Notes under the pieces: model-generated | What the model was told of the DNA's origin: nothing | Seen by the model: only the letters and a program-made list of their open reading frames with translations | Databases searched by the model: none | NCBI GenBank assembly: GCA_964016885.1 | Contig: OZ024745.1 | Span: 101,308,001 to 101,372,000 of the forward strand | Origin: Eledone cirrhosa | Lineage: Eukaryota | Direction: 5' to 3' | Length of the DNA stretch: 64,000 nt | Shown: piece after piece, positions 1-64,000 of the stretch | How the letters are laid out: every line of letters begins with the position of its first letter | Position numbering within the stretch: the stretch's first letter is position 1 | Made by a program: the position numbers and the translations under genes

Positions 1-329
1 CACAGGCTCCTTAGATGTCTTTGGTGAAGTCACTATCTTATATTTTCAATTCTTGATGTATCTATGCCTGTGCTTCGTCCACTTAATTCATTTGAGATCT
101 TCAGATGTTCCTTTCTGTTTCTGCGAATGATATTTTTATAACCTTTGGCCTTCCTGGCTCTATATATTCAATACATATAGCTTACTACAAGGGCCATAAA
201 CTCGATACTGGAAAGCATGTAATCCTACGCCCCACCGATATTGCCAATCCACCGCCCTTTTCCACGTAATATATTACCAAAAATTACTTTGCTTAATAAC
301 ATTATATTACGTGCAAAAGGGCGGATTAC

Positions 330-510
330 ATGCTTTCCAGCATCGAGTTTATGGCCCTTTATGCTCTGTGTTCAAATCCCGCCGAGGTTAGCTTTACCTT
401 TCATCCTTATGGGGTCGATAAATTAAAGTACCAGTAACACACTGGTGTCGATCTAATCGACTTTCTCGTCCCCCCTCCCCCCAAATTGTTGGCCTCGTGC
501 CTAAATCAGA
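330..510 (+). mobile_element. tRNA-derived SINE copy (long variant)
   Basis: B box gttcaaatccc, central gcctttcatcctt..ggggtcgataaa..aagtaccag, tail ggcctcgtgcctaaatcagaaac; matches about 30 copies in the window. Confidence 0.8.
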
Positions 511-1989
511 AACTATTATATTGCGAGGAAAGACATTTGGGACAGTTCAATTTACAGATTTTTTTCTTGGTGTGTGTGTGTGGAGGGGGGGGGGGGTATG
601 TGTGTGTTGAAAGGTTTGTTTTAAAAACAGAAACCTTCACAAAGTATTTCTGGTTATGCCTATTGTGAAAGTAATTAAAAATTTCGACAAAAGATCGAAT
701 GTGAGACGGAGGAAATGATTGAAGTAGCACGCGTGAGTGTGTTTGTTATAGAAAAAGAAAGAACAATATTCCTAATAAAGTTATCAGTCATAAGGTTATA
801 TTTTGTACTCTAAAATGTGATAAAATTATAGAAATCTTAAAAGGAAACTGTATGGACACAACAAAAAATAAATTTTCTGTTATCTAAAAATCTGAGTGTT
901 TTAGAAAGAAAGACAAAAAAAAATAATGATTGCTTATGAGAATTGCGATCATCATTATAGATAACACATTTAGTTTAGTAGCCATAGTTAAATATTAAAG
1001 AAAAATGCAAAAAATAAAGAATAAAGAAATCTGACAGGTAATCAATAAAGCAAGAAAATGTCGGTGAAACAAACAATAATTTGCTATATGTGGATCAATG
1101 ATTTTTGCCTTAACGCAACGCATCTAATTTCTTATAATGATTTCATTGATTACAAATGTCCTGAGTTGGTGCACATTTGATAATTATCGATACTTCTAAG
1201 GAGTGCATATAATATGATGATTGATTTATAACAAAAGATGTTTACACCACAGAAGCTGTTTCTGGAGTTATCTACTTAGTTCTTGTTTATTTTCCGTATA
1301 TAATTAAAGAATACCATTTTATGTTCAGATGGAGAAAATATATGATGTGAAATACATCTTATGTATATCTAAACATACACCAGCGGACGAGCAAATGGAA
1401 GTGATCAGAATTTATATGTTAATAAACTTATATTTCTATATTAATAATATACGTAAATAGAGTAAATGCATCTGAAATCTAATTTAACGTCGGGAGACTT
1501 TCGATAAATTTCGTAAACATTTTGTGAGATAGTCATATATAATTATAAGCCTTTAAATTGCAAATTCTTGTTGTATAATTCTCTTAGGCTAGTCTTCTCG
1601 TCGGTCTTTCAACAAAAAAAAAATCTGCGGAGGAATTCCCCAGGACGGTTACTTTTTTGTTAATGTTATTTTGTTAATCTTTCCGATTAGCAGAAGTTAC
1701 TATGAGGCCAATATTATGAGAACTAGTTAGTTAGAACTACTAGGAGAAGAAGGAAGTTCCAGAGTGCCAACATAATTGCTATGCTGCTCATATCAAAAGT
1801 TTTCGGCATCTAACCATTATGTTCTCGGCAGGTTGTTGACAATCAGTAGATGTGTATGATATGTCACAAACATAATATGAAATTGATGATTGGAACAAAC
1901 ATCGCACCAGTGCAACTTATTCATTCAGAAGCAATCACGCTATCAGTTGTGTATGTTTCTGATTAGTTGCTTATAATGTTTGCCTCTTA

Positions 1990-2480
1990 TTACATTCTGT
2001 GAAGTACACACACTGTTCTCTTTCCAAATGAACATCCAATCATTCAATGTCATATTGACTACTGCTGCTGGAATATGTTCCGTTGCTTGTTGAGCTTTTT
2101 CCCTCTCAACTTCTCATAATTCAAACGTGAAGTCCCAATCATTGTTGTATTTGATAAGCTAATCTAAAGCAGCCGTAATTTGAAGGATGGATTTGATATT
2201 AACCAGATTCTGTAGTCTAATGTCAGAAGCAAATTTTTAACCACCAACGTAAGGTTAGGTTAACCGTCTTTGTTCCTCTCCAATAGGATGTATATTGCTT
2301 ATGCTGCAATGGATTTGACCATAAATGTGAAAACAATATAGCCTACGACCTGGAACATCAGATATCTGAACTCCCAGTGAAACAAAGGAACAGGTTGGGT
2401 TATAAACTCGAATGCTATCTTTAAAGTGTTTATAATTGAAATTCTTTGGGTTACTTATTAAATCCCGAGGATATAGTGGT
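1990..2480 (-). mobile_element. Degenerate Helitron Rep/helicase coding fragment
   Basis: Translation KNFNYKHFKDSIRVYN..SFVSLGVQI..PGRRLYCFHIYGQIHCSISNIHP resembles the Helitron F..NIR.YN..F.F.S.G..GPY.FRI.GQ.YH motif; stops downstream. Confidence 0.7.
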
Positions 2481-3277
2481 GTTTCTCTTTGCTTAGGCAA
2501 TATGGGGGAAGAGTCCTCAAACACTCCTTCCACTGAGTCCTGTGTCATAAGCAACCGCCACCAACTTATCTGGCTGGATCCCCAAGCGAGACCAGCCAAG
2601 CCCATGCATGTTATCCAACCATCTTGCTCGGAGTCTACCCCTGGATCTCCTGCCGATCGATTTAGCCCGTACAATCTGTCCAGTGATTCTTTCCTGAGAC
2701 ATTCTAACCACAAGGATTAATAAAATTACTTCAAGGCGGTGACGCAGCAAGGACGTAGGTTAAAGACTGAAGCCAGTAAATATTTGATAAATAATATATT
2801 TGACAAATAACCGATATGCAGAATATTCTTGAATGAAATCAAAATAGTACGATGATTACAAATCTTTTTAACTGCTAGACGATGTACCCACATCACCATC
2901 ACACATAGGATTTTTTTTTTTTATATTTCTTATCTAGAATAGTCCACCAGCAAAGCTTACGGGTGACGAAATTCTACAACTTATCTTAATATTGTTCTCT
3001 GTCGGCACAAATTTCTCCCTGAAAGATGGGCTATCATAACCAACCACTACCTGACTTTTTCAAATATATTTTGAAAATATTTTCAGAGTCTCTTTTCATG
3101 ACATTTAAAGTGTTTGTCTCGCGAGAAGATACGTATCATGCATATCATTGATTGTGTCTATTCATTCAAACAAATACTAGCGCTCACACACATACATATA
3201 TACATGCGTATGCACACGCAAAAATACTCCTGCACACGTACAAACACGCACACACAAACATGTTTCTACAGTAATAT

Positions 3278-3335
<58 letters not shown>

Positions 3336-3403
3336 ATATATATATATGTATATATATATATATGTGTACATATATATATGTATATATATATATACATGTG
3401 TAC

Positions 3404-3436
<33 letters not shown>

Positions 3437-3566
3437 TATATACATATGTATATATATGTATATATATATACATATATACATTCATATATATATATATATA
3501 TATAAATATACATATATCAATACACATATATAAATATACATATATATACATATACATATATCAAGT

Positions 3567-3752
3567 AATAATTGTTTCTACTTTTGGCACAAGGCCAGCA
3601 ATTACTCAGTGCATTACTGGTACTTTATTTTATCGACCCCGTAAGGATGAAAGGCAAAGTAAACCTCGGCGGCATTTGAACTCAGAATGACAAGGACCGT
3701 AACTCTATGCGTCAAAGCATGGCGTCCGACCCTCTACTGATATTGCCAATTC
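3567..3752 (-). mobile_element. tRNA-derived SINE copy
   Basis: Reverse complement of family consensus, next to (TA)n. Confidence 0.85.
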
Positions 3753-3759
3753 ACATAAT

Positions 3760-3972
3760 ATTTTCGAAACAGCGAGCGAGTTTGAAATTATTATAAATGT
3801 AAGCTATCGCCGTATTTTGACTAAAGAAATTAAAGAAATTATTTAGCCTGAATGGAAAAAGATGTAAGTCAATACTCATCTTTTTCCATTCCTCCGAGGG
3901 TTCTTAACCCCACTATCAGGGTAAATAATTTCTTTAGTCAAAATACGGCGATAGCTTACATTTATAATAATA
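3760..3972. repeat. Fold-back mini-element, same family as 51078-51302
   Basis: Inverted arms ttattataaatgtaagctatcgccgtattttgactaaagaaatta / taatttctttagtcaaaatacggcgatagcttacatttataataa; ends in (TA)n. Confidence 0.75.
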
Positions 3973-4001
3973 TATACATATATATATACACACAGACACA
4001 C

Positions 4002-4049
<48 letters not shown>

Positions 4050-4060
<11 letters not shown>

Positions 4061-4179
4061 TAAACGGAATAGAAAATGCTGACAAATTGTTCACAGTTGA
4101 AAAATGGTTTAATTTTCTATTCCATTTTCTATTCCGTTTACCAATATATAATAACTTGTGTGTTACACCTCTATTCTTT

Positions 4180-4185
<6 letters not shown>
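4050..4185. repeat. Short fold-back derivative of the 21166-21612 family between (TA)n tracts
   Basis: tattggtaaacggaatagaaaatg ... cattttctattccgtttaccaata, identical to the ends of the 21.2 kb palindrome. Confidence 0.8.
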
Positions 4186-4234
<49 letters not shown>

Positions 4235-4389
4235 GAAAGGTATAGAAAACACTGCAGCGAAAAGCGAACAGCATTCCATAGTATATAAGTGACTATAGCG
4301 TCAAAATGGGAAAAATAGTTAACGTAAGATGTGGGAAAAATAATTTAAACTCATCTTATATATAAATATATATATACATATAAATATAT

Positions 4390-4961
4390 ATAAATATAAG
4401 TATGTATACGAACATACATATATCTATACAGACGTACAGTAGTATGTATATATATACATACATGCACACATATATATATGTACGTACCGAACATTTATTA
4501 TAATGTTTGGTTTGTTTGTAAAAAAACATACCGAATTAAGCCGTACAGTGTTTAGCAACCATCGTTGCCCTCTTGTTCAACACTGACAAAGGAACGATGT
4601 ACTAGTTTCAAGCTTATTAGCTATCGTCAGCACTGTATACCTTCCTGCCAGATTATTGAACGTCTGAAAGTATATACTTTCCTTATGCATATTAACGGCT
4701 AAGCAGCCTAATTTGCATATTGAGTGAGTTAATCGGCCGGGTGCACCGAAAACGATAATTCGGTTTACAAACAAACCGAGCATGATAATAAATGTTCGGT
4801 AAATTCATATTTACATATGTATATGTGTGCATGTATGTATATATATATACATACTACTTTCGTCAGTATACATATATGTATGTACGTGTACATACTTATA
4901 TTTAAGTAACAGCTGTACTAAGAGTGAGTGAGAAATGAAATTTCGTTTCATTTTTTCCATT

Positions 4962-4965
<4 letters not shown>
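4390..4965 (-). mobile_element. Hammerhead-bearing fold-back element (family B; homologous to 62780-63810)
   Basis: Minus-strand unit followed by an inverted partial copy of its 3' end (about 4755-4965); (TA)n flanks. Confidence 0.75.
4595..4635 (-). ncRNA. Type I hammerhead ribozyme motif (family B)
   Basis: rc: CAGUG-CUGACGA-U-AGCU aaua AGCU-U-GAAA-CUAG-UA^-CAUCG; palindromic stem III ACUAGU; one stem I mismatch. Confidence 0.7.
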
Positions 4966-5033
<68 letters not shown>

Positions 5034-5174
5034 TGTGTAAGTAGAAGGGATATTTAATTTGTTGGAAATCGAACAAATATAAATGTTTATAACTGATTCA
5101 GAGCACTCGACAGTTTCTGGAGTAAATATTCAATGATATTAAATAAATGGAAACTATATTTATAAAACCATATT

Positions 5175-5237
5175 TATTCTATTATATATATTTCAAGGGT
5201 ACCTAAAAACTTTGGTACACTTTCATCAGATAAAATA
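5175..5237 (-). ncRNA. Type I hammerhead motif (family A)
   Basis: rc: UAUUUUAU-CUGAUGA-AAGuGUACC..GGUACcCUU-GAAA-UAUAUA-UA^-AUAGAAUA. Confidence 0.75.
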
Positions 5238-5369
5238 CAAAGAATGTTTTATAAATTTTGACATAGCCAAGGAAAATCATACCTTATCAGTTGAATATTC
5301 CCTGGGTAATATTCGACTGATAAGGTATGATTATCCTTGGCTATGTCAACATTCATAAAACACTCTTTG

Positions 5370-5432
5370 TATTTTATCTGATGAAAGCGTACCAAAGTGT
5401 TTTGGTACCCTTGAAATATATATAATAGAATA
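5370..5432 (+). ncRNA. Type I hammerhead motif (family A)
   Basis: Stem I UAUUUUAU/AUAGAAUA (8 bp, one G-U); CUGAUGA 5378-5384; stem II AAGcGUACCAAA/UUUGGUACcCUU; GAAA 5413-5416; predicted cleavage after 5424. Confidence 0.8.
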
Positions 5433-5719
5433 AATATGGTTTTATAAATATAGTTTCCATTTATTTAATATCAGTGAATATGTATATATGTATGTATTTT
5501 TTCTCGTGAGTCAGTTCTTTCGTTGCTACGGACCCCGCGGCGGTCGTTATATTCAATTTGCAAAGCCCTTTAAACTGTATGTTATTACTCTGAGGTCTAT
5601 ACCTTGTCGAGTGCTTGGCTGCTCTTCTGAATGCATTCGTCGGCTTAGCTGCGGCTCGAGCTTCGAATATGCTGTACTTCCATTTTTCTATATATATATA
5701 TATTATATATATATATGCG

Positions 5720-5771
<52 letters not shown>

Positions 5772-5773
<2 letters not shown>

Positions 5774-5880
5774 GGAAAATTTGAACAGGAACAAAACAGA
5801 GAGGCAGTACAACGAATGTTTATTAATTTCACGCTCTTGAGAGTGGGGTGGTGGTAAAACGTTTGAATTTGTAAAGCCAA
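5772..5880 (-). mobile_element. 3' end of a Penelope-like element, homologous to 49010-49085
   Basis: rc matches ccccactctc..gagcgtgaa..taataaacatt.gt.gtactgcctctctgtt..cctgttcaa. Confidence 0.6.
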
Positions 5881-6070
5881 AACAATGCAGGTATGGGCAT
5901 AGAATAAAAATGCAAATGCAAAAGATATTGTTGACAATTAGTCTTTTACCTTAGATTTATTTAAATATCCTTAATTTTCGAGATAATATCTCTTCTTCGG
6001 AGGGAAGTAAAGCGGTTAAACCAGTGTTCTAAAGAGCTTGCCAAGTGATGCTGACAGGAAATTTCCAGAA

Positions 6071-6154
<84 letters not shown>

Positions 6155-6472
6155 CATTGCAAACGAATCGAATGTTATTATTAATATTCGAAAAACTCAG
6201 ATTACATTTATTGTATTCAGCCATGTAGAACGAACATTTTCTCTTTTATATATATATATATATATATTTTTTTTTTTCTCATTCTCTTCATCCCACATAC
6301 ACACACTCCTTGTATATATCATGATAATAAAATACAAGATCATGTGACAATCACTTTGTGATAGATTTGTTTAGAAAGTGATAGCTTGAAACCTCCTACC
6401 CTACCTTTTCTTTCACCTACAGTGTTGACAAGACATGTCCATCTTCTAGTTTGTCAGTATTTTAACAACAAG

Positions 6473-6560
<88 letters not shown>
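6473..6560. repeat. (TATC)n microsatellite just upstream of the LINE
   Basis: Direct reading. Confidence 0.95.
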
Positions 6561-6561
<1 letters not shown>

Positions 6562-6583
6562 GCCTGTTTGCCTTTCTATCATT

Positions 6584-8818
6584 CTACCCTACGAATTTTA
6601 CGTAGCAATGCCGGACTTATTCTCCGGTCTCCTGGAAGCGGTCTACTGCAACTGGCAACAGAATGGGTGAATTCACAGTTCTGTGACCGGGGGCGTAGTC
6701 ACACTAGTCAGGAAGGACGAGAATAAGGGGGATGACATAGGCAACTTCCGGCCCATAACTCTGCTAAACACAGAGTTACAGATTTTGGCCAAGGTGTTGG
6801 CAAAGAGGCTGGCGCTTGACGTCGAGAACCTGGTGGGAGAAGCGCAGACATGCGCTAGAGAGGGTAGGGTGTAAACCCGGCTTCGGTGGGGCCCTGATCA
6901 ACTTGGATCAGTCTAAGGCTTTCGATAGGGTTGACCATCGTTACCTGGATGCAGTGCTCGAGGCGGCAGGCTTCGGACCCGTGTTCAGGGGCTGGATTGC
7001 TGCAATGCATAGCAGCAACATCTGCTCAAGGGTTAAGGTGAACAGCTACCTCTCGGAGCCGTTCCATATCACGCGATCCATTCGACAGGGATGCCCTCTC
7101 TCCTCCCTTCTGTACGTATTGACTCTCGGGCCACTACTGCGGAGGTTGGAGCTATTGCAGGGCATCCCTCTGGAACCGGGACTGCGGAAAGCGGCGTCAG
7201 CTTACGCCGACGACGTAATGGTGTTGAGCGTCTCGCAAATCGAGGAAGTCGGCACCTTACTGAAGGAATACGAAAGGTTCACAGGAGCGAAGCTGAACCG
7301 GCACAAGTCCATCGGTTTGCAACTCGGATCGTGGAGAGGCAAACCGATGCCTTCCGATGGCATCGTCGGACGCTGGACAGAAGGACCAGTAAAGCTGCGC
7401 GGGGTCAGGTTTGGTCCGGACCTCCAGGTGGAGAAGAACTGGAACGAGGTGTCGGCCAAGGTGTTTGCACTCACCCAGAAGTGGGCCGAGTGCAAACTAT
7501 CCTTGAAAGGTCGAGCGGAGGTGGCAAACACTGTTATAGCGTCCGCCATCTACTACCGCTTGACCGTCGCGCCTTGTCTAGCCAAAACGCTCGCCAAAAT
7601 GGAGCGCGCGCTCTCCCAATTCCTTTGGAAGAGGCGGGCTCCTTTGGTGGGAAGATCCATCTGCTGCCAACGCCCTTCCAACGGAGGGCTGGGGATGCCG
7701 TGGCTGACGATGCGCAAAAACGGGCTCAGGCTGCGGCATCTCTACGTATTCCTCACCGGACAACCGGTGTGGGCCCCGTTCGTGAGGCGAGCCTTCCCAC
7801 GACTCGTCTCGCTGACCCAGCTGCAGTCCTGGGTCAAGCAAAGACCGAGGAAAATGGGCGACTGGTACATCGAATGTGCTCAGGCGCTCACAGCCTTCTG
7901 GCAAGCGGACCTGGCGATCGGTGGAGACTCCACTTCGTCATTCTATAGAGGGTTGATCCGCAGCAAGTGCGACGACGTGCTCGGTGAAACTCTAGGCGTA
8001 GAGGAAGACGAACTGGCCAGTCTGTTCGGTAGGACCTTCCACCCGGGACCGATGGACAACTTCCAAAAGTCCCTGGCCTGGCAGTGCTACCGAGGAGCTC
8101 TACCAGTTCGAGACAAGCTCTACAGACATGGGCGCCTGGGCAGGGACCCTGCAAAAAAGATCTGTCCGAGGTGCGTACGAGACGAAGAAACCGTCGCGCA
8201 CGCATTCATACACTGCTCGGGCGTTACCGACCTGTGGGGCTATGTAGAACGACTATTGTCGCGGGTGGGTCCGATCCAGTTGACCACCCAGTCCATTGTC
8301 ATGATCAAACCGCCACCCTCCTTCAAAAACGAAGGAGAGGCGGTTTTCTTTTGCGTGATAGCTATGGCGAAAGAGGTTGTATGGTGGAACAAGGTTGAAA
8401 GGGCTGAGGTCAGACACCTTTCTCTCCGGCCAACAACTGATTCTTTTTTTCAAATACCACTTTGGAAGAAGAATCAGGATGGAGAGAGAGGTGTTGTACC
8501 CCAACAAGTTTTATGAAAGGTGGGTGAAAGTGGCGAGAATGGCCCGAATGAATGGGCCTTCTCTCTATATCAGCCTGTAGGTTGAGGAAAAAGAGGAGGA
8601 GAGGAAAGGAGTACAAACTCTTCGTACTCCTGGAGATGAGGGTTGCACATTTTTTTTCGGGGGTATGTGTTACCCATATGTAATGTCTCCCCCTACTGGG
8701 GAAAATCGATTAACTTTTAAATTGCATTTGTGATAATATTTTACACGTTTTTATTATATGTAAACTTCCTCCTTTGTATTTCTCCCCTTCTTTGTGCCCC
8801 TGTGGCTAATAAAGAAAC
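6584..8818 (+). mobile_element. 5'-truncated L1/Tx1-clade LINE, ORF2 pseudogene (RT plus C-terminal zinc finger) with 3' UTR
   Basis: LPYEFY, NFRPITLLNTELQILAKVLA, LDQSKAFDRVDH, IRQGCPLS, YADD, GGLG, CPRC..ETVAHAFIHC; stop near 6668, deletion/frameshift near 6853, frameshift near 8390; 3' end gcccctgtggctaataaagaaa. Confidence 0.92.
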
Positions 8819-8909
8819 ATATCATTTTATCTGTCTATATTTATCATCTACCTATCTATCAATATAAACCAGTATTTATTAGTTTATACATAAATCCCCT
8901 AATTTTTAT

Positions 8910-9075
8910 AAGGACTCGCGTCTCCCTCAACATCCTCCGGAGATGTTCTCTATTCTGTCCGCCGGAGTCGCGGAGCGGTCAGAACGTAGGCATCCAATTG
9001 CTCATAATAGTGAGAGATGGGGAAAGCGGGAGTGACGGGGTCAGTGACAGTTTGGTTCCTTTGTGTTCGGACTTG
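8910..9075 (+). mobile_element. 3' end of a CRE-like (RLE-type) non-LTR element
   Basis: RVSLNILR..SLF aligns with QRASLTILQSNGFSI (15.6 kb) and WLFQCISLTILRGNAFSIL (24.8 kb). Confidence 0.6.
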
Positions 9076-9151
9076 GTGTATATGTATATGTTTCACAGAC
9101 ACACACAGCCTACATCGTGACTGCATCAGGAACGTATATATATATATATAG

Positions 9152-9335
9152 TAATTGTTTCTACTTTAGGCACAAGGCCAGCAATTACCCAGTACATTAC
9201 TGGTACTTTATTTTATCGACCCCGTAAGGATGACAGGCAAAGTTAACCTCGGCGGGATTTGAACTCAGACTGTAAAGGGACGTAACTATGCCAGAAAGCA
9301 TGGCGTCAGACTCTCTACCGATACTGCCAACTCCC
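9152..9335 (-). mobile_element. tRNA-derived SINE copy
   Basis: Family consensus, between (TA)n tracts. Confidence 0.85.
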
Positions 9336-9454
9336 CGACCATATATATATATATATATAGTAATAATAATAAATTTGAAGACTAAAATCCAAAGAGGGGT
9401 CGATAAGGATAAATATATATCAAATATATAAGAACCGTAGAGCAAATATTGTTA

Positions 9455-9491
<37 letters not shown>

Positions 9492-10300
9492 AATTTCAGC
9501 GAGATCGAATTTCGGCTGTGGTCGAAAACAAAGCGAAACGCAATATCCGAGTTATGCTGGCAAGTATTCCATGGACCAAATAAAGACCAGAGCAATAAAC
9601 ATAGATTATAAAGGCCAAACAAACTGAGATGGCAGTCAAGAAGCCATCAACCACCTAAGTCAAAAAGACGAGGCAAGCCAAACAGGTCAAACAAAATAAT
9701 TGAATATTTACCCGAACCCTTGGAAAAGATGGTATAATCCAGTAAAGGGTTTCTGCGCACCTAAATCAATTATACTGCCTGCTTAAATAATAAGCTTTTG
9801 GTATAATGATCGAAAGAGGCTGTCACTTCGTCAACAGGTATTTTGTTCTACGCCAGCAAGCAGGATTACGCATTGGTATGTAATAGTAAAACCACGTGTG
9901 CAACTCTGCAAGGGAGAAAACCCCAGATTTTGGCAGATGAATTCAGTAAGTGTAAAATTAATGCAATAATTGCAAAAACTGTACAAATCGAATTAAGCTC
10001 TCGACCGGGTAGTTTGTAAAATAAACTTAAGCATTTAATCAGTCAATAGAATTATCTAAAAAAATTATATAAATATTTGTGTGTGTATACATAAATATAT
10101 TCATACACACACACCGATATATATATATATATAGTATTAAGGATACTATTTATGGTTATGTATGTAATAAAACCTTTTATGGTTATATATTTTTTATACA
10201 AACCCCAAATAGTGAAAGATAGTCATTAATTACTATCTTATTACCAGTAAGATAAATAGCTCAATGTAATAACATCGGTTGTTTTACAGAGCAGTTATAT

Positions 10301-10557
10301 AGAGATTACAATAATCAAAGTTCAGTTTAAATCATTTATTTGCTTACAATTGTTTCCTCCAAACCGAGGTTTGGATTCTTCGGAGCAACTATTTAGTGAT
10401 CTATAACATACTTGACCTCCTTTTCAACACAAGAGACATATAAAAACATATGCATATATTGACCCACAGCATAGTTGCTCCGAAGAATCCAAACCTCGGT
10501 TTGGAACAAACAATTGTAAGCAAATAAATGATTTAAACTGAACTTTGATTATTGTAA

Positions 10558-10565
<8 letters not shown>
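10301..10565. mobile_element. Hammerhead-bearing fold-back (family C), about 90-bp inverted arms with about 80-bp spacer
   Basis: agagattacaataatc...ggagcaact (10301-10390) vs agttgctcc...gattattgtaatctct (10473-10562). Confidence 0.8.
10340..10388 (-). ncRNA. Type I hammerhead motif, U4C core variant
   Basis: rc: UUGCU-CCGAAGA-A-UCCAAAC cucg GUUUGGA-G-GAAA-CAAUUG-UA^-AGCAA-AUAAA; the mirror copy at 10475-10523 has lost GAAA. Confidence 0.65.
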
Positions 10566-10591
<26 letters not shown>

Positions 10592-10665
10592 CCAACCAAA
10601 CAGTGAGTGTGTTCCGTTATTATTTCTGGCAATATTACTACAACAATATGACCCTCCCCAAGTAT

Positions 10666-10668
<3 letters not shown>
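10592..10668. repeat. Short (TA)n-embedded repeat, second copy at 18205-18278
   Basis: Shared ccaaccaaacagtgagtgtgttc.gttatta.ttctggcaatatta...aatatgaccctccccaagtataa. Confidence 0.7.
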
Positions 10669-10701
<33 letters not shown>

Positions 10702-12849
10702 GTATGTGGTGCCAGGCTGCATCAGCCCTTGCGTTTCCTTTGGACCATATCGGTGGCGTGGAGGGAGGGGCGGGTGGTAAGCATGGGCGACTGCTGATTT
10801 TCCACAAACAACCTTGCCCGGACTTGTACCTCGGGGGGGGGGGGGAACTTTCTAGGTGCAAATTGCATCGTCATTTGTGACTGAATGGGGTCTTTACCCT
10901 ATATATATATATATATATATATAGTTCATGGTAAAAGGAAAATAAATACAAAGAACATTGACACAAAATTTTATTAGTTTAATTTTTTGTGGAAAAGATG
11001 AAAGGATATTTTATCGTATCGAACGTTGGTCTTTCATCGGGAAAATGTTTCATAGAGTGAGTGAGAGAGATTGGAAGATTTTATCTTTCGCTGACACAAA
11101 CAGAACCGAATATTTAAGAAGCTGCAATCATGAGATTCTGGGTTCGATTCTACTGTGTAATATGTTTGGGTTTCTTTTTTTTTTTTTTTTTTTACCCAAA
11201 CCATATCAATGAAACTTGAGAGACGGAAGCTCTTTGGAAGCCCGTTGGATGAACTGTACCAATAAATTTTAAAAAGTCAGGCTTGTCACACATGGTCACA
11301 TTGATGTTTCCTAAATATCCTGCCACTTATTTGATAATTCAACAAATATGCATTTCTCTTGATTGAACAATTGTAATATTCATCGTGGAAACTCTTTATC
11401 TCCATAAGTATCGCAGCCGTATAGCAGATACACAGTCAATTAGTTGGCGTTAACTGGATAGCTTATTCTGTAGCCAGATGTCCTTCTTCTGCCCTATTGA
11501 TATTAACCTCATTAAAATCTTCATCTTCATCTGTCCCGTAGTCTGGGGGACCGTTGGGTTGCCACGGATGACATGGCAACCATTACCTTCTAATCTTCTC
11601 GACTCTCGCCCTCATCATGGTTGCACCCAGCTTCATGCCTGTCCATTCTGGCATGTTGTCCTTCCATCTCTTTCTGGGATGTTGTCCTCCCATCTAATCA
11701 ATATAAAGAAATTAAAATTCAGTGATTCAAATCTCGTCAATCAGCTTGTTGCTCTTTTTATGACATACAGCATATTCATAACGCCTAATATTAATTTCAT
11801 TAAAATCTATGCAGTTAAATTATACTCTAAACAGTTATTTTTACATATCGGTCTCTTACACTTAAGAGCACTTGATTGTTCCCCCATAGCATCACGTGAA
11901 AATTATTAAAAATTGAATGTTACTGTTTCATATTCCAGTACGCAATCACATTCGGTTCAAAGGTGAAGTGGGACTTTAAGTAGACGAAACAGAACATTTA
12001 TTTCCGTTTACTTAAAAATTAACACTGACCACAACGTAGACTGCGACAATAAATATGTCTGAGTGCTAATAGGAAAACTTGAAACTGAACCTTTTTCTTG
12101 CAATCATTTTGTTATCCAGCAGGAAGCAAAATAATCTGGCACATCGTTAGTTAAATGTTTTCTTTCGATTTTTTTTTTTAACTCTCGTAATATTTTCTGT
12201 TTTCTGTTGAGAATTTCCTTTTCCTCCAGACACGCAGGTTATATGTCTCCTAGAAGCACATAGGTTCATTTATATTCTCATTTCCTTCCATAATATACTT
12301 GTTCCCTTCTGCTTAAATCAGAAACCAATATTTATTTCTGCTGGAAAGCAGGAAAGCATATTAGAGCAAAACATGAAGATTTTGGTGAGCCGATGTGACA
12401 ACTAGGTTTCGATTCTCGCATGACAAAGGTCTCTTCGCTTATGCTGCAACCTTTTTTTGTAAAGGGATGAGAGTCGCAGCTTCTGATCCCCGCCTCCTAC
12501 CACACATAAAAATAAAAACTCGGTATTTGTACAAAGTAAAATGAAAAGTAAGCTTATGGCGAATCAAGACCGTAACCAATTTTCAGTGTTTTGTTTCTAT
12601 TATAAATAAAAACTCAATAATAAACCTGGAGTTAATAGATTATTTTGGACAAAATTATAATTTTATCCCTAATGATTCCGAGTAATGTTCACATATCATC
12701 ATGCACTATACGTGTCTGTCAGATATAACAGTGTTCATGTGTATTTTAACCTCTCCTGTTCAAATTCATCATTATCAAGATTGCCACGTCCAGCTTGGTT
12801 ATAAGTGCTATCAAACCGGTGGATCTGTTGACTGAAATTAGGAGACGAT

Positions 12850-13085
12850 ATGGTACTATTTAACTCGTCAAAAGATGATCTCAGCAATGGCGGAGTGCTG
12901 CATGCAGGAATGAAAATTAGCGCTGCAAAGACTAAAGCACTCGCCATCACAAGAAAGCCTGCGCAATGCACTCTGCATGTAAGTGGATTTACACTGAAGC
13001 AGGTGGAGGAGTTCAAGTATCTCAGATCCGTGTTCACTAGTTCGATAGGGAACGTAGCTTGGAGATTAGAGAGTCGGTTGGTCTC
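12850..13085 (+). mobile_element. RTE-like LINE RT fragment
   Basis: GMKISAAKTKAL..LKQVEEFKYLRSVFT; homologous to 30825-31210. Confidence 0.7.
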
Positions 13086-13146
13086 GCTTGGCGATCCAGC
13101 CCGGTCCATTAAAAACACGTTTGCTTCTGATAGGGCCCTCTGAAAG

Positions 13147-13326
13147 GTGTGTCTGTGGACTGTACACCCTCGTTCCTCTCATGAATACGCCGGCAAAGAA
13201 GAAAAAGAACAAGAAACAAGTGTAAGAGGAGAAGACGAAGAATTAATAAGACGCACCTCCGTCGGTTCTGATGACGAGTGTTCCATCTTTTTTATCAACG
13301 AAGCAACCGGCTTGAGAAATGATCAT
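13147..13326 (+). CDS. Weak candidate upstream exon of the host gene
   Basis: Open frame ..RRTSVGSDDECSIFFINEATGLRNDH ends at strong donor GTAAGT (13327); acceptor uncertain; phase does not join 18135 directly. Confidence 0.25.
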
Positions 13327-13479
13327 GTAAGTAGTTGATTATGTATGCATTGTGATACGATACTTGACAAAGAATTACAGCTTAATTTTCCAGCTGAAGT
13401 GACTGAAACGACGTGAAATCTAACGCCTTGTTCAAGGATGCATCGCCAAGTGCTAACAACTCAGCCACACACCACCAGT

Positions 13480-13572
13480 GAGAGCCTATATAATAGTGCT
13501 ACTATTAAAAATCTTAACTTAAAACTATGTTAAGTTAAGATTTTTAATAGTAACACTATTATATAGGCTCTC
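13480..13572. repeat. Hairpin with about 41-bp arms, followed by an imperfect atatagagagggg tandem array to about 13950
   Basis: gagagcctatataatagtg..aatcttaactt / aagttaagatt..cactattatataggctctc. Confidence 0.8.
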
Positions 13573-14019
13573 ATATTGGTGGTAATTGATATAGAGAGGA
13601 AGGTTGGGAGAGTGTGTTGTATATTAGATATAGGCAGGGGAAGAGAATGATGTTTATTGATAAAGAGAGGGGATTAGAAGAGAGTTCCGTGTAGTAGATA
13701 TAGAGAGGGGGAGAGTTTGGTGCTAATTGATATACCAGAGGGGGATTGAGGGAGTACCGTGTTGTAGATATAGAGAGGGGTGGTGGTGCTAATTGTTATA
13801 GTGAGGGGGAATGGAAGAGAGTTCCGTGTATTAAATATAGAGAGGGGGAGAATTTGGTGTTAATTGATATAGAGAGGGAGTTAGAAAAGAGTTCTATATA
13901 GTAGATAAAGCGAGGGGGAGAGATAAGGGTTAATTGATACAGAAGAGAGTTCCGCGAAGAAGCTCGTTATATTAACCCCATAGGAAAGGGCGCATAACAT
14001 ATTTTTTTTTTATTTATAT

Positions 14020-14278
14020 ATGCGGTGGAACTAGGGGGTGGGGTGGGGCATGCACCCCCCCCCCCCCTTCATTCATTATATTTTCTCCCCAAACTACCAA
14101 AACACACATCTATTTGAATATGCGCTACAATCTATGTATATGTTATGCTTGCCGCATATCGAAGTTTTCTGACCATTATAGAGTGCCAAGAGATAACCTA
14201 ATCAATACAACTAAATTGTCCAAATTTGCACTCACACCCCATACACACACCAATTCAGAAATGCTTCCACTTCCCCTG
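14020..14278 (-). mobile_element. hAT-like MITE, same family as 27365-27586
   Basis: End aattcagaaatgcttccacttcccctg is nearly the rc of cagggggtagtggaagcatttctgaatt at 27365. Confidence 0.55.
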
Positions 14279-15479
14279 ATACATAAGTAAACATTTGAGT
14301 TTACTCAGTATGTTTGCAAATATCTATCTTGCAAATTGTAAGATGTTATGCCTCTTAATGACCAGGAGTTATGATTTTGTTCCGAGTTGGGAATCGACGG
14401 ACTAGGGAAAATTGGAGAAACGAATGTTGTATTTATAAATAATTAATTTGTCTTGGGGGTGTTTGGTTTGTGTGTGGTAAGAAATGGATATGTTTCTTGG
14501 TGTGTTTTTGTTTGTTTTATCTGTTTATGCAGGCGGTGTTTATGTGTGTGAGTACACTTATGTGTCGGGGGAATGGTGTATGTTAGATTGAACAATAGAG
14601 ATTTTTTTATAATAAAATATTTAGATTTAGATCAGAGATGGAGATCCTCTTCAACCTTAACAGCCATTTTTAGGTAAAAAAAAATAATAATAATAATAAT
14701 AAGACAATGGGTGATGCAAAATTAATTAGATGATAATATGAATTTAGCTAAAGGTTTCTTACTCAAAGCAATGTTTAGCTTTGAATCATTTTAAATTGCA
14801 TCAATGTCTTAGTCATAAAAATATTTTCAGAGCGCGTATGATGGACGCAAGATGGGCTAAAATTCAAAATTTTACCAACCTCTGCTCTAAATGAATATAG
14901 TTTTTAAGTGGATATTTTTTTGGTTGATATCTAAATATAGTTACACGAATGATAGAAGACTGTTTTCACGAGGGATAGAACTTAAGATGCTGTAAAATAG
15001 AAGATTTTGCATACGTATTTTTGTTGGAAAATCACTGGGGGTCATTGGGTAATGATTGAAGCAGTTTTTATTGTGTGAGGGTGAGTTCCAACGGGATGTT
15101 TATTGTGTTAGGTCGAAAGACTAATGGTTGTATGATGAGGTACATGTGTATAAGACTAGGTGTCGGTAATGTGGTGGTGGCCCTTATACAAACGATCTTT
15201 AAGACTAAAAATACATGCAGTGACATATATACAAGCACAAAGAGAGACAGTTCAACTCCAAACTAGGAAAAATATGACCAAAGGCGTTCCCAGCTGAGAA
15301 TATCTCTCTCAGACATAATGTACACAATACTACATTATACAAGAATATTTGGTTGGTGATCCATCAGATAGAGGCCACCTTTTTGGTTTAAGCCATCGTT
15401 AGGTCGGATGCCTTTTATTTACTCAAAAGTGTGTGTGAATGTGGGAGAGAGAAAGGAAGGCAGAATGATAAAAATACGA

Positions 15480-15960
15480 GGAAGAGTACTCAAATATCGC
15501 TACCCCACTGATATAGGTTCGGGCGTTGTGGGGAAACGCTCTCTGGTGTGCAGGACTCCAGGCGCAAACCACCTCGTGACACCAGCGAAAAGAATAGAGA
15601 AACCGTTGCTCTGGAGGATGGTGAGGGAAGCACGTTGAAATATCCATTCCAACTCGCGGGCTCACTCAGCTCCGTTTAGTGAGAAGATCGTGATGCCATC
15701 TGGCCTTCTGCCGTCCTCTCGATCCATTGCTATAAACTCGACCAGTGAAGAGAAGCCTGCGACGTCAAAGCTATGCTTAATCATCTCATCGAGTGCGGTA
15801 CGACATGGAAAGTGACTGGCAATGTAACAATACGAAAGTGGGTGAAGGCCGAAAGCGTCCACTGTGGATTCGCAGCAGCATAGTGTGGTTTGCAAATCCG
15901 GAGACCATGCCGCAGGAAAACACTGATGTATAGACAGTCACTGACCAGCTGAATACCGTA
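15480..15960 (-). mobile_element. CRE-like non-LTR retrotransposon fragment (zinc knuckle plus restriction-like endonuclease)
   Basis: C.C..TVDAFGLHPLS..., DREDGRRPDGITI, then EWIFQRASLTILQSNGFSI. Confidence 0.75.
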
Positions 15961-16139
15961 TCGTTTGGTTATTGCTGGTGTTTAGTCATAGACTGTGTTA
16001 TGTGTTTGATTTAACTGTGGTAGTATTCTATCTTTGTTCAGTTCCGGTGTCAGCCTTGACCAAGCAAACCTATGGTCAAAGGGGTTCCAGTCTTTATTTT
16101 GATTTCTGCTGTAATGTGGCCGACACTAAGTTATATGAT

Positions 16140-16336
16140 GTGTACTTTATTAAGACAGTAGGACGTGGTTCAACTGCTGTTTCTAAATAGTGGTGATCAC
16201 GGCTGTGTCTTTTATGAAGACAGTGGGACGTGGTTTTGCTGCTATTTCTAAGCAGTGGTGATCACGGCTGTGTCTTTTCTGAAGACAGTAGGACGTGGTT
16301 TTGCTGCTATTTCTAAACAGTGGTGATCAAGGCTGT
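16140..16336. repeat. 65-bp tandem repeat, 3 copies
   Basis: aagacagt.ggacgtggtt... at 16152, 16217 and 16282. Confidence 0.9.
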
Positions 16337-16391
16337 TATACTTTCTATTATAAGACTGTTCGGTTAAAGTTTATTTGGAGTTATTATTTCT

Positions 16392-16885
16392 TGCCGAGGT
16401 TGACTTTGCCTTTCATCCTTACGGGGTCGATAAAATAAGTACCAGTAATGCACTGGGTAATTGTTGGCCTTGTGCCTAACGTAGAAACAATTATTTCTTA
16501 GAGAGACTCAGGACCAGAATTTGGGGCGGAGAGGAAACAGCTTATTATATAGACTCCAGTACTTAGCAGTGGATTGGAAGAATCAGTAGAGCGTCGGAAA
16601 ACATGCTTTGTGGCATAGAGTTATGACCCTTTACCTTCTGAGTTCTAATCCCATCAAGTTTAGCTTTGCCTTTCACCCTTACGCGGTTGATAAAATAAAT
16701 TACCAGTAATGCACTGGGGTCGATTTAATCGACTTTCCCCTCCCCCAAACTTGTTGGCCTTGTGTCTAAATCAGAAACCATTATATTGACTCCAGTACTT
16801 GGCGGTTATTTATTTTATCGAGCCCCAGATGAATTGAATGAAAGACAAAAATAACCTCGATGGGATTTGAACTCAGAACGAAAAT
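16392..16885. mobile_element. Nested cluster of SINE copies in both orientations
   Basis: Plus partial 16392-16492; plus copy 16570-16785 splitting a minus copy (16500-16565 and 16785-16885). Confidence 0.7.
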
Positions 16886-16923
16886 GACCGTCACTAACTA
16901 AATGTGACTCAAATAATATAGAT

Positions 16924-17141
16924 CAGGCATGTCAAACTGAAAATCCCCCGAGGGCCTCATGGGTCAAATATGCGTTGTCTGAGGGCCACACGACAACTAA
17001 TTGCACACATAACAACTATTTTTTATTTATTTTATATTACGAAGATAAAACAAGTTAGCGCTGTAAAAACCTTTGTGCGGGCCGCAGGTGTGCTTGTAAA
17101 AGACTGCATGCGGTCCGCGGGCCGCATTTTTGACATGCCTG
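16924..17141. mobile_element. hAT-Charlie-like MITE
   Basis: TIR caggcatgtcaaa/tttgacatgcctg; flanks atatagat/gtctagat (NTCTAGAN-type TSD); second copy at 22180. Confidence 0.85.
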
Positions 17142-17765
17142 GTCTAGATAGATGAAAAACAAAACGAGGATGTAGTTTATGGAACACCCAAATGATTTGG
17201 AAGTCGACCTTAAGTACGAGCAATAACATTAAGAAAGACATGAACGGCACCACATCATTTTGTATTTAAAATTTTGAAAGTAGGCTTATAAATATGAATT
17301 TTCAGTAGTTTTTCATTTCTGTCTCAGTGGCCTAACGGTAGGTATTAGAGATGGTGTAGATCCCGGTCTTAGGTTCGATCTAAGTCAAGAGATACATGTA
17401 ATCTTTTTCAGTTTTTATTTTACATCCCATAGAAAAAAAAATGAAAAGGTTTACCAGGAACCCTACTCCCAACCAGGATCGAACTTCAGACCAGAATCAC
17501 CACCACCTATGGTTCCTACAACTAGGCCGCCGAGAAAACTACAAAAGTATAATGAAAATTGATAATTATAAACCTACTTTCAAAAGGTGTGGTATCATTC
17601 ATGGCTTTCCTAGTGCTATTAGTCAAATTTAGGGTCAAATTGTCAATCTTCTGGCTCTTTGGTAGCAACCTTATTATTCCTATGTGTGTTTAACTGTTAA
17701 ATTAATTTAATCTAATTATTTTAACAAACAAATAAAATATATATATATATATATTTTATTTGTTT

Positions 17766-17802
<37 letters not shown>

Positions 17803-18134
17803 ATTGTTAAATAAATAAATAAATACATACACAAGCACAATAACAACAAGCACATAAACACACACTAGCCACCCATCACACAGCAAACAAAACACTATAC
17901 ACACACGCAAACGCATGCGCAAAGAAGACAAAATAAAATAAAATAAGCAAACAAGCAAATAAATAAATAAATATATAGACACACTGAATAAAAATGGCGT
18001 AGACATACAATACAACAGCAGGATAATATAACACCACTGACGATGTTGCAGATGTGCAACGAAAGATTTATGATAAACTATATATATGTGTTTGTGTCTA
18101 TATTGTATCTGTATTATTTTTGACCGTCGGTCAG

Positions 18135-18157
18135 TCAATGGCAACATTGAGGACCGA
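18135..18157 (+). CDS. Candidate 23-nt micro-exon (xNGNIEDR), host gene
   Basis: cag acceptor, GTAAGT donor, phase 1 to 0; joins 22887 in frame. Confidence 0.5.
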
Positions 18158-18276
18158 GTAAGTTAGATTACCGATATAAAAGACACAGAAGCGAGAAGCG
18201 AAAACCAACCAAACAGTGAGTGTGTTCTGTTATTAATTCTGGCAATATTACACAAATATGACCCTCCCCAAGTATA

Positions 18277-18349
<73 letters not shown>

Positions 18350-18484
18350 AAGAGTTAAACACGATTCAATGATTACATCAAAGAATGGGTTTTAAAGAAT
18401 GAGTTTTACTGAAAAAATATTTTCCAGAGTTATTAATATTAAAATTCAAATATTAATATAATAGATGTTCTTGTGATTAATAAA

Positions 18485-18550
18485 ATTTTATTATACATAT
18501 TTCAGAGATACGTGAATCAGGTTCAACAGTACGTCCTCATCAGATAAAAT
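18485..18550 (-). ncRNA. Type I hammerhead motif in left pLTR
   Basis: rc: AUUUUAU-CUGAUGA-GGAcGUAC..GUAUcUCU-GAAA-UAUGUA-UA^-AUAAAAU. Confidence 0.7.
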
Positions 18551-19251
18551 AAAATGATACGTGACATACCCTGAGATGTTAGATGGTTAAGATTTAATCA
18601 AGGTAGTGATTAACTTATGAGAAAACTCAACATTTATACCCTAATAATGAGAACATGCGAAAACGTAATAGAATCAATAGAGAAGGTATGAGTAAGAAAA
18701 GCATTGCCTTAATGTAACAGTTATAGAGTTTTTAAAATCTGGGATACGACAAATTAGGATTATAGAGGAAGACGTCTCTGGAGTTATAATTTTATTAAAG
18801 TTATTGGCTTGAGACAGCCACTGATAGATAATTAAAGAGAGGGAGAGATAAAGGGGAGTAATTTATGCAAACATTTTCACATATAGACTTAGTGGTTAAA
18901 TTTCAAAATATTTAATTTATATTATTTTAGGGTAAAGAATCAAAATGTTAGGTTTTAAAAGTTGCAGGTTATCTATATACATTTTATAAATTTTATAAAT
19001 TTTATAAATGTGTTACATTTCTAAACTTCTAAGTTTTATGAAAACAAATTTAAAGGATTTACTAGGCCCGCGAAAGAAAAATATATACTGTTCAATATTC
19101 ACATAAAGGTAATCTTTAACAAAATGACTTGTAACAGTGTCAACATTTTCGGTATGTATAATTTATGAAGTACTTACTGTTACAAATATTAAGGAATTTA
19201 TTGTCAAGTAGATCATTGTCTAAAGTATAATAATTAACGCAGAGTTTTCAG

Positions 19252-19315
<64 letters not shown>

Positions 19316-20980
19316 GTGTGCATTTATCGTAATAAATTATTATTTATTATATTATATTAAATCACTATATTAGTTCTACCTTCGAGGGAAGAATGGACTC
19401 TAAATAATGATTATATTATTGTACAATATATATATATATTTGCACAAACCATATATAGTGTGATTAAGTTATTATACATTATTAACATAGATGCAAAAAA
19501 GTAAATGCAGAGATATACCTAACTATTAATATGATTATGTTATTATACAATATAAACAAATTTGCAAAAACTACATATAGAGAGATATACTAAGTATTAA
19601 TGATAACGGTTATAATCTTAGATAATAGATTCAAACATGCATAACTTAAATACATACATATATATAAAAAAAATGTAAACGCGTGAATGATCAACAGTTC
19701 AAAATAATGTCCTTAAAAATTTACAGGTTAGATATTTAAACTATATTTAAAACAGATATAGAAAAATAAAGATAGAGAGATAAAGGTATGGATCAAAGTT
19801 AATAATATCCATAAAACCATATGTTATGTATATCAGCGTGCCAGCATGTTATTAAACAAATATCATTCATTCAAACGTTATTTCCTTTATAGATGGTTAT
19901 AAGATAAAGCAATATTAAAGTTTTATAAGCCTTTAAGGTTTTCAACTGTTGATGTACGTCTAAAAACCAAGTTTGGTTGCTTACTGTTTTTCCGTGATCT
20001 TATGGGAGGCTTGGAATGTAGACAAGGCTTTATGAAGGCTGTTTGAGAATAATTCACTTTTTTTGTTAATTAAGTTCTCATAACTACTAACAATCAAAAG
20101 GGTCTCCATTGTACAAAGCGCGCAGTTACTTGATATACTTGAGTTGCGGTAAACACTATTACGAAGTTTCGTCCAAAAGATGGAGTATTTTAAATTCTTA
20201 TCTTTTAATCTAACCACGGATGAAATTGATATCATACTAACAGCTAGAACAACTCTTATTAACTTCAACAATGAGTATTGGACCCGCTCAGATAGAAATA
20301 GAAACTTTGATATTACTATGGGGGCATCCGATTTTGCGCAAATCACATATCTTCTGGGAATTTTCATATTAAATATGATAAATAGAAAACTGCCGGAGAT
20401 TGCCGGTGGTTTATATAGGGACGACATTTTATTTACGGTGGTCAAACACAAAAATATTGAACTAAATAGAGTAAAGAAAAGTATAATAGAATTCTTTAAA
20501 ATGTATGACCTTAAGTTAGAAGTAGAAAATGGTACAAAAATAGTTATAAAATTAATATAAATAACCTGCAACTTTTAAAACCTAAAATTTTCATTCTTCA
20601 CCCTAAAATAACAAATTAAATATTTTGAAATTTAACCACTATGTCTATATGTGAAAGTTTTTGCATAAATTACTCCCCTTTATTTCTCCCTCTCTTTAAT
20701 TATCTATCAGTTGCTGTCTCAAGCCAATAACTTTAATAAAAGTATACCTCCAGAGACGTCTTCCTCTATAATCCTAATTTGTAGTATCCCAGATTTTAAA
20801 AACTCTATAACTGTTACATTAAGGCAATGTTTTTCTTACTCATACCTTCTCTATTGATTCTATTACGTTTTCGCATGTTCTTATTATTAGGGTATAAATG
20901 TTGAGTTTTCTCATAAGTTAATCACTACTTTGATTAAATCTTAACCATCTAACATCTCAGGGCATGTCATGTATCATTTT

Positions 20981-21046
20981 ATTTTATCTGATGAGGACGT
21001 ACTGTTGAACCTGATTCACGTACCTCTGAAATATGTATTATAAAAT
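20981..21046 (+). ncRNA. Type I hammerhead motif in right pLTR
   Basis: CUGAUGA 20988-20994, GAAA 21028-21031, stem I AUUUUAU/AUAAAAU; cleavage triplet is AUU, so probably inactive. Confidence 0.6.
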
Positions 21047-21085
21047 TTAATTGATCACAAGAACATCTATTTTATTAATATTTGA

Positions 21086-21165
<80 letters not shown>

Positions 21166-21170
<5 letters not shown>

Positions 21171-21605
21171 AAAGAATAGAGGTGTAACACACAAGTTATT
21201 ATATATTGGTAAACGGAATAGAAAATGCTGACAAATTGTTCACAGTTGAAAAATGGTTTAATTAGGAATAAAAGAGTATTAGTGATTGTATGGGTTAGTA
21301 TTCAGTTGTGGTTTTAAGTTATTAAGTTTTTACCGGTTGCGCATTTCTAAATGCTTTTCAAAAATAATTTTGAGATAGAGTGTCCGTGCTGTTTGCTCTG
21401 ATCTCAGAGATCAGAGCAAACAGCACGGACACTCTATCTCAAAATTATTTTTGAAAAGCATTTAGAAATGCGCAACCGGTAAAAACTTAATAACTTAAAA
21501 CCACAACTGAATACTAACCCATACAATCACTAATACTCTTTTATTCCTAATTAAACCATTTTTCAACTGTGAACAATTTGTCAGCATTTTCTATTCCGTT
21601 TACCA

Positions 21606-21612
<7 letters not shown>
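21166..21612. repeat. Near-perfect palindrome with about 205-bp arms and 1-nt spacer at 21406, between (TA)n tracts
   Basis: ...tttgctctgatctc A gagatcagagcaaa...; no mismatch seen by eye. Confidence 0.9.
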
Positions 21613-21700
<88 letters not shown>

Positions 21701-21809
21701 AATTAAAATACTAGAGTGCGTTGGAGTAAAACAAGCTTTCATGGATATGAATTCCCTATTCTTCTGAGTTTTGGAGTGTTCTGGCCGTTAATGCTTCTTA
21801 TCTGTTTAA

Positions 21810-21854
21810 TTGCCCTGATGAGTCCTTATTAATGGGACGAAACATTGTAGGCTA
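21810..21854 (+). ncRNA. Canonical minimal type I hammerhead (family D) in a 210-bp element between (TA)n tracts
   Basis: GCC-CUGAUGA-GUCC uuauuaaug GGAC-GAAA-CAUUG-UA^-GGC-U-AAUAAA. Confidence 0.85.
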
Positions 21855-21905
21855 ATAAAGACTTTCTTTTGATGTATTGAAGGCTTCTTTGTCTATTTTT
21901 ATAAT

Positions 21906-21955
<50 letters not shown>

Positions 21956-22070
21956 GCCAATCAGTGTAAGTTTGAATCTAACTGATATGCAAAAACATAT
22001 ATATATATATGAATAAGGTAAGCCCAAATCATAGTAGATTCAAATATCACAGAGAGAGAAAGAGAGAGAG

Positions 22071-22107
<37 letters not shown>

Positions 22108-22179
22108 AGGGAGAGAGAGGAGGGGGAGAAATGAGGTGCGAAATGAAACATGGATTACTGGTTAAAATATAGTCTAGAT

Positions 22180-22363
22180 CAGGCATGTCAAACTGAAGAT
22201 ACCCCGAGGACCACATGGGTCACACATGTGTTGTCTGAGGGCCACACACGACAACTATTTTTTTATTTATTTTATATTACGAAGATAAAACATGTTCGCG
22301 CTGTAAAAACCTTTGTGCGGGCCGCAGGTGTGCTTGTAAAGGGCCACATGCTTGACATGCCTG
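22180..22363. mobile_element. hAT-Charlie-like MITE (second copy)
   Basis: caggcatgtcaa...ttgacatgcctg, left flank gtctagat. Confidence 0.8.
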
Positions 22364-22596
22364 ATATTGCAACTATCCACTCCACTAATCACAGTAACGG
22401 TAAAAGAAAAAGAGAGAGAAAGAAGTAATTCCGATTCCAACTGGACTCTAATTCAGACATACAACCTAAGAAACCCCTAGAAAAACATTCAGATCAACAA
22501 AAGCACTCATACACAATAACAGGCAATCGCGCACGCAAGCACACGCACGCATATACATATAATCAGACACACGCACACGCACACACACACACACAC

Positions 22597-22655
<59 letters not shown>

Positions 22656-22771
22656 TGCATACATATTACACACACATACATGTGCATGCATAATACACAC
22701 ATATATAAACATACACAACACACACACAACACACACACATATATATATGTACGTTCATACATTAAACACAC

Positions 22772-22844
<73 letters not shown>

Positions 22845-22886
22845 ACACACACACACTTTATACGATGTCTGTCTGCGTTCTCACAG

Positions 22887-22924
22887 TTTGGCGCCAAGCC
22901 CTCGTTAGCTGAATCATTAGACGG
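22887..22924 (+). CDS. Candidate exon [13 protein letters not shown], host gene
   Basis: gttctcacag acceptor, GG|gtacgc donor, phase 0 to 2. Confidence 0.55.
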
Positions 22925-23683
22925 GTACGCCAAAGGGCCTGCATTCGGTGACTGCCAGAAAGATCGTCAGTGGTGGTGGTGGTGTTGATGGTGGAAGGAG
23001 GTTTTTGTTGTTGTTATTGTTTTAGTTTATATTTTTGCTTCTCTAATGGGAAAGTTGAAAAAAATGAATACATGTCGTCAAGTAATATTGCATTCCACCA
23101 TCAGTATTACCATCATAGTCACCATCCTCATAATCATTAATATGCAGACGATAGCTATTTGGGATATCTATAGATTTATAAATAGACAGTCCTTGCATTA
23201 CAGATGACCGACTCAGTATCGCTGCCCCAGTGATGCAAAGCCTAGACGTTCTGGTGAAACATTAATGTCATTTTTTTCCCCCACCACGACTATTAATAGC
23301 TTCCTCCCCACTATCATCATCACGAGTATCAATACTGATGAAAGCATTTCTTACTAAACAACAATCTTTACTTCTGTAAGGCTGAATATCAGTGTTCAAT
23401 AATCAGTCGCGGAAATGTTCAGTAATTTTATTCACGAGCTTTCATCAAAGCTACTACTTTGTAGTTCGATCTATAAATATAACTACCGAATTCCTTCAAA
23501 TCCCGCCTCACTGTTTTAAAACAAGACGTAATTATTGAATAATGTAGTCCTATATATATTATGCTGTACAATCAGCTACTACTACTTGTAGCACGGCCAT
23601 AATCTTAACTCCTACTACTACTGACGCCATTATCAATATTTCTATGGTCGAACTCTATTTGTCTAGAACCATTATTATCAACA

Positions 23684-23862
23684 CAGTATCGGTAGAGAGT
23701 TGGACACCATGCTTTCCGGCATAGAGTTACGTCCCTTTACGGTCTGAGTTCAAATCCCGCCGAGGTTAACTTTGCCTTTCATCCTTACGGAGTCGATAAA
23801 ATAAAGTACCAGTAATGCACTGGGGTAATTGCTGGCCTTGTGCCAAAAGTAGAAACAATTAT
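23684..23862 (+). mobile_element. tRNA-derived SINE copy
   Basis: Family consensus; TSD-like attattatcaacac / attattttcaacac. Confidence 0.85.
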
Positions 23863-24789
23863 TTTCAACACTTTCTTTGACGACTCAACAATATCACTCA
23901 ATCTTCTAGAAATAGTAGTCAAACTCCCTCAAATCGCACCTCGACCATCTTAAATATTTGGTTATGTGGTCTTGATATTCCTGCACATGAGACAAAGGTG
24001 GGATAGTCACTGATAGAATGTTTTTGCTGTTAATCTGTTCGATCAGGACTAACTAACGTCTAAATAACAACAGTAACAACAACGCCAACACTACTACTAC
24101 GGATATTAATCTGTTTAACACCTTCCCACAACATCACCTCTCACAATTGTCACGCTGACATGTGACAACTATCATCCCCACTAAAACACCATCTCTGTCA
24201 TCACTACTCTAGTATCATCACTTCCCCCACACCCACTATTTTGACTACCACCATCACACCACCACAATACCACTCTACTATATCATCAACATCATCATCA
24301 TTACTCTATAACATCTCCCAATTATCAACGCCATCCACACTATCACTAATATCACTTGCTAGCTATCATTACCACCCTACCATGACCAACACCACCTCTA
24401 TGCTCAAAATATAGTGTTATCACCAGACCAACATCCTACCATCACCACAACATCAGCATCCTTACTACCAACATCACCAAAACCAACAAGAGAGGGTACA
24501 TCGGTCAGGTACCCGAAAAATAGGGAGGAAAACATGGATAGTTTACCTACTCCCCACGATCAAAATCTCTCAGTCTTCTTCAATGCTAAGGGGATCTTCC
24601 CCATCTGGTACCCTTCATAGCAGTCTTCTAATCACCACTGTTCAATTATCAGTATTATTCCACCACTATCATGACCAGTATGACAACCATTAATATCACT
24701 ACTATAACCACTATACTATGAAGGTCACCATTTAAAATATCACCTTTATATTAACCTAAACATCATCACCATAGCCATCATCATCGCTA

Positions 24790-24990
24790 GCCGTTCTTGG
24801 CTCTTCCAGTGCATCTCCCTTACTATCCTCCGAGGAAACGCTTTCTCCATTCTGTCCGCCGGGTCCGTGGGGCGGCTTGCACGTGGGATCCCATTTGCTC
24901 ATAATACAAAGAGATGGGGAGCGCGGGACAGATGGAGGCGATGACAGTGGGAGTTCAGCTCTTCCGTGTTCGGACCCGGTGTGTAGCGTC
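24790..24990 (+). mobile_element. 3' end of a CRE-like element
   Basis: WLFQCISLTILRGNAFSILSAG; homologous to 8910-9075. Confidence 0.65.
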
Positions 24991-25482
24991 AGTTGTCCGG
25001 AGGGAGGTAGTGGCGAAGGTCCGGAGGGGGGTACTTAGCGAAGGTTCTTAGAACATTGTATTTGCGATTCCTGCATGTTTTATTATCTTCAGTTGACTAC
25101 TGCTTAATTTGGCTGGCCATTAAACTATCACTGTTCTCGCTACCTTTTCATTAACACCACAATTCTAATATCATCACCATCACTACCACAGCTGCTATTC
25201 CCTCTATCACCCTACTATCACATTCTCATTCTAATGACATCATACAAGTTTACCAGTATTATGACGTTAGTCGTCTGTCTCCGTTGTTGCTGTTATTTAA
25301 CATTACATCAGCCTTGGTTGAGAAAAACCAATCATTGATCAAAGATTCTTCATTTATACCCATCCTATCTTTTTCTGGAAGACATTGCACTAAGAATCAG
25401 ATTATCCAACGTATCCCACTTTTCTAAAACGTCCCGATGTGAATTAAGGTATATTTGGCTATTATGGGAAGTCAAGTATAGG

Positions 25483-25937
25483 TGTAGCGAGATCTGTCCA
25501 CGCCTTGAACCCTGGGTGACACCTAAAAGTCAAATTCTAGGTCACCATCCTTTTCGGCTTGAACAAGTTCATGCGTGGGCGATCCCTCGAGGCGGGAGAC
25601 AGAAAGCGACAGGTATAAAAAGCCTGTATCATCCCACATCTAACACACAGAGAGAACGGAGCATTACGCTATAGAGTAGCCATGTGAAAGATTCACCACT
25701 ACCTACAGTCCGCTGAGGTCTACAGACAACCACAGATCATTACTCTCTCCCTCTCCTGGTCTCAGACTACACCGACCTCATGAACCTACAATAAAATAAC
25801 ATCGTCAACCTTTGCGACTCGTGTTAACTTGTTTGTTGCTCTTTTTGACTGAAGTGAAGCAAACCCTTTCATATATAAAGTAAATCAGCTATTCTTGTTA
25901 TTTCATCTAACTACCACTACTAATACCCTTCGTTACA
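25483..25937 (+). mobile_element. Solo LTR (Gypsy-like)
   Basis: TGTAGCGA...TCGTTACA termini, 4-bp TSD TAGG on both sides, TATAAAA near 25614, AATAAA near 25790. Confidence 0.85.
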
Positions 25938-26011
25938 TAGGTACCTCACTGTATCCTTTGTGGCTTGCCATTGCCATCTTTATAGTCGTTCTAGTAATGT
26001 TTTATCATTAC

Positions 26012-26196
26012 CAGTGCCGGATTAGGCCTTTGCATGGCCTATAGCATATACTATAAAGGGGCGCTAAATTTTCTTTTTAATGTGACGAAGTTTAAACGCA
26101 GTATAGTACTACAATATAAAGCACCTAACGGGAAGCCTCTTAATATGCAGGGCACGTAGCAAATTCTACACTTGCTCAAAGGTTAATTCGGAAATG
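26012..26196. mobile_element. hAT-type MITE
   Basis: Imperfect TIR cagtgccggatta / taattcggaaatg; 8-bp TSD atcattac/ttcattac. Confidence 0.65.
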
Positions 26197-27164
26197 TTCA
26201 TTACAATTCGCTGCTGTTATTTTTATCTTTCATTTTATTGGCTTTGAATTTCAAGGGCTTATGCACAGACAGTATGAATCTTGAGCAATGGTCGAAAGAA
26301 TACGATCGGGAATACAAGAGGCTGAAATAGGGTTTCCCTGAAGGATCTTTGGATTAATATTACTGAGTAACTCGGAGATCAGTAATTATTCTGTTTAAAT
26401 GTTTGACATCGGGTGGTGCTGATTTAAACTGGTGAGGTTGTGTGTGCTATACTGCCAAGCAGTAGAATAATATCATCACAAAACCAGGTCCCAATAGAAA
26501 CATTCTATTGCACAACATGATGTCTGAGGTAAGGATTTGGGGGAGATGTCTTAGCTCTAATACAGACATTTAGTTCATAATTGGCTCGGTTTTTAAGAAT
26601 GTAGTTTTTACGAGTTTGGAATCCCATGGTCTTGTCCACTAGATGCTTTGTTTATTGTTGGCTTTCTTTTCCGAGAGCATTGTTTACAGATTGGACACTT
26701 GATGGTTGCTTGTATGTGTTCTACAAATGTATATAGTGTTATATATGTTTAGTATAGGTGTATGTATATTTAGAGTGGTTATCCAAGGAGAATAAATTGG
26801 TTGGAGCAATAATGGTCTTGTTTACGTATAGTATATTGTTTATATTCTTAGTTTTCTCGTTAAAAGGAATGAACAACAATGAGAAAAAACATTTAGATGT
26901 TACTGAATATGTCTAGATTGGTGGTTAAAGATATTTCTGACCACACCTTTATTTCATTTCATTTTTCCTGTACATCTATAGTCTTTCCATCTCTCAGAAG
27001 ATTTTAACGTTTATTTAAATTCAATAATAAAATAAATACAATTGTCTATGAGCTGTACTAAATGAAATAATAATATCGAAACAAAATAGAATACTTAATT
27101 TTAAATAGATTTAAACCATTGCCCTCTGATACACTTTGAAGATTATTATAGATAAGAATGTCTA

Positions 27165-27998
27165 GTTTAGGCACAGAGCCAGCAATTCTGGAGGAGGGGA
27201 AAGTCGATTATATTGATCCCATTTCCCTACTGGTATTTTATTTAATTGACACCCAGTGGTTGAAAAGCAAAGTTGACCGAGACGGGATATGTACTCAGAC
27301 CGTAGAAAGTCGTAATTAAGTAGCGCAAAGCATTTTGTTCGACGCCATACCGATACTGCTACCCCAGGGGTAGTGGAAGCATTTCTGAATTGATGGGGGA
27401 TGGGTCAGTTCAGTTGTAGTGATTAGTTTAGCTGTTATTATCAAATATCAACCAAGACATTTAAAAAAAACAATTTCGATATGCGATAAACATAACATGT
27501 ACATAAATTGTAGTGCTTATACAAATAGATGCGTTTTGGTAGTTTGGTAATTGTTCCCCACCCAAACCTCAGTTCCACGGCCCATGAACCATAAAGTTTA
27601 CTATAGAAATGAGAGAAAAAAATTCATTAATACAATACAGAATAATTGTTTCTACTTTTGGAGCAAGGCCAGCAATCATCCCAGCGCATTACTGGTATTT
27701 TATCTTATCGATCACGTAAGGATGAAAGGCAAAGTTAACCTCGACGGGATTTGAACTCAGAATGGCAGGGGCCGTAACTCTATGCGTCAAAGCATGGTGT
27801 CCGACTAGAATAATTGTTTCTACTTTTGGCACAAGGCCAGCAATTACCCAGTGCATTGCTGGTACTTTCTTTTATCGACCGCGTAAGGATGAACGACAAA
27901 GTTAACCTCGGCGAGATTTGAACTCAGAATGGCAAGGGCCGTAACTCTATGTGTCAAAGCATGGCGTCCGACCCTCTACCGATACTGCCAATCCATCG
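27165..27998 (-). mobile_element. Three SINE copies plus a MITE (27365-27586)
   Basis: Family consensus at 27165, 27642 and 27810; duplicated gtgt.cgactagaataat at about 27797 and 28003. Confidence 0.8.
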
Positions 27999-28309
27999 CC
28001 CTGTGTTCGACTAGAATAATAAGCTTTGGTTAGTTTCGAACTTTTTCCCATTCCTTTACACTAAACAGTAAAGAGTGGTTAGAACTGCAGTAGAAGAAAA
28101 AAAAGTGTAAATTATTCTAATTTAAAAAGAGGAGAACAAGGAAAATTGTTTGACACGAGAATGATATAAAAACTACCATATTAATTTTCAATTATTCTCT
28201 CATTCTTTTTCAGTAATTTGTGTTTATGCTTTGTTTTTATGTTATGATTTTATTTATTGAGAGAAAGAGAAGGGGGAGAGAAAAGGGAGGAAGAGGGAGA
28301 GAAAGAAAG

Positions 28310-29335
<1,026 letters not shown>

Positions 29336-29925
29336 ATACTTGAAGTGTAGCCCATCGCTACTGGGCAATTTTCATCATAGACTGCCTAACTAAGTGTGTA
29401 TAATGGACCTGATGCAAAGTCAGGTCGTCGGAGACCAACCAAGCAACTCCACCAAATGTGTTTGGAGAAGAGGAGGATTTCTGGGCAGCTTGCGGAAGTA
29501 ACGCGTGAGATACGGTGGCTATCCTTTAATGTGCTTATATTTGTATATTTATATATTTATTGAAATCTGCAGTATTTGTAATCTCTAGCTATCTTGTTTT
29601 GTTTAGACAGTAGCTTTCATATCACACAAGTATTTATCACTATACAATCTAATGTATAGGCAATTAGATTTGCGCCCATATTTGTTTAACTCTCGCTCCG
29701 CTCAGCGCAAGTACGCACACAGACTTCTTGGTGTCACATATGGACGGCAAGCCTCCGAGTTACTGAAGTATCACTGTTGTCTCGTGGTTTATAATATATG
29801 TTAGTTTTTAGGCAAATAATCTATTTTGCTTGGTCGCTGCCAACATGTCTTTTTTTTTTTTTTTTTTTTCATGTAGTGACATGTCAGTTGATTGGTCACT
29901 GCCCCATTGTCTGATCTCTGAGATA

Positions 29926-30818
29926 CGAGGTGTGTCAGAAAAGTTCCAGGACTGATGTCACAAAAGATTTATTTCAAACCCAAATTTCACACTAAGAGTT
30001 TTCTCCTTCAAAGTAATCCCCCTGGAGTCTAGTGCACTTTTCCATCCTTTTCTGCCATGCTTGCATGCACTCCTGGAAGGATTCTTCCGGGATCCTCCGC
30101 AGTTCCGTCGTCACGGCCTTCTTTGATGTCGTCCACGTCTTCAAAACGGGTCCCCTCCGGGTCGTACTCGAAGATCCATGACTCATCACCGGTGATGACT
30201 GTCCCTAGCAAGTCTGGTTCGGTTTCAAGACACTCGAGGATGTCCTGGCACACTTGCTTGCGTCGACCCTTCTGGTCATCGTTCAGAAGTTTTGACACCA
30301 TCTTCGCGCAGACTTTCCGCATGTCCAAATCTTCAGTGAGAATCTTCCTGATGCTGTCCCGATTCATGCCCAGCTCATTTGCCATCAGTCGAACAGTCAG
30401 CCGACGATCGCTACGCACCATCTGCCTGACGCGCTCAACGTTGACCTCAGTCCTGGTTGTTGAGGGCCTTCCGCTCCTCGGGTCAACTTCCACGTCCTCG
30501 CGTCCTTCTTTAAACCTCTTGCACCACTCAAAAACGCGTGAGTGTAACATCGTCTCATCTCCATACACTTGCTGCAGCGTTGTTTTCCCCAACCGTACCA
30601 TAAACTTCAAATTTGTTCGTTGCTCTGTGCTCATTGCTTGACGACCTGAAACAGAGGACATGTATATAAAATTATGAAGAAAAAAGTTTGATCGCTGCAG
30701 AGAGCTAAGATTACAGTTACATACTCCAGAGGGATTACTTTGAAGGAGAAAACTCTTAGTTTGGGTTTGAAATAAATCTTTTGTGACATTAGTCCTGGAA
30801 CTTTTCTGACACACCTCG
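29926..30818 (-). mobile_element. Internally deleted mariner (Tc1/mariner) with extended TIRs
   Basis: TA flanks at 29924-25 and 30819-20; TIR cgaggtgtgtcagaaaagttccaggact..; HTH region VFEWCKRFKEGR..DPRSGRP, KVCAKMV, ITGDESWIFEYDPE fused to GTRF...GDYFEG; most of the DDD domain is missing. Confidence 0.92.
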
Positions 30819-30824
30819 TACATA

Positions 30825-31210
30825 ATATATCGAATAACGTTACTCCAAAGACTCTTCTGAGGAACCTCATTCCGGCCGCTTGTATACAGGATCGTATTCT
30901 TTAGGTAATTACGCAAGATTCATAACCATAGGTAATGGTTGGTGCGAATAATGAATAGAAGATAGTGTGTTCTGATGACCGAATACTGAAGATGGTGCAT
31001 TACTCCACTATCTCCTGCAATTCTTGCACTTAATTCAGCTTCCCACCTTCCCTCGCCCGTGAACACGGCCCTTTTCTTCCCCTGCTTCAGTGGAACTCCA
31101 TTCACATGTAGAGTGCACTGTGCATGGTTCCTTGAGAGGATGAGTGTCTCAGTTTTCGCAGGAGTGATTTTCATTCCAGCTATGCACCATTCGGCATCAA
31201 ACCTATCTAG
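30825..31210 (-). mobile_element. RTE-like LINE fragment next to the mariner
   Basis: GMKITPAKTETLIL..., MRFLRRVFGVTLFD. Confidence 0.7.
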
Positions 31211-31865
31211 ACCGTTACAGTTGTGTATAGCTTTTTAAAACTACATTAAGTAGAGGACATATATTTTATAATTTAGATGATTACAAGCCGTGAGTTAAGG
31301 GAAATATTCAAGGACGCTACCGGCAAGGATTTTGATTATTTAGGTTGGTGATGACGTACTGATATGAATATATGTTTATATCGACCCACAAAGTATACAC
31401 ACAAGTGTGTGTATATATATATATATGTGTGTAAAAGGTAAACAGAAATATCAAAGCAAACGACACAGTACGATGAAGAAATATATTAGTTTAACGCTTG
31501 AAATAATAGGAAAAGTGTCTCAACGTTTGGGATACTAGTCTTTCATTAGAATATAGAATGAGGAATAAAAGATGAAATAGAAAGGTAGAGAATGGAAAGA
31601 GGACGAAACAAACAAAAAATTAGAAAAAAAAACAAGCGTATTTTGGAGATATATATTTATGCGTGCATAAACATTAATGTGCACGTGTATGTATGTCTCA
31701 TATGTGCGGCTGTTAAGAGTACTTAGGTGTCGAGCAAGTAGAGAAAAGCAAGATAAAGTATTATATTGTATTACCATTTAATTTTTCTTGTCTCTACAGC
31801 TTGTTAGGCTACTACAACTCACTGAACTTGTTACCCTTTCTTCTAAATGCTCGTATGACAAACAT

Positions 31866-32363
<498 letters not shown>

Positions 32364-32366
32364 GTG

Positions 32367-32398
<32 letters not shown>

Positions 32399-32436
32399 TA
32401 TGTGTGTGTATATATATATATGTATATATATATGTG

Positions 32437-32537
<101 letters not shown>

Positions 32538-32542
32538 ATATA

Positions 32543-32992
32543 CTAGCAGAGGTACCCGGCGTTGCTCGGGTATTAAATACCAGTTGTGTATAACATTTAT
32601 GTCAATACTTCAGTGCTGCTTCGAAAACTATACTTTTACAAAATTATCGGCTTTTTCCAAAAGAGAGTTCCTACCCCTAGGGGTCCCCTACTCAATATAT
32701 GCCAATTCTGAGAGTTCACATTCATCTGTAGGACAAACGTAGCCCATGTGTCAAGTTTTGTAAAAATCGGTTGCGAACTCCAGAAGTTATGACGTTTTGT
32801 TGCATTGCACTGCAGTGCTTCAGTCGACTCCAAGGAAGTGATTAAAGGGGGTTATCTGCCGGGAGGCCCTATAATCAATATCTGGAAAAATGAAAGTGCC
32901 CACATAAGTAACCTATGTCTTAAGTTTGGTGAAAATACTGTAGAAATGCATAAGGTTTATACATACGCGCGCGCGTGTGCGTGCGTGCGTGC

Positions 32993-33085
<93 letters not shown>

Positions 33086-33680
33086 TGGGTGTGTATGTAT
33101 TTGTGTGTGCGTATGTATGTGTATATCCGTCGGGGCATACGTATGTACTGGCCTAAATCTTTACTATTTACTTTTACTATTTTAATAACCTCTGTCATTT
33201 TCGTTTTCAATTTTATTTACATCATTCTTAAACTCCGGGGCTGGAAATCATTCTGTTATTTTAAATAGAATATTAGTCTAACGACTCCATTTATACCATA
33301 AACTTGATTTTGTCTTTGCATGAAATTGTTCTTCTCGGTTCACATAACGACGTATTATCCTCGCTTTTTTTCCGTTCATTGCCAGGGAACGTCTTCACGA
33401 ACCAAAATATGGTCTTCCTGATTTCGTTCGGTTGCAACGTTTATCGAAATATTTACTTCTGCGTTCACAGATTACTCTCAGTTCAATTTGAATGGGAAAT
33501 TCCTGTTTCATCGATTTTCTCCGTAACCATGGAAGCTTGTAGCTTGAAAGTCGACCTAACGCCTCCTCGGGACATTCTGCATAACTGTGTAAATTTTCGA
33601 TACATTCCACCAAGCCGTTTTGCCGTTTATCTGACTACACCTACTTACTTACTTAAATATACAACGTCCGACCACTTCCA

Positions 33681-33690
<10 letters not shown>
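32543..33690 (-). mobile_element. Non-autonomous Helitron(s)
   Basis: rc 3' end cccgagcaacgccggg hairpin followed by CTAG|T at 32543; 5' boundary uncertain. Confidence 0.6.
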
Positions 33691-33738
<48 letters not shown>

Positions 33739-33948
33739 TTATGTGCATCTCATGGGAATGTGTGCGGATGATTATATATGGACTATATAAGCTTTTTATT
33801 CTTACTTTAATTCTTGTATTATTTATCACATATCCTCTATATGTATCCGTATATATCCGTATATGTATGTATGAGTCTGTGTACATGTGTGTGTGTATAT
33901 GGGTGTGTATATATATATGTATGTGTGTGTATATATATATATAATAGG

Positions 33949-34026
<78 letters not shown>

Positions 34027-34031
34027 ATTAG

Positions 34032-34098
34032 GGTTGACGGACCCGGCATATTTATCAATGCCAGTACCGGTTGTATCTCAGCGCACTCAATTGGCAAT
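34032..34098 (+). CDS. Candidate exon (G)[22 protein letters not shown], host gene
   Basis: tag acceptor right after (TA)n, GTAAGA donor, phase 2 to 0. Confidence 0.55.
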
Positions 34099-35409
34099 GT
34101 AAGATACATTACCAGAGTATACACATAGTTATTTGCCTCAACACAACACACGTAAAACGGGTGCCTATAAGGTTCCCGGTCTCGAGTTTCTGCAGCACTA
34201 ATGCAGCAGTAAGGTGCACTGCATCATCTGTCTGCATATATTATGCAACAGTGCACAATCGGCTTATGCGGCTTCATCAGCGGGTATCGCCTAATCAATA
34301 ACCAATCGATCGACTATATATATCATATTGCATATTATATTACATCGCATATTTTTTTATGTTACGGTAATTTACCGTTATTTTGTGGTATATTGTTTAT
34401 TGCATAATGTATTTTTAACTGTTCACTTACAGGTGTGTTTATATATGTATATGTGGTAGCACATGTGTGTGTAGGTAGATATGCATGCGTGCAGGTGTAT
34501 GCATGTGGCAACACGTATTCGTATGCATGTGTAAATGTATGTATATCGGCATATGCGTGGGTATTTGTATGTATATGTGTGGATGTGTTAAGTTGTCTCT
34601 TTTCTTTTGTGTGTATATATGTATATATATGTATATAAATATATATATATATGTGTGTGTATGTACGTGTGTAGGTAATGTTTATGTACGTATGTGTATT
34701 CGTATGTATGAGTGGACATGTGTGAGTACACATTTATATATGTATGTGTGTGTATGTATGTATATGTGTGTATATATATTTTGTGGTATATTGTGGCATA
34801 TATATATTTCGTTTCTGAATTTGTTTAGCAAGATTCTTTATCTGAAAACGTGTGTTGAAACCGATATTGTTATGCTTTGGGAGGGTCATGTTGCCAATAA
34901 GAAACACACGCACCAGTTGCTTTCACTCCAATTTATTATAAATTAAATTTATAAATTTAAGAATTTATAAATTTCTGGTTGGTTGGTTCCACAACCAGAC
35001 GATTGTTCATATATTGTCAAAGTTCTTTCGTCACACATTCTGTGACCTCTTCAGTGACTGGGGATTCTTTTCTTTGTTTTTGTGCCTCTCCTTTGTTCTG
35101 TCATACGCCATCTTGTTTATATATATATATATATATGCTCCTTCTACATGGAGTTGCGACCGATAGATAGTATTACCAATTGGAAAGACCAATGGAAACA
35201 TTAGATTGGTACTTTATCAACGCCTGACACCTAGAGGCAAAGTTGATCTCGATAGGATTTGAACTCAGAACATGAGTAAAGTATAAGTACTTGCTTTCAT
35301 TTCGATTAATTACAGACATATTAACTTTTCCTCACGCCAGATATTCTTTATTTTGAATTTTGTTCATCTACTTTTGTAAATTTTTCATATTTTTCTATAC
35401 ATTAGTTTA

Positions 35410-35642
35410 TCTTGAGGAAGATAAACAGAGGGAAGATAGGAACACCTACAAAACGTGTTCCTGGTGTTGAGGGTTGTTCTATCCACGGGGTGTAAAACAA
35501 CCCTGCAGTAACGTTCCCCCCTACTGGGGATTTCAATTGTTATTTTATTATATATAGTTTATTGTTATTTTTATGTAAACCCCCAACCGTCACGTCTTGT
35601 AATGTCCCATTTTTGTACGCCCCTGTGGCAAATAAAGAAAGA
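35410..35642 (+). mobile_element. 3' UTR remnant of an L1/Tx1 LINE
   Basis: cccccctactgggga.. and gcccctgtggcaaataaagaaa, as at 8690-8818. Confidence 0.65.
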
Positions 35643-36634
35643 TATCTATAATTTAGTTGATAGCCGGATGTATTGCTACTAACCAGCTGAATTGTGATTC
35701 TTAAATGCTACTATTTCGTGTCATGCTAGTCTTGATACAACAGACCAATGAACAAAGTTTGCGACCATCCGATTAAAAAAAAAACATTAGCGACACTGTT
35801 TCTAGGACTACAATGTCAAATGTGGTAAAAAAAAGGTTTTTTATTCGACAAATTTTAGTTAAATTGTATATTTATGACGGTAGGTTGTGATTTAAGATAG
35901 AAGTTTCTGCTGTTTCCAGCAAGTGGAACAGCTACCGTCTCATATGAAACCTAATGTAATACACTGAGGTTTTGTTTTATGAGAGTGAGGAATGTTTATG
36001 GCTGAAGAAAGAACTTTGAGACCATGCTATGATAACCTAGTCTACCATCCATGTGGATAGTGAATATTTGTTATAACATCTAGTAGTTGATGACTGCTTT
36101 GAAATTATGTAAAGTTCAATGAAAATATCATAAGTTTTCGTTTAAAATGTTGTAACGTCTTTGTCATGTTTAGCCTTAGTTCAATCTTGATCAAATAGAA
36201 CTATGATAAAAGGCATTTCAGCCGTGATCATCCAGTTCTGTTTTCAAGGCAGAGAAATACCTAAGACTATATTAATGTTTTTCTAATTTTTTTAGATTGG
36301 TATGGACGTTTATAAAGTTGGACTACTATTTCTAGCAGGTGGCTGAACGATGTAGAGGCTACCCCGTTGAATCGTCATATATATGTAAAGATGTAGAAAA
36401 TTGTATATTTTCAGCAAGTAAATAAGAAATCTTACATTTTATGACTTCAAAACAAAGGCTATATCTTAGAGGTTTCTTGCACTATCTCTCTCCCTCATCT
36501 ATAAACATAAATATACCTTTCTATTGTTATATATCTATTTGTTAGTCTATCACTCTAGGTTCTTGTTCTTAGCATCGATATTATAGTTTCATAAGTAATA
36601 TTTTTTTTTTGCTGGCCATTGTAGCTGGTATATA

Positions 36635-37293
36635 ATGGTTTCTACTAGAGGCACAAGGCCAGAAATTTTGGGGGAGGGGAAGTCGATTAAATTGACCCCA
36701 GTACATTATTGGTGCTTTGTTTTATCGATCTCGTAAGGATGAAAGGCGAAGCTAACCACGGCGGGATTTGAGATCAGAACGTAAAGGGACATAACTCTAT
36801 GTTGCAAAGCATGGTGTCCGACGCTCTACGATACTGCCAATCTACCTCCCTAATAATAATAATAATAATGATTTCTTTATTGGCCACAAGGGCTGACATC
36901 AAGAAAAACATTACAGATGGCACAGGACGGTACAGGACGGTACGATGTGGGTTTTGTGCGTGTAAATATTTTTATTATTTATGTAAGAAAAGAAAAAAAA
37001 AGGACATAGAAACATATATATATATATAAAAACAATAAAAATGAAAATTGAAACAATGAAAAATTCCCCAATAGGGGAAACCTCCGAGGGTTACTCGTGG
37101 CGAAAACCACACAAAAGACCACGGCCACCCTGACCACCAGGGCAAGCGCCCTCTCTCAATCCCTCCATCTCTCAAACTACAGGCTACATTCAAACTCAAA
37201 CTCAAGCTACATTCACCCACCTTTCAACAAACTTGCTAGAAGGCAGCACTTGCCTCTCCACCCTGATTTTCCTCTTCAAGTGAAACTTGAAAA

Positions 37294-37360
<67 letters not shown>

Positions 37361-37441
37361 CTGAGGCTGCAGGTAGTGGCTTGATATTCATTTCAACAAA
37401 CTTTCCAGTTAAATAGCATCAATGACTGAGACTCAAAGAAC

Positions 37442-37503
<62 letters not shown>

Positions 37504-38340
37504 TAATTCATTGGCCACAAGGGCCGACATATAGAGGACAATAGACGGGTACAGTGGAGATTTTACACAAAAATCGAGTAAAAAATAAGAGAACAATAAC
37601 AATAAACAACAAAAATACAACAATGAAATTCCCCAATAGAGGGGATAACCACCCAAGGTTGACTCAGGTACCTCACACGGGCCACTCTCGCCACGTTCAC
37701 CCACCTTTCAGCAAATGTACTGGGAGGGGAGGGGCAGAACTTCTCTCCCCACCCTCACCTTCCTTTCCAAGTGAAATTTGAAAAATTTGATGAGGGATTG
37801 GCCGAAGAGAAAAGTGTCTGTCTTCAGTCCTTTCAAGCTGGTCCACAATACAACCCCTTTCATAACAGCCACAAGACAGGAACATGCCTGCCCTTCCTGG
37901 CCAAAAGAAGGCTATAATAATAATAATTGTTTCTACTTTAGGCAAAAGGCCAGCAATTACCCAGTGCATTACTGGTACTTTATTTTATCGACCCCGTAAG
38001 GATGAAAGGCAAAGTCAACCTCGGCGGGATTTGAACTCATATCGTAAAGAGACGTATCTATGCAGGAAAGCATGGCGTCCGACCCTCTACCGATACTGCC
38101 AATCCACCGCTATAATAATAATAATGATGATTTCTACTATAGGCACAAGGCCAGCAATTATGGGGGAGGCGAAAGTCGATTAAATCGACCCCAGTGCATG
38201 ACTGGTGCTTTATTTTATCGATTCCGTAAGGGTGAAAGGCAAAACTAACCTCAGTGGGATTTGAACTCAGAACATAAAGGGCCGTAACAATATGCCACAA
38301 AGCATGGTGTACGATGCTTTACCGATACTACCAATCCACC
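36635..38340 (-). mobile_element. Stack of SINE, two L1/Tx1 3' fragments (36870-37297, 37505-37905) and two more SINEs, separated by (AAT)n
   Basis: LINE tails rc gcccttgtggccaat(a/g)aa, coding remnants similar to the 8.4-8.6 kb C-terminus; SINE consensus at 36635, 37922 and 38125. Confidence 0.8.
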
Positions 38341-38745
38341 AATAATAGTAAATATGTAATCTTGCACCGGAATGTCTTGTATTTAGTTGGGATAAGAGTG
38401 TTTTTGTATAATTTCATTGTTTTGAAAAACAAAACCAAAACAAACAAGTTTCAGCACTGAATTACTTTTTACTATGTAGCAGCTAGAAATGTAAAAATAT
38501 TAAGGATTAAATAATTTTTTTTAAATTATGAACTCCCTCTCAGCTTTTGTTGTTGTTGTAACTAGAGTATGGTTGTAGACATAAAGGAAAAACAGCTTTA
38601 AACATAAATACGATTTGATATCTTTTTAATAAATAAATCGAAATATTTATGTGTGTGTGTGTGTGAATACACACAAATATATATATATCAATAATATTAA
38701 TAAATGGAAGCTATCTTTATAAAAACATATTTATTTTATTACATA

Positions 38746-39338
38746 CTAGCAGTGGTACCCGGCGTTGCACGGGATAAGGTATTGTGAAATATATAACCGC
38801 CTTAGCTAAGCTTAGTATTGCCACAACCACGGCTGGCAAAGAAGTAAGGGTCTGGTGGTACCTAAGTAAGCAACACTGTGGCTTAAAACGTGAGGAAGAA
38901 GTTGTGTGCACTTCCCAGCTGTTTGGGGAATGAGTGTAAGATTTGTCTTGAGAAAGGGTGGCGGAATAACCGGAGGCAGCAGACAGCCAGACATACAGAC
39001 AGATATTACAAGAGGGCGCGTTTTGGATGCAGACCGAATTGTAGGAAGTGACGTAATGCAGACAGCCAGACATACAAACAGATATTATAAGGGCGCGACG
39101 TTATATGTATGTATCTATCTAAAAAGAGAAAGTCTAAGAATTATAGAGAGAGATAGCTAAATCGCCTAATGCGGTCCCTAGGGTATTGAAAATTTGAAAT
39201 CTTTTTGCTCAGAAAACTCCCTGAAACATAAGTATTACATGTATAAAGTTTGAAAACAGTCGGCTGGGTGCTTCTCTAGTTTTAGGGATTCAAACTCACA
39301 CACACACAGACAGACATCCTCAGTTTTATATATATAGA
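38746..39338 (-). mobile_element. Complete non-autonomous Helitron
   Basis: 5' TCTATATATATAAAAC (rc of 39323-39338); 3' cccgtgcaacgccggg hairpin plus CTAG; a second CTAG end abuts at 39339. Confidence 0.75.
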
Positions 39339-39849
39339 CTAGCAGAAAACCACCCGGAGGGCGGTTTTCTGCTAGCAAATCTAGTGTATATACTAATATT
39401 GTTGAGATTTGGATGAGAAATTGAACAAATCAAACGTATTAATTAAATCCCGCAGCTCCAGACTGAGGTTATGGAACTGCGCAATCTGATTAATAAATTA
39501 CCTCATCAGCAGCAACCTTCTTCAAATGGTCCTTATTATCAGCAGCAACAACCACAAATTCAATGGCAACCTTCTTCAAATGGTCCTTGGCATGGTGTCA
39601 GGTCAGAACCGCCTCGAACTGGTTACTTCTGGCTCGTGCAAGGTGTCTCTATAGCAACCAGCGATTCCCTCGGCCTCAGTGACCAAAGTCAGTGGAGAGG
39701 GGAAGGTAATGTTTCTATAGCGACAGTGTTTCTCTTGGTAGTACCAAAGTGGAGAAAGGAAGGGGAAGGTAATATTTCTGTAGCACCTACATTTGAGTTT
39801 TAGGGACGGACAGACAGACAGACAGACAAACAGAGAAATGCCCATATAT

Positions 39850-39899
39850 TTCTGTGTGTGTATATATATATTACACACACAGAAATGTATATATATTTC

Positions 39900-39958
<59 letters not shown>

Positions 39959-39984
39959 CACACACAGAAATGTATATATATTTC

Positions 39985-40033
<49 letters not shown>

Positions 40034-40723
40034 CAGACACAGAAATGTATATATATTTCTGTGTGTATATATATATATATTACACACACAGAAATGTATA
40101 TATATTTCTCTGTGTATATATATATATTTCTGTGTGTGTATATATATATATATTACACACACAGAAATGTATATATATTTCTGTGTGTATATATATATAT
40201 TACACACACAGAAATGTATATATATTTCTTAGAACAAAATTATTATTAATGTTTTGCTGTTCGTAACAATTGGAATTGAAAAATTGCTTTTGAAATTATT
40301 AGTTATTTTACTAATGCTTAGATATGTAAAAATGAAGCAATGTTTCTAATAATTGTTTCTACTTTTGGCACAAGGCTAGCTATTACCAAGTACATTACTG
40401 GTACTTTATTTTATCGACCCCGTGAGGATGAAAGGCAAAGTTAACCTCGGCGGTATTTGAACTCAGACCATAAAGGGACGTAACTCCATGCTATGAAGCA
40501 TGGTGTCCGACTCTCTACAGATTCTGCCAATCCACCGCCCTAATGTCTGTACGTAATGAAGGAGTGAGAGGGGAGAGAAAGAAAGGCAGAGGTGAAGTGA
40601 CGAAGTGACTCTCTCCTCCTCCTCCTCCATCTCCCATTTGTCACAGCGATAGAGGGGAGGAATGTTAGTGAGTTACAAAGAGAAAGAGTGAGAGAAACAG
40701 ACAGACTAAAAGAGAGGGATAGC

Positions 40724-40778
<55 letters not shown>

Positions 40779-40901
40779 CAACAGATACAGTACAGTAGCT
40801 AAGGGATGTATATATATTTCTGTGTGTATATATATATACATTTCTGTGTGTGTAATATATATATATATACACACAGAAATATATATACATTTCTGTGTGT
40901 G

Positions 40902-40960
<59 letters not shown>

Positions 40961-40976
40961 AATATATATATATTTC

Positions 40977-41025
<49 letters not shown>

Positions 41026-41105
41026 ACACAGAAATATATATATATTTCTGTGTGTGTATATATATATATATATTACACACACACAGAAATGTATATATGT
41101 TTCTG
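39850..41105. repeat. Two clusters of a palindromic minisatellite unit with (TA)n spacers, around a SINE (40348-40538)
   Basis: acacagaaatgtatatatatttctgtgt repeated; 40805-40900 units are in the opposite orientation. Confidence 0.8.
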
Positions 41106-41314
41106 TAGCACTCCTCAATTCCCCCCCCCCCCTCTCCCTCCCGCTATCCCCCTCTTGTAGTCTGTCTCTTTCTTTCACTCTCACTCTCTCTCTACGCGTG
41201 CGCAAAAAACATTAGCACACGCGCACGTGTTTCCACTATCGGACAGACAGACAGAGAAATTGCTGGTTATATATTATAAGGAAATTATTTATATATTATT
41301 ATATATTATTATTA

Positions 41315-41498
41315 GTGGATTGTCAGTATCGGTAGAGAGTCGGACGCCATGCTTTCCAGCATAGTTACGTCCCTTTACGGACTGAGTTCAAATCCCGCCG
41401 AGGTTAACTTTGCCTTTCATCTTTTCGGGGTCGATAAAATAAAGTAACAGTAATGTACTGGGTAATTGCTGGCCTTGTGCCAAAAGTAGAAACAATTA
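41315..41498 (+). mobile_element. tRNA-derived SINE copy
   Basis: Family consensus. Confidence 0.85.
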
Positions 41499-41515
41499 TT
41501 ATATATTTTATTATA

Positions 41516-41576
41516 TATTTCATTGTATATATTTCAAGGGTACTAAAATTTTGGTACGCACTCATCAGATAAAATA
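41516..41576 (-). ncRNA. Degenerate family A hammerhead
   Basis: rc: UAUUUUAU-CUGAUGA-GUGcGUAC..GUACcCUU-GAAA-UAUAUA-CA-AUGAAAUA; U16.1 changed to C. Confidence 0.55.
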
Positions 41577-42789
41577 CAAAAGTTGGTTAACAGATAGTGA
41601 CATATTCAGACAAGAACTTAATGTTGTGAGTTCTATTTGAATAGTGAACAAAACTTTAAAACTCAAGATGAATATGTTAATGAGGATAACCGTTATGTTT
41701 AGACGCTAGGTAAATTTAAATAATTATTAGGATTATTTTTTAATAAGGAAAGGAAATATTATTAGGGTGGAAGAAAATTTAAGGAAAGATTTTAAGAAAA
41801 AAATATTAAAGCTACTAACAGAATATTTATGTACGTATATAATAGTCCGGAACGTATTTGCAAGGGTGTAGGGAGAATGAAATAATTATATTTATTTTTA
41901 TTTATTTAATTATTTAATTATATATTTTGGAAGTGTTTACCATATAACATGTGAATTATAAATAAATGTGTTAAAGTGAAAGGATATTAATTCATACATA
42001 TTTACACACACACAGATACATACATTTTTATATGTGTGTGTGTGGAATGGACCAACGTAGATTTCGACGATGAGTATTCTAGTTGTTTGATCAACAGAAC
42101 AGCCTGCTCATGAAATTAACATCTAAGTGGCTGAGCATTTCACAGTCACGTGCACCCATAACGTTAGAGATATTCTGACCTAGCTGGATTTTCATCAAGA
42201 GGTGTGTATATCATCTAAACGATCACAAGGAAGCACGTATAAATGGGCTTATATACATATAGCAAGCTACTTTCCTTTGGCGCATTGATACCCTTTCCGT
42301 ACGTTGTTTGGCTGAGTTGAGCCAATCGCTATCAGCGTAGGGATATGTATCTCAACTTCCGCCCAAATGGAGAAATTCCTGCTTCTTCTAATAAATTAAT
42401 TCTCTTGCAAATTGACCTTGCTAAGGTAAACAACCATTTGCTTTTGCTCCGCAAACATCATTCCAATATGTAACTACAAAACATTACCGCGGCCTGGTTT
42501 CTCCCTTCAGCCACTGGACCCTGTCTTCTCTTACAGATCTTAATTTGTTTGTTCATTTCTTTTGGCATGACAACCAACCAACCAGCCAACCAATCAAGCT
42601 TAATACAGCTCTTTTCACCTTAAACATTGTTAATAAATTCTGTTACAACGAACTACAAATTGGCGTCAACATTATGTTATCTTACTTCTACAATCCTCCA
42701 CTACTGTAATGGAGTAGGGACAATTCATTTAAGCCACTACTTAAAATCACTTCATCGGATATTCATGATTGATTAGTAAAACAGAGAAT

Positions 42790-43140
42790 CGAACCTGTAG
42801 GTTTGAAACGTACCGGAATCACCAGCATGGAAGTGATCCTTAAATTAAGTTTGGATATGGAGGAAGATGTAAAAATGGATGAAACCAGACTGCTCAAATA
42901 CATCCTCTGGGCTGAACTTACATGTAGAGCAAGAGTACTAAACAAAGAGGAGTCGCGATTCAAGGACGATCTCCATCAAACCCTGACACACTGCAAAACT
43001 TCATCTTCCAGCTGGGAAGACCGACAAGGCTGGTACTCTCTTACCATTCTAAGCCTTGTTCTGACCAGGCCACTCTGAGCAGAAACAGGTGCATGGCTTG
43101 GCAGCAACAGCAGTAATAATCCGGTCCAACATCTAAAGTA
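42790..43140 (+). mobile_element. RTE LINE 3' coding fragment
   Basis: GITSMEVIL..MDETRLLKYILWAEL..RFKDDL..WEDRQGW. Confidence 0.65.
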
Positions 43141-43171
43141 GAATCCGTGGGTCCGGTATTTAATTTTACAG

Positions 43172-43232
43172 GTATGTATCTGCTTATCGCCGGCTGCCAT
43201 GAAGAGGAACGTCAACGTCGACGAAAACCTAT
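43172..43232 (+). CDS. Candidate exon VCICLSPAAMKRNVNVDENL(Y), host gene
   Basis: taattttacag acceptor, gtacgt donor, phase 0 to 1. Confidence 0.55.
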
Positions 43233-43240
43233 GTACGTGA

Positions 43241-43306
<66 letters not shown>

Positions 43307-44008
43307 TCAAATATACATACATCAAGTCGAAGTAAGCTAAACTATTCAGCTGCATTAAATACGACTTATTGTGGTATTTGTATTCATCATGACATTCATT
43401 TTCCGTCCGAATGTGTATGTAACTCATAAATCGGTTAAATTAAATCAGTTCAATTAAACTAGTGGTCGTCTGCGTCAAAAGCAAATTAAAAGTTCTCGCT
43501 GGTAGTATATATATATAGAATACAATAGAGATTATATTAGCATGAATATGTGTATAATTGAATTACATTAACAAGGGTGCCTATACATGATCACTCAACC
43601 TGCTTGAAATAGCAGTATAACCTCCTTTAAATCGTACCTTTTACAATAAGGTACACGTTAGATAAATGTAATCTTATAAATGTAATCCTAGGCAGATTGG
43701 GTGGTCACTACTAGAATGCTTGTTCATCAGTACGTTCGACTAGGAATGACCTAACATTTAATATAATTCAACATATATACTGTATTGAAGCGTCGATTGA
43801 TATTTTACTTCACAACGAAACAGTGAAACCGGTTCACAAAATGACCTCAGTTATTAAAAATGCTTTCTTTTCCCGAGAAGAAATACGATGGAGGGGAGAA
43901 AAGAGAGGTGAAAGGGGGGGGGGGTGCTTCCAGCAGAATGTTTGGGGGAAAAAACAACAAAGCAAACGCGAAAACGTTCTTTACGAATTGGTGGCAATTG
44001 CCTTTTAG

Positions 44009-44054
44009 ACTGTCTGCGGTGTGAGATCAGCGACGACAACAGGGCCGCCCTAAG
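44009..44054 (+). CDS. Candidate exon (Y)CLRCEISDDNRAAL(R), host gene
   Basis: ttgccttttag acceptor, AAG|gtaaaa donor, phase 1 to 2. Confidence 0.6.
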
Positions 44055-44356
44055 GTAAAAGAAAGGAAATGGTGGGGAGACAATTAAGACAATTAAAATG
44101 TGTGAAATGGGATGAATATTCTTGGCGTCAGTTCTTAATTGATGTATTCATAAGTGAATAGAAACATGTGTATATATTGTAAGTAGATTTCGTTGTGTAT
44201 ATAAAATAAACGTCGGCATAAATATATTTTGCCATATGTGCAAAATACATTTAGACATATTTCGCAATATTTTTGTTTGTATGCTGACGAAAAAGAATAT
44301 TGAATAATGAGTACTGAGTGTTTCCACATATAAACACACACAGTTTTGAGTAAAAT

Positions 44357-44568
44357 AATGATTTCTACTATAGGCACAAGGCCAGCAATTTTGGGGGAGG
44401 CGAAAGACGAGTATATCGACCCCAGTGCATTACTGGTACTTTATTTTATCGATCCCGTAAGAATGAAAGGCAAAGCTAACCTCGGCGGGATTTGAACGCA
44501 GAACGTAAAAGGGCGTAACTCTATGCTTCAAAACATGTCCGGTGCATACCGATACTGCCAGTCCATCA
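44357..44568 (-). mobile_element. tRNA-derived SINE copy (long variant)
   Basis: Family consensus. Confidence 0.85.
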
Positions 44569-46227
44569 CCTTGCTTGCGTGCTGCGCGCGCGCGCCTGTG
44601 TGTGTATTCAACCTTCACTTTTAACCTACTCTTTCCTGATGAGGGACTAACTTTTAATACGCTGAAATATTCGTTTTCATTTTCCAGCAAGTATGAAACT
44701 AATATGACTGTGTAAATTATATCATTTTGTCTTTTTTAATCTTGAACTGGTCGAAGGGATGAATGAGATGAAGGTATGGATAGATACAATGTATGTATCA
44801 GCTGCGCATGTACGGGCATGCAAAGTTACACAGTTTTAAATTCCTTGCTTGAATTGTATTTTTCTCGTTGAAAGGACGAATTTCAAATAAATCGGAACTG
44901 GTATCTGTAAAGCCCATTTAAAAAGTTAAGAAAACTTTAGAGCAACACGATAAACTATGAAGCATTTGTTCTAGACAGAAAAAAGTGTGGAAAAGCGAGT
45001 GTTTTACAAATAAGACATGAAGTAGCACTCTTTTATCTGTTCACATATCAACACAAGAGCAAGAATGAAGTGTTCATTCTACTGACATGGCTATAAAATT
45101 GAGGCTTGTTTGCATAATTGCAAACGAATCGAATGTTATTATTCGAAAAACTCAGATTACATTTATTGTATTCAGCCATAATTAATATTGTATTTCCGAG
45201 ATGTCAAATTATTTTTTATCTATATAATTACAGCCATAGCTTAGAAACAGAATCTGAACTATTAATATTAATGGATTCTGGAAATGGAACCCGGCTTCCA
45301 ATAACTAAATAGTTCATTGCCCTAAACTCATATTAGACAGAAATGACATTTTACGACACAGAGCTATGTATTGGAAACTTTATACTCAAATATTGGAAAT
45401 GCAACAAACAAAATTATCCGATGTGGTTATTTCCGTTCAGTAAAATGGTCTTAATTATATCTATTAATATCTTCAGGCGAGTTAACGTTCGATTACTTCC
45501 TCGTGACATTCTTATCAAATTGCTCAACCGCCCTCAGAATAAAAGTATCAAATACTCTAAAATGTTTAGTTACTTATAAGCAATTTTATAGAGTTGTCTA
45601 GGTGTATATAGATCGGATCTAAAACTAACAACAGCAACAACAACAACAATAATAATAAAGGAAGGTTTATAAAGCGAAGGTTTATCAGATGTACTCTAGG
45701 TAAGTGTGTGAGTTGTTAATTGAAACACTGAAGACATAAATACTGGTATCTAGATTTAAAACTGAATGTAATTACTGAAAGCATGTCCTGAGAACTTTTA
45801 CCTCTTACCATATCACCATGTATATATATATATATATATATATATATGGTGGCTGCCAACTCGTTTTCGAGTATGGCCACTACTTTATATCCATGTAGGA
45901 GAACCCCTACCGATGTGTTGAACAAGTGTGACTTTTTAGTCCAGCCAGTGACTTGAAAACTCTGGTACAAACACTACAATTGTGACAATTATTGACACAT
46001 AGTGCTGGGCCCATGGTACCATGTGATGACAAGTGCAGAGAGATCTCCAGATACAAAGCAGTGCCTGTGCCATGAAGCTTTTATAGTGAGCAAAGGCACT
46101 GCACAAAGCCAGTCCCACTCTCTTAACCAAGATGATATTTACCAAAAAGAAGAACAAGTCAACATCATTGGATTCCATCAGGGTTGCAGGTGTTATATCA
46201 GAGTTTTCCTTCTCCTAGAATTCTGCC

Positions 46228-46360
<133 letters not shown>

Positions 46361-46403
46361 TGTGTGTGGGTGGGTGTGTGGGTGTGGGTGTGTGTGTGTG
46401 TGT

Positions 46404-46491
<88 letters not shown>

Positions 46492-46549
46492 AAATATATA
46501 CGTATAAATATATGTGTGTGTGTGTATGTGACATGTGGTTGTTTTTGCA

Positions 46550-47570
46550 GACAGAATTCTGGTCCTCAGGATGTCGGCTTCCTCATCGAGACTTTCGCCG
46601 ACACCCGTCACACAATCTCCGGTTAGAGACAACCGTTCTCCTGACTGCTTGGAATTTGAATCTGATGCACTATGAATTGTTTTCGTAGCAGGAGAGTTTT
46701 TCCGGGAACAGGTCGCTGACCTGAAGCCCAACCACTGACATTTAGTAAAGAGGCAGTAAATGGAGTTGTCTCTGGTAGAACTGCAAACCGATGGCCACGC
46801 AATATGGTGTGGGTCGCCTTCAGTCCTGGACCGGTGCCGAGGGAGGATTTCCTTCTGCTTTAACCAGTGGCTTCCTTGTTGAAGCTCATACGCCTAGTGG
46901 TGCCGTGTCAACACCACCCCCTCACGTGGTTCAGTTCACCAGCTGAAGCGGTGTGCCGGGGCATGGCGCTTGGAACCACACGTGAGAAATTTAGGGGATG
47001 GGTGAGGGCCGGTGATGACTGACCACCCTACCAGTTACGGTGCAGCTGTCAAACATCAAGGGCACTACCTCTGCCCAAGCCCCCTATGCCCCTAAGATGA
47101 GACTCTACAACAGCAACATGCTGTCAACACTCTTGTACGGAAGTGAAACATGGCACCTTAAGACCAGCCAAGAGAAGAAGTTGGACGCATTCGATTCCAG
47201 ATGTCTGCGAAAGATCCTGGGGATTAAATGGAGTGACCATGTAACAAACCAGGAAGTCAGGAACCGCACCAACCAGCAGCTAGTCTCTTCTACCATCTGC
47301 AAGCGACGCCTGGGCTGGTTTGGACACGCTTTGAGACTTCCCCCGGAGAGACTGGCGAACCAAGTACTTAAATGGAGCCCGCAGGGAAGCAGACGGAGAG
47401 GGCGACCCCCAATATGAACTGGCGCCAGACAGTTGAGAGGGACCTGCGAGCGACAAACAGACAATGGCGGGACGCTGTGCAACTGGCTGCTGACCGAACG
47501 CGGTGGAACACTATGATTGCCTCATGCATCGCAAGACGCGAAGCTTCTGAGTCTGAGTCTGAGTCTGAGT
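46550..47570 (+). mobile_element. RTE element 3' end with (GAGTCT)n tail, preceded by a GC-rich putative 5' UTR
   Basis: LLYGSETW..RCLRKILGIKWSDHVTNQEV..RRLGWFGH..RRRGRP, frameshift, DRTRW; tail 47549-47570. Confidence 0.8.
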
Positions 47571-47573
47571 GTG

Positions 47574-47693
<120 letters not shown>

Positions 47694-47717
47694 CATATAT
47701 ATAGATATATATACATA

Positions 47718-48270
47718 TGTATTAGAATTGGTGCTCTGAAATAGCGATATATATATATATGAATGTATATATAGTGTATTTTGCAATACACTGTATGCTT
47801 AATTAAAAGCATTTTGAAGACCTTATGCTGAAAATAGAAGTAAGTGACATTGTCACTACTTTAAAACAATAGCGTAAGGTCTTCAAAATGCTTTTAATTA
47901 AGCATACACTGTATTGCAAAATACACTATATACACATTCATATATACACCGCTATTTCAGAGCACCAATTCTAATTTTCAATTTTTGCTGGACCGGCAAC
48001 CGCTCTGTATAATCAGTTCCTGATTATTACTGGAATTCTATAAGAATCCAACATTCATAATTTTCGGCAAACAGGAGGAGTGCTGAGCTTTGATAAGTAC
48101 CAACAAGTACGAAACAGAGCTCTGTCAGCTTATCTCCCCTTATTTGCTGAAAATTGAAGTAAATGACATTGTCACTACTTTAAAACAATAGCGTAAGTCT
48201 TCAAAATGATTTTAATTAAGCATACAGTGTATTGCAAAATACACTATATATACATTCATATATATGTGTA
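47718..48270 (+). mobile_element. Retrozyme/PLE-like element: about 320-bp tandem unit plus inverted 5' arm, in (TA)n
   Basis: Direct repeat 47826-47945 / 48146-48265; 47721-47829 is the rc of 47871-47975. Confidence 0.8.
48059..48155 (+). ncRNA. Extended type I hammerhead with U3-A8 core
   Basis: UGAGCU-UUGAUAA-GUAC caacaa GUAC-GAAA-CAGAGCUCUG-UC^-AGCUUA; stem I extends via AGGaGGAG/CUCCCCU and AAUUUUCGGCAAA/UUUGCUGAAAAUU. Confidence 0.8.
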
Positions 48271-48284
48271 TATATATATATATC

Positions 48285-49086
48285 TCCTCTTCCGACCACC
48301 GCTTCTTGGATTACCCACACGCGTTTTGACTTCCAACCAAAATCTCCATACATCCGTGTAACTTACCACTTTTCAACCATCCTCTAACACCATCACCTAT
48401 ATAACTCACCCACACACACATCCCAAAACAAATTTTTTTATCCACACGCCACCCACACCCACAACACGCTTAAACCACACACACGTGCTTCCCACCACAT
48501 ATTTATACCCTCAGCCCCCTGATTCCTCTCCCCCCACCCCCTATCCACACACGCACAGACCCTCCGACACACAAAAACACCCCCCACACACACCTTCCTG
48601 AACATGCAACCCCGTTCTTCCCCCAACCCTCACTTTCACATACACACACACACACACACACGCACACCTAACCACACACACCACCTTCAGCCCTCCCCGC
48701 TCGGACACCCCGTCTCCCTCTCCCCACTCCACCCGCCTCCACCTCTACTCACCCCACACCCTTCCACCACCTGTTTACCCCCCTTTTAATTTCAGTTTAT
48801 TTTGATCATGCCTTTATTTTTAAATGTTCTCATTCCTTGTATTTTGATCAAGCTTTATTTTTATTTATTATTTATTATATTTTTGTCTTTATTTGTTAAT
48901 TTTTCATTCGCACCGTTTCCTTTCGCTATATGTCTCTCCACCACTCCCCTACACACCTTTTGAACTCTTACCTGAAGAAGGGCTTATGCCCGAAACGTCG
49001 TCCTCCACCTACCCCCCACTCTCCTGAGCGTGAATCTAATAAACATTTGTCGTACTGCCTCTCTGTTCTGTCCCTGTTCAATTTTT

Positions 49087-49090
<4 letters not shown>
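48285..49090 (+). mobile_element. Penelope-like 3' end with partial hammerhead (48972-49002)
   Basis: CUGAAGA-A-GGGC uuau GCCC-GAAA-CGUCGUC, stem I not paired; AATAAA near 49038; ends in (TA)n. Confidence 0.6.
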
Positions 49091-49122
<32 letters not shown>

Positions 49123-49487
49123 CATTCATGCATACCCAGAGAAATATATTCTTCGAGTGTGTGTGTGCAGTGGTGAACTGCCAACATTTTGATAATCTTT
49201 TCCCTCAGCTGTTAAGATCTCAACAACTGGGTACCGTATAAAAGATTCCTAATTCAGCAAATAAACATTGCTTCTTTAAAAAAGTCTGCGTTTAACATAT
49301 TACAAAAATCTTAAAGCCAGAATTCAAGAAGACTAAAGATGGTCTACGGTGGGTAAAATCGGAAGTTTTATGAGAATTGTAGAATACAGTGATTTGTCAC
49401 TTTGCCCCTTTGCATAAGCGACAAGAAATTAGGATTGAAATAAAAATTGAGGGATTGATTGGTAAGGCAAGGGATTGCAAAACAAGA

Positions 49488-50010
49488 GGGTTGGTCTGAA
49501 AGGAGGAGAGACAAAGCAAAAGGGTTGGTCTGAAAGGATGAGAGACAAAGCAAAAGGGTTGGTCTGAAAGGATGAGAGACAAAAGATAAGGCTTAAATAG
49601 TCGTCAAAGAGAGTAGATAAATACATGGTACATACAATAAACAGAGAGAGAGCTGAATTGAAAGAGAACAAAAGTGTGGATCAACCATACAGAGATTTAC
49701 AGTTTATGACAGGTTAAAATATTGTAAGGAAGAAGAGAACAAAAATGTGGATCAACCATACAGAGATTTACAGTTTATGACAAGTTGTAAGGAAGAATAA
49801 AAAAAAATGTGGATCAACCAAACAGAGATTTACAGTTTATGACAGGTTAAAATATTGTAAGGAAGAAGAGAACAAAAATGTGGATCAACCATACAGAGAT
49901 TTACAGTTTATGGCAGGTTAAAATATTGTAAGGAAGAAGAGAACAAAAATGTGGATCAACCATACAGAGATTTACAATTTATGACAGGTTAAAATATAGT
50001 GGGAAGAAGA
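49488..50010. repeat. 34-bp x3 and about 70-bp x5 tandem repeats
   Basis: gggttggtctgaaagga.gagagacaaagcaaaa; agaacaaaa.tgtggatcaaccatacagagatttacag... Confidence 0.9.
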
Positions 50011-50171
50011 AGCATGGACGTAGATAGGTACAATACGTCAAACAACTACTCAGAGTTAGTTATGATACATCAGTGTATTGTATACTTTGCCTTAAATTAC
50101 TTTTCTTTTCGTGTCGTATTTGATTAAACATGCAACAACTATTATGTATGTATATTTTTCAACCTAGCATT

Positions 50172-50316
<145 letters not shown>

Positions 50317-50348
50317 TGCACACAGTCATAAGCTAATACCGTTAACAG

Positions 50349-50382
50349 GAAGCTGGCAAGCCGATGGAACGGAGACGTATAG
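50349..50382 (+). CDS. Candidate terminal coding exon (R)KLASRWNGDV*, host gene
   Basis: gctaat branch-like motif, ttaacag acceptor, phase 2, TAG at 50380-50382. Confidence 0.5.
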
Positions 50383-50541
50383 TATATATACCGCTGTTAT
50401 GCGCTCGTCATTATACATACGTCACGAATCTCAGAGTTATGTCAGAGAGAAATCTCGGGATTACGATGAATTTACACTTTTTCTTTTGTAATAAGTACAT
50501 TTCCCTCTTGTTTCTGTACTCCAACGTGTTGGCACACACCG

Positions 50542-50644
<103 letters not shown>

Positions 50645-50932
50645 ATCTATGTGTGTGCACATGTGTTAATATCATCAAAACATAAACTTCAATACACATG
50701 TTCATGTATTAAGAGAGAGAGTTCAATGTAGGAACAGCATATAATTATTGTAACCTAGAGACATAAACATATATAAGGTTAACAAACGATCTAAATATCC
50801 CAGGGGCGACGCTGTCCACTTTCCCGTCTCCAAGGGCTTATATGTCCAGCTTGTTAGATTATTTTCATAGTACATTGAAGTTTCTAAGTTATCTCAATAA
50901 AATACATCTATGTATATTATATATATATATAT

Positions 50933-51025
50933 AAGATTCAGGATCCCGACAGCCGTTTCGACAGCTACATCAGTTCGGATCTAGCTGTCGAACGGCCGGA
51001 GCTCAGCCGTCGGGGTCCTGAAACT

Positions 51026-51028
<3 letters not shown>
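50933..51028. repeat. GC-rich hairpin of about 90 bp between (TA)n tracts
   Basis: ttcaggatcccgacagc..tcgacagcta / tagctgtcga..gccgtcggggtcctgaa. Confidence 0.75.
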
Positions 51029-51077
<49 letters not shown>

Positions 51078-51079
<2 letters not shown>

Positions 51080-51302
51080 AGTAAGTATGTTTTGAAACAG
51101 TGAGCAGGTTTGAAATTAGAAAATAGAATAGCTTTCACCGTATTTTTGACTAAAGGAATTTTAGCTTGATAATGGGGTTTAGAACCCTCAGATAAATGGA
51201 AAAAGATGAGTATTGACGTATACTCATCTTTTTCCATTTATCCGAGGGTTCTAAACCCCATTATCAGGCTAAAATTCCTTAAGTCAAAAATACGGTGAAA
51301 GG
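51078..51302. repeat. Fold-back with about 80-bp arms between (TA)n tracts (family of 3760-3972)
   Basis: ctttcaccgtatttttgact..gatgagtat / atactcatc..agtcaaaaatacggtgaaag. Confidence 0.85.
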
Positions 51303-52501
<1,199 letters not shown>

Positions 52502-53104
52502 ACTATCGTTTACGCCACAATCTTAATAAGTTACACCACTTCCTTATAGGGACGTCCTGCTCTTGAACACTGTTCATCGTTTTGCAGCACTCCAAAAAGG
52601 ACGTTAATTTGTTGCTGTTTTGGAGCCCTGTCGAAAAGGAATTATATGAATTGCCTTGCGTATACTAATAGTGGGAGGGTCGGAAACTGAAAGCCACAAT
52701 AACCACTGGCATATTATTATTGTTATAATTTTATGTAGGTTCTATTAGCAACACTGTTCAAGATATTCCAGTGTACGTGTACGAGACGTGTGGTAAACAA
52801 AATGGCGCTCCGAAACTAATGTGTTGACGCAAGAAAATATATAAAAAGAAATGTTTATAACACAATAAAATAGGATTTAGCCTTTTGCTTCAAGACCATA
52901 AAAACGTCGAAAAGAAAGACTGCATTTATCTATGAATAGACCAAAGTATTTACAATTTATTACTGAGAGCAGAAAAGATGACTTTTGTAACGTTGATATT
53001 ATCAGCACGGAGGAAAATGCAGTTAAACGATACGCTGGCAGAGATGAACATAAATTTAACAATCTTAGTTCCGGTACACACAATTTTTAACCAGTCCAAT
53101 CATC

Positions 53105-53795
53105 TCATGATGACAAAATAATGATTTCTAGTATATACACAAGGCCAGTAATTTGGGTTGAGGGGAAAGTCGATTAAATCGACACCAGTACGTTACTGGT
53201 GCTTTATTTTTAGCAACCCCTGTAAGGATAAAAGGCAAAGCTAACCTCGGCGAGATTTGAACTCAGACCGTAAAGCGGCGTAACTCTATGCTGCAAAGCA
53301 CGGCATCCGACCCTCTACCGATACTGCTAATCCAACGCCTTCATGATGACAAAATAATGGTTTCTTATATAGGCACAAGCCCATCAATTTTGAGGGAGGG
53401 GAAAGTCGATTAAATCGGTCCCAGTGCGTGACTGCTACTTTATTTTATTGACCCCGTAAGGATGAAAGGCAAAGATAACCTCGGCGGGATTTGAACTCAG
53501 ATCATAAAAGGCCGTAACCCTATGCTGCAAAGCATGGCGTCCAACCCTCTACGGATACTGCCAATCCACCGCTCTCAATGTTGACAAATTAATGGTTTCT
53601 GGTTTAGGCACAAAAACAACAATTGTGGAGAAGGGTAAAGTCGATTAAATCGACCCCAGTGCGTTACTACCACTTTACTTTATCGACCCCGTAAGGATGA
53701 AGGACAATGCTAAACTTGCGAGATTTGAAATCAGAACTTATATAACAATGCCGCGAAGCATGGTGTCTGGTGCTTTACCGGTACTGCCAATCCAC
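53105..53795 (-). mobile_element. Three tandem SINE copies separated by a duplicated 19-bp target
   Basis: tcatgatgacaaaataatg at 53105 and 53341, variant near 53575. Confidence 0.85.
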
Positions 53796-53824
53796 TGTAA
53801 AATGTATCATCACTTGCTATCATT

Positions 53825-54120
53825 CGAAGGAAGTAGATCCCTCTTCTGTGACGCCACCTGCTGTGACGCCACCTGCTGTGACACGTTCTGCGCCTCCAAC
53901 TTAGTCGCTTCGCCCACAAAAACCCCGGCATCGTAGCCCGCCTCGCAGAAGAACGTAAAATAAACAAATACCGGGGTTTGTCCGACCGTTTCCTTTACGC
54001 ACTGGTCGCCGTCGAGACCTCAGGCGTACTTGGACCCCGTACTGCCGAGCTCCTCCACAAGATCGGAGCGTCGGCGGCCCGTCTGAGGAGGGAGCCCCGC
54101 AAGGTTGGGTGGCTGTTGAA
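53825..54120 (+). mobile_element. CRE-like RLE domain fragment
   Basis: SRSLFCDATCCDTF..ARLAEERKINKY..LVAVETSGVLGP..LLHKIG. Confidence 0.75.
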
Positions 54121-55497
54121 GCCTCCTTTTTTCCTTTAAGGATTGAAATAGAAAAAAGTACAACATTGTATTAAATAAATAATTGAAAACTATGTTTAGA
54201 TGAAATTGGTCGCAATCGTAGAGAGAATAGAAGATACAGATAGCAACTTCAAAGGAGGGTGCATTCTGGATAAGGTAAAGATGGTATTTGCTATCACATT
54301 ATGGCTCAAGTCCACGCAAAAACAGCAGTGCGATGTTGTTGGAGAGAAGGGTGTGCAGAATGACAATGACTCACTTTTACTGACGCCGAAATAAAAAAAA
54401 AGATGCTTCTAAGTGTCATTGCGAGAAGTACTTGAATGAGAAGAATGCATGCTTCACTGGATGTGTAATGTTTAATGTAAGGAAACGACTGAGCCCAAGT
54501 GAACTATAGAAAAACTGAGTATAAACGGAATTGAATGTAGCGTTCAAGAGAGAGGATTGCACTGGTATGTCCATGTAATGGGCAAGGGGAGTAAGAGGGA
54601 TATAAAAAATAATGAAAACTAGTGCTGAGCACTTGAAACAGATGACACTTATGGAAGAGGAATACTAAAGAAGACATGGAACAGGATTGTCAAGACTTTC
54701 TCCTTCCCTTCAAATTGCTGCCCTTGTGTCAAATGTAGAAACAATTATTATTGTCATCGTCAATATTTTCTACAGTTTTATGAGGTTTTACTTCAGCCCA
54801 GTATTTCTGAAATGTGTACAGCATTGTCTTTGGGGAATGCGGAATTGTTTGCTTTATAGGATTTAGTTTGTAGTTTTGACTTGTGTAAAGTATGAGTTGT
54901 GTTTCATCCTTTCTGGGTCGATAAAATAACCTAGGTCGATAAAATAACCAGTCTAGCACTGAGGTCGATTTAATCGACTTCCACTTATCGCACTGATTTC
55001 GATTTAATCGAGTTCAAATTGCTGTCCTTATACCAATGTTAGAAAGAATTATTATCATTGAATGAGAAACTTTCGCCATATTCTAACTACAGAAATTAGT
55101 CTAATAACACGTCATAGAAACCCCTGAACGGAGAAAGATGGGCATCAGCATACGTGGGCGTCGACCCCACACCTCTTGTTTGTCGTACAAGTGTATTACC
55201 ATTGATACCAACCTACCATCCATTTCTCTCCGTTATATTTAGAAGCTATAAGTTAATAGCATTGTGTTATAAGTTCATGTGTTTGGAAGATGACGAGTGA
55301 AATTTGAAAATTGAATAAGAAGCGTTCGACGTATTTTAACTACAGGAAATAGTCTAACAGGACAAATAGGCCACCATAAACGGAACAATTGGCATCAAGG
55401 GGTTTATACACCCTGTTGTTAGACTATTTTCTGTATTCTAAATACGGAGAAAGATTATAATGCAATTTTCAAACAAACACACATTAGTATTATTATT

Positions 55498-58400
55498 AGG
55501 GGTCGAGAAAATAAAGCACCAGTAACGTACTGGTGTCGATTTAATCCCATTCAAATTGGTAGCCTTGTGCCTATAGTAGAGATCAGTGGATTGGCAGTAT
55601 CGGTAGAGGGTCGGATGCCATGCTTTCCAGCATAGTTACGTCCCTTAACGATCTGAGTTCAAATCCCGCCGAGGTTGACTTTGCCTTTCATCCTTACGGG
55701 GGTCGATAAAATAAAGTACCAGTAATGCACTGGGTAATTGCTGGCCTTGTGCCAACAGTAGAAACAATTATTACTATTATTATTAACTTTCGATAAAATA
55801 AAGTACCAGTAATGCACTGAGGCGATTGCTGGCCTTGTGCCAAAAGTAGAAACAATTATTGTTAGTAGTAGTAGTAGTAATAATAGTATTCATCAAATCG
55901 CATTCCAATTTCACAGTTAGCCGTAAATCAAATTACATTGTCATCCTTCACTAAACTTAAAACTTCGTAAATGAGACGATAGTATGAGATAAATATTTAA
56001 TTTGTTTGCTATTGATGTGATACTTGTTCTTAAATATACTTGAATAACACACGTGCCTTATTCCTACATAACTAGGAAGTTAACATATATGTACGTGAAC
56101 AAATGATTGGGTGTATAATACTCAATACAAATTTCATTTGAAAGCACTCAAAGAATGTGTTGGATGCTGTGTATGTGAGAAGGTGAAAAATAAATTAAAG
56201 AGAAAAAAGTTACGTTAAACCATGATATGCATACATAGCATTTTGATAAAGAAACAAGTAGAGAATCTGATCAAAGTTAAATTAAATCACAATAGTTATT
56301 TGTATTGATGGGGAAAGAAATTACTTAGTTTAAAATGAAAGGTTTCCAGCTCCCTGAAGATTGATGGAAATTAAAATTAAGCTATGGGAAATTCTCTTTT
56401 AAAAGGAAATACAATCATTAGATGAATATTTACAAAGAAAATTGCCTTCTTTAGAGTCGTAGTAAATAAAGTATTGAATGTTCAAGTCATTTGAAGGTGA
56501 AATATTTATCTGATTTAGTAAAAGACCGATGGTTTGTGTTAATTTTCTCCTTCGCTTAAAAATGCTGTTGAAAAACTTTAAATGTATAGATTGTATGGTG
56601 TGAGGATTGTAAGTCAAGAGAATTCGCTTATATTTGTTCATTCATTTGTTTTGTTAAAAATTGTTTCTACGTTTGGCACAAGGCCAACAATTTTTGAGGG
56701 AGGTGATAGTCGATTAAATCGACCTTCAGTGCGTTACTGGTACTAGATTTTATCGACCGCGTAAGGAAGAAAGGCAAAGCTAACCTCGGCAGGATTTGAA
56801 CTTAGAACGTTAAAGAGCCGTAACTATATACCGTAAAACATTTTCTCCGACCCTCTACCGATCCACCACCCTTGTATTGTTAATAATGGCTTCTTATATA
56901 GACACAAAGTCAACAATTTTGGGGGAGGGGAAAGTCGATTAAATCGACCCCAGTGCATTACTGGGACTTTATTTTATCGACCCTGTAAGGATGAAAGGCA
57001 AAGTTAACCTCGGCGGGATTTGAGCTCAGATCATAAAGAGGCGTAACTCTATACTGCAAAGCATGACATCCGACCCTCTACCGACACTGCCAATCCACTA
57101 CCCTTGTATTGTTAATAATTGTTTCTACTTTTGGCACAAGGCCAGCAATTACCCAGTGCATTACTGGTACTTTATTTCATCGACCCCGTAAGGATGAAAG
57201 GAAAAGTTAACCTCGACGGGATTTGAACTCAGACCGTAAAAGTACGTAACTATGCTGGAAAGCATGGCGTCCGACCCTCTGCCACCCTTTAAAAAGTAGA
57301 AGAATAGAAATTTTAGAAAGGCGGAAAAGTGCCATGCACCATTTACTTATGTCCTTTATATACTGAGTTAGAATCCAGCTGAAGTTCAGTTTGTTTCTCA
57401 TCCTTCTGTGATCGGGGTTTAGATCCACTGTTGTTTCCTCCAAAATGTGTGGAATTGTGCCTATGTAAATAAACATCCATGATAAATACATTCCTTGCTC
57501 TGTGTTGTATCTAACGGATAAATAGCGGAATCGGTTGAGCGTCGGACAAAATACCTTGTTATTGATAAAATAAATTTTCCAATCAGCTGTTATCGATCCA
57601 CTGCACGTTATTATCGACTTGCTGGTTGTATGATTATCTGTTCAAGGTGAACGATTCCAAGTTGGATGGGTTGCTCTCGTGGTCGAGAGCCAAGGCCTTG
57701 TCACTAACAGTCAAATACCAGTCGATAAACTGGTATGAGTATTAGCCACTATACCATAGAAAGGGATATACGTAAAAAGAATGAAAGAATTTTTTTGTCA
57801 CCTTCTTTAATATTCTTTGAATCTTTTCTTCATTCTATTATTTTATTACTTTTCGTCTTTTTACAATAAAAACTTAACTGACTGTTGCTTTAGGGCATTG
57901 TTTCGAAACTTTATCTGTATTTCCCTCCTGTTCATTATCTTGTTTCACCACCTCGCACGATAAGAAAAGAAGTAGTCTTGTGGCAGTATCGGTAGAGGGT
58001 CGGACGCCATGCTTTCCAGCATAGTTACGTCCCTTTACGATCTGAGTTCAAATCCCGCCGAGGTTGACTTTGCCTTTCATCCTTACGGGGTCGATAAAAT
58101 AAAGTACCAGTAACGCACTGGGTAATTGCTGGCCTTGTGCCTAAAGTAGAAACAATTATTACGAAGGGAGGGGGATTGGCAGTGTCGGTAGCCGGTCGGA
58201 CGCCATGCTTTGACGCATAGAGTTACGGCCCTTGCCATTCTGAGTTCAAATCCCGCCGAGGTTAATTTTGCCTTTCATCCTTACGGGGTCGATAAAAGAA
58301 AGTACCAGTAATGTACTGGTATAATTGCTGGTCTTGTGCCAAAAGTAGAAACAATTATTACAAACATCGAGGGCGGTGAACTGGCTGTATTGGGCACAAC

Positions 58401-58742
58401 ATGCTTTTCGGCTTGTAGTTTTCTCTTTAGGTTCTGAGTTCAAATCCAATCGCGGTTAGCTTTGACATTCAGCTTTACGGGGTCGATAAAATAAAGTATT
58501 AGTAATGAACTGAGGTCGATTTAATCGACTTTTCCCTCCAGAAAAGTGGTTGGCCTTGTGCCTAAACCTGACACTATTATTACATAACATGCTTTGACGT
58601 ATAGAGTTACGGCCCTTGCCATTTTGAGTTCAAATCCCGCCGAGGTTAACTTTGCCTTTCATCCTTACGGAGTCGATAAAATAAAGTACCAGTAATGCAC
58701 TGGGTAATTGCTGGCCTTGTGCCTAACGTAGAAACAATTATT
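55498..58742. mobile_element. SINE-dense zone: plus cluster 55498-55860, minus trimer 56658-57282, plus tetramer 57980-58742
   Basis: Family consensus; repeated linkers ccttgtattgttaataat and attattacataacat. Confidence 0.85.
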
Positions 58743-59624
58743 ACATAACATTAGAAGTCATACATCAATTTTACAATATCATCATCATCATCCTTAAAAT
58801 CTACGAAAAGGAAAATATATCTAGTAAAAACAGTGCAAAAAATTATTTAAAAAATTCTCCTACTGGAACACCAGATTTTCCCGTGGTTAAGGATTGTGAC
58901 TTTAAAGAACCGTATTTAGTGCTATTAATAACTTCTGGACAAAAAGCACAGGGAATTCATCGTTCATTCAAATAATTTATATTTGTTGGTGTCTGATTTG
59001 ACTGCGTTTAGCTATAGGCATACATATGATCAAATAATTTAAGCCGTAACCATCCGTCTTTTTGTATACTTGGCTAATATTTTTTCCTCACCATATGAGC
59101 TTAAATGTCACCCGAATTAAATATGTTAAAACTAAATATACTTTACAGTCAATACCAGAGACTGTCCCAAGTTTCCTGGTATCGACGGAATTGATCCCAG
59201 TGCAACGACAACAAAGTTGCTTACTGGAAAAGGAAATACGAAATTAACAGGGAAAGTTAAGAAAAAAAATAATAATTAGCATTAGCCTGGCAGATACCCA
59301 ATTTCATAAATAAAATCAGGATAACATTTTTTAGCCATTCTTTGTGCAAGAAAGGAGGTCTTTTATGCCATCAAATGCGCTATCTAATTTCGGGTTTCTC
59401 GTACGGAATTGAGTAAACAACATTGCTGTCACTCCATGCAAATGAAGCAAGACTTAAAGCAGAACAATTAAGGATTACAGAAAAGAGAGAAATAAAACCT
59501 GTTATTTTGATGGCTGCTACAATAGTGCTATTAAGTACGCGTGTTTTGCCCTGCAATTTATAAGCAGTATCAGGAAAAGAGGTCGATAAAATTTCATTAT
59601 TACTGTTTTAATTCTTCACATAAA

Positions 59625-59820
59625 ATAATTGTTTCTACTTTAGGCACAAGGCCAGCAATTTGAAGGTGGGGGGGGGGGGGTCGAGTAAATCGATCCCAGT
59701 ACTCACTGGTGCTTTATTTTATCGACACCGTAAGGATAAAAAGCAAAGCTAACCTCAGCAGGATTTGAACTCAGAACATAAAGGGCCGTAACTCTCTGCT
59801 GCGAAGCAGGGTGTCCGACA
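59625..59820 (-). mobile_element. tRNA-derived SINE copy
   Basis: Family consensus. Confidence 0.8.
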
Positions 59821-59948
59821 ATCATTAGGGGCAAATACACGCGCAATAATACTGAGCAAAAGTAGTTTCAGTTCTGCCTCCATAAATCTATGTTAAGCTC
59901 ATTGCGAGGCATCACTCACGCACATTTGATTAATTACGTTAGCGTTAG

Positions 59949-59977
<29 letters not shown>

Positions 59978-59983
<6 letters not shown>

Positions 59984-60350
59984 GATATTAATAAATGGAA
60001 ACTATATTTATAAAACCATATTTATTTCATTATACATATTTCAGGGATACCAAATTAAATTATGGTATGCCTTCATCAGACAAAATACAATATATAACAG
60101 TTTTACAAATAAGCTTTGACGTACCCTATTAAAATGCAACCATTATTTTTGGAAGCCATCCGGAAGGCATACCATAATTTAATTTGGTATCCCTAAAATA
60201 TGTATAATGAAATAAATATGGTTTTATAAATATAGTTTCCATTTATTAATATCGTATATCTACTCCAAATACTTGTCGAGTGCTTTATATCAGTTATAAA
60301 AATATTTACTTGTTGTATCCCAACAATTTTAAATAGAACTTTTGCATATA
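59978..60350. mobile_element. Family A-related fold-back between (TA)n tracts
   Basis: 59980-60074 is the rc of 60163-60258; tail ttgtcgagtg shared with family A. Confidence 0.8.
60023..60087 (-). ncRNA. Type I hammerhead motif (family A-related, covarying stems)
   Basis: rc: UAUUUUGU-CUGAUGA-AGGcAUACCA..UGGUAUcCCU-GAAA-UAUGUA-UA^-AUGAAAUA. Confidence 0.78.
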
Positions 60351-61116
60351 TATATATATATGTAGAGATAAATCTTTGTCGTTCTATTTAGTTGCTAAAA
60401 ATCTTTTTTAGTAGCGATCATAGACGGCTAGTCTACGATTTCCCGCCTTCACTATACACCAATGTATTTACGGGTCACTTTCACGACCTTTCAGACCTGT
60501 ATTAGTTGGAGTGAGGTCATATATTTTGTCGTTCCTGGGGGTTTTAACCCTAGGACAGGAAAATGCTTCTCTGATGATCGTTGCTTTTCCATTAATATCC
60601 TCGTGATATTAAATATTTTGCACCGTGAAACTGTACAGTTAGGGCCATTTGAATAGGTAAATATTTATATTATATTTTTTAATTTTGATTAATTTTAATT
60701 GTATATTAATTTTGATTTATTTTGAAAAATTGGTTGAATTTTACTTGTTCTGCTTATCTTGATATATATATATATATATATATAAAATATTAAAAAAATA
60801 ATGAATAAAACAATGAAACAGTTCCTTATATTAAACAAAAAAAGTTCATTATTTAACGATCGTTTCTAGGATATATATGTGTTAGAATTGGCATGCATAT
60901 TCAACAGATCTATGTACAAAATTATACAAAATTATACAAACTATCAAAATTAATATATATGCCCTCTTTCACCGAAAGTGATTTATCTTTCACCGAAAGT
61001 GATTTTTCTTTCACCGAAAGTGATTTTTCATTGCATCTCTTCTTTCCATGATATCCGGATTACATTGAGTTCTTCATACGGATTGGACACTACCGTAAAC
61101 TCTTGGTAGATTTATC

Positions 61117-61160
<44 letters not shown>

Positions 61161-61332
61161 GTAGTCAAGTATGAAATTTGTAGAAATTTGTTTTTTTTCT
61201 ATAACTTTCTCCAAATTTCATACTTGACGATCCAATATATTGAACTTGAAAGGCAGCTGAAATTGAGCCTGTCTAACGTGAAAATTAGTAACCATTTACC
61301 GAATTATACGCTGAATACCATACATTAAATTA

Positions 61333-61788
61333 GGTGGATTGGCAGTATCGGTAGAGGGTCGGACGCCATGCTTTCCAGCATAGTTACGTCCCTTTACGAT
61401 CTGAGTTCAAATCCCGCCGAGGTTGACTTTGCCTTTCATCCTTACGGGGTCGATAAAATAATGTACCAGTAATGCACTGGGTAATTGCTGGCCTTGTGCC
61501 TAAAGTAGAAACAATTAAATTAGCATTTTATGAGTTGGAAATTATTTCTTTTTTATATTAAATAATTGATATTCATAGTTTCAATCTGTGTAGGTACTAC
61601 GTAATTGTTTCTACTTTAGGCACAAGGCCAGCAAAAACCCAGTGCATTACTGGTACTTTATTTTATCGACCCCGTAAGGATGAAAACAAAGTCAACCTCG
61701 GCAGGATTTGAACACAGATCGTAAAGGGACGTAAACTATGCTGGAAAGCATGGCGTCCGACCCTCTACCGATACTGCCAATCCACCAC
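61333..61788. mobile_element. Two SINEs tail to tail (+ 61333-61517, - 61602-61788)
   Basis: Family consensus; TSD gtgtaggtactac(g/a)taat around the second copy. Confidence 0.88.
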
Positions 61789-61849
61789 CCTAGTGTAGGT
61801 ACTACATAATATCTTCTTTTGCGTATGTTTGTAGATAGTTGTGTGCGTG

Positions 61850-62755
<906 letters not shown>

Positions 62756-62994
62756 ATATATATATATATATATATATAGGTAAGTATGTATGTATACGTA
62801 CATACATATATGTATACAGACGTACAGTAGTATGTATATATTTACATACATGCACACATATATACATGCACGTATCGGTTTACCGAACATTTATTATAAT
62901 GCTCGGTTTGTTTGTTTGTAAACAAACAGCTCGAATTACGCCGTACAGTGTTTAGGCAACCACGTCACCTTTTTGTTCAACACTGACACAGGAA

Positions 62995-63035
62995 CGATGT
63001 ACTAGTTTCAAGCTTATTAGCTATCGTCAGCATCA
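62995..63035 (-). ncRNA. Type I hammerhead motif (family B)
   Basis: rc: UGAUG-CUGACGA-UAGCU aaua AGCUU-GAAA-CUAG-UA^-CAUCG. Confidence 0.75.
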
Positions 63036-63508
63036 TATACCTTCCTGCCAGATGGTTGAACGTCTGAAAGTATATACTTTCCTTATGCATATTAACGGCT
63101 GAGCAGCCTAATTTGCATATCGAGTGAGTTCAGTCGGCCGGGCAAACCGAACGGCGTAATCCGGGCTGTTTGTTTGTTTGTTTGTTTACAAACAAACAAA
63201 CCGAGAATTATAATAACTGTTCGGTAAACCGATACGTGCATATATATGTGTGCATGTATGTATATATATACATACTACTGTACGTCTGTATACATATATG
63301 TATGTACGTATACATACATACTTACATTTAAGTAAGTGCCGTACTAAGAGTGAGAAATGAAATTTCGTTTCATTCTATTCCATTTATCGTTTTCCGGTGT
63401 GCCCGGCCGACTGAACTCACTCGATATGCAAATTAGGCTGCTCAGCCGTTAATATGCATAAGGAAAGTATATACTTACAGACGTTCAATCATCTGGCAGG
63501 AAGGTATA

Positions 63509-63549
63509 CGGTGCTGACGATAGCTAATAAGCTTGAAACTAGTACATCG
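63509..63549 (+). ncRNA. Type I hammerhead motif (family B)
   Basis: CGGUG-CUGACGA-UAGCU aaua AGCUU-GAAA-CUAG-UA^-CAUCG. Confidence 0.78.
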
Positions 63550-63863
63550 TTCCTGTGTCAGTGTTGAACAAAAGGGCAACGATGGTTGCTAGACACTTCG
63601 GCTTAATTCGGGATGTTTGTTTACAAACAAACCGAGCATTATAATAAATGTTCGGTAAACCCATACGTATATATATATATGTGTGTGCATGTATGTATAT
63701 ACATACTACTTTACGTCTGTATACATATATGTATGTACGTATACATATTTATATTTAGGTATCAGCCGTACTAAGAGTGAGAAATGAAATTTCGTTTCAT
63801 TTTTTCCATTTATATATATATATTATATATATATATATTATATATATATATTATATATATATA

Positions 63864-63963
<100 letters not shown>

Positions 63964-64000
63964 TAATATATATATATTATATATTATATATATATTATAT

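What the first reader, a model, noticed from the sequence alone, without database searches (positions are those of the whole stretch)
47718..48270. About 320-nt permuted tandem unit around the U3-A8 ribozyme (retrozyme-like)
Seen: sequence downstream of the ribozyme (48146-48265) recurs upstream (47826-47945), giving a period of about 320 bp. An inverted arm (47721-47829) caps the 5' side, and both ends run into (TA)n. Inference: the layout fits reverse transcription of a circular or multimeric RNA followed by a fold-back template switch.
Basis: partly seen in the sequence, partly recalled or inferred. Interest (0 to 1): 0.7.

Follow-up and report, generated by a model that had tools for sequence, protein, structure and literature searches.

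The report
Hammerhead retrozyme bearing Penelope insertion scars
This is likely a small, protein-free jumping RNA (a hammerhead-ribozyme 'retrozyme') copied into a TA microsatellite, and its ends match the insertion scars of Penelope-like retrotransposons, which points to the enzyme that probably moves such RNAs.

Summary
The layout is real. A 128-bp direct repeat (47821-47946 / 48138-48264, 94% identical, period 317-319) flanks one type I hammerhead with a U3-A8 core (core 48090, cut site after 48126). A 109-bp inverted arm (47721-47829) sits at the 5' side, and both ends lie in (TA)n. The direct part covers 1.4 units and crosses an intact cut site, so if it was reverse-transcribed the template was longer than one unit (circle or uncut multimer). 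The best reading is a monomer-type copy of a non-LTR retrozyme inserted by Penelope-like element (PLE) machinery. The inverted arm runs 29 nt further 3' than the direct end, which matches the published PLE 'tail'. Three other hammerhead-bearing inverted insertions in the window show the same one-sided tail, and there a fold-back cannot make it. So priming from both target strands fits better than the proposed fold-back. The direct arm stops 11 nt from the cut site, which leans to a linear multimer over a circle. Retrozymes, U3-A8 cores and the PLE link are all published. No second copy of the unit was found, so the 318-nt unit rests on one locus. Interest 0.38.

The parts
47574..47720 (.). (TA)n microsatellite, upstream flank and likely insertion target
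47721..47829 (-). Inverted 5'-truncated copy, unit positions +167 back to +64 counted from the cut site; about 47721-47749 is the 29-nt tail absent from the direct 3' end
47821..47829 (.). Inversion junction: 5-nt exact microhomology (47821-47825), 8 of 9 bases if a 2-nt gap is allowed
   Evidence: 0.9% of random junctions in this unit share 5 nt or more
47821..47946 (+). First copy of the repeated segment (+12 to +138), with several predicted hairpins and an internal TA run at its 3' end
47947..47975 (+). Tail template (+139 to +167), between the two inferred reverse-transcription start sites
   Evidence: PLE tail as described
47976..48059 (+). Single-copy segment with predicted short hairpins
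   Evidence: z -2.1, 5 of 200 shuffles as good
48060..48155 (+). Type I hammerhead with extended helix I: core 48090-48096 (U3, A8), helix II 48097-48110 with 6-nt loop, GAAA 48111-48114, 12-nt palindromic helix III 48114-48125, predicted cut after 48126, proximal helix I 48084-48089 with 48127-48132
48138..48264 (+). Second copy of the repeated segment; the element's 3' end falls in the internal TA run
48265..48285 (.). Short interrupted TA run, downstream flank
48286..49089 (+). Neighbouring, separate PLE-type 3' end with a minimal hammerhead (48972-48999), ending in (TA)n at 49090; context, not part of the unit

Best explanation
This is likely one retrotransposed copy of a 318-nt non-coding hammerhead RNA (a non-LTR retrozyme), probably inserted into a (TA)n microsatellite by the reverse transcriptase-endonuclease of a Penelope-like element. 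Shown by sequence: one hammerhead motif, 1.4 units crossing an intact cut site, an inverted arm with a one-sided 29-nt tail, a 5-nt junction microhomology, TA flanks. Inferred steps: (1) a source array elsewhere is transcribed and only partly self-cleaved, giving multimers and probably circles; (2) the PLE enzyme nicks both strands of (TA)n; (3) the bottom strand primes internally at the RNA's own TA run (+138) and copies back through the uncut ribozyme to +12, close to a ribozyme-cut 5' end; (4) the top strand primes at +167 and copies to about +64; (5) the two cDNA ends anneal at the microhomology and are repaired. I put the template at about 60:40 for linear multimer over circle. With one ribozyme, this copy would cut once at most and could not release a unit-length RNA or circle by itself.
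For: Hammerhead has canonical metazoan dimensions (helix I 6 bp plus internal loop and distal stem, helix II 4 bp; definition in PMC4209133), whereas the 7 other cores that the scan found in the window lack such GUC-ending 12-nt helix III. Unit length 318 and GC 34-35% lie in the published retrozyme range of about 170-400 nt, GC <50% (PMC7229834). The unit folds far better than shuffles as a circle (z -6.2 and -6.7, 0 of 200 each) and also without the ribozyme (47837-48059, z -4.5, 0 of 200). Partial tandem, adjacent inverted 5'-truncated copy, 30-40 bp one-sided tail and (TA)n targets are published PLE hallmarks (PMC8557442); a purified PLE protein cuts and extends both target strands and starts at two internal RNA sites that bound the tail (PMC11167929). 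In this window 3 of 3 other hammerhead-bearing inverted insertions (5040-5484, 18348-21088, 59983-60345) carry a tail of about 83-95 nt on the inverted arm only, and a fourth copy (31893-32182) ends at the same tail end as the 5 kb one. A 6-mer in the single-copy segment is complementary both to the tail and to the ribozyme (58 of 5000 shuffles, chosen after seeing it), weak support that the unit evolved as one RNA.
Against: No second copy of the unit in the 64 kb, so the period is seen once. No sequence similarity between the unit and any of 7 PLE-type ends in the window (14 comparisons, each reached by at least 12 of 100 shuffles), so the partner element is not identified. The tail is 29 nt here against 83-95 nt in the window's comparators. 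The comparators' PLE identity is itself inferred: the decayed RT-like frame at 20153-20557 gave no Pfam hit, no homologue and only an RVT_1 lead at score 0.89. The catalytic fold is predicted to be rare: about 1e-5 of the ensemble in the monomer; the double hammerhead is the minimum-energy fold for two isolated ribozyme fragments but only 1.6e-7 in an in-silico two-unit tandem, tertiary contacts not modelled. Differences among the three copies do not discriminate: the inverted arm sides with copy 1 at 2 sites and with copy 2 at 2 sites. No target-site duplication can be read in (TA)n.
Confidence: 0.6

Rival explanations
1. It is a heavily 5'-truncated partial tandem of a longer PLE or pLTR family. 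The reverse transcriptase copied the 3' end through the ribozyme, jumped to a second RNA at its tail end, and the 318-nt period is an accident of where it jumped. No 318-nt RNA exists (though such an event could be how a retrozyme is born).
For: Partial tandems are the normal PLE form. One ribozyme, no second copy. The upstream copy starts 11 nt from the cut site, as a cleaved PLE RNA would. U3-A8 cores occur in schistosome PLE ribozymes (PMC4209133).
Against: Metazoan PLEs carry minimal hammerheads, retrozymes canonical ones, and this one has canonical dimensions. The non-ribozyme part is strongly structured (z -4.5), whereas the two short segments tested 3' of minimal hammerheads in the window are not (z +0.3 and +1.2). 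No frame of 100 aa or more lies within the unit.
Confidence: 0.2
2. One reading: one cDNA laps a circular RNA, then folds back at the microhomology and copies itself for about 105 nt before joining the upstream DNA.
For: Same microhomology is used; the whole inverted arm is present in the direct part here; circles are the main form of retrozyme RNA in coral, mussel and axolotl; the 5 kb comparator has a nearly symmetric hairpin-like centre.
Against: It does not explain why the arm ends one tail-length beyond the direct 3' end, nor the three comparators whose tails are missing from the direct arm. At 2 of 4 informative sites the arm matches copy 2 rather than the adjacent copy 1, though later mutation can explain that.
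Confidence: 0.12
3. A simple ribozyme-bearing insertion was later duplicated and inverted at the DNA level by microhomology-mediated repair next to a fragile (TA)n tract.
For: Long (TA)n flank; microhomology at the junction; local direct and inverted repeats are common in the window.
Against: It needs two separate events that happen to give a retrozyme-sized period, a 5' end beside the cut site and a PLE-sized tail; similar low divergence among the three copies fits one event.
Confidence: 0.05
4. The same RNA was inserted by a LINE (RTE or L1 type) with twin priming rather than by a PLE.
For: A LINE-like 3' end with a (TCTGAG)n tail abuts the left flank (RTE assignment recalled, no Pfam hit); twin priming gives inverted 5' parts (PMC2837659, abstract start only).
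Against: No poly(A) or LINE-type 3' repeat on the unit; the 3' end is internal to the unit; the one-sided tail is described as not seen for non-LTR elements.
Confidence: 0.03

Closest known systems
Metazoan non-LTR retrozymes (Cervera and de la Pena 2020, PMC7229834; coral, mussel, axolotl)
   Same: Canonical type I hammerhead in a non-coding, AT-rich, self-paired unit of 170-400 nt; head-to-tail repeat; more-than-unit cDNA expected.
   Different: Only 1.4 units and one ribozyme at this locus; U3-A8 core; 12-nt palindromic helix III; the monomer is predicted to fold into a self-blocked form, whereas that paper predicts most metazoan circles leave the ribozyme free; inverted arm and tail are not described for retrozymes in the parts I read.
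Retrozymes as non-autonomous PLE derivatives (Li, Clavereau, Pollet 2026, bioRxiv 10.64898/2026.07.22.740005)
   Same: Proposes exactly the PLE dependence inferred here; recognises monomer copies.
   Different: Its evidence is co-occurrence and pLTR similarity in vertebrates; here it is insertion anatomy, and no similarity to the window's PLE ends was found. This locus fails their 'active' criterion of two units with ribozymes.
EN+ Penelope-like elements (Penelope/Poseidon, Neptune, Naiad; PMC8557442, PMC11167929, PMC4209133)
   Same: Partial tandem, adjacent inverted 5'-truncated copy, one-sided tail, (TA)n target, type I hammerhead about 90-170 nt upstream of the 3' ends; U3-A8 known in schistosome PLEs.
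   Different: No RT or GIY-YIG frame; canonical rather than minimal hammerhead.
Rfam Hammerhead_HH9 (RF02275)
   Same: Type I topology, same helix II and loop II size, internal loop in helix I.
   Different: 24.5 bits, below the gathering score of 52; U3-A8 core; longer palindromic helix III.

Membership tests
Type I hammerhead ribozyme | Conserved core with 3-8 pair, GAAA, NUH cut site, helices I-III with open helix I | tested here: met
   U3-A8 is a natural, active covariation (PMC3088659 passage)
Type I hammerhead ribozyme | Self-cleavage | not testable with these tools
   Folding puts the active form about 6-7 kcal/mol above the ensemble without tertiary contacts
Rfam HH9 (RF02275) | Score at or above gathering threshold 52 | tested here: not met
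   24.5 bits; not filed as HH9
Non-LTR retrozyme | Canonical type I hammerhead in a 170-400 nt unit, GC <50% | tested here: met
   318 nt, GC 34-35%
Non-LTR retrozyme | Non-coding | tested here: met
   No stop-to-stop frame of 100 aa or more inside the unit; those nearby run through (TA)n
Non-LTR retrozyme | Highly self-paired predicted circle | tested here: met
   z -6.2 and -6.7, 0 of 200 shuffles each; 61-62% of bases paired
Active non-LTR retrozyme array (Li et al. criterion) | Two or more consecutive units each with a ribozyme at the locus | tested here: not met
   1.4 units, one ribozyme; this locus is filed only as a monomer-type copy
Non-LTR retrozyme | Many dispersed copies and tandem arrays in the genome | not testable with these tools
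   Only 64 kb of this genome was available; no other copy in it
Non-LTR retrozyme | Expressed as unit-length linear and circular RNA | not testable with these tools
   No transcript data
Non-LTR retrozyme | Target-site duplication when present; no PBS or PPT | tested here: inconclusive
   TSD unreadable in (TA)n; PBS and PPT not searched
PLE-type insertion | Partial tandem with adjacent inverted 5'-truncated copy | tested here: met
PLE-type insertion | 30-40 bp tail at one end only | tested here: met
   29 nt, up to about 36 nt given the ambiguous end in the TA run
PLE-type insertion | AT-rich or (TA)n target | tested here: met
Autonomous PLE | RT plus GIY-YIG frame | tested here: not met
   not filed as an autonomous PLE
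Derivative of an identified PLE pLTR | Sequence similarity to a PLE terminus | tested here: inconclusive
   None to 7 PLE-type ends in the window; the rest of the genome and repeat libraries were not available

The most novel reading that the evidence does not exclude
A new retrozyme family whose genomic copies directly record PLE-driven insertion: two fixed internal start sites 29 nt apart around an AC-loop TA hairpin, priming from both target strands, and a template that is an incompletely cut linear multimer rather than the circle assumed in current models. Its U3-A8 ribozyme would be switched off in the monomer by pairing of its own palindromic helix III with helix I, a self-pairing block that PMC7229834 thought absent from most animal retrozyme circles.
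Probability: 0.25. Interest if true: 0.6.

Novelty: new member of a known kind. Interest (0 to 1): 0.38.

Why it matters
Which reverse transcriptase moves animal retrozymes is open: a 2020 review says their repeats show no motif that identifies the partner (PMC7761336 passage), and the 2026 preprint argues for PLEs from co-occurrence and pLTR similarity. If right, this locus shows that insertion anatomy (fixed 3' ends, one-sided tail, inverted arm, position of 5' ends relative to the cut site) answers both that question and circle versus multimer from genome sequence alone. Each ingredient is already published and this is one locus, so the gain is a sharper test, not a new kind of element.

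Tried and rejected
Other copies: blastn of 47700-48290 against the window gave only TA-run matches outside the locus. No match in 50,697 phage records or 72,556 plasmid records at E 0.01. A ribozyme-core pattern in bacterial and archaeal genomes gave 6 loci; 6 of 6 lie inside a 408-aa open frame, lack helices I and III, and match the unit only at the pattern: chance. These collections hold no animal genomes, so they say nothing on copy number. Rfam microRNA and snoRNA hits at the locus come from TA runs or the long helix I and are far below gathering scores. Pol III SINE reading: no A or B box by four recalled patterns, and five runs of 4-5 T on the + strand. Activation by dimerisation: favoured for two isolated ribozyme fragments (-78.9 vs -74.4 kcal/mol) but not in a two-unit tandem (1.6e-7 of the ensemble, against 1.9e-10 for two independent active monomers); left open. 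Copy differences as a test of fold-back: 2 sites each way. Similarity to the window's PLE-type ends: none. Classifying the RT remnant at 20153-20557: no result, lead only. Co-integration with the neighbouring element at 48286-49089 could not be told from independent insertion into the same microsatellite. The paper on dimer-cleaving PLE hammerheads (PMC5785218) is not held; I saw only its title in a reference list.

Full report
Setting. The window is an AT-rich, microsatellite-dense animal-type sequence (GC 25-48% per 2 kb; 110 tandem-repeat rows). Its repeat landscape reminds me of an octopus genome; that is recall and was not tested.

Observation. blastn and pairwise alignment give a direct repeat 47821-47946 / 48138-48264 (93.75%, 128 columns) and an inverted arm 47721-47829 equal to the reverse complement of 47871-47975. 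The left flank is (TA)n 47574-47722; the right flank is a short interrupted TA run. Outside this locus the window holds no other copy of the unit. The finding is confirmed, but it is 1.4 units with one ribozyme, not an array.

The ribozyme. Rfam has no hit at gathering score in the window. In a local search Hammerhead_HH9 matches 48072-48148 at 24.5 bits, E 2.7e-4. My descriptor finds the core at 48090-48096 with U3 and A8, helix II of 4 bp with a 6-nt loop, a perfect 12-nt palindrome as helix III, the cut after 48126 and a 6-bp proximal helix I that extends to 48060/48155 (z -5.06, 0 of 200 shuffles). Hits of this strength averaged 0.01 per window in 100 shuffled windows. These are the canonical metazoan dimensions given in PMC4209133. 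U3-A8 is not new: natural and active covariation in PMC3088659, and about 1,300 hits in Schistosoma PLE-related motifs. Nearest-neighbour folding puts the ribozyme in a blocked fold in which the 5' strand of helix I and part of the core pair with the first half of the palindrome; the active form is about 1e-5 of the ensemble. Two isolated fragments co-fold best as a double hammerhead, but an artificial two-unit tandem does not (1.6e-7). Tertiary contacts and magnesium are not modelled and I ran no known-ribozyme control, so activity and its regulation are open.

The unit. Cut to cut it is 318 nt, GC 34-35%, and folds as a circle at z -6.2 and -6.7 for two contiguous windows (0 of 200 each; the minus strand also scores, z -4.2 and -4.5). 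Without the ribozyme it still scores z -4.5 (0 of 200); sub-segments score -3.7, -2.1 and -1.7, and two short segments 3' of minimal hammerheads elsewhere score +0.3 and +1.2. No frame of 100 aa lies in it. No Pol III boxes were found by recalled patterns. This matches non-LTR retrozymes as described in PMC7229834.

The ends. Counting from the cut site, the direct part runs +12 to +318 then +1 to +138; the inverted arm covers +167 back to +64. The direct part crosses an intact cut site, so an RNA template must have been longer than one unit. Its 3' end falls in a TA run that belongs to the unit. The inverted arm carries 29 nt more at its 3' end. The arms meet at a 5-nt microhomology (0.9% of random junctions). 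PMC8557442 lists partial tandems, an adjacent inverted 5'-truncated copy, a 30-40 bp tail at one end and (TA)n targets as PLE hallmarks. PMC11167929 shows a PLE protein cutting and extending both strands of AT-rich DNA, starting at two internal RNA sites in an AC-rich stem-loop that bound the tail, and using uncut RNA. Here the direct end lies at a predicted TA hairpin with an AC-containing loop, a resemblance only.

Internal comparators. The scan found 8 distinct hammerhead cores in the window; a looser pattern on 8 chosen regions found 3 more. Three insertions have hammerhead-bearing or hammerhead-adjacent arms in inverted arrangement: 5040-5484, 18348-21088 and 59983-60345. In 3 of 3 the direct arm ends in or beside a TA-rich run and the inverted arm carries a further 83-95 nt found nowhere in the direct arm. 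A direct copy of the 5 kb family, 31893-32182, ends at the same tail end. A cDNA folding back on itself cannot copy sequence it lacks, so these need a second priming on RNA. In the finding the tail happens to be present in the direct part, so fold-back stays possible, but the same mechanism is the simpler reading. That these comparators are PLEs is inferred from minimal hammerheads (describes such inverted pairs) and an RT-like remnant that no search confirmed. The unit shows no similarity to 7 of 7 PLE-type ends tested.

Circle or multimer. The direct arm stops 11 nt from the cut site. With an even spread over 318 positions that is about a 4% event (noticed after the fact). It is expected if the RNA's 5' end was ribozyme-made, as in a partly cut dimer; dimers and trimers are seen in axolotl. 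Stalling at helix I on a second lap of a circle could also do it. I put this at 60:40. The same fact fits the main rival, a truncated PLE partial tandem made by a template jump. Against that rival: canonical ribozyme, structured non-ribozyme part, and a 6-mer in the single-copy segment complementary to both tail and ribozyme (58 of 5000 shuffles; the two pairings taken singly are not significant, 1688 and 712 of 5000). The three copies differ at 4 informative sites, 2 each way, which does not separate the models.

Elsewhere. No relatives in phages, plasmids or prokaryote genomes; these hold no animal genomes.

Literature seen. bioRxiv 10.64898/2026.07.22.740005: parts 1-3 of 5, supplements not seen. 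PMC7229834: parts 2-4 of 6, supplement unreadable. PMC11167929: parts 1-2 of 4. PMC4209133: parts 1-2 of 4. PMC8557442, PMC3088659, PMC7761336, PMC8969392: passages only. Eight searches listed no paper whose title or abstract start describes a cephalopod retrozyme or a tail and inverted arm on a retrozyme; subscription journals, repeat databases and unseen supplements may.

Verdict. A real, well-formed feature: most likely a monomer-type retrozyme copy with PLE insertion scars (0.6). It works like a non-LTR retrozyme; it is not an active array by the two-ribozyme criterion, and family-level membership waits on copies elsewhere. New member of a known kind, interest 0.38.

Noticed in passing
window 48286-49089 (+): PLE-type 3' end directly beside the finding: C/A-rich stretch, minimal hammerhead at 48972-48999, ends in (TA)n; its last 87 nt match 5761-5848 (-) at 87.5%. 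Independent insertion or co-integration not resolved.
   Followed up: partly
window 5040-5484, 31893-32182, 41512-41604, 59983-60345, 38694-38741: A family of short PLE-type ends with minimal hammerheads; inverted arms carry an 83-91 nt tail; the 5 kb copy has a nearly symmetric centre at 5302-5305; the 32 kb copy has a 32-bp tandem duplication (32044-32105) at the upstream start site.
   Followed up: partly
window 18348-21088: Decayed PLE-like element with 560-bp inverted arms, minimal hammerheads at 18543 (-) and 20988 (+), an RT-like remnant at 20153-20557 and (TA)n at both ends; clade not determined.
   Followed up: partly
window 47019-47570 (+): 3' end of a LINE-like element (RTE type by recall; no Pfam hit) with a (TCTGAG)n tail running into the same (TA)n tract as the finding.
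   Followed up: partly
window 27639-27972, 53105-53735, 56646-57283, 58023-58745, 61333-61786: An abundant 170-235 bp SINE-like repeat occurs as head-to-tail arrays of 2-4 units and as an inverted pair, without a hammerhead hit in my scan; possibly another non-autonomous element with PLE-like insertion forms.
   Followed up: no
window 51419-52501: 331-bp direct repeat with period 643 plus a 112-bp inverted pair (51866-51977 / 52390-52501) and a doubtful hammerhead-like core at 51628.
   Followed up: no
window 6768-8516 (+): 582-aa reverse transcriptase frame (RVT_1 E 9e-15, zf-RVT E 4e-6), a non-LTR retrotransposon fragment.
   Followed up: partly
window 10301-10562, 13471-13583, 17272-17585: Further long inverted repeats with no hammerhead core in a loose scan.
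   Followed up: partly
window 18037-18070 (+): Isolated minimal hammerhead with a 6-bp helix II, unrelated by blastn to the adjacent element.
   Followed up: no
window 30029-30919 (-): Transposase-like frame between 105-bp inverted repeats (29924-30028 / 30723-30820); mariner type by recall.
   Followed up: no

Follow-up and report, generated by a model that had tools for sequence, protein, structure and literature searches.

A type I hammerhead with a U3-A8 core pair in a non-LTR retrozyme family of Eledone cirrhosa, with an apparent single origin among C3-G8 relatives

The 64,000-nt stretch of Eledone cirrhosa DNA considered here, to which we refer as the window, contains an insertion built from parts of a single repeat: one full 319-bp unit, a 5'-truncated partial unit upstream of it, and an inverted arm that runs into a genomic (TA)n microsatellite (Table 1). 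The insertion holds one hammerhead motif, and no open frame of 150 aa or longer overlaps it. An earlier note on this DNA had described the motif as a hammerhead with a UUGAUAA core, intact stems II and III, and a long bulged stem I, and on direct reading the description agrees base for base; stem I, put there at about 25 bp, comprises 26 pairs (13+3+4+6) in the active fold.

Table 1. Features of the insertion, in coordinates of the window
Feature	Position	Strand	Basis or remark
(TA)n microsatellite, target flanking the insertion	47574..47722	.	
Inverted arm: 3' part of the unit and ~26-nt tail joining genomic (TA)n	47721..47829	-	same tail end in other insertions
Upstream partial unit, 5'-truncated (unit positions 192-318), without hammerhead: partial tandem	47821..47946	+	93.8% identity to full unit
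Full retrozyme unit, 319 bp, 3' end an internal (TA) tract	47947..48265	+	direct repeats at 318-319 spacing
Whole hammerhead domain, stem I of 26 bp with internal loop (UGC, 48081-48083, facing single U48133)	48059..48155	+	folding
Core box U3-U4-G5-A6-U7-A8-A9, U3-A8 replacing C3-G8 (U3 = 48090, A8 = 48095, A9 = 48096)	48090..48096	+	sequence; fixed among copies
Stem II, 4 bp, G10.1-C11.1, 6-nt loop CAACAA (GUAC 48097-48100, GUAC 48107-48110)	48097..48110	+	sequence, HH9 alignment
GAAA box (48111-48114), 12-nt perfect palindrome (stem III 48115-48124; 12 nt with A15.1 and U16.1), and GUC (C17 = 48126); predicted cleavage after C48126	48111..48126	+	
Shorter TA tract	48266..48283		

Three helices surround the core and stem I is open-ended, which gives the motif a type I hammerhead topology; the residues of the core consensus, here taken from part of PMC7151607 (U4, G5, A6, A9, G12, A13, A14, A15.1-U16.1, and H17), are all present, and the Watson-Crick pair required between positions 3 and 8 is supplied by U3-A8. 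The helices measure 6 bp (proximal stem I), 4 bp (stem II), and 4 bp (stem III of the monomer), and the palindrome is predicted to pair either as stem III or as a duplex of two copies. The motif is not a chance structure, since its folding stability lies at z = -6.67 and none of 200 shuffles was equally stable. Loop II resembles the HH9 consensus CAAAAA, and the architecture for a putative contact with the stem I internal loop is in place: U48081 and U48133 are conserved in 194 and 196 of 202 aligned copies, respectively, and the other two loop bases vary. From the commonest letters of its clade the window copy differs in 6 of 226 columns, none of which falls in the core, stem II, stem III, or proximal stem I.

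Scanned at Rfam gathering thresholds, the entire 64-kb window gave no match. The best E-value in a permissive Rfam scan of 701 bases is that of Hammerhead_HH9 (RF02275), which aligns to 48072-48148 (E 0.0012) with 24.5 bits, short of the gathering score of 52 bits, and this accounts for the empty standard scan. The expectation that CUGANGA-based searches would overlook the motif thus holds good, and extends to the Rfam threshold.

Other hammerhead-like sequences lie elsewhere in the window. Two related canonical motifs (CUGAUGA, with a GUCC/GGAC stem II) at 21815 (+) and 62253 (-) belong to another repeat family, and further cores occur at 48972 (+), 18037 (+), and 35054 (-), the first of which, ~700 bp from the U3-A8 motif, looks like a minimal Penelope-type motif ending in GUC.

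The layout of the insertion recurs across the genome. Among 27 distinct U3-A8 insertions, sampled by exact pattern in chromosome order (30 loci, from which three duplicates were dropped), inverted arms are present in 19, a TA-rich flank in 22, and two same-strand motifs in 5, and by hand count 16 of 17 tail ends run into (TA)n, with a duplicate locus, an unrelated match, and a row wrongly labelled as an end set aside. The copies, which also wrap head-to-tail into themselves, are combinations of partial tandems, inverted arms, and a fixed tail joined to (TA)n. Insertions of Penelope-like elements are marked by partial tandems, an inverted 5' copy, a 30-40-bp tail, and a TA bias (PMC8557442, in part), and the tail has been attributed to internal initiation of reverse transcription (PMC11167929, in part). 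Non-LTR retrozymes, for their part, are defined by short, low-GC tandem units with a type I hammerhead (PMC7229834, in part); the present family has head-to-tail units within the range of 150-450 bp, each with a type I hammerhead, low in GC and without a protein-coding frame, and the cut-to-cut monomers of seven natural dimers measure 317-320 nt with 33-36% GC. To judge from these sequence-level tests, the motif fits a type I hammerhead and a non-LTR retrozyme, and the layout of the insertion reads as the signature of such a retrozyme moved by Penelope-like elements. A preprint that argues for a derivation of retrozymes from Penelope-like elements (10.64898/2026.07.22.740005) counts a locus as active when it holds two consecutive complete hammerheads; the window locus lacks such a pair and other loci of the family have one, and the measure concerns the activity of a locus rather than membership of the family. 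Contigs from three runs of one sample contain many variant copies and opposite-strand joints.

How firmly U3 and A8 are joined can be read from genomic counts, which derive from exact-pattern searches of the 3.0-Gb assembly and are lower bounds throughout. The 28-nt motif of core plus stem II has at least 157 exact matches (reversed control, 0), which rise to at least 164 when positions 3, 7, 8, and 9 are freed and to at least 177 when position 3 is Y, position 8 is R, and the loop has 6 nt; 99 of the 100 matches listed from these 177 carry U3-A8, one carries U3-G8, and none has C3. A pattern that covers all subfamilies gives at least 860 matches, and among the 100 of these that are listed a hand count finds 65 with C3-G8 and 29 with U3-A8, so that 94 have C-G or U-A at 3:8, the rest being 2 C3-A8, 2 G3-G8, 1 A3-G8, and 1 C3-C8, with no U3-G8. 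The core of U3-A8 copies varies less than the remainder (1.4% against 5.1%), a difference that we set aside as evidence because many copies were fetched by patterns containing the core. Divergence of copies from the commonest letters of their subfamily is ~4% in a sample biased towards close copies, and the lineage may accordingly no longer be active.

The wider family came to light through two relatives: a canonical core with the same stem II has one match genome-wide, which led to the C3-G8 sister subfamily C, and an 81% relative next to another locus carries CUGAGGA. The other subfamilies have C3-G8, and across subfamilies stem II occurs in four variants, all fully paired. In trees built without the core columns, the smallest clade that includes all 82 copies labelled U3-A8 in a set of 202 comprises 95 tips and no C3-G8 copy (local support 0.76), its remaining tips being 11 unlabelled and 2 decayed copies; the two U3-G8 copies of this tree sit inside the clade and represent later decay. 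An IQ-TREE analysis of 59 sequences, with at most eight per subfamily and the distant 310-bp family D (C3-G8) as root, arranges the subfamilies in the order B, B2, F, E, C, A0, A, A2, with the U3-A8 clade at UFBoot 99 and nested in a clade with subfamily C at UFBoot 100. Since family D is only ~55% identical over the region, the position of the root is weak; the nesting of the U3-A8 clade does not depend on it. The trees thus indicate that U3-A8 arose once, out of C3-G8 ancestors. Because U3 and A8 are fixed together and have this single origin, the outcome that the earlier note had named as contrary to its claim, a genome of mostly CUGAUGA copies with U3 and A8 arising independently, did not materialise. 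Its view of a rare, selected variant is sustained in that the structure has been kept by compensatory change, and has to be revised in that the variant is not isolated: a large retrozyme family includes it as one of several subfamilies.

The swap was followed by a lengthening of loop II from 5 to 6 nt (UFBoot 93) and, within the U3-A8 clade, by the replacement of a U-A pair of stem II with C-G in subfamily A2 (UFBoot 100); this compensatory change in stem II points to a ribozyme still under selection. Across eight subfamily representatives, both partners have changed in 10 of 35 pairs, and pairing holds in 93.6% of cells, a level reached in none of 500 shuffles and compared with 39-47% in slid controls; the sequences are related and the structure was chosen from the window copy, so we take this covariation as support and not as a probability. 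The covariation at 3:8 is likewise one evolutionary event, related copies not being independent.

Several features of the relatives deserve a separate record. In the C3-G8 subfamilies B, B2, E, and F (loci L107-L135 and L216-L231), A10.1-U11.1 stands in place of the usual G10.1-C11.1, and these are the commonest forms among the matches listed (100 of 860). Four copies of subfamily C lie ~44 kb apart on one strand (G000:C2:338330088-338463079), which suggests tandem segmental duplication. Family D, with its 310-bp unit (L166-L195, for example G000:C7:78839651-78844931 and G000:C4:302171626-302176171), lies on many chromosomes in head-to-tail arrays, which reach ~11 units in an arm and often consist of two inverted arms, and all 150 matches listed of 262 are 100% identical. 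In its hammerhead the core pair is C3-G8, stem II begins at its base with a U-U mismatch, the palindrome measures 6 nt, and the cut site reads GUA. By sequence family D appears to be expanding now, and it is the best candidate for a live circular RNA.

The core pair did not change alone, since on the branch on which U3-A8 appears the stem III loop also changed from AGAU to AGCU, which makes the palindrome of 12 nt perfect. Among the 100 matches listed of 249, 72 combine U3-A8 with AGCU, 1 combines U3-A8 with AGAU, 27 combine C3 with AGAU, and none combines C3 with AGCU; as this linkage stems from one event, the counts are not independent. The homoduplex of the perfect palindrome is computed at -20.1 kcal/mol, against -12.2 for the AGAU form of the C3-G8 subfamilies C, E, and F.

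Folding places the motif in a different light when it stands alone and when it stands in tandem. The minimum-energy fold of 48059-48155 is inactive, a point that the earlier note had missed: U3-U4-G5 (probability 0.998) and the adjacent strand of stem I are paired in it to the 5' arm of stem III. In the window copy the active fold sits 6.8 kcal/mol higher than the ensemble. For subfamily A, in which 47 of 62 copies were scored, the median gap is 5.2 kcal/mol; the medians for C, E, and F are 1.5-2.8 and those for B and B2 are 4.6-5.0, so that misfolding of the monomer is not peculiar to U3-A8. On these models the activity of the window motif as a single hammerhead is doubtful, with the reservation that tertiary contacts do not enter into the folding energies and could rescue the motif on its own. 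Seven natural tandem dimers were available among the loci examined (family D left out), and in all seven the double hammerhead lies closer to the ensemble than the single one (1.0-6.7 vs 3.1-19.3 kcal/mol above it). The circular monomers predicted from them are all highly structured (z -3.2 to -6.8 against 40 dinucleotide shuffles each; 57-65% paired), and in the one circle displayed in full the core is locked. As modelled, these dimer-favouring folds match the dimer model of hammerhead cleavage that is reviewed in PMC4209133 and PMC6765202 (both in part).

The helix that competes for the core allows a more specific conjecture. In silico, AGCU strengthens this rival core-to-stem III helix as well, and U3 weakens it. 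Restoring C3-G8 costs 3.0 kcal/mol in the window copy and 0.3-5.7 kcal/mol in the double hammerhead of all six dimers tested (of the seven, one with a 2-nt loop was ineligible), and AGCU raises the monomer barrier at five of the six dimer loci and lowers it at one. Since U3-A8 weakens the rival helix, the lineage could have adopted the perfect palindrome on that account, and the swap may have been adaptive, keeping the ribozyme off in monomer and circle and on in the tandem dimer. We hold this only as a tentative and rather doubtful proposal; it is post hoc, and the data do not fix the order of the U3-A8 and AGCU changes. If it is true, a catalytic core pair would have been retuned in nature to govern folding and not chemistry, with each step of the path preserved as subfamilies in one genome.

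Among known systems, natural U3-A8 cores and animal retrozymes are both established, and to specialists the motif is an ordinary one. A covariation of C3-G8 to U3-A8 in several natural examples was reported in 2011 in PMC3088659, which, in the part consulted, also cites earlier work for in vitro activity of U3-A8; about 1,300 U3-A8 matches are given for the minimal hammerheads of Schistosoma mansoni in part of PMC4209133, and positions 3 and 8 are described as rarely mutated in cricket satellite hammerheads in part of PMC2837043. The rare variant is consequently not a novelty in itself. The examples in the passages of PMC3088659 consulted are scattered, with neither a ladder within a genome nor a link to stem III. 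The hammerheads of the Cercyon Penelope-like elements of S. mansoni (PMC4209133, in part) share with the present family the core covariation, a high copy number, and a connection to Penelope. The Cercyon motifs are minimal (little or no stem III, 7-8-bp stem II) and heterogeneous there, whereas our family is canonical in its helix sizes, homogeneous, and embedded in a retrozyme unit with traceable C3-G8 ancestors; with 4 bp in stem III, 4 bp in stem II, and 26 bp in stem I, the window motif falls outside the minimal definition (absent or tiny stem III, 7-8-bp stem II, 4-5-bp stem I). The closest counterparts are the coral, mussel, and axolotl retrozymes (PMC7229834, in part), with which the family shares low-GC, non-coding tandem units of 150-450 bp with one canonical type I hammerhead each, a palindromic stem III, and a predicted highly self-paired circle. 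It departs from the metazoan retrozymes described in that part of the source in its U3-A8 core, which is not mentioned there, in its 12-nt perfect palindrome with a 4-bp monomer stem III, and in its insertions of mostly one or two units with inverted arms in (TA)n. With Penelope-like elements (PMC8557442 and PMC11167929, in part) it has in common partial tandems, a 5' inverted copy, a fixed tail, and (TA)n or AT-rich targets, and it differs from them in a unit without an RT or endonuclease frame. The likeness to Hammerhead_HH9 (RF02275) extends to the type I topology, the 6-bp proximal stem I, the bulged distal stem I, and the CAAxAA-like loop II. HH9 motifs are few, conserved copies in amniote introns, whereas the window motif belongs to a mobile repeat. 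Searches of open-access literature listings turned up neither a paper on this family nor one on a retrozyme lineage with U3-A8. What is new is the ladder from C3-G8 to U3-A8, traceable within one genome, and the arrival of the swap together with the perfect stem III palindrome.

Pieces of Penelope-like protein lie in the flanks of 17 of 200 loci and in the window, the latter including an RT fragment at 20153-20491; we take the fragments to be Penelope-like from RT and GIY-YIG words recognised by eye, and Pfam gave no match for any of the four that were searched. Junctions were examined at locus L061, where a 5'-truncated Penelope-like element (L061:3322-6090) is nested in the TA tract between two U3-A8 units. 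This locus was considered as a full autonomous element with the unit as its terminal repeat (pLTR) and rejected in favour of a probable nested insertion (11-12-nt junction duplication; unit at 1 of 20 ends), and the internal TA tract of the unit may itself be a target for the endonuclease of that element. The family to which this element belongs, abundant across the genome and likewise terminating in (TA)n, is no more than a candidate for the mobiliser; its Atlas look-alikes reach a score of 0.95 and carry GIY-YIG on 26-35% of members, but with a recognition of 2154, under the guide of 2300, they support the Penelope label weakly. Fragments of another Penelope-like family, distinct from the first and with a GIY-YIG-like region at the C-terminus, lie at L061:663-2230 (+) and L076:3-656 (-). 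In the one co-resident autonomous-type family examined, the unit does not flank a contiguous RT and GIY-YIG frame at several loci, and no autonomous element with ends homologous to the unit was found, so that we infer the mobilising partner.

Taken together, these observations lead us to regard it as probable, with moderate confidence, that the motif is the type I hammerhead of a 319-bp non-coding non-LTR retrozyme in which U3-A8 arose once from C3-G8, that it likely self-cleaves mainly as a double hammerhead in head-to-tail transcripts, and that the insertion of new copies of the repeat into (TA)n is likely the work of a Penelope-like enzyme. An insertion with two same-strand units would be transcribed, the two 12-nt palindromes would pair and the stem I strands swap, and cleavage after GUC would release a ~319-nt unit able to circularise, the core of the lone motif and of the circle being predicted to stay locked by pairing with stem III. 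A Penelope-like RT/GIY-YIG protein would then nick AT-rich DNA and begin reverse transcription from a fixed point within the RNA, ~170 nt 3' of the cut, an internal start that would produce the tail, the more-than-unit copies, and the 5' inversions. Barring pairing in trans, the window copy with its one motif is probably a daughter insertion that leads no further.

Three other accounts can be given of the same data. The single motif may be a fast, tertiary-stabilised hammerhead in which docking of loop II on the stem I internal loop beats the misfold, each single copy, that of the window included, cleaving by itself, as the earlier note had implied; the canonical helix sizes (6-bp proximal stem I, 4-bp stems II and III), the similarity of loop II to the HH9 consensus CAAAAA, the two nearly invariant U residues of the internal loop, and the cleavage of a monomeric coral retrozyme at ~0.8 per min (PMC7229834, in part) would suit it. 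We nevertheless judge it unlikely, given an active fold 6.8 kcal/mol above the ensemble, a median for subfamily A of 5.2 against 1.5-2.8 in C, E, and F, the free variation of two of the four internal-loop bases, and a palindrome perfected on the very branch that carries U3-A8.

It is similarly improbable, in our estimate, that the double change to U3-A8 was neutral or slightly deleterious and spread by hitchhiking in a master copy; on this account the Penelope-like enzyme initiates within RNA that is still uncut, and the repeat has no need of cleavage in order to spread. In vitro, mutating the hammerhead did not lower insertion by a purified Anolis Penelope-like element (PMC11167929, in part), the genomic 3' ends lie at the tail and not at the cut site, and U3-A8 is a minority (29 vs 65 C3-G8 among the 100 matches listed of 860); set against this, of the 64 states possible at positions 3, 7, and 8 the one fixed keeps the 3:8 pair, no single-change lineage spread (2 C3-A8 and 0 U3-G8 in the same list), and compensation in stem II went on after the swap. 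That the unit is the pLTR of an autonomous Penelope-like element, and its copies 5'-truncated remnants rather than a self-standing retrozyme, seems very improbable, although the insertions have a Penelope-type architecture and at L061 two units flank a 2.2 kb Penelope-like 3' region with a GIY-YIG-type frame: the L061 element has its own C3-G8 minimal hammerhead, a unit directly follows only 1 of 20 of its 3' ends, the 11-12-nt duplication at the junctions is what nesting in the TA tract of the unit would be expected to leave, and the units wrap head-to-tail into themselves.

For the study of retrozymes, one practical consequence is that CUGANGA descriptors and Rfam thresholds undercount them: about 3 in 10 exact-pattern members of this family are missed by the descriptor, and the window copy is missed by Rfam. 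Beyond this, the family constitutes a natural experiment of about eight subfamilies that stand a few paired changes apart and include a switch of the 3:8 core pair, and because this ladder of matched sequences lies within one genome, it makes two open questions directly testable, namely how a catalytic pair can come to fixation in a new form that takes two steps to reach, and whether the spread of Penelope-dependent repeats is influenced by hammerhead cleavage.
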